This document shows positions 1 to 32,000 of a stretch of DNA of 32,000 nucleotides, in pieces; position 1 is the first letter of the stretch; the number at the start of each line of letters is the position of its first letter. The notes beneath the pieces are model-generated. The model was given only the letters and a program-made list of their open reading frames with translations. It made no database searches and was not told the DNA's origin. Source of the DNA: Candidatus Saccharimonadota bacterium (GTDB lineage Bacteria; Patescibacteriota; Microgenomatia; UBA1406; GWC2-37-13); the NCBI GenBank assembly GCA_016432445.1, contig CP066689.1:90001-122000 (forward strand), given 5' to 3'. Position numbers and translations under genes: made by a program.

Positions 1-257
1 TTGCCAGGATCCAAAAACTGTAAAAACTCAGTTGTTTTTTTTGGCTCAATGATAATTCGAAAGTTCTCTTCTAAGGGAACAGTTAAAGTTGTATGAATGT
101 AGGAAGTTAAGTTCGTTGAGTAAAAATGAAGCTTGTTTTTTTCTCCTTTAATTAAGATTCCCTGCAAAGCTGTTAAAGAAGTTAATCTTGACGATGTAAA
201 TCTTGAGGCAAGACTTAGTTTTTCCAGTAAAAGATCTTTCGCTACGTTTATTTTCAT
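1..257 (-). CDS. dnaN: DNA polymerase III beta sliding clamp, N-terminal ~85 aa (gene continues past the left edge)
   Basis: Hand translation of the minus strand from ATG at 257-255: MKINVAKDLLLEKLSLASRFTSSRLTSLTALQGILIKGEKNKLHFYSTNLTSYIHTTLTVPLEENFRIIIEPKKTTEFLQFLDPG... It is open to position 1. The pattern aligns with clamp domain I (E. coli LSLTGTDLEMEMVARVAL...VPARKFFDICRGLP). It lies directly downstream of dnaA on the same strand. The ORF track omits it because no stop lies in the window. Confidence 0.8.
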   Translation of the reverse strand, partial: MKINVAKDLLLEKLSLASRFTSSRLTSLTALQGILIKGEKNKLHFYSTNLTSYIHTTLTVPLEENFRIIIEPKKTTEFLQFLDPG

Positions 258-281
258 ATTTAAAATAGTAGTAGTAGACAG

Positions 282-298
282 TGGGTATAAGTGTATAA
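282..298. promoter_or_regulatory. Two adjacent degenerate DnaA-box-like 9-mers in the dnaA-dnaN spacer
   Basis: Plus strand TGGGTATAA (282-290) and AGTGTATAA (290-298) are the reverse complements of TTATACCCA and TTATACACT, which match 7/9 and 7/9 of TTATCCACA. They sit in an AT-rich 106-nt spacer. Confidence 0.3.
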
Positions 299-363
299 AA
301 TCAAAAATGGATTTTCAAGATATAACAAAATTGAAAAAAAACAATGTTTACGGTTAGTGGATA

Positions 364-1689
364 TCATGTTGATGAAGTAAGAGTTTGGGTTATACGGTCA
401 ACCTCTTGCTTAAAAACAGGGTTTTTAATCATCAGAGCGGTGATTTTTTCAACTCCATGCATAATAGTTGTATGATCCTTTCTTTTTAAAATATCAGCAA
501 CATTATCAAACTTCATCTTAAGTTCAATACGCAAAAGATACATAATTATTTGCCGAGTTAAAACTATTTCTTCTTGTCGGCTTGAGCTTTTTATGTGAGT
601 CTGTCTAATATTATAAAAAGAACAGACAATCCTAATGACGTCGTTGTGAGATACTTTTTTAAGAACATTTCTTGTTCTTTCCTGTAGGTACATCTCGACA
701 GCTTCAAGATCTATTTTTTCTTTGATTCCTAAAATTTTAGTATATACTGAAAGCAAAGCTCCCTCAAGAGCACGGCTGTCTTCAATTTCTTGAGCAATGA
801 TCTTGGCCGCTTCCATATCAATCTCAATGTTTTTTTCTTTAGCTTTAATAAGCAGGATGGCTGTCCTTAATTCAAAATCTGGAGGTTGAAGATCAACTAT
901 TAAACCACCGGAAAAACGTGATCTTAGGCGATCCTCGAGGTTTTTAATCTCACGAGGCGGCTTATCTGAGGTTAGGATTATTTGCCCTCCTGCTGAGGCA
1001 ACTGTATTGAACGTATGGAAAAATTCTTCCTGGACAGTTTGTTTCCCGGCAATAAACTGAATATCATCAACAATAATCATTTTTAAACTTCTATATTTTT
1101 TTCTAAACTTCGGTTGTGACCTTTCCCTTATTGACTCAATAAGCTCATTAGTAAATTGATCTCCTGGACAAAAAAATATTTTTTTGCTTTGATCTTTTTC
1201 CAATACGGTTCTTCCCACAGCTTGAGCCAAATGAGTTTTACCAACACCGACGCCTCCATATAAAAACAAAGGATTGTAAGCTGTTCCTAAGTTGCGGCTC
1301 ACAGCCTGAGCAGCAGCATAAGCAACCTGGTTGGTTGATGAGACAGCAAAGTTATCAAAGCGGTATTTAGCATGAAGCCCTGATTTTAAATAAATATCTT
1401 CCATTGACGGTTCAAAACGCAGTAAAGGCGGCTCTTTTTTTCTTTTTTTTTCTTCCAAGATAAACTCGATGGAGGTTTTTTTATTAAGGTAGGATAAAAG
1501 AAGATGTTCTATTATTGAAATTTTTTTTTCAAGATAAATTTTTACACCTTGGTTCTCACAACGGGCAATAATTTTGCTGTCGCTTATCTTAAGAGGCTTA
1601 AGTTCTTTTAAGATGGAGTGAATAATGGGATTCTTTTGGTCAGTTTTTTCTACATGCTGTACAAATTCATTCCAAAAAGATTGTAACAT
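364..1689 (-). CDS. dnaA: Chromosomal replication initiator protein DnaA
   Basis: 441 aa. AAA+ Walker A GGVGVGKTHLAQAVG, Walker B IIVDDIQF, sensor region ILTSDKPP, and C-terminal DNA-binding domain IV (ILKRKDHTTIMHGVEKI). Followed by dnaN. Confidence 0.97.
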   Translation of the reverse strand: MLQSFWNEFVQHVEKTDQKNPIIHSILKELKPLKISDSKIIARCENQGVKIYLEKKISIIEHLLLSYLNKKTSIEFILEEKKRKKEPPLLRFEPSMEDIYLKSGLHAKYRFDNFAVSSTNQVAYAAAQAVSRNLGTAYNPLFLYGGVGVGKTHLAQAVGRTVLEKDQSKKIFFCPGDQFTNELIESIRERSQPKFRKKYRSLKMIIVDDIQFIAGKQTVQEEFFHTFNTVASAGGQIILTSDKPPREIKNLEDRLRSRFSGGLIVDLQPPDFELRTAILLIKAKEKNIEIDMEAAKIIAQEIEDSRALEGALLSVYTKILGIKEKIDLEAVEMYLQERTRNVLKKVSHNDVIRIVCSFYNIRQTHIKSSSRQEEIVLTRQIIMYLLRIELKMKFDNVADILKRKDHTTIMHGVEKITALMIKNPVFKQEVDRITQTLTSST

Positions 1690-1705
1690 AAGGCTAATTT
1701 AACAA

Positions 1706-1724
1706 TGTGGATAACTTATCCACA
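1706..1724. promoter_or_regulatory. Inverted pair of perfect consensus DnaA boxes (oriC / dnaA autoregulatory site)
   Basis: TGTGGATAA (1706-1714), one C, then TTATCCACA (1716-1724). Both are exact 9/9 matches to TTATCCACA and its complement. They lie 17 nt upstream of the dnaA start, inside the 88-nt AT-rich dnaA-comF spacer. Confidence 0.8.
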
Positions 1725-1777
1725 AATAATAAACATTTACACAACAAAAAGCAAGAGGATATTTCTATAATTTTCAT

Positions 1778-2467
1778 ATGGGATTGTTAAAAGATTTATT
1801 ATTTCCTAAATTCTGTGTTATCTGCAGTTTATTAGGCAGTTATATCTGTCTTTCCTGTCAAAAAAAATTAATAAGAAGCAGTAATTGCTGTGTTTATTGC
1901 AATAAACTGAGTTTTTTTGGCTTAACTCATTATTCTTGTCAAAGACAATTAGGGATAGATGGATTAATTAGTGTATATACATATAATCAGCCGATTAAAA
2001 AGATCATTAAAAGTATTAAATATCGTTTATCAACAGATGTTTTAAAAGAATTATTTCAAGTAATCCCTACAGATTTTTTATATAGTCTTTCAAATTTTAA
2101 AAAATTTTCTCAAGAGTATTTTTTACAGGCAGTTCCCCTACATCCTCAAAGACAAAAGAAAAGAGGGTTTAATCAATCAAATATAATTAGAGACTTTTTC
2201 AATTTGTATATCTCTAATATAACGATATTAGAAATTCTTGAACGGACTAAAAATACACCTGCCCAGGCACAGATTAAAGAAAAAAGCAAAAAATATTTTA
2301 ATGTTAAGGGTTCATTCAAAATAACAAGTTCCAAAGAGATAATAAATAAAGATATTATTCTCATTGATGATATAGTGACAACAGGCAGTACAATAAAAGA
2401 AGCCTGTAGAATCTTAAAAAAAGACGGAGCAAGAAAAGTATTCGCGATGGCTTTAGCTAGGGGCTAA
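1778..2467 (+). CDS. comF: ComF family protein (ComFC-type phosphoribosyltransferase-fold competence protein)
   Basis: 229 aa. N-terminal 4-Cys zinc finger (CVICS...CLSC, CCVYC) and C-terminal PRTase PRPP loop IILIDDIVTTGSTIKEA. Confidence 0.85.
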   Translation: MGLLKDLLFPKFCVICSLLGSYICLSCQKKLIRSSNCCVYCNKLSFFGLTHYSCQRQLGIDGLISVYTYNQPIKKIIKSIKYRLSTDVLKELFQVIPTDFLYSLSNFKKFSQEYFLQAVPLHPQRQKKRGFNQSNIIRDFFNLYISNITILEILERTKNTPAQAQIKEKSKKYFNVKGSFKITSSKEIINKDIILIDDIVTTGSTIKEACRILKKDGARKVFAMALARG

Positions 2468-2520
2468 TCAGGAAAATAGCACTTGAATTGTTTATCCCAT
2501 AATGTTACAATACGTTTCGT

Positions 2521-2859
2521 ATGGATAATTTTAATAAAGTTATCTCTTTTGTTTTAGGACTAGTTGTTGTGATTGTGATTTTGGTTATTTTAGCAGGAAG
2601 ATTTAACTTGAAAGGAAAATTTTTACCTTTATCCGAGGATACAAAAAAAACCAATATTTCCTTAACTCCTTCTCCTAAATTAGTTGCTCAAAAAGGCACA
2701 ACTCAAAACAGCGGCAAAAAAGAAGATCCCTTTTTCCGCTCTTATAAAGGAGATGACGTTGCTGTTACATCTATTCCAAACACAGGTATTTCTTCTCTTT
2801 TCTTACCATTAGCCGCTTCAGCTTTTGGAGCAGGTATTTATCTTCGCCGTAAGAAATAA
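2521..2859 (+). CDS. Small secreted protein with LPXTG-like cell-wall sorting signal (putative sortase substrate)
   Basis: 112 aa. N-terminal hydrophobic anchor or signal (VISFVLGLVVVIVILVILAG). The C-terminus is IPNTG + hydrophobic stretch ISSLFLPLAASAFGAGIYL + basic tail RRKK, the tripartite sortase signal. Confidence 0.55.
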   Translation: MDNFNKVISFVLGLVVVIVILVILAGRFNLKGKFLPLSEDTKKTNISLTPSPKLVAQKGTTQNSGKKEDPFFRSYKGDDVAVTSIPNTGISSLFLPLAASAFGAGIYLRRKK

Positions 2860-2875
2860 TCCGCCAGCTGGCGGA
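2860..2875. terminator. GC-rich palindrome between convergent genes (putative bidirectional terminator)
   Basis: TCCGCC-AGCT-GGCGGA is a perfect palindrome. It lies exactly between the stop of 2521..2859 (+) and the stop of 2877..3425 (-). No long U tract follows. Confidence 0.45.
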
Positions 2876-2876
2876 C

Positions 2877-3425
2877 TCATTGGCTAAATCCTGGGATCTT
2901 TAAGACATTTGAGGCGATCATATTAACAATGAAGACAGCTGAGAAAGCAAAGATTACTCCAATAATCGCTCCATAAATAACTCTTTTGCCCTGATTTAAT
3001 TTTTCCGGATCAGACTGCGATGTTAATACTAAAAAGGATCCATAAAGAAGATAAAGGAAAGCAATCCCTCCGGCTATAGAAAAAACAATATTAAGAAGTT
3101 TTTGAGTGACACTGCCTGCCGCTAAAGGATTGGTAAAACTATCAAGAGATGTGTTTATGCAGCCAATCATGGTGTAATAATTACCCGGTTCAGATTGTGG
3201 AGGGTTGCCTGTTACCGGATCTATTTTTAAAGTTTCTTTTGAGGATGCGTCGCTGTTGGCTGTTGGATAAAGACATTGTTTGCATGATAGCCAGTTGCCG
3301 GGGGTTGGACTAAGTTGGCAGTAACCGCATTGATCGCAGGTAGCATAGCGGTCTTGAGCTGATATTTTTCCAGCCGATATAACCGTTATAAAGATTATAA
3401 AAATTATAATAATTATATTTCTCAT
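2877..3425 (-). CDS. Secreted Cys-rich protein with C-terminal TrbC/VirB2-like (T4SS-pilin-like) two-helix membrane domain
   Basis: 182 aa. Signal peptide MRNIIIIIFIIFITVISAGKISA, then a 6-Cys module CDQCGYCQ...CKQC. The C-terminal part is SIAGGIAFLYLLYGSFLVLTSQSDPEKLNQGKRVIYGAIIGVIFAFSAVFIV: two TM helices around an S/GDP-x-K loop. I recall that layout for the pilin-like family common in CPR genomes. Family assignment is from memory of the motif only. Confidence 0.5.
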   Translation of the reverse strand: MRNIIIIIFIIFITVISAGKISAQDRYATCDQCGYCQLSPTPGNWLSCKQCLYPTANSDASSKETLKIDPVTGNPPQSEPGNYYTMIGCINTSLDSFTNPLAAGSVTQKLLNIVFSIAGGIAFLYLLYGSFLVLTSQSDPEKLNQGKRVIYGAIIGVIFAFSAVFIVNMIASNVLKIPGFSQ

Positions 3426-3433
3426 ATATTCAG

Positions 3434-3457
3434 TATAGCAAACGCCATTTTGCTATA
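3434..3457. promoter_or_regulatory. Perfect 9-bp inverted repeat in the divergent promoter region
   Basis: TATAGCAAA (3434-3442), loop cgccat, TTTGCTATA (3449-3457). Each arm carries an extended -10-like TGCTATA(C/G)T facing outward, one toward each divergent gene. Confidence 0.4.
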
Positions 3458-3512
3458 GTACCTAACGTAGCCCCGACTTTAAGTCGCGAGCGAAGTGGTA
3501 TATAATTTTAAA

Positions 3513-5246
3513 ATGAGATTTAGCTTCATTTTATTCACTCTTTCTATTTTAGTTTTAACAATTCTTTTCAAGGTAAACGCTGATGAATATGATGATATTA
3601 CCAAACAACTTAATGATTTAAAACATTCTCTTGAGTCATCTCAGAAGGCAACTGCAACTAACGAAAAGGAATTGGTTAAACTTAATACTCAATTTAATGA
3701 TATTAAAAATAAAGTAGCTTATTTAGAAGGTGAGATTGTCAAAAAAGAAAGGGAAGTAAAAGAAGGGGAGAAAGCTTTAGTGTATCAAAAAAAACTTCTT
3801 GATCAGCGGGCTATTTCTTACTACAAAAACTTAAACAAAAGTTCAATGGGAGTAATGGAGATATTAGTATCAGAAGATCTTACTCAAGCTTTGCAGAACT
3901 TTTTTTACCAAAAAACCCTGCAGGACGAGGATAGACGGACTATAACTAAAATTGTTCTTTATATTAAAAACCTGGAGGGGAAAAAAACCAGTCTTGAAAT
4001 AGAAACCAATCGTCTAACTATTATCAAACAGGAAGTTGATAAACAGTCAAAATTTTTATCAGGAGAAGTATCAAAATCAAAAACCTATGAGAGTAAGTTA
4101 CAGCAACAAATTGCTCAGCTAAGCGCCAGACAAAAAGAGATTTTAGCTCAAAAATTATCCAGTTTAGGTATCCCACAAAGCGCTTATACCACCAAAGGAG
4201 GGTGTGTTGATGACCGTGAGGTTGATCCTGGGTTTAGTCCACGAATAGCCTTTTTTACATTCGGTGTTCCCAACAGAGTGGGGTTAAATCAATATGGGGC
4301 TAAAGGAAGAGCTGAGGCTGGACAGAATGCAGAACAAATTTTAAAATCTTATTACAATGCCGAATACACTGCCGGATACAGCACTGGAGGAAACATTCAT
4401 GTGGTTGGGACAAACGAATATGGGCAATCTTTTGATGATAACTGGAATATTGAGGAATATTTAAAACATTTATATGAAATGCCTACGAACTGGGCAAGCG
4501 AGGCGTTAAAAGCTCAGGCAATCGCGGCGCGGTCATATGCTTTAGCATATACTAATAACGGCCAAAATTCGATCTGTCCTAGTCAACAATGTCAGGTAGT
4601 TAAAAGGGAAGAGAATAGTGATTCATGGAAGAATGCCGTAAATGATACAGCTGGGATTGTAATGACAAATGGAGGACAGCCAATAAAAGCCTGGTTTTCC
4701 TCAACTCATGGAGGGTATGTTTTTAGCTCGGGAGACATTGGTTGGAGTGGAACGGCTTGGACGAAAAACGCAAGAGATACTACAGGAGATGTTAGTAATT
4801 TTTCTGATCTTTTGTCCAACGCTTTTGATAAAGCTTCTCCTTGGTTTTACTGTGATTGGGGATCAAGAGCAGAATATAACAAAACCGCCTGGCTTAAGTC
4901 TGATGAAGTAGCAGATATTGTTAATGTTTTGCTCTTGGCCAAAATGGATTCATCCACCCAAAATCATCTGTCTCAAATTGATAAGCCAAACCCTGATGGG
5001 ACAGATACTTGGGATAAAGATAGAGTTAAATCAGAGTTAAGATCTAGAGGAAAAACACCGTTTAATTCGATAAGCGATATAAGCATTGATTGGGATCGAG
5101 GGACAGGGAAGACAACCTCAGTTAATCTCTCAGGAGACGGGGGTTCGGTAAATTTCAGTGGAAGCGAGTTTAAAAATTTTTTCAATTTAAGAGCGCCGGC
5201 TTCTATTCAAATTGTTGGCCCTTTGTTTAATGTTGAAAAAAAATGA
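3513..5246 (+). CDS. SpoIID/LytB-domain peptidoglycan-remodelling protein with N-terminal coiled coil
   Basis: SpoIID signature EEYLKHLYEMPTNWASEALKAQAIAARSYALAY...C..QQCQVV. N-terminal signal or TM, then a ~200-aa heptad-rich region. I prefer ATG 3513 (MRFSFILFTL...) to the tracked GTG 3495, because TATAAT (3501-3506) lies 6 nt upstream of 3513. Confidence 0.8.
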   Translation: MRFSFILFTLSILVLTILFKVNADEYDDITKQLNDLKHSLESSQKATATNEKELVKLNTQFNDIKNKVAYLEGEIVKKEREVKEGEKALVYQKKLLDQRAISYYKNLNKSSMGVMEILVSEDLTQALQNFFYQKTLQDEDRRTITKIVLYIKNLEGKKTSLEIETNRLTIIKQEVDKQSKFLSGEVSKSKTYESKLQQQIAQLSARQKEILAQKLSSLGIPQSAYTTKGGCVDDREVDPGFSPRIAFFTFGVPNRVGLNQYGAKGRAEAGQNAEQILKSYYNAEYTAGYSTGGNIHVVGTNEYGQSFDDNWNIEEYLKHLYEMPTNWASEALKAQAIAARSYALAYTNNGQNSICPSQQCQVVKREENSDSWKNAVNDTAGIVMTNGGQPIKAWFSSTHGGYVFSSGDIGWSGTAWTKNARDTTGDVSNFSDLLSNAFDKASPWFYCDWGSRAEYNKTAWLKSDEVADIVNVLLLAKMDSSTQNHLSQIDKPNPDGTDTWDKDRVKSELRSRGKTPFNSISDISIDWDRGTGKTTSVNLSGDGGSVNFSGSEFKNFFNLRAPASIQIVGPLFNVEKK

Positions 5247-6208
5247 TTTTTGGTTTTGTTAAAACTCCATTGAACAATAAGAGTTGAAACTAATACCACA
5301 ATAAAAAAGCTTATCCAATCAAACTTAAGGGTTTTAATAAGAACGGTAAGGGCATAAATTACTAAGTAATGAATGAAATAAATGGTATAAGAATTTTTGC
5401 TTAAAAATATAAAAAGATTTCTTACTGGGAAAAAATTTAAGAAATGGGTTTTAAAGATAAGATAGAATAAAGGAATAGAAAAAACTCCGTAGGACAAATG
5501 ATACAAATTAGGAGGGTATTTATTGTTATACATAACTAAGGAGTGATTAGTCATTATCTGAAATTGACGGGTTAACAAAAATACCAGCAATGCAATAATA
5601 ATGGTTGCCGGCAAGAACCATTTAGTATTTTTATATCTGACAAAATAAATACCAAAAACAATAATTAAAGACCAAGGCAACCACATGGTTAATTGATAGG
5701 GGAAAGGTAAAGAACCTGACATAAAAAAAAGAGAACTACTTAAACTAAGAAAAAGAAAAACATAAAAAACTATCTTTAATTTTTCTTCGAGGTAATATAA
5801 AAGAGGCATAATTAGAGTAAAGAATAAAAAAAGCACGATAAGCCAGTTAATAGCCATACCATCTAAAAAAATAAAATTCCCTAATAAAAATTTTTGAGTT
5901 ATTCTTTGCGGTTCTCCCAGAAATACCAGAAAAATAAAAATAACTGAGAATAAATAATAAGGGATAAGAAGACGGTTTAATCTTTTTTTAAGATAATTCC
6001 ATAGATTTTTGAAATCAAAAGCAAAAGGACGCTGAAAAAAAATATAAGTTGAACAGAAAATAAAAACAGGTACAGCAAACTGGCTATAGTCCCATAGAAG
6101 ATAAGCAATTTTATTGGAAAGATGATAGGCGTTGGTATGAATAAGAATCATAACCAGCATAGAGAGACCCCTTAAAAAATCAATCTCCAAATATCGCGGT
6201 TTAGTCAT
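5207..6208 (-). CDS. Integral-membrane acyltransferase family 3 protein
   Basis: 333 aa with about 10 predicted TM segments. The N-terminal motif YLEIDFLRGLSMLVMILIHT is typical of acyltransferase_3 (OatA/OafA-like). Its 3' end overlaps the convergent SpoIID gene by 40 nt. Confidence 0.7.
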   Translation of the reverse strand: MTKPRYLEIDFLRGLSMLVMILIHTNAYHLSNKIAYLLWDYSQFAVPVFIFCSTYIFFQRPFAFDFKNLWNYLKKRLNRLLIPYYLFSVIFIFLVFLGEPQRITQKFLLGNFIFLDGMAINWLIVLFLFFTLIMPLLYYLEEKLKIVFYVFLFLSLSSSLFFMSGSLPFPYQLTMWLPWSLIIVFGIYFVRYKNTKWFLPATIIIALLVFLLTRQFQIMTNHSLVMYNNKYPPNLYHLSYGVFSIPLFYLIFKTHFLNFFPVRNLFIFLSKNSYTIYFIHYLVIYALTVLIKTLKFDWISFFIVVLVSTLIVQWSFNKTKNHFFSTLNKGPTI

Positions 6209-6339
6209 AAAGAAGTATTATACAGAGTTTGCAATTGACCGCAAACTTCTTTATACTTTTTATCTATGGCAGTATTTTTTTTGAGCTTTTTTTTTGTGGT
6301 CGCTGTCCGTTACTTTCTTAATAAAACCGAGTCATCCCG

Positions 6340-8418
6340 TCAGTAAAAAGGAATAAGCGGTAATAATGTTTTAATCGGACTAAGTTTTACAGTAGGTGAT
6401 ATTATAATGGTGGGAGTGGGTGTTTTTATGATACTGCAGGAAGTTTGAGGTTGAGTGCCTTCAATAAAATACTCAACAACAGCTATTGTTTGCTTTGATC
6501 CTGGTAAAATGCAAGCAGTTTGAGTGACGATTCCTAATGGAGGAGTAAACTGTTCAGGGGTGGTAGTTTGGAGAAACCGTTCCATTAGTGAGCGCCAGAT
6601 TGGAGCTGCACCCAAAGAGCCAGCTACCTGATCCATTGATACTCCATCATTATTTCCAACCCAAACACCAATTGCTAAACTTGGCGTATATCCCAATGTC
6701 CACGCGTCCCGGTAATCTTCAGTTGTGCCGGTTTTGACTGCGGCCTGACGGGATAGATTTAAAGTATTAAAAAAAACTTCAGCGCGGGTATTATTGTCGG
6801 ATAATATTGATGAAATTAAAAAAGCTGCTTCCGGTTTTAATACTGGATCCATCTCGGGTTCATGATTGTAAACGACGTTTCCCATTTTATCTTCAATCTG
6901 AATAATAGTTGTGGGGCTGTTTTTATAGCCAGAATTTGCAAACGTGGCGTAAGCTCCGGTTAATTCAACCAGTTTTACTTCAGCGGCTCCCAATCCTAAA
7001 GAAAGGCCATAATTTGAAGAGTCGTGAATAGTGGTTATTCCCAGACGCTTGGCCATTTCTACAGCCTTATCTATCCCGAGACGGTTTAAAACTTCAATTG
7101 ACGGTACATTCAGAGAGTTGGCTAAAGCCCGTCTGGCTGTCACATTACCTCTGAATTTGCGGTCATAATTTACAGGACGATAATTTAAACCGTAGCTTAC
7201 TGGTTGATCATTAAGGATCGTGGCCGGAGTAATAATTCCCTCTTCAAGAGCTGCAGAATAGTAGATCGGTTTAAAAGAAGAACCCGGTTGACGTAGTCTT
7301 TCGGTTACGTTCACTTTCCCAAACTTTTCATCAAACCAATCCTTACTGCCAACTAATGCTCTTATCTCTCCGTTTTTTGGATCTATAACAACAGCGGCGC
7401 CATTATGAGCATTGTTAACAGCCAGTTTAGAGACTTGATCTTTCACAACTTGTTCAGCATACAATTGCCACTCGCTCTCAAGAGTTGTTTTTACTTTAAA
7501 TCCTGAACGGATAATTTTTTCTTCACCAAATCTTCTTATTAATTCGTCTTTAACCATTAAAGCAAAATGAGGAGCAAAAGAGTTTATGGCATCACGGTTT
7601 TCAGAAAATTGAAGTATTTCTTCTTCGGCTTGTTTCAGTTGTTCTTGATTAATGTTTTTATCTTCATACATACTTTCAAGAACTATTTTTTGTCTTTTTT
7701 TTATTTCCTCAAAAGAATTATTAAAAGGAGATAATTTTGATGGGGCGGGCAATAAGCTCGCTAAAACTGCCGATTCGGCTATATTTAAATCTTTAGCTTC
7801 TTTTTCAAAATAAACATGAGCCGCCTCCTCAATGCCAAAAGCGCCACTACCAAAATAAACCGAGTTTAAGTACATCTCAAGAACTTCAGCTTTGTTATAA
7901 CGGCGTTCAATTTCATAGGCTAAGACTACTTCCTGATATTTCCTGACAAAACTTTTCTGAGGGGTAAGCAGGGAGTTTTTTACAAGCTGTTGAGTTAGGG
8001 TTGATCCTCCACTTGATAAACTGTTGCTTTTAATATTGGCAATAATTGAACGGATAATACCTCTTATTGAAAAACCAGGGTGGTTGTAAAAATCTTTATC
8101 TTCAACCGCAATAACAGCTTGTTGAGTATGAAGAGGTATTTTATAAAGAGGAATAAATACTTTATATTTACCTTGATAAAAAGTGAAAAAAGGCTGATTA
8201 TTGCGGTCAAAAAGAATAAATCCGGTATCTTTATAGTTCATTACGCTTTCCTTGCTTTCCAAATCTTTGGCAAAATAAAGATAAGTGCTAACGGCAACTA
8301 GAGCCAGAACCATAACCGCGGCAACAAAAATGACAAAAAGCGGTCTGACGATGCCGATAAAAATATGGTGAAAGTTAAGCTTCATTTTAAATAGCTTATA
8401 GGAATAATATTTAGACAC
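6340..8418 (-). CDS. Class A penicillin-binding protein (bifunctional glycosyltransferase/transpeptidase, PBP1A-like)
   Basis: GT51 motifs AVEDKDFYNHPG, GGSTLTQQLVKN, RKYQE. Transpeptidase motifs SSFKP (SxxK), SLN (SxN), KTGTT (KTG). The tracked start is GTG 8418. ATG 8385 (MKLNFHH...) is an alternative, since it has TATAAG 9 nt upstream. Confidence 0.9.
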   Translation of the reverse strand: MSKYYSYKLFKMKLNFHHIFIGIVRPLFVIFVAAVMVLALVAVSTYLYFAKDLESKESVMNYKDTGFILFDRNNQPFFTFYQGKYKVFIPLYKIPLHTQQAVIAVEDKDFYNHPGFSIRGIIRSIIANIKSNSLSSGGSTLTQQLVKNSLLTPQKSFVRKYQEVVLAYEIERRYNKAEVLEMYLNSVYFGSGAFGIEEAAHVYFEKEAKDLNIAESAVLASLLPAPSKLSPFNNSFEEIKKRQKIVLESMYEDKNINQEQLKQAEEEILQFSENRDAINSFAPHFALMVKDELIRRFGEEKIIRSGFKVKTTLESEWQLYAEQVVKDQVSKLAVNNAHNGAAVVIDPKNGEIRALVGSKDWFDEKFGKVNVTERLRQPGSSFKPIYYSAALEEGIITPATILNDQPVSYGLNYRPVNYDRKFRGNVTARRALANSLNVPSIEVLNRLGIDKAVEMAKRLGITTIHDSSNYGLSLGLGAAEVKLVELTGAYATFANSGYKNSPTTIIQIEDKMGNVVYNHEPEMDPVLKPEAAFLISSILSDNNTRAEVFFNTLNLSRQAAVKTGTTEDYRDAWTLGYTPSLAIGVWVGNNDGVSMDQVAGSLGAAPIWRSLMERFLQTTTPEQFTPPLGIVTQTACILPGSKQTIAVVEYFIEGTQPQTSCSIIKTPTPTIIISPTVKLSPIKTLLPLIPFY

Positions 8419-8455
8419 GGTAATAATTAAAAGAGAGAAGTGTAAGAGATTACTC

Positions 8456-11400
8456 TTAATTTTTTCTTAGGACGAAATCAAAGATTTTTTGGAGCAGGGA
8501 TTTTTTAGGAGTAACTGAAGTTTGCTGATTCTGAGATTCTTGCCGAGGAGAGGCGGGAGAAGAAGTGATTTTTAGTTCCTGTGTTTGAATTTTTTCTACT
8601 TTTTTATTATCTTTAACTACTTCTGATGGTTGAGTACCATAAGAAACAAAATCACCGCCAAATCCGGCAACCGCCATATAATAACCTTTAACAGTTGTTA
8701 AAGCGGCTACCGTTTTATTTTTTTTGTCAACAACGCTTGTTGGTAGGATTTTCCAGTTTTTACCATTATCCTCAGAATAAGCAAGCTTCAAAGAATTTTC
8801 AGGGAGTTTTCCCAACTGGGTTAAGTTGTATTTAATGGCGACAATTGAAGTTTTTAGAGGTTTAATGATTTTAGCATCATTAAAGAAAGACCTAAACCAT
8901 AAATCATAGACATCAGATACTTGCCAGTAAGAACCTACATGATAAGGATGTTTTTTGTAATAGATAGTGTTTGAAAGGTAGCTATCCCAAGGTAGTGTCC
9001 CGCTGTCAACAATAGCAATTACATCACTGCTTTGTAAAACTCCACCGGCCGCGGCTTTAAGATGAGGAGTTCTAACACCAGCAGTACCGATTGATGAAGA
9101 AGTTGAGGTAGTTGTTGTCGTTGTTGTTGTGCTGGTTGTAGAACTACTTGTTTTCCCGGCAGAAAAAGGAGCAAAATCTGTAAAGTGATTAGTAGTAATG
9201 GTAATAGTATTATTATCAGTATCGACAGAGACATTGTCTGATGATTTCCATGAATTTGTCGTAGTATCCCAGTAGCCGGCAAGCAAATCATTTTCAGTTA
9301 TCCCCAAAGCGGTTAAGGTGGCTTCGGTGTAAGGCATAACTATGGTTACATTAGAATTAAAGTTAGAGGTAATTTCTGAGCCATTGCTATCTAAAGCTGT
9401 AATATCATAACCAATATTTATTGGTGTAGCTAAACTCTGATTGGGTAGTTGGGCTTTTCCAGTAACAGTGACTGTGACTGTTCCGGAACTGGCCAAGGCG
9501 CCTGCAGGTATATTAATTGTGGTTCCATCAGATAAAGTAATTGTTTTTTGGTTTGAAGCAGTGTATGTTACAGTTGTTGATTCAGGCATTGCGCCTGAGG
9601 TAGACAGACTTAAATTAAGAGTGTTACTTCCGCTTGTTGGAGTGACTACACTTTCGGCACTTCTGACAAACGAGGTTTTGGAGACATCATACATAGCTTT
9701 AATGTGCCAGTTGGTTCCGGTTGACACCGATAAGGAATAATTCCCGTTTGAATCAGCAGTTGTACCAGAATATCCACCGGTCTCACTCCAACCGCTAATA
9801 AAAGCTGATCTTGGAGTTGAGTCCTGAGTGACAGTACCAGTTATAGTGGCGTCAGCATTACCAAACTGCAGGTTTACAGTTGATGTGCCGCCGCTTGTTG
9901 GCGTCACCGAAACGCGGCTTGGGTTTATATAAGAATAGGATGGGGGGACATAAGCTTCAACATAATAGGTATTTCCTGATGGAACTTTGATAGAATATGT
10001 GCCGTCAGAACTGGTCATCGCTCCTTGACTAAACATTGACCCACGGGAAAAAGAACCAGCTGTATCATTGGATCGAGTATCAACCATTACCCATACGCCT
10101 GCAAAACCAGTTCCGTCAGGATCTTTAACAGTACCCGAAATAGTGGCATCGTTTTGTTTGACAATAACATTTTTGGTAGCAGTTTGACTTCCTGAAATAG
10201 TAATCTTATTATTTGAAGGAGGCTGCCTTAAGTACGAATTATTTTCTCCATCAGTAAGAGATGGGTCAATCCAGTAGCCCATATACCAATCACCAGGACA
10301 TACCTGCATTGAGTAAGATCCGTCAGTTGTGCTTACCGTGGCCATCGCATAATTCATGGCTCCGGAATTCGCAAAAACTTCGGCTCGGACGCCGGTAATA
10401 GTAGATCCTGTATCTGAATCCTTTTTAAGATACCCGTTTATAGTTCCTGTAGCTTGAGTTAAGGCAACGTTAGCAGAGATTGTGCTATTGGCAGTGGCGG
10501 TAACACTTGTTGCTGAACCAGTACAGTAACCGGCTCCTGATGGTAAGCTAACACCGATATTATAAGTACCTGCCGGCACTTTCAGCGTAAAAGTACCATT
10601 TTTGACTGGAGCACCCATAGCTGAGTAGGTCATTGGTCCAGGTCCAGAAGAACTTTCTCCTGTTTCAACATAGACATAGCCCATCTCAAGGCTAGTTAAA
10701 GTACTTCCGCTTGAGTTCACAACGCGGCCATCAATAGTGGCATTAGCTATTTGTAGGGTAATGTTATTACTACTGCTGGTTGCGCCATCAGCGACTGTAA
10801 CTTGCAGTGGAGCTTGATTATTAATATAAGTTGTGCCGCTATAACTGCCAGACATCCCCGGATCCTGAGAAACAGAGACCATCCAAGTGCCAGCAGAAAC
10901 CAGGATTGAGTAATTTCCGCTAGAGTCTGTCTCTGCATTACCCCATCCGCCGCCATTCTGTTTCCAGGTGTTAACATTTTTATTTGCCACCGCAGCACCG
11001 TTTGAGTCAAGTACTCGTCCGCTGATAGTTGAATTTTTAGAAATAAGTCTTATATTTCCTGCAGCATAGCCATCGCAAGTGCCGTCGCTATTGGCATCTT
11101 TGACTGTGAATTTGGTTTCAGCTGGTGAACCATAATTGCCTTGCCAGCTGCTTACGGTTAAGCTATAAGATCCTTCAGGTACCTTTAGATTAAATGCACC
11201 ATTTGAGTCAACATTGGCCCCATTTCCGCCACCGTTATAAGACCAGACACTGACATAAACTGAAGATTGAGGATTAGAGAGAGCACTGCCATCTGGAGCT
11301 TTGACTGTACCGGTAATAGCACAGTTGGCTGTTTGAGCAGTAAAATTAACAGTTGTTGATGTCCCAGGGCTGTCATTATTGGCAAACTTAACTCGTGTGG

Positions 11401-12058
11401 ATGTCTTGTTGTACGTCCAATCAACATTCTCAGGACTGCTACCATAATTAGCTCTTGGAGTGACCATCCAGGTTCCAGCCCCAACTTTTAAAGTATACTG
11501 ACCGCTAGCATTGGTAGTGGCTTGCACCCAGCCATTGCCCATTTCTTTATAAGCTTCTACATATGCGCCAGAGATTGGGTTACCATTGGATTTAGTTAGT
11601 GTACCGGTTATAGTATTATTGGCAGCTGTGAACGCGATTACTGCCTTACTTGAACCATCAAAATTAGTAGCCCCTACACCTCCTGATCCATCACGATAAT
11701 AAGTTTGATCGTTATTTGTAAAAGTTATTGCAATAGAATCAGGAGCTACTAAACCGTCTGGATTATTCCACGGAGTTCTCATCTCTAAAACATAAGCAGC
11801 AGCAGTGCTTCCCACTGTAATGTTGCTTAAAGAAAAAGTACCATCACTGGCTGATGTTGTCCACGCAGTAGCCCACGAAGAAGACCAAACATTTTGACGA
11901 AGCATTATCTCAGCACCTGATACAGCAGAAGAGCCTAAGCCGACCGGTTTTACAACCTTTCCTTGGATAGTAGCCGCATTAATTTTAGAGAATAAAGGAG
12001 AGATAAATAAAAAGGCAAGAAACAACAGTAATACAATGCCTAAGAATTTTTTAGACAT
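8456..12058 (-). CDS. Large secreted surface protein with 8 tandem ~98-aa carboxypeptidase-regulatory-like (Cna-B-like) beta-sandwich modules, Thr-rich linker and C-terminal domain
   Basis: 1200 aa with signal peptide. Module starts recur about every 97-100 aa: ATIQGKV, NTITGTL, CAITGTV, STISGRV, ATIDGRV, GTINGYL, ATISGTV, ATITGTV. Each is followed by ..(S/T/A)(D/S)(S/T)(N/D)G.Y(S/T)(L/I/M). A linker SSSTTSTTTTTTTTSTSSS follows. No LPXTG motif. Confidence 0.75.
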   Translation of the reverse strand: MSKKFLGIVLLLFLAFLFISPLFSKINAATIQGKVVKPVGLGSSAVSGAEIMLRQNVWSSSWATAWTTSASDGTFSLSNITVGSTAAAYVLEMRTPWNNPDGLVAPDSIAITFTNNDQTYYRDGSGGVGATNFDGSSKAVIAFTAANNTITGTLTKSNGNPISGAYVEAYKEMGNGWVQATTNASGQYTLKVGAGTWMVTPRANYGSSPENVDWTYNKTSTRVKFANNDSPGTSTTVNFTAQTANCAITGTVKAPDGSALSNPQSSVYVSVWSYNGGGNGANVDSNGAFNLKVPEGSYSLTVSSWQGNYGSPAETKFTVKDANSDGTCDGYAAGNIRLISKNSTISGRVLDSNGAAVANKNVNTWKQNGGGWGNAETDSSGNYSILVSAGTWMVSVSQDPGMSGSYSGTTYINNQAPLQVTVADGATSSSNNITLQIANATIDGRVVNSSGSTLTSLEMGYVYVETGESSSGPGPMTYSAMGAPVKNGTFTLKVPAGTYNIGVSLPSGAGYCTGSATSVTATANSTISANVALTQATGTINGYLKKDSDTGSTITGVRAEVFANSGAMNYAMATVSTTDGSYSMQVCPGDWYMGYWIDPSLTDGENNSYLRQPPSNNKITISGSQTATKNVIVKQNDATISGTVKDPDGTGFAGVWVMVDTRSNDTAGSFSRGSMFSQGAMTSSDGTYSIKVPSGNTYYVEAYVPPSYSYINPSRVSVTPTSGGTSTVNLQFGNADATITGTVTQDSTPRSAFISGWSETGGYSGTTADSNGNYSLSVSTGTNWHIKAMYDVSKTSFVRSAESVVTPTSGSNTLNLSLSTSGAMPESTTVTYTASNQKTITLSDGTTINIPAGALASSGTVTVTVTGKAQLPNQSLATPINIGYDITALDSNGSEITSNFNSNVTIVMPYTEATLTALGITENDLLAGYWDTTTNSWKSSDNVSVDTDNNTITITTNHFTDFAPFSAGKTSSSTTSTTTTTTTTSTSSSIGTAGVRTPHLKAAAGGVLQSSDVIAIVDSGTLPWDSYLSNTIYYKKHPYHVGSYWQVSDVYDLWFRSFFNDAKIIKPLKTSIVAIKYNLTQLGKLPENSLKLAYSEDNGKNWKILPTSVVDKKNKTVAALTTVKGYYMAVAGFGGDFVSYGTQPSEVVKDNKKVEKIQTQELKITSSPASPRQESQNQQTSVTPKKSLLQKIFDFVLRKN

Positions 12059-12110
12059 TTAAATAAATTTATCAAAATTTGATATTAAACTCAGGATAAA
12101 TAAATTTAAT

Positions 12111-12593
12111 TTACTTGTCAAGGGATGAATATGGAGATTGTAGTTTAAGAGTAAATGAATCAATTTTTTCTTTTATTTGTTTAAATATTTCCTCGGTGGC
12201 TTTTATTCTTTCCTCATCATCTTCAGGTGATCCGACATTTTCTTTGAATCCCATATCTTCAACATCCGGGATATCCCAAATTTCGTAATTTTTTGATTTA
12301 AAACCGAGATGTTTTACGCAGTATCGATGATAATCTTTCTTCATAAAAATAACTAAATCAGAGCTTTCTAAGGATTCTTTGGTTGTTTGTTTCCAAATGT
12401 CAGTTTCATAAGGAATAAGTAAGTAACGTTGAATAATCCTTTGGGCGTACCAGGAAATTGGCCCATTTGCACCAAGGGCAGCATTAATGCCACTTGATCC
12501 GGTTATAATATTAGATAATTTTTTTGAATTTAAATAAGCTTCAGCTAATCGGCTGCGAAAAGAATTTCCACTACATATAAAATGAATAATCAT
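12111..12593 (-). CDS. Low-molecular-weight protein-tyrosine phosphatase / ArsC-like family protein
   Basis: 160 aa. N-terminal P-loop IIHFICSGNSFRSRLAEAY (C-x5-R-S). Only 5 nt downstream of the AlkD-like gene, so probably one operon. Confidence 0.8.
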   Translation of the reverse strand: MIIHFICSGNSFRSRLAEAYLNSKKLSNIITGSSGINAALGANGPISWYAQRIIQRYLLIPYETDIWKQTTKESLESSDLVIFMKKDYHRYCVKHLGFKSKNYEIWDIPDVEDMGFKENVGSPEDDEERIKATEEIFKQIKEKIDSFTLKLQSPYSSLDK

Positions 12594-12598
12594 AAGAT

Positions 12599-13324
12599 TT
12601 ATTTTTTTAAGTAAAAGTTTTTCTTATTTTTAGGAAATTTTTCTATAGCATATCTTAGCATGGTGCGGGGCATTTTTTTGCAGTATTTATTTAAAAATTT
12701 TTCTTCCTCAGTTTGATTTTTTTTGCCAATTTCCCTTAACATCCAGCCGACAGCTTTATGAATCAGATCGTGTTTATCATTAAGTAAGATTTCTGAAATT
12801 TTTAGAGTATCTTCAAATTGATTATTTTTTATAAATTGAAAGGTTGAGATTATGGCAATTCTTTTTTTCCATAAATTATCCGACTGAGCCAGTTTATAAA
12901 GAAGCGATTTATCTTTATCCATTAAATAATTCCCAATAATGTTGGCGGCCGATAAATCTACTAAGTCCCAGTTATTGATGTTTTTAGTATTTTTAATATA
13001 AAAATCAAAAATCTCTTTTCGTCCATAGGACGATCGGCCTTTGGCCGATTTTCCTTTTTCCAGAGTTTTTTTAAATTTTTCAACAAGTATAGCTAAAGCG
13101 CTAAATCGGTATTCATGAATTTTGCTGGAAAGCATTTCTTGTAAATCATCTAAAGTTAAATCAAAATACTTTTTAACAATTTCCCGCTGTTGAGGGACAG
13201 TTAAACCTAAAAAAATATCACCTTCGCCATATTCTCCTTTTTCGGTTTTAAAAAAGCCGGATAAAAGTTTAGCTTTGACAGGATTTTTTATTTTTTGAAG
13301 ATCGGCTTTTAGATTATTTAGCAT
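12599..13324 (-). CDS. DNA alkylation repair protein (AlkD/AlkC-like HEAT-repeat glycosylase family)
   Basis: The pattern KAKLLSGFFKT..GEYGEGDIFLG..VPQQREI..., NLWKKRIAIIST and IHKAVGWMLREIGKK matches my memory of B. cereus AlkD (WLQRAAILFQL, IQKAIGWVLREYAK). I prefer ATG 13324 (MLNNLKADL...) to the tracked 13378, which would overlap mutS. TATAAT lies 6 nt upstream of 13324. Confidence 0.75.
   Translation of the reverse strand: MLNNLKADLQKIKNPVKAKLLSGFFKTEKGEYGEGDIFLGLTVPQQREIVKKYFDLTLDDLQEMLSSKIHEYRFSALAILVEKFKKTLEKGKSAKGRSSYGRKEIFDFYIKNTKNINNWDLVDLSAANIIGNYLMDKDKSLLYKLAQSDNLWKKRIAIISTFQFIKNNQFEDTLKISEILLNDKHDLIHKAVGWMLREIGKKNQTEEEKFLNKYCKKMPRTMLRYAIEKFPKNKKNFYLKK
13019..13048. repeat. Two tandem GC-rich mini-palindromes embedded in-frame in the AlkD-like gene
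   Basis: TCGTCC-ata-GGACGA (13019-13033) is followed immediately by TCGGCC-ttt-GGCCGA (13034-13048). About 57% G+C in a ~30% G+C context. On the coding strand the segment encodes KSAKGRSSYGR. Confidence 0.6.
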
Positions 13325-13364
13325 AATAGTATTATATTGTGTATTATAAAATACACAAATTCTT

Positions 13365-15998
13365 ATGCAAAACTTCACAACTCCGATGATGAAGCAGTAT
13401 GTAAAGATTAAAAAAAATTATCAAGATTGCTTGCTTTTTTTCCGCATGGGTGATTTTTACGAACTTTTTATGGAGGATGCTCACATTGGAGCCAAAGTTT
13501 TAAATATAACCTTAACAAGCCGGCCTAAAGGGAGAGACGGCAGGATACCTATGGCGGGAGTTCCTTATCACGCAGGTGATTCATATCTGGCTAAACTGGT
13601 AAAAGCCGGTTACAAAGTAGCTATTTGTGAACAGATGAGTTTGCCAAATAAATATGGGATCGTTGATCGGGAAGTGATCCGTATTGTAACTCCAGGCACA
13701 ATCCTTGATGAAAATGCATTGAATAAAAAAGAAAACAATTATATTACAGCAATTACAGTTGAAGGCAAACGTTTAGGACTGGCGATTGCTGATGTTTCAA
13801 CCGGTTTTTTTTCATCCACCGAGATAGAGTTTGTAAATTTATCTGAGGTTATTAAAGATGAGCTTTCGCGGGTTAACCCTTCCGAGTGCATTCTTCCTGA
13901 AAATCTTTATAACAATCCTGTTTTTTTGAGGCTTTTTAAAATAAACAAAGAGCCAAATATCTACTGTTTTAAAGAATGGGAAGAATATGCAAAAAGAGCT
14001 AAGGATTTTTTAAAAAAGCATTTTGGCTTAAAAACTCTTTTAAGTTTTGCCATTGAGGATAAACCTTTAGCTCTTCAAACTTCAGCTGCGCTTTTAGCTT
14101 ATCTTAAACAAACGCAAAAAGCGACGGTTTCGCACATTAAAAAAATAATCACTTATGAAAGAGATGAGCATCTGGTGATTGATCGGTCAACCATGATTAA
14201 TTTGGAACTTTTTTCAACAATCAGAGAACATGATGTCCGCGGGTCTTTGCTTTCGGTTTTAGATCAAACGCAAACGGCCATGGGTGGACGAATGCTTAAG
14301 CAATGGTTGTGTAAACCACTGACAAAAAAGGAAAAAATTATAGAAAGGTATGAGGCCGTGGAGAAACTTTTAAAATTACCGGAAGAAAGAACAAAAATAA
14401 ATGATTATTTAAAACAGATTATTGATATTGAAAGAATTCTTTCCCGGATGTCTGTCAATTTGGGTAACGCCCGTGATCTTATTAATCTTAAACATGCTCT
14501 TCGGATAATTCTTTTACTAAAAAAAGATATTCAAAAAATAAAATCTTCTCTTATTAAAAAAATCTCTCAAAAAATTTCCGATGATTTAAATCAAACGATT
14601 ACTGAAATTGAAAAATATATTGCCGATGAACCGCCGATTGATTTAAGAAGTGGAGGGCTACTCAAATCGGGAGTAAACAGTGAACTGGACAATTTAAGGA
14701 AAAAAGTAGAGTCAAGCAAAGAATGGATTTTGGAGCTTGAACTTAAAGAGCGCGAAAGGACGGGGATTTCTTCACTTAAAGTACGGTTTAACAAGGTGTT
14801 TGGTTTTTTTATTGAGATAAGCCGGGCGAATCTGCATTTGGTACCTAAAGATTACTTAAGAAAACAGACCTTAGTTAATGGCGAAAGATTTATTACTCCG
14901 GATCTGAAAAAACATGAAGAAATCATTTTAACGGCGGAGGAAAAAATAAATGATCTAGAGTACAAAATTTTTCTGGAAGTTTTAGAGCGAATATTAAAGC
15001 ACACAACTATTATTCAGGAGGCGGCTCAGAGTTTGGCCTCTTTAGATTGTCTTTTGAATTTTTCCTATCTGACTCAAAAAGAAGGATATGTTAAACCTAA
15101 GATTGTGGAGTCAGGCGAGATTATTATTAAAGGCGGTCGTCATCCGGTGGTTGAAAAATTGCTTGAGGATTCTCAGTTTGTTCCCAACGATCTTAAGTTA
15201 AATAATGATCAGCAACTTTTGCTTATTACCGGTCCCAACATGGCCGGTAAATCGGTTTTCATTAGACAGGTGGCTTTAATCGTTCTATTGGCGCAGATTG
15301 GTTGTTTTGTTCCGGCTGAGGAGGCAACAATAAGCTTAGTTGACCGGATTTTTGTTCGAAGCGGCGCCTCCGACGTCATTACTTCCGGGTTATCCACTTT
15401 TATGGTAGAGATGGTAGAGACGGCCCATATTTTGCACCACGCCACTAAAAACAGTTTGATTATTTTGGACGAGATTGGGCGGGGAACCAGTACTTATGAT
15501 GGTATAAGTATTGCTTGGGCTGTCGCTGAATATTTAGTCACTTACAGTAAAATTCCGCCTAAAATTTTGTTTGCCACTCATTATCATGAACTGCAGGTTT
15601 TAGAGAAAAATCACCCAGGAAAAATTAAAAACTATCACATGTCAGTGGCGGAAAAAGACGGAGAACCCATATTCTTATACACGCTTTCGCCAGGAGGAGC
15701 TTCGCATAGTTTTGGAGTAGCTGTAGCCAAACTGGCCGGGATTCCAGCTGAGGTAATTGAAAAAGCTAAAGTAATTTTGCAAAAACTTGAGAAAAGGCAT
15801 CTTGAGAAACCTAAGGAAACAGAGATTTTTGAGCCGACAATAATTAACCTTATTGAACATGTTATCCATCAGGAACTGGAAAAAATTGATATTCATGAGA
15901 TTACTCCTCTTGAAGCTTTAAATAAGCTGGCGGCAATGAAAGATAAATTAAAATTGTTAAAAACGGATAATGAAAAAAATTCATCAATTATCTCCTGA
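13365..15998 (+). CDS. mutS: DNA mismatch repair protein MutS
   Basis: 877 aa. N-terminal mismatch-binding region TPMMKQY..FFRMGDFYELF, Walker A GPNMAGKS, DEIGRGTSTYDG, and HYHEL. Confidence 0.97.
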   Translation: MQNFTTPMMKQYVKIKKNYQDCLLFFRMGDFYELFMEDAHIGAKVLNITLTSRPKGRDGRIPMAGVPYHAGDSYLAKLVKAGYKVAICEQMSLPNKYGIVDREVIRIVTPGTILDENALNKKENNYITAITVEGKRLGLAIADVSTGFFSSTEIEFVNLSEVIKDELSRVNPSECILPENLYNNPVFLRLFKINKEPNIYCFKEWEEYAKRAKDFLKKHFGLKTLLSFAIEDKPLALQTSAALLAYLKQTQKATVSHIKKIITYERDEHLVIDRSTMINLELFSTIREHDVRGSLLSVLDQTQTAMGGRMLKQWLCKPLTKKEKIIERYEAVEKLLKLPEERTKINDYLKQIIDIERILSRMSVNLGNARDLINLKHALRIILLLKKDIQKIKSSLIKKISQKISDDLNQTITEIEKYIADEPPIDLRSGGLLKSGVNSELDNLRKKVESSKEWILELELKERERTGISSLKVRFNKVFGFFIEISRANLHLVPKDYLRKQTLVNGERFITPDLKKHEEIILTAEEKINDLEYKIFLEVLERILKHTTIIQEAAQSLASLDCLLNFSYLTQKEGYVKPKIVESGEIIIKGGRHPVVEKLLEDSQFVPNDLKLNNDQQLLLITGPNMAGKSVFIRQVALIVLLAQIGCFVPAEEATISLVDRIFVRSGASDVITSGLSTFMVEMVETAHILHHATKNSLIILDEIGRGTSTYDGISIAWAVAEYLVTYSKIPPKILFATHYHELQVLEKNHPGKIKNYHMSVAEKDGEPIFLYTLSPGGASHSFGVAVAKLAGIPAEVIEKAKVILQKLEKRHLEKPKETEIFEPTIINLIEHVIHQELEKIDIHEITPLEALNKLAAMKDKLKLLKTDNEKNSSIIS

Positions 15999-17637
15999 CA
16001 TTATTGCTAAGATTGCGGCAGGAGAAGTAATCGAAAGACCGGCTTTTGCCGTTAAAGAACTTATTGATAATGCTGTTGATTCAGGCGCCAGTTTTATCAA
16101 GATTAATATTGATAAAGCCGGACTTGAAAGAATTACAGTTACGGACAATGGGGGAGGTATGAGCAAAGATGACATAGCCGAATGTTTTAAACCTCATACA
16201 ACAAGCAAGATTAAGGTGTTAGATGATTTAAATCACATCTTTACCTTGGGTTTTCGTGGAGAAGCTTTATCAAGTATTGCCGCCATAAGTGATTTAATAA
16301 TTAAAAGTAGAACTACAAAAGATACACAAGGAAACTTAGTTGAACTTCAAAGGGGAAAATTAAAAGATATTTTACCGATTGGGATACCATCTGGGACAAC
16401 AATAATGGTTGATAACTTGTTTTATTCGGTCCCCGCCCGGAAAAAATTCTTAAAAAGTGACCAAACTGAGTTTCGTCATATTTTAGATATCGTAATTGGG
16501 AGTGTCTTAGCTTATCCTAAAATCAGGTTTTCTTTAACACACAATAATAAATTAATTTTTGATTTACCTCCTCAGGATATTTTAAAAAGAATAAAAACGC
16601 TTCTTGGAGACTCAACTTTCAATTACTTACTGCCTTTAAATTATAAAGACTCTTATGTTCGTATCTCAGGTTTTATTTCTACTCCTCAAATTACAACTCA
16701 AACTCAAAGTAAAAATTTCATCTTTATTAATCAAAGAAAAGTGACTGATAAGTTAATCTCGCTGGCGGTTAAAGAATCTTACGGCAATTTAATTGAACCT
16801 AATGTTTATCCGGTATTTATTCTTTTTTTATCTTTGCCTTATGAAATAGTTGATGTTAATGTCCACCCGAGAAAAGAACAGGTGAGTTTTGTAGACGCCC
16901 GTTTAGTTTTTGATGCCGTAAATAAAGCTGTTTCTCAAACTTTAGCTAAAAACAATCTGACTTTTCGAAACTTAATCCACAGTAACTCAGCCATGACCAA
17001 ATCTTTTGCAGGAGTACTTTTAAAAAATGCAGTTTTACCCAAAGAAGATATCGGTCAAATTATTAAATCATCAGATATTATTCAAGTTCATAACACTTAT
17101 CTTATTACTCAAACCAGACATGGGATATTAGTAATTGATCAGCATGCGGCGCATGAGCGTATTCTTTATGAGGAATTTTGTCAGGCTTTCCAAAAACATA
17201 AGAAAGAAATATTTCACTTGCCAACGTCGATCATCCTTGATCTTTCTTTATCAGAGGGAGAACTTTTGGAGGAAAATATAGATGTTTTAAAAGACCTGGG
17301 ATTTGAGATAGAAAAATTTAAAGAGAACCTTTTTAAAGTTTATGCCATTCCTTTACTTTTTAAAGATCGTGACTGTCAGAAGTTGGTTATGGAGATTTTA
17401 GATGACATTATGCAAAACAAAGATCCTAAAAAAGTAGATGAACAAAGTAATCGAATGATTGAATATCTAGCTTGCCGGGCGGCTATTAAAGCTGGTGATA
17501 AATTAACGAAACAAGAATGTAAAGATTTGTTGGAAAAATTAGAAAAGACTAAAAGTAACTACACTTGTCCTCATGGCCGGCCGGTCAAAATCGAGATGAC
17601 GGTTTACGAACTTTCCAAGTACTTTAAGCGCGTTTAA
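15970..17637 (+). CDS. mutL: DNA mismatch repair protein MutL (endonuclease-type)
   Basis: 555 aa. GHKL ATPase motifs IAAGEVIERP, ELIDNAVDSGA, GFRGEALSSI. C-terminal endonuclease motif DQHAAHERILYE and CPHGRP. Overlaps mutS by 29 nt. Confidence 0.95.
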   Translation: MKKIHQLSPDIIAKIAAGEVIERPAFAVKELIDNAVDSGASFIKINIDKAGLERITVTDNGGGMSKDDIAECFKPHTTSKIKVLDDLNHIFTLGFRGEALSSIAAISDLIIKSRTTKDTQGNLVELQRGKLKDILPIGIPSGTTIMVDNLFYSVPARKKFLKSDQTEFRHILDIVIGSVLAYPKIRFSLTHNNKLIFDLPPQDILKRIKTLLGDSTFNYLLPLNYKDSYVRISGFISTPQITTQTQSKNFIFINQRKVTDKLISLAVKESYGNLIEPNVYPVFILFLSLPYEIVDVNVHPRKEQVSFVDARLVFDAVNKAVSQTLAKNNLTFRNLIHSNSAMTKSFAGVLLKNAVLPKEDIGQIIKSSDIIQVHNTYLITQTRHGILVIDQHAAHERILYEEFCQAFQKHKKEIFHLPTSIILDLSLSEGELLEENIDVLKDLGFEIEKFKENLFKVYAIPLLFKDRDCQKLVMEILDDIMQNKDPKKVDEQSNRMIEYLACRAAIKAGDKLTKQECKDLLEKLEKTKSNYTCPHGRPVKIEMTVYELSKYFKRV

Positions 17638-17642
17638 AAGCC

Positions 17643-17717
17643 ACAAAAAAACACTATCTACTTTGCCACCCTTCGACTTAGCTTAGGGTTATAGGCTCTA
17701 TAAATAGTGTTTTTTGT
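17643..17717. terminator. Long A-tract/U-tract hairpin between convergent mutL and the RRM gene (putative bidirectional intrinsic terminator)
   Basis: ACAAAAAAACACTAT (17643-17657) pairs with ATAGTGTTTTTTGT (17704-17717) with one bulged A. The 46-nt loop has a nested ACCCT...AGGGT stem (17668-17672 with 17685-17689). The T/A runs in the arms give a U tract in either transcription direction. Confidence 0.5.
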
Positions 17718-17725
17718 TGAGTGTC

Positions 17726-18037
17726 TCAATAAGGGCGTCGATTGTCTCTTCGAAATCCGCCGCCGTGTCCGCCTCCGCTTCTTTCTTCACGAGGTTTGGC
17801 AGTATTAACAACAATTTTTCGGCCGTCCATTTCTTTATCGTGCATCTCGGCGATTGCTTTTTGAGCATCTTCCTCATTGGTAAAGGTTACAAAACCGAAT
17901 CCTTTTGATCTACCGCTGAATCTGTCTGTGATGACAACTGCATCAGTGATCTCACCAAACTGAGCAAACATTTCTTTTAAGGAATCAGTGTTTACTGACC
18001 AAGGGAGATTACCTACGAATAATTTGTTTTTGTCCAT
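17726..18037 (-). CDS. RRM-type RNA-binding protein with Gly/Arg-rich tail
   Basis: 103 aa. RNP-2 LFVGNL, RNP-1 KGFGFVTF, C-terminal GGGHGGGFRRDNRR. Confidence 0.9.
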   Translation of the reverse strand: MDKNKLFVGNLPWSVNTDSLKEMFAQFGEITDAVVITDRFSGRSKGFGFVTFTNEEDAQKAIAEMHDKEMDGRKIVVNTAKPREERSGGGHGGGFRRDNRRPY

Positions 18038-18154
18038 TTATTTCACCGCCTTTCGATTATTTATTTTCTACACATGAAGTATTTTCAGCATTGAATTTTT
18101 TTCAAGTAGTCTAAAACCTTCTGTTTGTATGAATTGGAACTGATTAACTTTTAT

Positions 18155-18182
18155 ATTATACCATATATTGCAAATATTGCAA
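18155..18182 (-). promoter_or_regulatory. Near-consensus sigma70-type promoter for the RRM gene
   Basis: Minus strand reads TTGCAA (18182-18177), 16-nt spacer ending TGG, then TATAAT (18160-18155), i.e. an extended -10 TGgTATAAT. The predicted start is about 110 nt upstream of the ATG. The leader ends in an SD-like GGTGA 5 nt before the ATG. Confidence 0.55.
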
Positions 18183-18196
18183 AAATAATCATACTT

Positions 18197-19015
18197 TTAT
18201 AATCGTGGGCGGATGTAGGGACTAATATTAACAAGTTTTTCCCGGAAGCTAAAAATAGCAGAATCATCTCTACCAAGGTAAATTATTGCCGGTTCAGTAT
18301 GATGTATGCGAAATTTTTCAGGGGTATGGGCAGTTTTATCGATTTCATCAGGTGCAAAACGATCAACAAGCATGCCGTTAGATGTTTCATGCGTCCAGCA
18401 AATTTGATCATTATATTCTGATTTTTTTATGCCACTTAAGAGTTGAAGAATTCTTCTTAAGAGTTCTAAGTTTTGTATGATTTCAGGGTGGAGGCTAAGT
18501 TTCATTCCTGCTTCAATATCAGGTCTTAGTGCTCGGTAGAGAACTTCTTCCTCAGGGGTATTGTTTGCAATGAGAGGATTAAGGGCTCCTGTTGGGGGAT
18601 TAAGTGCCGGTGTTACCCTAATGGTTGAAATTCTGACATTATTTAGACCTTTTTCTTTTAAATAATAGTTTAAAGAAAGTTGAAAAAAAATAGCCGATTG
18701 ACGAGTTCTTAATCTATCACTGCAGTAAATATTTACATTTACACCTGCCTGGTTTCTAGAGTCGAGTGTTGTTCCGTATTTATAACCTGTTTCTATAGCT
18801 TGTCTTATTCCGAGTTCATCTAGTGGAGATTCAGTTTTACCGTACTCTGTTGGATGACCATGACGTAAAAAATAAAAGGCGACTGGTGAGGCAAGCATAA
18901 GTTCTTCATCCCCAAAAGGAGCGTCATCCTTTTCCCAATCAGGAAGATTATTATCAACAATTTGTGAATATTTCGGATCAACTCGACAGTCTATGCGTTC
19001 TTTGGTTTGTAACAT
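18197..19015 (-). CDS. Histidine phosphatase superfamily protein (phosphoglycerate-mutase-like)
   Basis: 272 aa. Catalytic RHG motif in FYFLRHGHPTEYG and a later WTHETSNG (His-containing) segment. Substrate unknown. Confidence 0.55.
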   Translation of the reverse strand: MLQTKERIDCRVDPKYSQIVDNNLPDWEKDDAPFGDEELMLASPVAFYFLRHGHPTEYGKTESPLDELGIRQAIETGYKYGTTLDSRNQAGVNVNIYCSDRLRTRQSAIFFQLSLNYYLKEKGLNNVRISTIRVTPALNPPTGALNPLIANNTPEEEVLYRALRPDIEAGMKLSLHPEIIQNLELLRRILQLLSGIKKSEYNDQICWTHETSNGMLVDRFAPDEIDKTAHTPEKFRIHHTEPAIIYLGRDDSAIFSFREKLVNISPYIRPRL

Positions 19016-19111
19016 GGCAATATGTAATAAGTTACTTTAATTACGTAAAGAGTCAGTAAGAAATAAGTAATAGATGGGTAAGAAAGATGGATTGTTTAGA
19101 AATTGTTTTAT

Positions 19112-19185
19112 TGGCTGGGAGACTAGGACTCGAACCTAGATACGCAGATTCAGAGTCTGCGGTCCTACCATTAGACGATCTCCCA
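19112..19185 (-). tRNA. tRNA-Gln (anticodon CTG), CCA encoded
   Basis: Hand fold of the minus strand: acceptor TGGGAGA/TCTCCCA, D arm GTCT-AATGGTA-GGAC, anticodon arm GCAGA-CTCTGAA-TCTGC (anticodon CTG), variable GTAT, T arm CTAGG-TTCGAGT-CCTAG, discriminator G, then CCA. U1:A72 and G73 are typical of bacterial tRNA-Gln. Confidence 0.9.
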
Positions 19186-19227
19186 AATACTTATTATTAT
19201 AGTTTAAAGGGGGGGTAATTACAATCT

Positions 19228-20523
19228 TTAGGCTGTTGATTTGTGCCGATATAATAAGCCGAAGATGACGGGGAAAAGAAGCAAATTTTGCTGGAGGGTA
19301 AGCCAGTAGTGGTCAAACATACCAGTTACTAATACCGCTGCAAAACAGTAATAAAAGCTATAACTTTTATAATCTTTATAAATTTTATAAAGATTATAAA
19401 AAACAAAGCCAAACAAGATTATTCCGGCTTCACTAAGGAAAAGCAATATAATATTATGTACCGGCTGAAGGAAAAAATAAGGATACTTAATAGCAATCTG
19501 ATGTTGAGCAAAAAGATAATCCCCCATTCCCACACCAAATAAAGGATTTTGCCAGATAATCGTTAAAGCATTTTGAAATAAGGTTACACGTTTGTCAAAA
19601 CTTAAAATATCTCCTTTGGCGGAGATAAAAAATAAAGCCAAAATTATTAAAACAAGGATTCTTGAAAAAAAACAGAGACTGCAGTTGAGCCGCAGTTTAT
19701 TTTTTATCAAATAAATAATATTTAAAAATAAATAAGTGATGATTGCGATTTTGGAAAAGGAAAGAAATATAAGGATAGAGGATAAAAAAAGAATCAATGA
19801 TTTTAGATAAACATTAGTAAATTTATTGCCGGTTAAAACAAAAAAATAGATTAAAAGATAAAAGCCTCCCATAGAGTTAGGGTGGGAAAAAGTGCCGTAA
19901 GGGCGTAAGATCTCAACTCCAAAAAGCGATGTTTTAGCAATATCGGGAAGAGACAAGGTAAAATATCGTTCACCAAAAAAATAAAAAATGCCTTGAATTG
20001 AGTGTTTGCTGGCAAACTGCATAATGGATAAAATTACTTCAAAAGAAGCGCCGAGCGCAAAAGCGAATAAAATCATTTTTAAAGATAAGATTTTTTCCTT
20101 AAAAACAAAAAATAATCCAAGAATTTCAATTATCTTTAAAGTTTGGTAAAAGGCAATTGGTTTAACTTGAGAAAATAAAATGTTTAAAGATATTAAAAAA
20201 ATAAAAATCAGAAAAAATTTATTTTTTAATAAATTCCATAAAATTTTAACGTTAAGAAATAAAATTAAGAAAGCTATGATATCGGTAAGATAAATTGTCG
20301 GCGCTAGATAATCGATTCTTACTCCTGAAAGATAGGAAAGAGAAAAGAAAAAATGCTTTCCCAGTTGAGTAGGAAGAAGGAGAATGAAGACAAAAATTAT
20401 TAGATATTCGATGTTCGATATTCGATGATTAACAATATCTAAGATCGAAAATCTAAGATCGAATATCGTTTTAAAAAAGGGTTGCCTGTTTTTCCGTTCC
20501 TTCATTGGTTGCTTTTTCTTCAT
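19228..20523 (-). CDS. O-antigen ligase/polymerase-like (Wzy_C family) polytopic membrane protein
   Basis: 431 aa with 10 or more TM segments. Motifs GTFSHPNSMGGFYLL and LFGVGMGDY are typical of the O-antigen ligase family. The 5' end overlaps the EndoQ gene by 53 nt (35 nt if ATG 20505 is used). Confidence 0.65.
   Translation of the reverse strand: MKKKQPMKERKNRQPFFKTIFDLRFSILDIVNHRISNIEYLIIFVFILLLPTQLGKHFFFSLSYLSGVRIDYLAPTIYLTDIIAFLILFLNVKILWNLLKNKFFLIFIFLISLNILFSQVKPIAFYQTLKIIEILGLFFVFKEKILSLKMILFAFALGASFEVILSIMQFASKHSIQGIFYFFGERYFTLSLPDIAKTSLFGVEILRPYGTFSHPNSMGGFYLLIYFFVLTGNKFTNVYLKSLILFLSSILIFLSFSKIAIITYLFLNIIYLIKNKLRLNCSLCFFSRILVLIILALFFISAKGDILSFDKRVTLFQNALTIIWQNPLFGVGMGDYLFAQHQIAIKYPYFFLQPVHNIILLFLSEAGIILFGFVFYNLYKIYKDYKSYSFYYCFAAVLVTGMFDHYWLTLQQNLLLFPVIFGLLYRHKSTA
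20403..20468. repeat. Two 14-nt-period tandem duplications arranged as an imperfect inverted repeat
   Basis: GATATTCGATG occurs at 20403-20413 and 20417-20427. ATCTAAGATCGAA occurs at 20437-20449 and 20451-20463. GATATTCGAT (20403-20412) is the exact reverse complement of ATCGAATATC (20458-20467). The structure lies just downstream of the EndoQ stop, inside the 5' end of the ligase-like ORF. Confidence 0.7.
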
Positions 20524-21841
20524 TATCTTCTGATTTTACATCACTGTTAATTTTTACGACTCCAAAAACTCCGTCATAACCGGGATCAACAAAAACTTTT
20601 CTTTCTCTTAACGGTTGGATAGCGCATTTTAAATCACGCCCGCCTATTTTTTCAATCTCTTCATAGGATTTTTTTATAAGAATTTCAAATTCTGTTCCCA
20701 GATTATTGATAAGATTTTCGTATTGATTCTCAGCTTTTATTTGCGAGTGATTGTTAATCTCAAGAAGTATTTCAAGAAGGGGAACGAGGGAGACAAATGG
20801 TTTCCTTTTTTTTTCCTTATCATAAACAAAAGTTAAACCTGCATTATTTTTTAAATAAATAAGTTCTTCAGGATTAATTGTCTTATCTGATAAATCAAGA
20901 ACTCTGTTTTCAACGCCGATAGTTAAAGGCTGCTTGCAGACAGGACAGACAGTGCCTTTTTCTTTAACCTCTTGAGCGTTGTAGCGGACGCCGCAGGCCC
21001 GGTGACCGCTCCAGTGATACTTTCCTTCTTCAGGAAAAAACTCAATAGTGTAGCCTATTTTTAATTTGGACTCAGCTTTTTGTTTAATGGCATCGATAAT
21101 ATCTTGATAGGAATAGTTCTGGGTTGTGGGTTCTGAGTTCTGGGATGGGACAAAGACTGTGGTTTCACGGCCCAACTTTGGTCCGGAGTGAGCATCAGAA
21201 AATGAGACAATTGACCGGTTATTTAAATCGTTTATTTGCCAGTTCATAATCGGGTCAGAAGAAAGTCCGGTTTCAACAGCGTAAATATATTTAGCCATGT
21301 TACCAAAACATTCTTCAACTGAATCAAAACCAGATTTGGAGCCAAAGATTGAGTACCAAGGCGTCCAGGCGTGAGCGGGGATTAAAAGTATATTTTCATC
21401 AATCTCCAAAAGCATTTCTAAAACATCCTTAGCAGATATTCCCAGAATCGGTCGCCCATCAGACATGAGGTTGGCGCCACGTTTTTGCAATTCTTTAATT
21501 ATTTTTTCGGCTATTTGAATAGAAGGAGCAAAAACCAGATAATGAATCCGGCGGGTTTTTCCGCCTTGAGAATAAATGCTTGAAATTTCGGTAGAAAGAA
21601 GGAATTTTACATTGTGTAGGGGACGCAGATCTGCGTCCCTTACCAACGAATATATTCCCGGCGAGGTTTCTTTTAATTTAATTTTTATCTCCCGAAAATA
21701 TAATGGGTGCTGCCAGTCTCCGGTAGCCATCAAACCAATGCCTTTTTTACTGGCCCACTCAGCAATACCATCTAAATCCATTTTTTGTGAGACTGCCCGG
21801 GAGTATTTAGAATGCACATGAAGATCAGCAATAATCGGCAT
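20471..21841 (-). CDS. Endonuclease Q family protein (PHP-domain deaminated-base endonuclease)
   Basis: 456 aa. It matches my memory of P. furiosus EndoQ along its length: ADLHVHSKYSRAVS, ATGD, IHYLVFAP, GRPILG, IPAHAWTPW, ETGLSSD, SFSDAHSGPKLGRE, GKYH, zinc knuckle CPVCKQPLTIGVENRV, and C-terminal PGYDGVFGVV. Confidence 0.8.
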   Translation of the reverse strand: MPIIADLHVHSKYSRAVSQKMDLDGIAEWASKKGIGLMATGDWQHPLYFREIKIKLKETSPGIYSLVRDADLRPLHNVKFLLSTEISSIYSQGGKTRRIHYLVFAPSIQIAEKIIKELQKRGANLMSDGRPILGISAKDVLEMLLEIDENILLIPAHAWTPWYSIFGSKSGFDSVEECFGNMAKYIYAVETGLSSDPIMNWQINDLNNRSIVSFSDAHSGPKLGRETTVFVPSQNSEPTTQNYSYQDIIDAIKQKAESKLKIGYTIEFFPEEGKYHWSGHRACGVRYNAQEVKEKGTVCPVCKQPLTIGVENRVLDLSDKTINPEELIYLKNNAGLTFVYDKEKKRKPFVSLVPLLEILLEINNHSQIKAENQYENLINNLGTEFEILIKKSYEEIEKIGGRDLKCAIQPLRERKVFVDPGYDGVFGVVKINSDVKSEDNEEKATNEGTEKQATLF

Positions 21842-21875
21842 ATTAGCTATTTTATCATTTTTTTAAATATTAGCC

Positions 21876-21904
21876 TTGACAACGGCTTTAAAAAGATCTA
21901 TGCT
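21876..21904 (+). promoter_or_regulatory. Sigma70-type promoter of the metalloprotease gene
   Basis: TTGACA (21876-21881), 17-nt spacer, TATGCT (21899-21904), then 10 nt to ATG 21915 with no SD. Confidence 0.5.
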
Positions 21905-21914
21905 GTTTTAGCTA

Positions 21915-22757
21915 ATGAAAAAATTAACTCTGCTTACATTAGTTATAATATCGGCTTTTGTTTTTGTGGTTTCATTTTCAACACAATCACAAGCTCAAAA
22001 AAATTCATCTTCCTCAAGTAGCCGCACTTTTCAACTGCCTAATTCAGCGGTAAAAATAGATGAAAACATATATAAGCTTGGTAAAGCTAAGGATAAAGAT
22101 GGTAAAGAAGTAGAAGGTTATGCCATTATTCATTATAAAAATAAAGGTGCCAAAAACGGTTCAGCTAAGGGTGTAAGAAATCAGTGTTATGGTTTTTTGG
22201 CTGAAGGCGCCAAGTGGAAAAGTGTCGAACCTTGGATTGTTAATCCTGCAAATATTAGAGGTATTACTGACAGCTTTGCATTTAATAATCTAACCGCTAA
22301 TATTGCTAAGTGGGAAGATGCGGCAGATGGCGTTTTAAGCAATGGCAGTGGAGTTGATATTCTAGGTGACGGCTCAATTACTTCCAGTTTTTTGGAGGCC
22401 GATACTGTATCTCCTGACGGTGCCAATGAGATTTATTTTGCAAATGTAACTGATTCAAGCGCAATTGCCGTTACCATCGTCTGGGGTGTTTTCGGGGGGC
22501 CTCGAACTCAAAGAGTCCTAGTTGAGTGGGATCAAGTTTATGATGATGTTGATTACAATTGGTCAGAAACAGGAGAAGCAGACAAAATGGATTTTGAAAA
22601 CATTGCTACTCACGAGCTTGGACACAGTGTCGGGCTTAATGATCTTTATACTTCTAACTGTTCCCAGGAAACTATGTATGGATACGCTTCAAACGGTGAA
22701 ACCAGCAAGAGGGATTTGAATGCAGGGGACATAAAAGGAATATCTACACTTTATTAA
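21915..22757 (+). CDS. Secreted zinc metalloprotease, matrixin/metzincin-like (M10-like)
   Basis: 280 aa. Signal peptide MKKLTLLTLVIISAFVFVVSF, zinc site HELGHSVGLND (HExxHxxGxxD), and a downstream Met-turn candidate ETMYGY. Confidence 0.8.
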   Translation: MKKLTLLTLVIISAFVFVVSFSTQSQAQKNSSSSSSRTFQLPNSAVKIDENIYKLGKAKDKDGKEVEGYAIIHYKNKGAKNGSAKGVRNQCYGFLAEGAKWKSVEPWIVNPANIRGITDSFAFNNLTANIAKWEDAADGVLSNGSGVDILGDGSITSSFLEADTVSPDGANEIYFANVTDSSAIAVTIVWGVFGGPRTQRVLVEWDQVYDDVDYNWSETGEADKMDFENIATHELGHSVGLNDLYTSNCSQETMYGYASNGETSKRDLNAGDIKGISTLY

Positions 22758-22824
22758 ACTTCTTCTATTGAACCACGTGTAATTATTTAATCCTGTCTTT
22801 AAATCGTGATAAAATTAACTTCGT

Positions 22825-23274
22825 ATGAAAGTTATTAACCGTGTGTACAATCGGGAATATGAAGAACTGGAGAAATATGAAGCCGGTATTGCCCTTACTG
22901 GAGGCGAAGTTAAAGAGGTTAAAAAAGGAGGGATAAAGCTTGAAGGTTCATATGTTAAATTGATGGAATCGGGCCCTCATTTGGTGAATGCCGAAATTCC
23001 AGCCTACAAGTATGCTAAAAACGAAAATTATGATCCCAAAAGAAGCCGGAAACTACTTTTGCATAAAGACGAACTAGAGCATATTAGAAGTAAAATTGCC
23101 TCCACGCCAAGTTTGACTGTGATACCTATAGCATGTTATAATAAAGGTAATCTTATTAAGCTAGAAATAGCCTTATCAAGAGGCAGAAAAGATATTGAAA
23201 AAAGGAAAAGAGAGAAAGCGAAAGAAATAAAAAGATCTCAACAAAGAGAAGCAAAAGAGTATATGAAAAATTAA
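22825..23274 (+). CDS. smpB: SsrA-binding protein SmpB
   Basis: 149 aa. YEAGIALTGGEVKEVKKGGIKLEGSYV, RKLLLHKDEL, basic C-terminal tail. Immediately upstream of the tmRNA gene. Confidence 0.93.
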   Translation: MKVINRVYNREYEELEKYEAGIALTGGEVKEVKKGGIKLEGSYVKLMESGPHLVNAEIPAYKYAKNENYDPKRSRKLLLHKDELEHIRSKIASTPSLTVIPIACYNKGNLIKLEIALSRGRKDIEKRKREKAKEIKRSQQREAKEYMKN

Positions 23275-23278
23275 TTTT

Positions 23279-23308
23279 GCCCTCCTTCGCATGAAGCTTC
23301 GGAAGGGC
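23279..23308 (+). terminator. GC-rich imperfect hairpin after smpB
   Basis: GCCCTCC...GGAAGGGC forms a ~7-bp stem with one bulge, starting 5 nt after the smpB stop. No clear U tract, so terminator function is uncertain. Confidence 0.35.
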
Positions 23309-23353
23309 ATAAGAAACTCTAAATTCGAAAAAAGCTCATTAAGAGTTTCTAAT

Positions 23354-23750
23354 GGGGATGATGGGTATCGACGAGGAAATTGCACTTTTAAAAAATGGTT
23401 AGGGCGTACCTATGCGTTAAATGGAAAATTTAACTGCAGATGACGAATCTACAGCTGCCCAAGCTTGGTCATATCGCATGGCACAACCTGCCTATGCATA
23501 TGCATACAATGCCTAAAGCCTCTTTTTTAAGTTTTCCTTGGTTCAACTTAAGATAAGAGATAAACCAATCAAGGTGAGGCGATCAGGAGTTCTCGATTGG
23601 CCTGAAAGTCGAAAAACCCTTCAATCGGTGGCTTGAGACCAAAGGTTTGCTTGTTTTCCTTCTCAAGCGTCAAAAAAAATAATCTATCCCTAACAAAACA
23701 TTTTTAAAATGCTTCTTTGGACGCGGGTTCAACTCCCGCCATCTCCACCC
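23354..23750 (+). ncRNA. ssrA: tmRNA (SsrA), one-piece
   Basis: The 5' end GGGGATGATGGGTATCGACGAGG and the 3' end GGACGCGGGTTCAACTCCCGCCATCTCCACC are nearly identical to the canonical E. coli ends (GGGGCUGAUUCUGGAUUCGACGGG ... GGACGCGGGUUCAACUCCCGCCAGCUCCACCA). A tag ORF lies at 23436-23516. The terminal CCA is not fully encoded (ACCC). Confidence 0.9.
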
Positions 23751-23779
23751 TTCGCCTTCGTGCTTTGCACTCAGGCTTC

Positions 23780-23800
23780 GGAGTGGCACGGCCACACTCC
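23780..23800 (+). terminator. Intrinsic terminator-like hairpin downstream of ssrA
   Basis: GGAGTGGC-acg-GCCAC(a)CTCC forms a 9-bp GC-rich stem with one bulge, followed by GTTTAATT. Confidence 0.5.
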
Positions 23801-23946
23801 GTTTAATTACAGTAGACTTTAAAATCTTTACCAAGAAGGGTGTCCCCAACGTAGCTTGAGCGGAAGCGAAGTGGGACTAAATATTCTTAAACATTGTAGC
23901 TGATAATCTACAGACATTTTCTAAATGAGCAACTATGATTTTCATC

Positions 23947-24183
23947 ATGTACTACGTTTATATTTTAAGACTCAAAGATAATACTTATTATCATGGTTTT
24001 TCAAATAATCTAAAAAACAGAATAAAATATCATCAGGAAGGGAATGTTCCTCAAACAAGAAAATTAAGACCAATTAAATTAATTTATTATTCCGCTTTTG
24101 AATCAAAGAAAAAAGCCTTGGATTTTGAGAAATATTTGAAAACTTTTTCCGGCTTTGCTTTTAGGAATAAAAGGTTAATTTAG
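23947..24183 (+). CDS. Stand-alone GIY-YIG nuclease-domain protein (~78 aa)
   Basis: MYYVYILRLKDNTYYHGFSNNLKNRIKYHQEGNVPQTRKLRPIKLIYYSAFESKKKALDFEKYLK carries the GIY-YIG core (YVYIL...YYHGFSNNL..R...H, and E in FEKYLK). I prefer ATG 23947 because TATGAT lies 7 nt upstream. The stop TAG overlaps the first base of repeat copy 1. Confidence 0.8.
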   Translation: MYYVYILRLKDNTYYHGFSNNLKNRIKYHQEGNVPQTRKLRPIKLIYYSAFESKKKALDFEKYLKTFSGFAFRNKRLI

Positions 24184-24208
24184 TTGAAATTATTTTCGAT
24201 CTTGTTCA
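24183..24208 (+). repeat. 26-nt direct repeat, copy 1
   Basis: GTTGAAATTATTTTCGATCTTGTTCA matches copy 2 at 25/26. On the minus strand it reads, in frame after the protease TAA stop, F-P-E-Q-D-R-K-TAA. Confidence 0.9.
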
Positions 24209-24213
24209 GGAAA

Positions 24214-24675
24214 TTAATTAGCTATCTTGAGTTTATCAATGCTTATGTAGTCGGGGAAATTAAAAGTTACGCAAAAATTACGAAAGAAGCCGACAGTTCC
24301 TAATATAGCTGTTTGCTGAGGCATAGAAGAGGGGAATTTATTATAAGAAAATGCTATAAAATCTTCTACGCTTAGCACATTTCTTTTATCAGCATCACCT
24401 ATTGTAAGTCCTACCTTATGAAGATAAACAATAATTTTTCCTCCGCCAACTCCTGTAACTTCAACTTTGCTACCTGATTTTATGTCAAACCCTAATGCTT
24501 CGCCTATTTCATGATCTACAAATGTAAGTTCTGATCCAGAATCAACTAAACCTAAAGCATACAACATGTTTGATTTATTATTAGGGTTAAATAAACCAAA
24601 TCTGATCCAAGGCAGGACATTTTCTCTTTTCTTATGATTTGGAAAATCTACGACCTTAACGTAAGGAAATATCAT
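24214..24675 (-). CDS. Retropepsin-like (clan AA) aspartic protease
   Basis: 153 aa. Catalytic D-S/T-G motif in ALGLVDSGSELTFV, a beta-rich body, and a C-terminal AILGTVGFFRNFCVTFNF resembling the retropepsin LG.DFL dimerisation strand. The start ATG overlaps the stop of the upstream small ORF (TAATG). Confidence 0.65.
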   Translation of the reverse strand: MIFPYVKVVDFPNHKKRENVLPWIRFGLFNPNNKSNMLYALGLVDSGSELTFVDHEIGEALGFDIKSGSKVEVTGVGGGKIIVYLHKVGLTIGDADKRNVLSVEDFIAFSYNKFPSSMPQQTAILGTVGFFRNFCVTFNFPDYISIDKLKIAN

Positions 24676-24860
24676 TATCCAATAAATATGTTCTCAAAGG
24701 GTGCCGTTTTAAGCATGCTAGGATTTTTCACACCTTTTTTTTTAGCACTAGAAAGAGCTTCTCTTAAAGTTTTTCCTTTAGCGATTACCCTACTATTATC
24801 AGTTGTTAGAGCAAGCCAACCTGATTTATTTCTCTTTAGTACTTTGCTTAAGTCGGTCAT
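24675..24860 (-). CDS. Small protein (61 aa), possibly DUF5678-like, translationally coupled to the aspartic protease
   Basis: MTDLSKVLKRNKSGWLALTTDNSRVIAKGKTLREALSSAKKKGVKNPSMLKTAP... The W-(L/V)-A...(V/I)-(I/V)-A-x-G-x-(T/S)-L-x-E-A...KKG...P pattern matches my recollection of DUF5678. That assignment is unverified. Its TAA stop shares one base with the protease ATG. Confidence 0.4.
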   Translation of the reverse strand: MTDLSKVLKRNKSGWLALTTDNSRVIAKGKTLREALSSAKKKGVKNPSMLKTAPFENIFIG

Positions 24861-24905
24861 TTGAGTTATTTTTTAGAACTTATAATTAAGATACCTTTTT
24901 CGTAA

Positions 24906-24916
24906 TTGATAATCAA
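24906..24916. promoter_or_regulatory. Palindrome TTGAT-A-ATCAA upstream of the small-protein/protease operon
   Basis: TTGATAATCAA lies 46 nt upstream of ATG 24860 on the minus strand. Its arms match those of the palindrome at 25612-25626. Confidence 0.35.
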
Positions 24917-25054
24917 CATTAATATGTAATGAGTATGTAAGAGTATTTTATCACAATGTACATTTGTTTAAATACTCTCATGTGATAAGTAGTTGGTCGT
25001 TCTATAAGGAGAATTAAGATTATTGTACCAGCGGAAGATGTACTCGCAGATTTG

Positions 25055-25080
25055 GTTCAAATTATTTTCGATCTTGTTCA
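25055..25080 (+). repeat. 26-nt direct repeat, copy 2
   Basis: GTTCAAATTATTTTCGATCTTGTTCA. On the minus strand it encodes the C-terminus and stop of the DUF4406-like gene (…PGEQDRK-TAA). Confidence 0.9.
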
Positions 25081-25607
25081 CCAGGATTTAGTTCTAGGTA
25101 GTGGATATTAATCCCAATTTCTTGCGCAGTTTTGAATTCATCAACAGCACCTTCGGATTGATCCCAGCCTGGAATCATATAAATATCCGTTACTCCACTT
25201 CTTAATACTTCTTGGAATAAGGGTTTCATCATCGCCGACATTTCTTCTCTTGATAGAGTTCCTTCTTTTACTCTTTTTAGTTCTTCCAAATCATCCCAGA
25301 TGATATCAAATATATCCGTTGATGCAAAAACAGGAAATCCCTGCTCTTCTCGTAACTGAGCCGCATATTTTCTCATTCGTTCGCTATTCTCCATTGTTGA
25401 TTTACGTCTTAATTCCGGGTCAGGTTCAGAATTTTTAGCTACAGGGCCTGAAACGAAACCTATTTTTTGGATTCCTCTTTCTTTCATTTCATCAATTGAT
25501 TTCTTTAGCGCATTTTGTATGTCACTGAAATTTCTTACGGCGCCTATAATTTTATGAAAGTCTATTTGCGGACCTTGTGATTTTCCTATATTTCGTTCTT
25601 CTCCCAT
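25062..25607 (-). CDS. DUF4406-like / nucleoside 2-deoxyribosyltransferase-fold protein
   Basis: 181 aa. KIGFVSGPVAKNS (compare IYIAGPmtG), an N at the equivalent position in TMENSERM, and the C-terminal IYMIPGWDQSEGAVDEFKTAQEIGINIHY (compare the family hallmark IYMLPGWE.S.GA..E...A...G). Assignment from remembered motifs. Confidence 0.55.
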   Translation of the reverse strand: MGEERNIGKSQGPQIDFHKIIGAVRNFSDIQNALKKSIDEMKERGIQKIGFVSGPVAKNSEPDPELRRKSTMENSERMRKYAAQLREEQGFPVFASTDIFDIIWDDLEELKRVKEGTLSREEMSAMMKPLFQEVLRSGVTDIYMIPGWDQSEGAVDEFKTAQEIGINIHYLELNPGEQDRK

Positions 25608-25611
25608 ATAA

Positions 25612-25626
25612 TTGATATTATATCAA
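25612..25626. promoter_or_regulatory. Perfect palindrome TTGATAT-T-ATATCAA overlapping the -10 of the DUF4406-like gene
   Basis: TTGATATTATATCAA lies 5 nt upstream of ATG 25607 on the minus strand. The minus-strand TATAAT (25622-25617) is inside the palindrome, 9 nt from the ATG. Confidence 0.4.
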
Positions 25627-25628
25627 CA

Positions 25629-25654
25629 GTTCAAATTATTTTTGATCTTGTCCA
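25629..25654 (+). repeat. 26-nt direct repeat, copy 3
   Basis: GTTCAAATTATTTTTGATCTTGTCCA matches copy 2 at 24/26. On the minus strand it closes a 15-codon mini-ORF (25683..25636, MITKKEINFCGQDQK-TAA). Confidence 0.85.
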
Positions 25655-25793
25655 CAAAAATTAATTTCTTTCTTTGTAATCATGTTATAATATGGCCTAT
25701 AGAAACAAGCCAAACTAATTGCCTGTTTGGTGTTTGTTTATATATTTTTTTTACTTGCACATTGAAAGTACGGGAGAATGTTTTTTGCTTGCC

Positions 25794-25834
25794 AGTGGCT
25801 TTTTGTCCCGATTTCATCGGGTTAGAAAGCCACT
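25794..25834 (+). promoter_or_regulatory. Two-tier stem-loop in the 5' region of the CDP-alcohol phosphatidyltransferase gene
   Basis: AGTGGCTTT (25794-25802) pairs with AAAGCCACT (25826-25834). An inner stem pairs CCCGAT (25807-25812) with ATCGGG (25816-25821). No U tract on either strand. It ends 35 nt before ATG 25870, and AAGGAG lies 9 nt before that ATG. Confidence 0.4.
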
Positions 25835-25869
25835 ACGGTGAGCAATAATAAAAAAAGGAGCGATCGATC

Positions 25870-26487
25870 ATGAGTATTATGGCATGGCTTGAACCTAACG
25901 TCAAAGAACCTTTGGCTAGGATTCCGGAAAGATTGGGAATTTCATCCAATTCGCTAACTATCTTTGGTCTCTTCTCAATAGGTATTTCAATGGCAATCCT
26001 ATATGTCACTAAGGATCTGGCGTGGACGTTTACGTTATTTATGCTGGGTTCGATCACGGATTTTATCGATGGGCCTTTGTCTCGGATTACCCGGAAAGCC
26101 TGTCCCTTTGGCGCCTGGCTTGACACGCAGTGTGATCGGTACGTGGAGATGATCATCGGGTTCGCCTTCACCTTCTATTTCTTTCCGGATCAGTATCAAA
26201 TGATGGTGACTTTTGCGGCATTTAGTTTTGCCTTCTTAGTCACCTATACGAAGTCTTCGGCCGAGGAGAAAAAGATCAAGGTCGAATGGAAAGAAAAGTG
26301 GCTTTTTGGTTATCCTGGGCGATTCCTCATCATCTGTGCTGGTATGCTCCTTACACATTGGTATCCTGACTCTTTTAGGATTTCCATGTGGGGCTTGCTG
26401 GTCTTCAACGTTGGAGTCTTTATCTATCGGATACGTAAGGTCTGGGCGTTAAAGGCACAGTATTCAGTGCCCTACGAGAATCAGTGA
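25870..26487 (+). CDS. CDP-alcohol phosphatidyltransferase family protein
   Basis: 205 aa, polytopic. Full family signature DFIDGPLSRITRKACPFGAWLDTQCDR matches D-x2-D-G-x2-(A/S)-R-x8-G-x3-D-x3-D. Canonical SD. Visibly higher G+C than its neighbours. Confidence 0.85.
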   Translation: MSIMAWLEPNVKEPLARIPERLGISSNSLTIFGLFSIGISMAILYVTKDLAWTFTLFMLGSITDFIDGPLSRITRKACPFGAWLDTQCDRYVEMIIGFAFTFYFFPDQYQMMVTFAAFSFAFLVTYTKSSAEEKKIKVEWKEKWLFGYPGRFLIICAGMLLTHWYPDSFRISMWGLLVFNVGVFIYRIRKVWALKAQYSVPYENQ

Positions 26488-26587
26488 TTCTTCTCCCAAC
26501 TCATTGGGCAAGGCGTGGGCAGTGTGGCCTCTGATGATAATATCTTTTATCGTTATACCACACTGTCTCTCTTGTATAATTGGCTTA

Positions 26588-29269
26588 ATGGCAGAGGTAA
26601 TTAAAAGGCAAGAAGTTCAAGCTACTCCGGAGATAATCAAATTCAAACAGCTTTTAGGAATGCAGGGAAGGCTGATTTTGGCTGACCAAAAATACTTAAA
26701 TCCAGATATTAAAGATGTCCCTCCGATTGATGCTTCAAACCCAACGGCAGATTTTCAAAGCAGAAACTATAATCCTTTTGAAAATACTTCCCGCTTTGAT
26801 AGACGGGAATACTGGCAAAAGCAAGTTACCGAAAATAAGGCGAGTGCGGATTTTAATAGTCAGCTTGAGACATGGAAAACATCCCTGGTTTCAACCTTTA
26901 AAAACGAAAGCAATCAAGAAAAAAAAGAAAAACTAAAACCTTACTTTTCCAAGATCGGGATAAATCTTGATAATTTTGAGAATGCAGAAGCAAGTACTTT
27001 CTATTCCCGATATTTTCAAAACGGTGCAAGCGGGGTTAAATCTTTTGTAAAAGATATTATTGAAACATATGATAATGCTCAAAGTCTTAAAAGCAGTTTA
27101 ACTGATATTCAGTGGCTGGCTAATATTTTCGGCGGTAAATCTTCAGAGATTGTGGCTCAGCTTGTGGATGCTGAAGTTAATCTTTTAACTGATCCACAGT
27201 TTGCGGAAAAATTAAATCAAAAAAATAATAAAGATAAAACTCCATTAAACAATTTAAGCGATAAAGAGATTGATCTTTTAAATCATATTTGTGCTCATTG
27301 TGATAATGATGCTTCTCAAGAAAATCAAAATGGAAAAAAACAAGAAAATGGTCCATTACCCATCATGGCTTATGAAGCGGAGATTAAGGGTCATTTAAGT
27401 AATCCCAATGTAGATAGTATCATTATCTCTGCTGGTACGGGAACGGGTAAGACTACTCAAATCCCTCAAATGGCAATGGATGTGATGAAGAAGGGCCAGA
27501 AAATGTTTGTGACTTCGCCTAGAAAGTTTCCGATGAAAGATTTGGCCGCCCGCATTGCCTATGAGAGCGGGAATGAACTAGGTGAAGAAGTGGGTTACAT
27601 CCATGGAGAGGGGCAAGAAGTGAATAAGGAAAAAGGCATAGTGTGTGTAATAACAGAAGGCTCTTTAAAAAGAGCTATAGGACGTGATAAGACAGGTTTA
27701 CTTTTAGATTATGACAAAATTATGTTTGATGAAGTCCATGAGATGAGTAAAGATCTGCAGCTTACGATGGCTCTGGCTTTAAAAATCCAAGAGAAGCGAA
27801 GAACAATTGGTCGTCCTCTTCAGCTTATTTTTTCCTCAGCTACTTCCAACAAAGAAGCAATGAAAAGATTTCTTCCCGGAGCCGCATTGGTTGAAGTGCC
27901 GGGAACAACAGCTCCAATTAATGAAACGTTTGAGACAACGTCCATTCCCAGAGATGAAAAACCAGCGAGAGCCGCTTTTTGGACGAGAGAGCTTATTAAA
28001 AAAAAACCAATTGGAAGAACGATTTTAATCTTTATGCCTGGAGATACTTTAATCCGTGAAACTGTCAACAAAATTAATGAGCTAAATTTGCCCAACGTTA
28101 AAGTGAGAGCCTTAAGCGGTTCTCTTCCTAAAGAACTGCAGGAGGAAGCAAAAACAGCCGATCCTAATGTCTACAATATCATTGTTTCTTCACCTCTTGC
28201 CGAAACAAGCATTACTATCCCCGACATTGACGTTATTAGTTCAGGTTATGTTAATATTCCCCGAATAGATGAAGATACGGGTTTGATTTTTCTTGAGGAA
28301 CAGCTTCATTCTAGAAAAGGTTTGACTCAACAGAAAGGCCGAGGGGGAAGGACAGGAGAGTCAGATTTCATCTTTTTAGGTACGCGGGATGAATGGGAAA
28401 AAGGAGTTACCGAAAACGGAGTTTTTAAAGTCCGTCCTGAATTTGCTCCAAATCCTTTATCGCAAACAGACCTAATTGATGCTGTTTTATGTCTGAAAGC
28501 TTTGGGAGAAGATTTCGATCAATTAAGATTTATGGAGAAGCCTAATCCTAAAAATTTGGTTAGAGCTACTCGTCAGCTGAAAGCTTTAGGAGCTTTAAAT
28601 CCGGATGGATCAGTAACAGATATAGGAAAACAAATGGATAAAATTCCAACCGATCCGCATGTAGCCCGGATGATCATCGAGGCCAAGAACAAAGGGTGCG
28701 GGGAGGCGGCCTGTTCAATTGCGGCCATGATTGAGGCCAGGGTACTTTTTGTTAAGCCGGATAAAGATCATTCAGAAGATAAAATTAGAGCATCAGGTGA
28801 TAGTTTTAAAGTGGAAGGTTCTGATTTTTTGACCCTTCTTAATATCTGGCGAGCTTACAGTCGAGTGTCTGAAGATCAAAGAAAAACATGGGTTGATGAC
28901 CACTGTTTAAGAGGGGATGTATTAGAACGAGTTACTTCCCGCCGCTTGGAGCTTTTGAAAAAAACAGGGACAACCGATTCAGACAATGGTGTTTCCTCGG
29001 AAACAATAGAAAAATGCGTGGCTGTCGGCTTCAAAGATAAGTTATTGCGTAGAAATGCGTCGGTATGGACAGGGAGGAGAAAACCAAGAACAACTTATTC
29101 ACTTGCCGATGAGCCGGTTAGTAATGCAGCAATTAGCAAAGGCTCGGCTTTAATGAATGACAATTATGAGATGTTTGTTTCGATGGGCAACTATTCCAGA
29201 CAACAAGAAAACAAAAGACAGATCATTTACATGGTTAATAATCAGCGGGTTGATCCGAGCTGGCTGTAA
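26588..29269 (+). CDS. DEAH/RHA-box helicase (HrpA/HrpB-like) with ~265-aa uncharacterised N-terminal region
   Basis: Motif I SAGTGTGKTTQIPQ, II FDEVHE, III SSATSN, IV FMPG, V SSPLAETSITIP, VI QQKGRGGR. HA2-like LSQTDLIDAVLCLKALG and PTDPHVARMIIEA, then DFLTLLNIWRAY. I prefer ATG 26588 (MAEVIKRQ...) to the tracked TTG 26504 because TATAAT (26575-26580) lies 7 nt upstream. Confidence 0.85.
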   Translation: MAEVIKRQEVQATPEIIKFKQLLGMQGRLILADQKYLNPDIKDVPPIDASNPTADFQSRNYNPFENTSRFDRREYWQKQVTENKASADFNSQLETWKTSLVSTFKNESNQEKKEKLKPYFSKIGINLDNFENAEASTFYSRYFQNGASGVKSFVKDIIETYDNAQSLKSSLTDIQWLANIFGGKSSEIVAQLVDAEVNLLTDPQFAEKLNQKNNKDKTPLNNLSDKEIDLLNHICAHCDNDASQENQNGKKQENGPLPIMAYEAEIKGHLSNPNVDSIIISAGTGTGKTTQIPQMAMDVMKKGQKMFVTSPRKFPMKDLAARIAYESGNELGEEVGYIHGEGQEVNKEKGIVCVITEGSLKRAIGRDKTGLLLDYDKIMFDEVHEMSKDLQLTMALALKIQEKRRTIGRPLQLIFSSATSNKEAMKRFLPGAALVEVPGTTAPINETFETTSIPRDEKPARAAFWTRELIKKKPIGRTILIFMPGDTLIRETVNKINELNLPNVKVRALSGSLPKELQEEAKTADPNVYNIIVSSPLAETSITIPDIDVISSGYVNIPRIDEDTGLIFLEEQLHSRKGLTQQKGRGGRTGESDFIFLGTRDEWEKGVTENGVFKVRPEFAPNPLSQTDLIDAVLCLKALGEDFDQLRFMEKPNPKNLVRATRQLKALGALNPDGSVTDIGKQMDKIPTDPHVARMIIEAKNKGCGEAACSIAAMIEARVLFVKPDKDHSEDKIRASGDSFKVEGSDFLTLLNIWRAYSRVSEDQRKTWVDDHCLRGDVLERVTSRRLELLKKTGTTDSDNGVSSETIEKCVAVGFKDKLLRRNASVWTGRRKPRTTYSLADEPVSNAAISKGSALMNDNYEMFVSMGNYSRQQENKRQIIYMVNNQRVDPSWL

Positions 29270-29300
29270 CTTATGATATACTTTATCAGGTGTAACTTGT

Positions 29301-29732
29301 ATGGAAAATCTTAATCCCAGTATTGTTTTAATTTTTTTAGGTTTAATCTTTATAACTGTTGAGCTTTTTTTGGGGGTAGCCACTGGCTTTGATCTGCTTA
29401 TTGCCGGTATTATTTTTATCATTTCAGGCATTGCCGGTTGGACTTTAAACTCATTTAATATCTCACTAAGTCTTGTCATTGCGCTTTCTTTTCTTTACAT
29501 TGTTTTAGGCAGAAAATTTGTTAAAAGCAAGTTGTCTATCGCCACAAAAGCCACCAATACAAATGCCTTGATGGAAAAAAAAGGAATAGTTATCAAAAAA
29601 ATTACGCCTGATAGTCCGGGTCAGGTAAAAGTTGAAGGTGAGATCTGGAGAGCCGAAGCTTCAAGATCAATTGACGAAGGGACAGAGGTGGTTGTACAAT
29701 CAGTTAGCGGAGTTACCTTAAAAGTTTCTTAA
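29301..29732 (+). CDS. NfeD family membrane protein
   Basis: 143 aa. Three or four N-terminal TM helices and a C-terminal OB-fold segment GQVKVEGEIWRAEASRSIDEGTEVVVQSVSGVTLKV. Immediately upstream of an SPFH gene, the canonical pairing. Confidence 0.8.
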   Translation: MENLNPSIVLIFLGLIFITVELFLGVATGFDLLIAGIIFIISGIAGWTLNSFNISLSLVIALSFLYIVLGRKFVKSKLSIATKATNTNALMEKKGIVIKKITPDSPGQVKVEGEIWRAEASRSIDEGTEVVVQSVSGVTLKVS

Positions 29733-29736
29733 AATT

Positions 29737-30621
29737 ATGGAAATTACTTTAGTTATTCTTGTGATAGGATCGGTTATTGCTCTAATAACTCTTCTTATGT
29801 CCGTTAAAATCATAAACCAAGCGGAAAAAGGAATAGTCTTGCGCTTAGGAAAATTTAATCGTGTAGTTGAGGCTGGGTTAAATCTGATTATTCCTTATAT
29901 TGATTCTTTAATGAAAGTTGATGTTAGGGAGAGAGTTATTAATGTTGAACCCCAAAAGGTAATTACCAAAGATAACGTAAGTGTTACGGTAGATGCAGTT
30001 ATTTACTACAAAGTGGTTGATCCTGTAAAAGCGGAGTTTGAAGTTGAAGATTTTGATACTGCGGCTACCACTTTGGCTCAAACAAATCTAAGAAATGTTG
30101 TTGGTGATAAAACCTTAGACGAAACTTTAACCGCTCGTGATGTCATCAATACCAGCTTGAGGAATGTGCTTGATGAGGCCACTCATGGATGGGGTGTCAA
30201 AGTGACTCGCGTTGAGGTGCAAAAAATTGAGCCGCCTCCTGAGATCAGTGAGGCCATGAGTTTGCAGATGAGAGCTGAGCGGGAAAAAAGAGCCAAAATA
30301 TTGCAGGCTGAAGGCATTAGACAAAGTTTTATCCTCGAGGCTGAAGGAAGACGAAACGCTGAGATTCTTAAGGCCGAAGGAGACGCTCAAGCAACAATCT
30401 TAAAAGCTAATGCTGATAGTCAAGCTATTAAAAAAGTAGCTGAGTCTGCAGAAAATTACTTTACCGATAGGGCTCAAGCCTGGAGGCGTTTTGAAGTCTC
30501 ATCAACGGTTTTGGAGAATAATACTAAGTATGTGATTCCATCATCTTCAGAGGTAGTTAATATCCTTAATCTTGATGGCGCCTCAAACGTCATCCCGCTT
30601 GATAAACATACAAAAAAATAA
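29737..30621 (+). CDS. SPFH/band-7 (stomatin/slipin-like) protein
   Basis: 294 aa. N-terminal TM, PHB domain (IINQAEKGIVLRLGKF..., VITKDNVSVTVDAVIYYKV, LRNVVG, WGVKVTRVEVQKIEPP), and an Ala/Glu-rich coiled-coil tail. Confidence 0.9.
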   Translation: MEITLVILVIGSVIALITLLMSVKIINQAEKGIVLRLGKFNRVVEAGLNLIIPYIDSLMKVDVRERVINVEPQKVITKDNVSVTVDAVIYYKVVDPVKAEFEVEDFDTAATTLAQTNLRNVVGDKTLDETLTARDVINTSLRNVLDEATHGWGVKVTRVEVQKIEPPPEISEAMSLQMRAEREKRAKILQAEGIRQSFILEAEGRRNAEILKAEGDAQATILKANADSQAIKKVAESAENYFTDRAQAWRRFEVSSTVLENNTKYVIPSSSEVVNILNLDGASNVIPLDKHTKK

Positions 30622-30623
30622 AA

Positions 30624-32000
30624 TTATTCCAGTTTGAGTTCGATGGCAACAACGGTGTTGGCAGGAATAAGGATTGATTTTTGAAGTTGCCCATTTTCTA
30701 CTAAAGTATTTTTTATAATGGTTGGATTTCCCTCCAAATAAGTAATGGTCATTGTGTAACTGCCATTGGCTAGATTAAGAAAGGTCACTGGAACAAGTTC
30801 GGTATTTTTATTGTCCTTATCGTAATTGACTAAAACTAAAGCAGTTTTGTTAGCAGAAGTGCTGGCTAAGCCATGAACAAAAGTTCCCTCCCCTTCAATA
30901 TTAATCCATGTGCCTTCAAGGAGGCTTAAAAGCTTTAGCGCATAATAACGGGGTTTTTTTTCTCCATTATGACCGAGGATTCCCCAGCGGGGAGTTGGGC
31001 CGTCTTTAATATCAAAAAGAAATCCTAAGGTAAAATTATAACGAAGAAAATTTCTTAAAGCCGCAATCGTGTGGGCGGCACCAACGTTAGTATCAGCTAT
31101 TGGGTTAGGTTCGGAATCGTATCCCCACTCGCTGATAATACGAGGAAGCGATTGGTATCGGCTAAACTCAGGCGGGCTAAGCCAAGAATTAAGATTTCCG
31201 GCATCATCGGTAAAGTCATCTGTGTTTTTTGAGTAGTGATGCCAGGATAAAAAATCAACCCGGAGATTATTGCGTGACACATAATTTAAAAATACTTGGA
31301 TCCAGTTTTTATATAAAGCAGTAGGGACGGGTCCGCCGATAAAATAATTATTTATTTCTTGAGCTTGAGAGGCGCCTAAAACTGAGTAATAATAAAGCGT
31401 TTTATAATCTTTGCTTCCTTCATACAAGCTCCACTTTCCAAATGTTTCCAGGTCAGGTTCATTCCATACCTCATAATAAATATCCTTCATCCAATCGCCA
31501 GTAATCTGTCCGCATAACCTGGTTGTTTTACCGCTGTATCTTTCAACAGTTTTTTGAACAAGATTTTTCCATTCTTGCCAGTCACTGGGCACAGCAATAA
31601 GTGATCCATCAGAAGACATAACGGGAGGCATGTAGCCTAAAGAAAAAAACGGCTTGGCGCCAATTTGATAAATATCGCAGATTGTCGCGTCAAGCTGAGC
31701 CCAGTTAAAAACCAGGGATCCTTTTTCGTCCCGGCTGACAACGTCATAATAATCATAGATATGATCAAGCCTGATATATTGAGGGTTTAATGCCGAAACT
31801 TCAGGTACGACATTTTCTAGCATCCGGACTCCTTTTTCTTCTCCTCCTTGAGCTAAGGCCAGCCAGCGGTTAGGGACAGGTTTTGTCGTACGTTTCAAAT
31901 CAATGACAATATCTGCCTTGACTGCGCTGGCTTTTGAAAAATACTGAAAAGAAAAAAAGAATATAACAGGGAGAGTAATTGTTAGTAAAACAATTATAAA
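30624..32000 (-). CDS. Clan GH-A TIM-barrel glycoside hydrolase (GH39/GH5-like), N-terminus beyond the right edge
   Basis: Acid/base motif YYEVWNEPDL, nucleophile candidate IISEWGY, and a C-terminal beta-sandwich-like tail. The tracked TTG 31898 is not the start. The frame stays open to 32000 and encodes a hydrophobic anchor ...FIIVLLTITLPVIFFFSFQYFSKASAVKADIVIDLKRTT... Confidence 0.55.
   Translation of the reverse strand, partial: FIIVLLTITLPVIFFFSFQYFSKASAVKADIVIDLKRTTKPVPNRWLALAQGGEEKGVRMLENVVPEVSALNPQYIRLDHIYDYYDVVSRDEKGSLVFNWAQLDATICDIYQIGAKPFFSLGYMPPVMSSDGSLIAVPSDWQEWKNLVQKTVERYSGKTTRLCGQITGDWMKDIYYEVWNEPDLETFGKWSLYEGSKDYKTLYYYSVLGASQAQEINNYFIGGPVPTALYKNWIQVFLNYVSRNNLRVDFLSWHHYSKNTDDFTDDAGNLNSWLSPPEFSRYQSLPRIISEWGYDSEPNPIADTNVGAAHTIAALRNFLRYNFTLGFLFDIKDGPTPRWGILGHNGEKKPRYYALKLLSLLEGTWINIEGEGTFVHGLASTSANKTALVLVNYDKDNKNTELVPVTFLNLANGSYTMTITYLEGNPTIIKNTLVENGQLQKSILIPANTVVAIELKLE

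Follow-up and report, generated by a model that had tools for sequence, protein, structure and literature searches.

In Dehalococcoides, tandem islands at the tmRNA gene (ssrA) are bounded by 20-bp direct repeats that are copies of the ssrA 3′ end, and some of the units are integrase-less CIMEs (PMC3146451). A serine recombinase (DsiB) module is found in many of these islands, 16 of those identified (PMC3146451). Accretion of the ICESt1 type involves a known integrase and a fixed att core that is common to the element family (PMC5704250). Arrays that grew by successive homology-anchored insertions are also described, in the T6SS effector-immunity clusters of V. cholerae and the Rhs/CDI orphan modules, with homology-facilitated illegitimate recombination as the process to which they are attributed (PMC5361080). 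CPR bacteria have tiny genomes with few recognisable mobile elements, and their gain of accessory genes is poorly documented. We have analysed a 32-kb stretch of DNA (the window) from a Candidatus Roizmanbacteria genome in which a small cassette array sits between ssrA, with an adjoining GIY-YIG gene, and a gene for a CDP-alcohol phosphatidyltransferase.

The gene smpB (22825-23274, plus strand) is followed by ssrA (23354-23749, plus strand), which forms the left edge of a variable region. The GIY-YIG-only gene (23935-24183, plus strand) encodes 82 aa, comprising the catalytic domain alone with no DNA-binding domain, and is convergent with cassette 1. Cassette 1 lies on the minus strand and consists of a leader (24861-25049), a first gene for a DUF5678-like protein of 61 aa (24675-24860) and a second gene for a stand-alone retropepsin-like aspartic protease of 153 aa with a DSGS motif (24214-24675). 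Cassette 2, also on the minus strand, is a single gene for a DUF4406-like protein of 181 aa (25062-25607). The CDP-alcohol phosphatidyltransferase gene (25870-26487, plus strand) is divergent from the cassettes and forms the right flank of the array.

Three copies of a 26-mer, all on one strand, were located in the window at 24183-24208, 25055-25080 and 25629-25654, with spacings of 872 and 574 nt. Compared with the middle copy, copies 1, 2 and 3 have 1, 0 and 2 mismatches (24-25 of 26 positions identical), and no match was obtained in any of 100 shuffled sequences (0 expected by chance). A search of the 32-kb window allowing up to six substitutions gave no fourth copy. The likeness extends beyond the 26-mer, to 31 nt (29/31 identical) between copies 1 and 2 and to 39-41 nt between copy 3 and each of the others, with the core better conserved than its flanks. 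The full copies, read on the minus strand, thus occupy 24178-24221, 25050-25095 and 25628-25669. By inspection the core contains TGAAC twice, 21 nt apart (TGAAC-N16-TGAAC), in direct and not inverted orientation. The locus is no assembly artefact, since in three independent assemblies from Logan its sequence agrees with that of the window at 100% identity.

Each copy of the repeat is in frame with the end of a reading frame. Copy 1 sits right after the stop of the protease gene and reads KLKIAN-stop-FPEQDRK-stop. Copy 2, 194 nt upstream of the DUF5678 start, gives the DUF4406-like ORF its final codons and TAA stop (...LNPGEQDRK-stop). Copy 3, whose end is 21 nt upstream of the start codon of the DUF4406-like gene, closes a 15-codon stub, MITKKEINFCGQDQK-stop (25636-25683, minus strand). 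The in-frame TAA is kept in all three copies. Both differences between copies 3 and 2 are non-synonymous; the window copies differ pairwise at only 1-3 positions and are too short and similar for a test of donor against recipient alleles. The first-pass annotation of this DNA had reported the three 26-nt repeats, their QDRK-type, TAA-terminated reading frames and the two self-contained accessory cassettes that they bracket, and all of this is confirmed here, as is its observation on the GIY-YIG gene, whose final stop base is the first base of copy 1 (ORF 23935-24183). The simplest explanation of the in-frame stop in each copy is a repeat unit that is, or once was, the end of a gene, from its last few codons to its stop; the flanking repeats at two other loci, L016 and L024, described below, are of this kind.

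The assignment of the protease relies on a Pfam match to Asp_protease_2 and a PDB profile match to FIV protease (E 1.3e-4); the AF2 model (pLDDT 89.9) has Foldseek matches to the FIV and RSV proteases. The stop of the DUF5678 gene overlaps the protease start (TAATG). Of the claim that each cassette has its own promoter and palindrome, the part concerning cassette 1 stands, with a promoter-like site (24972 to 24945) and a palindrome (24940-24978) upstream of DUF5678; the promoter scan gave no such site upstream of the DUF4406-like gene. Alignment of the regions upstream of DUF5678 from six loci revealed no conserved leader, and Rfam matched only the tmRNA in 23700-25900. PADLOC returned only weak matches for the protease (PDC-M08B, E 4e-4), NCBIfam nothing useful for the cassette genes, and the literature on DUF5678 or on retropepsin-like antitoxin partners nothing relevant. 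The DUF4406-like protein is rare; we found two homologues, both distant, and its C-terminal tail is not common to them. Carriage by phages or plasmids was considered and rejected: tblastn gave no match for the protease in phages or plasmids nor for DUF4406 in phages, and a scan of viral contigs was likewise negative.

The DUF5678-protease pair is a conserved two-gene module in many CPR genomes, where it occurs in unrelated contexts. The DUF5678-like gene is always found alongside the protease, and the pair is kept in seven unrelated contexts; some copies adjoin ParE or Fic/SocA modules. Its small co-directional genes, the TAATG overlap, the patchy distribution and the variable context are those of type II toxin-antitoxin-like systems, and cassette 1 is thus a putative toxin-antitoxin-like operon. 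Significant direct repeats flank the module at three of six distinct loci (0/200 shuffles reach the observed score). They measure 31 nt in the window, 18 nt (17/18 identical) at L016 and, at the Shapirobacteria locus L024, a 79-nt match of about 84% identity that continues in frame to the stop, for a total of some 97-100 nt. The three pairs are unrelated in sequence, each being specific to its locus, which indicates that the repeats derive from the target and were not brought by the module. At both L016 and L024 a co-oriented upstream gene has the upstream copy as its 3′ coding end, and frame and stop are preserved in the downstream copy (..ERRMILRRSS-stop and ..KKRMILKKTQ-stop at L016; ..FIWNLVREEKK-stop and ..FIWNLVKDNK-stop at L024). 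Copies 2 and 1 of the window share this layout.

The longer repeat at L024 is informative as to its origin. In the first 26 aligned codons the two copies differ by seven synonymous and two conservative changes, and eight of the 11 differing bases are at third codon positions (binomial estimate p ~0.009); the downstream copy lies outside any intact gene. As these differences are mostly synonymous, the L024 copies look like donor and recipient alleles that had evolved apart, as coding sequence, in different lineages before recombination joined them. To place the flanking repeats against background we applied the same flank test to 82 ORFs of at least 100 aa in eight loci. Scores of at least 15 were reached only by the window DUF4406 gene, the window protease and the L016 protease, with a background maximum of 12-13; the pattern of boundary repeats was missing at 78 of 79 control ORFs outside cassettes, the exception being a borderline 13 at an accessory module (L020). 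An 11-nt repeat, AGTTCAAGCAT, around a DUF4406 homologue (L011) was not significant (p ~0.09).

The repeat itself appears to be private to this locus. Its 22-nt core has no counterpart, beyond chance matches, in the representative genomes of GTDB or in JGI metagenomes; the two genome contigs and three metagenome contigs that did match lack the GTTS prefix (5/5) and are chance-like, so that neither a widely used att site nor a general exchange site is borne out. Within the window, a generic REP element or terminator was also rejected, there being three copies in 32 kb even at up to six substitutions and no hairpin or terminator-like site at the repeats. Folding of the copies on both strands gave no significant structure (z-scores -0.46 to +0.97), and inspection revealed none of the palindromic arms of a dif/Xer or attC-like architecture. 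The idea of a conserved C-terminal or 3′ module that a mobile gene family would have in common fails on the homologues of both cassette genes: neither the 26-mer nor the QD(R/Q)K tail is present in them, those of DUF4406 having other ends and those of the protease variable tails. A copy of a tmRNA or tRNA 3′ end is ruled out. The best local match of the last 63 nt of the tmRNA to 23753-26000 is 8 nt, which is below the shuffle mean, the repeat unit itself agrees with the tmRNA over just 8 nt, and the first-pass annotation was correct on this point. The repeat also has a 13-nt similarity to an internal segment of the tmRNA, at chance level. That annotation had further noted the lack of an integrase; Pfam scans and gene tables covering most of the window revealed no integrase or recombinase domain, whether in the ORFs from smpB to the helicase gene or among the remaining ORFs and tables examined.

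What lies directly 3′ of ssrA is not the same in related genomes. In a related Roizmanbacteria genome (L028, 72% SmpB identity), homology to the window stops at the tmRNA 3′ end, after which there is an MvaI/BcnI R-M system and an NYN gene, with no GIY-YIG gene. The comparison of the smpB-ssrA interval with relatives, which had been put forward as a check, thus finds that content varies from just 3′ of ssrA. Elsewhere, a DUF4406 homologue is the immediate neighbour of a tmRNA, about 40 nt away from its 3′ end. Within the sampled population the picture is one of constancy: 14-17 contigs of the same study carry the full array in the same arrangement, with no boundary polymorphism at the repeats, and the three compared base by base equal the window. 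The retrieved contigs include no empty-site or intermediate allele, and the suggestion of ongoing exchange is not upheld.

By analogy with L016 and L024, we favour, on balance, the interpretation that the repeats are joints left by homology-anchored insertion of two cassettes in the hypervariable ssrA flank. Recombination at the repeat boundaries, as first suggested, is thus retained as the best explanation, the repeats delimiting both cassettes in a region that varies among relatives. Each repeat would be a duplicate of one segment of ~41 nt, made up of about a dozen terminal codons, the TAA stop and some 10 nt beyond, and two small cassettes would have been inserted one after the other in the stretch 3′ of ssrA. 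Incoming foreign DNA would pair with the recipient through a short common segment. A circle could then be joined in a single crossover of the Campbell (insertion-duplication) type, a linear fragment through homology-facilitated illegitimate recombination. Both routes would leave the common segment at each side of the insert; two events at one segment would give the order repeat-cassette-repeat-cassette-repeat. No element-encoded recombinase would be necessary, and the repeat would be functionless. What we infer is the route of recombination, which of the two events came first and that the 26-mer has no function. The 26-mer is private, unstructured and unlike the tmRNA, with no integrase in the ORFs and tables scanned, and thus gives no sign of a dedicated site. 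Counting against insertion joints, the other three of six module loci have no flanking repeat, and the insertion boundaries in the window are drawn from the repeats alone. Copy 3 requires either that its upstream gene was lost except for the 15-codon stub or an extra event. Recombination over 26-41 bp of homology is inefficient, and homology-facilitated illegitimate recombination deletes recipient DNA more often than it duplicates it.

The repeats could instead be the attL, attI and attR sites of decayed integrative elements (CIMEs) accreted site-specifically, the 26-41-nt core having been recognised by a tyrosine or serine integrase that was lost or lies elsewhere in the genome, with the core copy of each element restoring the 3′ end of a gene. 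Three direct repeats, two integrase-less elements and repeats placed over gene 3′ ends are the layout of accretion (PMC5704250), and the array is reminiscent of Dehalococcoides, where tandem islands, some of them without an integrase, follow ssrA (PMC3146451). A 26-41-nt repeat has the usual length of an att core, the neighbourhood of ssrA is a known hot spot of integration, and copy 2 both overlaps and restores a 3′ end in giving the DUF4406-like gene its last codons and stop. We nevertheless regard such an origin as unlikely. The repeat does not reproduce the 3′ end of ssrA, no integrase domain came up in the scanned ORFs and gene tables of the window, and with the core missing from the GTDB representatives and JGI metagenomes no related active element was detected. 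The cassettes, at 574 and 872 bp, are far below the size of known decayed integrative elements, and the protease module is flanked elsewhere by unrelated repeats of 18 to ~100 nt, which a single integrase specificity would not yield. A more novel proposal is that the DUF5678 and retropepsin-like operon is a new miniature mobile element, inserting at or near host stop codons through a dedicated mechanism, with duplication of 18-100 nt of target; the 26-41-nt unit would then serve here as a reusable docking site for integrase-free cassette exchange beside ssrA, possibly aided by the GIY-YIG protein. We would give this an outside chance. Any new integron-like or nuclease-driven exchange system is less likely than insertion joints, which are the most likely reading.

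Local duplication of the ~41-nt segment in place, by replication slippage or by template switching in repair, would be independent of cassette acquisition and leave the cassettes between copies by happenstance. It would suit the near identity of the copies and a locus invariant in the sampled population, but is rather improbable given that every copy is exactly at a cassette boundary, that boundary repeats recur at other copies of the module and not at 78/79 control ORFs outside cassettes, and that the L024 copies show coding divergence between lineages. The placement of every copy after an ORF end on the minus strand, together with the better conserved core and a TGAAC-N16-TGAAC arrangement that could suit a dimeric DNA-binding protein, might also point to a functional cis-element common to the cassettes, such as a terminator, an RNA-processing signal or an operator for the DUF5678 protein or another factor. 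This is very improbable: no copy has significant structure on either strand (z -0.46 to +0.97) or a terminator-like site, the copies stand in no fixed relation to the downstream genes (two at 21 and 194 nt, the third facing a convergent gene), the motif is missing from homologous cassettes of other genomes, and there are three copies only, all inside 1.5 kb. Finally, the 26-mer might be the cleavage or homing site of the adjoining GIY-YIG nuclease, double-strand breaks driving cassette gain and loss through repair. Free-standing GIY-YIG homing endonucleases adjoin their targets, and the ORF ends on the first base of copy 1. Homing by double-strand-break repair makes no direct repeats, however; the 82-aa protein is a catalytic domain without a DNA-binding domain, the relative L028 has no GIY-YIG gene after its tmRNA, and there is none near the other repeat-flanked protease modules. 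The link to this nuclease is accordingly unsupported, and we attach hardly any weight to it.

If the repeats are insertion joints, the window and the parallel Microgenomates contigs provide sequence-level evidence for one route of gene acquisition. Toxin-antitoxin-like and other small cassettes appear to enter by short-homology recombination with no element-encoded integrase; their entry appears to leave duplicated gene ends as scars, with cassettes accumulating beside ssrA. For genomes that are available from metagenomes alone, repeat-bounded joints would, if confirmed, be a simple marker of genes acquired recently. The same data draw attention to an uncharacterised module, the stand-alone retropepsin-like protease with DUF5678, as a mobile unit.

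Toxin-antitoxin cassettes are common integron cargo, and the array is like those of integrons in its one- or two-gene cassettes, single orientation and repeat at each 3′ end. It differs in that an imperfect inverted repeat of the attC type, the RYYYAAC / GTTRRRY core pair, intI and attI are all absent, and at least the DUF5678-protease cassette has its own promoter-like site; the integron-like system that had been suggested is not supported, given the lack of an attC-type repeat and of any integrase among the scanned ORFs and gene tables. With the Dehalococcoides islands the window shares a variable region just downstream of a single-copy tmRNA gene and several adjoining insertions, each with a short direct repeat and some without an integration gene. 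Its repeat is unrelated to ssrA, however, no integrase is found in the window ORFs scanned, and its units are below 1 kb, compared with several kb in the islands. Accretion of CIMEs, including the ICESt1 type, likewise gives three direct repeats that part two elements, the target gene's end in the repeat and integrase-less inner elements, whereas the core in the window is private to one lineage and the same cargo has unrelated flanking repeats elsewhere. In the T6SS, Rhs and CDI displacement arrays (PMC5361080) one functional system is diversified, with a long, conserved 5′ region of a gene as the anchor; the window anchor is only ~41 nt, its gene is not identifiable and the cassettes are functionally unrelated. 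The likeness to these arrays is in the manner of growth, by successive insertions at a constant anchor, with older units pushed downstream, gene 3′-end fragments at the joints and no dedicated recombinase.

The array comprises three direct copies of the 26-mer GTTCAAATTATTTTCGATCTTGTTCA, starting at 24183 (copy 1, to 24208), 25055 (copy 2, to 25080) and 25629 (copy 3, to 25654), all on one strand and with 1, 0 and 2 mismatches, respectively. No match arose in 100 shuffles, and the 32-kb window holds no further copy with six or fewer substitutions. The similarity extends past the 26-mer (31 nt common to copies 1 and 2, 39–41 nt between copy 3 and the others), which makes the repeat unit, read on the minus (sense) strand, about 41 nt long. 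The first-pass annotation had described three copies in one orientation, each in frame with the end of a minus-strand ORF, and both points hold. Copy 2 forms the end (LNPGEQDRK-stop) of the 181-aa DUF4406-like ORF, copy 1 reads in frame as KLKIAN-stop-FPEQDRK-stop and copy 3 ends MITKKEINFCGQDQK-stop. Over the repeat locus the window sequence recurs with 100% identity in three independent Logan assemblies, which rules out an assembly artefact.

Neither strand of the repeat copies shows significant secondary structure, a scan of the repeat region found no terminator-like site and no Rfam family matched. The repeat shows no likeness to the tmRNA, in keeping with the first-pass statement that it does not copy the tmRNA 3′ end, and the island contains no such copy. 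The 22-nt core, searched in one genome per GTDB species and in JGI metagenome contigs, gave five matches, all without the GTTS prefix and judged to be chance. The DUF4406-like homologues (44–49% identity) end differently from the window protein, and 18 aligned protease homologues have variable C-termini without the repeat-encoded tail. A 3′ module conserved in these families, as first suggested, is therefore ruled out by the homologue C-termini, and a widely used att site by the lack of a real match to the core in these databases.

The host is a Candidatus Roizmanbacteria (CPR) genome, with QQG44391.1 and QQG44393.1 encoded on a 1.1-Mb contig. On the plus strand smpB (22825–23274) and the tmRNA (23354–23749) are followed by a GIY-YIG ORF (23935–24183), which lies between the tmRNA and copy 1 and does abut the repeat as first reported, ending on its first base. 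Beyond copy 1, on the minus strand, sit the retropepsin-like protease (24214–24675) and, between it and copy 2, DUF5678 (24675–24860). The DUF4406-like gene (25062–25607, minus strand) is fused at its end to copy 2; past copy 3 lie a CDP-alcohol phosphatidyltransferase gene (25870–26487, plus strand) and a helicase gene. The ORFs and gene tables scanned for the window contain no integrase domain, in agreement with the earlier reading. The GIY-YIG stop TAG is made by a single base differing between copy 1 (ATTTAG) and copy 2 (ATTTGG); the protein is 78 aa in the NCBI annotation (QQG44837.1) versus 82 aa in the Logan gene call, so its start codon is ambiguous. We note that dnaA (Bac_DnaA and C-terminal HTH domain) lies at the window start (364–1689), which puts about 22 kb between the ssrA island and the likely replication origin. 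An inverted repeat at 25794–25834 (19-nt arms, 84% complementary, 3-nt loop), some 35 nt upstream of the phosphatidyltransferase start, may be a 5′ leader structure; an Rfam search with it returned only weak, spurious miRNA-family matches.

In a related Roizmanbacteria genome (L028; SmpB 72% identical) an MvaI/BcnI restriction-modification system and an NYN gene follow the tmRNA. The location of the array fits a hot spot: the sequence after the tmRNA differs in L028, whose alignment to the window goes no further than the tmRNA 3′ end. No empty-site allele or boundary polymorphism at the repeats was found, the 14–17 same-study contigs sharing one arrangement. At 4508–6394, after the tmRNA and the MvaI/BcnI endonuclease, L028 also encodes a 628-aa protein with LexA DNA-binding, Peptidase_S24 and N6/N4 DNA methyltransferase domains, a combination unusual among restriction-modification methylases. 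In the window, the 185 nt separating the tmRNA from GIY-YIG (23750–23934) are G+C-rich relative to their surroundings and form several stem-loops when folded (MFE −50.6 kcal/mol, z-score −1.94); they match no Rfam family and are not homologous to the corresponding stretch of L028. In at least one sample (L002 and L006 are one Logan contig), and possibly in up to five more similar contigs, assembly breaks off within the conserved tmRNA 3′ end, at 23720; this is likely an assembly-graph branch, where co-occurring relatives have a common tmRNA end and differ downstream. ARAGORN assigns the window tmRNA the tag peptide DKPIKVRRSGVLDWPESRKTLQSVA-stop. That call is probably wrong, since an ORF inside the tmRNA (23421–23516) ends in RMAQPAYAYAYNA-stop and resembles the L028 tag, YRQYQPAYAYAA-stop.

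The protease of the first cassette, 153 aa long and bearing a DSGS motif, is a stand-alone aspartic protease of the retropepsin-like type. It matched FIV protease in a PDB profile search (E 1.3e-4), its AF2 model has a pLDDT of 89.9 and Foldseek returned FIV, RSV and Rickettsia retropepsins. With sequences clustered at 50% identity, the family counts 779 cluster representatives at E ≤ 1e-3 and 7 at E ≤ 1e-30. A DUF5678 gene of about 60 aa always precedes the protease, their stop and start overlapping or abutting. The pair occurs after gltX and beside secA (a ParE toxin gene about 2.7 kb away on that contig), SocA/Fic, rpsB-tsf-frr and uvrB; from this constant pairing in unrelated contexts, it is to all appearances a toxin-antitoxin-like mobile module in its behaviour. 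The DUF4406-like gene of the second cassette is rare, with two distant homologues found, one of them convergent with a tmRNA about 40 nt from the tmRNA 3′ end with nothing between. At the homologue locus L011 an exact 11-nt repeat, AGTTCAAGCAT, lies either side of the gene (1006–1016 and 1696–1706), the second copy overlapping its stop codon in a layout like that of the window; by itself this repeat is not significant (p ~0.09).

For each distinct locus of the DUF5678-protease module, the 400 nt upstream of DUF5678 were aligned to positions −80 to +250 relative to the protease stop. In three of six loci the module lies between significant direct repeats, with a score that none of 200 shuffles reached; the other three loci have none. 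The repeats span 31 nt in the window (29/31 identical), 18 nt in L016 (17/18) and, in the Shapirobacteria locus L024, a 79-nt match that runs on in frame to a stop (~97–100 nt, ~84% identity). The three sequences are mutually unrelated, so their source is the target and not the module. In L016 the C-terminal codons of a preceding 517-aa gene make up the upstream copy (ERRMILRRSS-stop) and the downstream copy is the C-terminal protease tail (KKRMILKKTQ-stop). The upstream L024 copy makes up the 3′ end of a gene for a 72-aa membrane protein (FIWNLVREEKK-stop); the downstream one keeps frame and stop (FIWNLVKDNK-stop) but no longer belongs to an intact gene. The first 26 codons of the L024 copies differ by seven synonymous and two conservative changes, and 8 of 11 differing bases fall at third codon positions (our own binomial estimate, p ~0.009). 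This bias points to divergence while both were coding, hence in different lineages, and would make the copies donor and recipient alleles joined by recombination; the donor/recipient test is workable in L024 only. In a control applying the same flank test to 82 ORFs of at least 100 aa from eight loci, only the window DUF4406 gene (21), the window protease (20) and the L016 protease (15) scored 15 or more, all remaining ORFs scoring 13 or less. At the control locus L020, an imperfect 31-nt direct repeat (24/31; 1554–1586 and 2618–2650) brackets a different two-gene module (59 and 284 aa, no Pfam match) beside a ParE toxin-antitoxin pair; the downstream copy overlaps the stop codon, and the score of 13, top of the control ORFs, is borderline.

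By analogy with L016 and L024, we consider it somewhat probable that the window repeats are duplicated joints left by homology-anchored insertion. The analogy is needed since neither an empty site nor a boundary polymorphism was seen, half of the module loci have no repeat and alleles can be tested in L024 alone. Copies 2 (upstream) and 1 (downstream) would bracket the protease module, and copies 3 and 2 the DUF4406-like gene, with an ORF that extends into copy 2 in the way the L016 protease extends into the repeat downstream of it. If a single short segment took up two insertions in succession, the order repeat-cassette-repeat-cassette-repeat would result, either by Campbell-type insertion-duplication of a circular molecule or by homology-facilitated illegitimate recombination of a linear fragment. 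Were the segment the last codons and stop of a present or former gene, every copy would carry an in-frame TAA; copy 3 would call for either the loss of a gene upstream or one further event.

CIME-like accretion (PMC5704250; compare the Dehalococcoides ssrA islands, PMC3146451) has the same three-repeat layout, and such accretion here by an integrase acting in trans is conceivable. We regard it as rather unlikely: the window repeat is not ssrA-derived, the units are below 1 kb, the same cargo elsewhere has unrelated flanking repeats, no integrase was found in the window ORFs and gene tables scanned, and no related element in GTDB species genomes or JGI metagenomes. Local slippage unrelated to cassette acquisition would leave the boundary position of the repeats, here and at other loci, unexplained, and seems improbable. 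That the 26-mer is the target site of the GIY-YIG protein is suggested by adjacency to copy 1; the protein is a catalytic domain only and other repeat-flanked modules have no such neighbour, making this very improbable. A functional cis-element is disfavoured by the unstructured repeat, its inconsistent position relative to neighbouring genes and the absence of the motif from homologous cassettes. What survives of the first-pass annotation is thus its reading of the repeats as boundaries where accessory cassettes recombined, in an ssrA hot spot; besides the family-wide 3′ module, an integron-like system (unstructured repeat, no integrase in the scanned ORFs) and a homing-like one, for the reasons that tell against a GIY-YIG target, are not supported.

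Homology-anchored insertion would make this a case of cassettes accreting in a CPR genome without an integrase and leaving repeats as scars. It is comparable to the T6SS effector-immunity and Rhs/CDI loci, where arrays arise by sequential insertion beside a constant anchor (PMC5361080).
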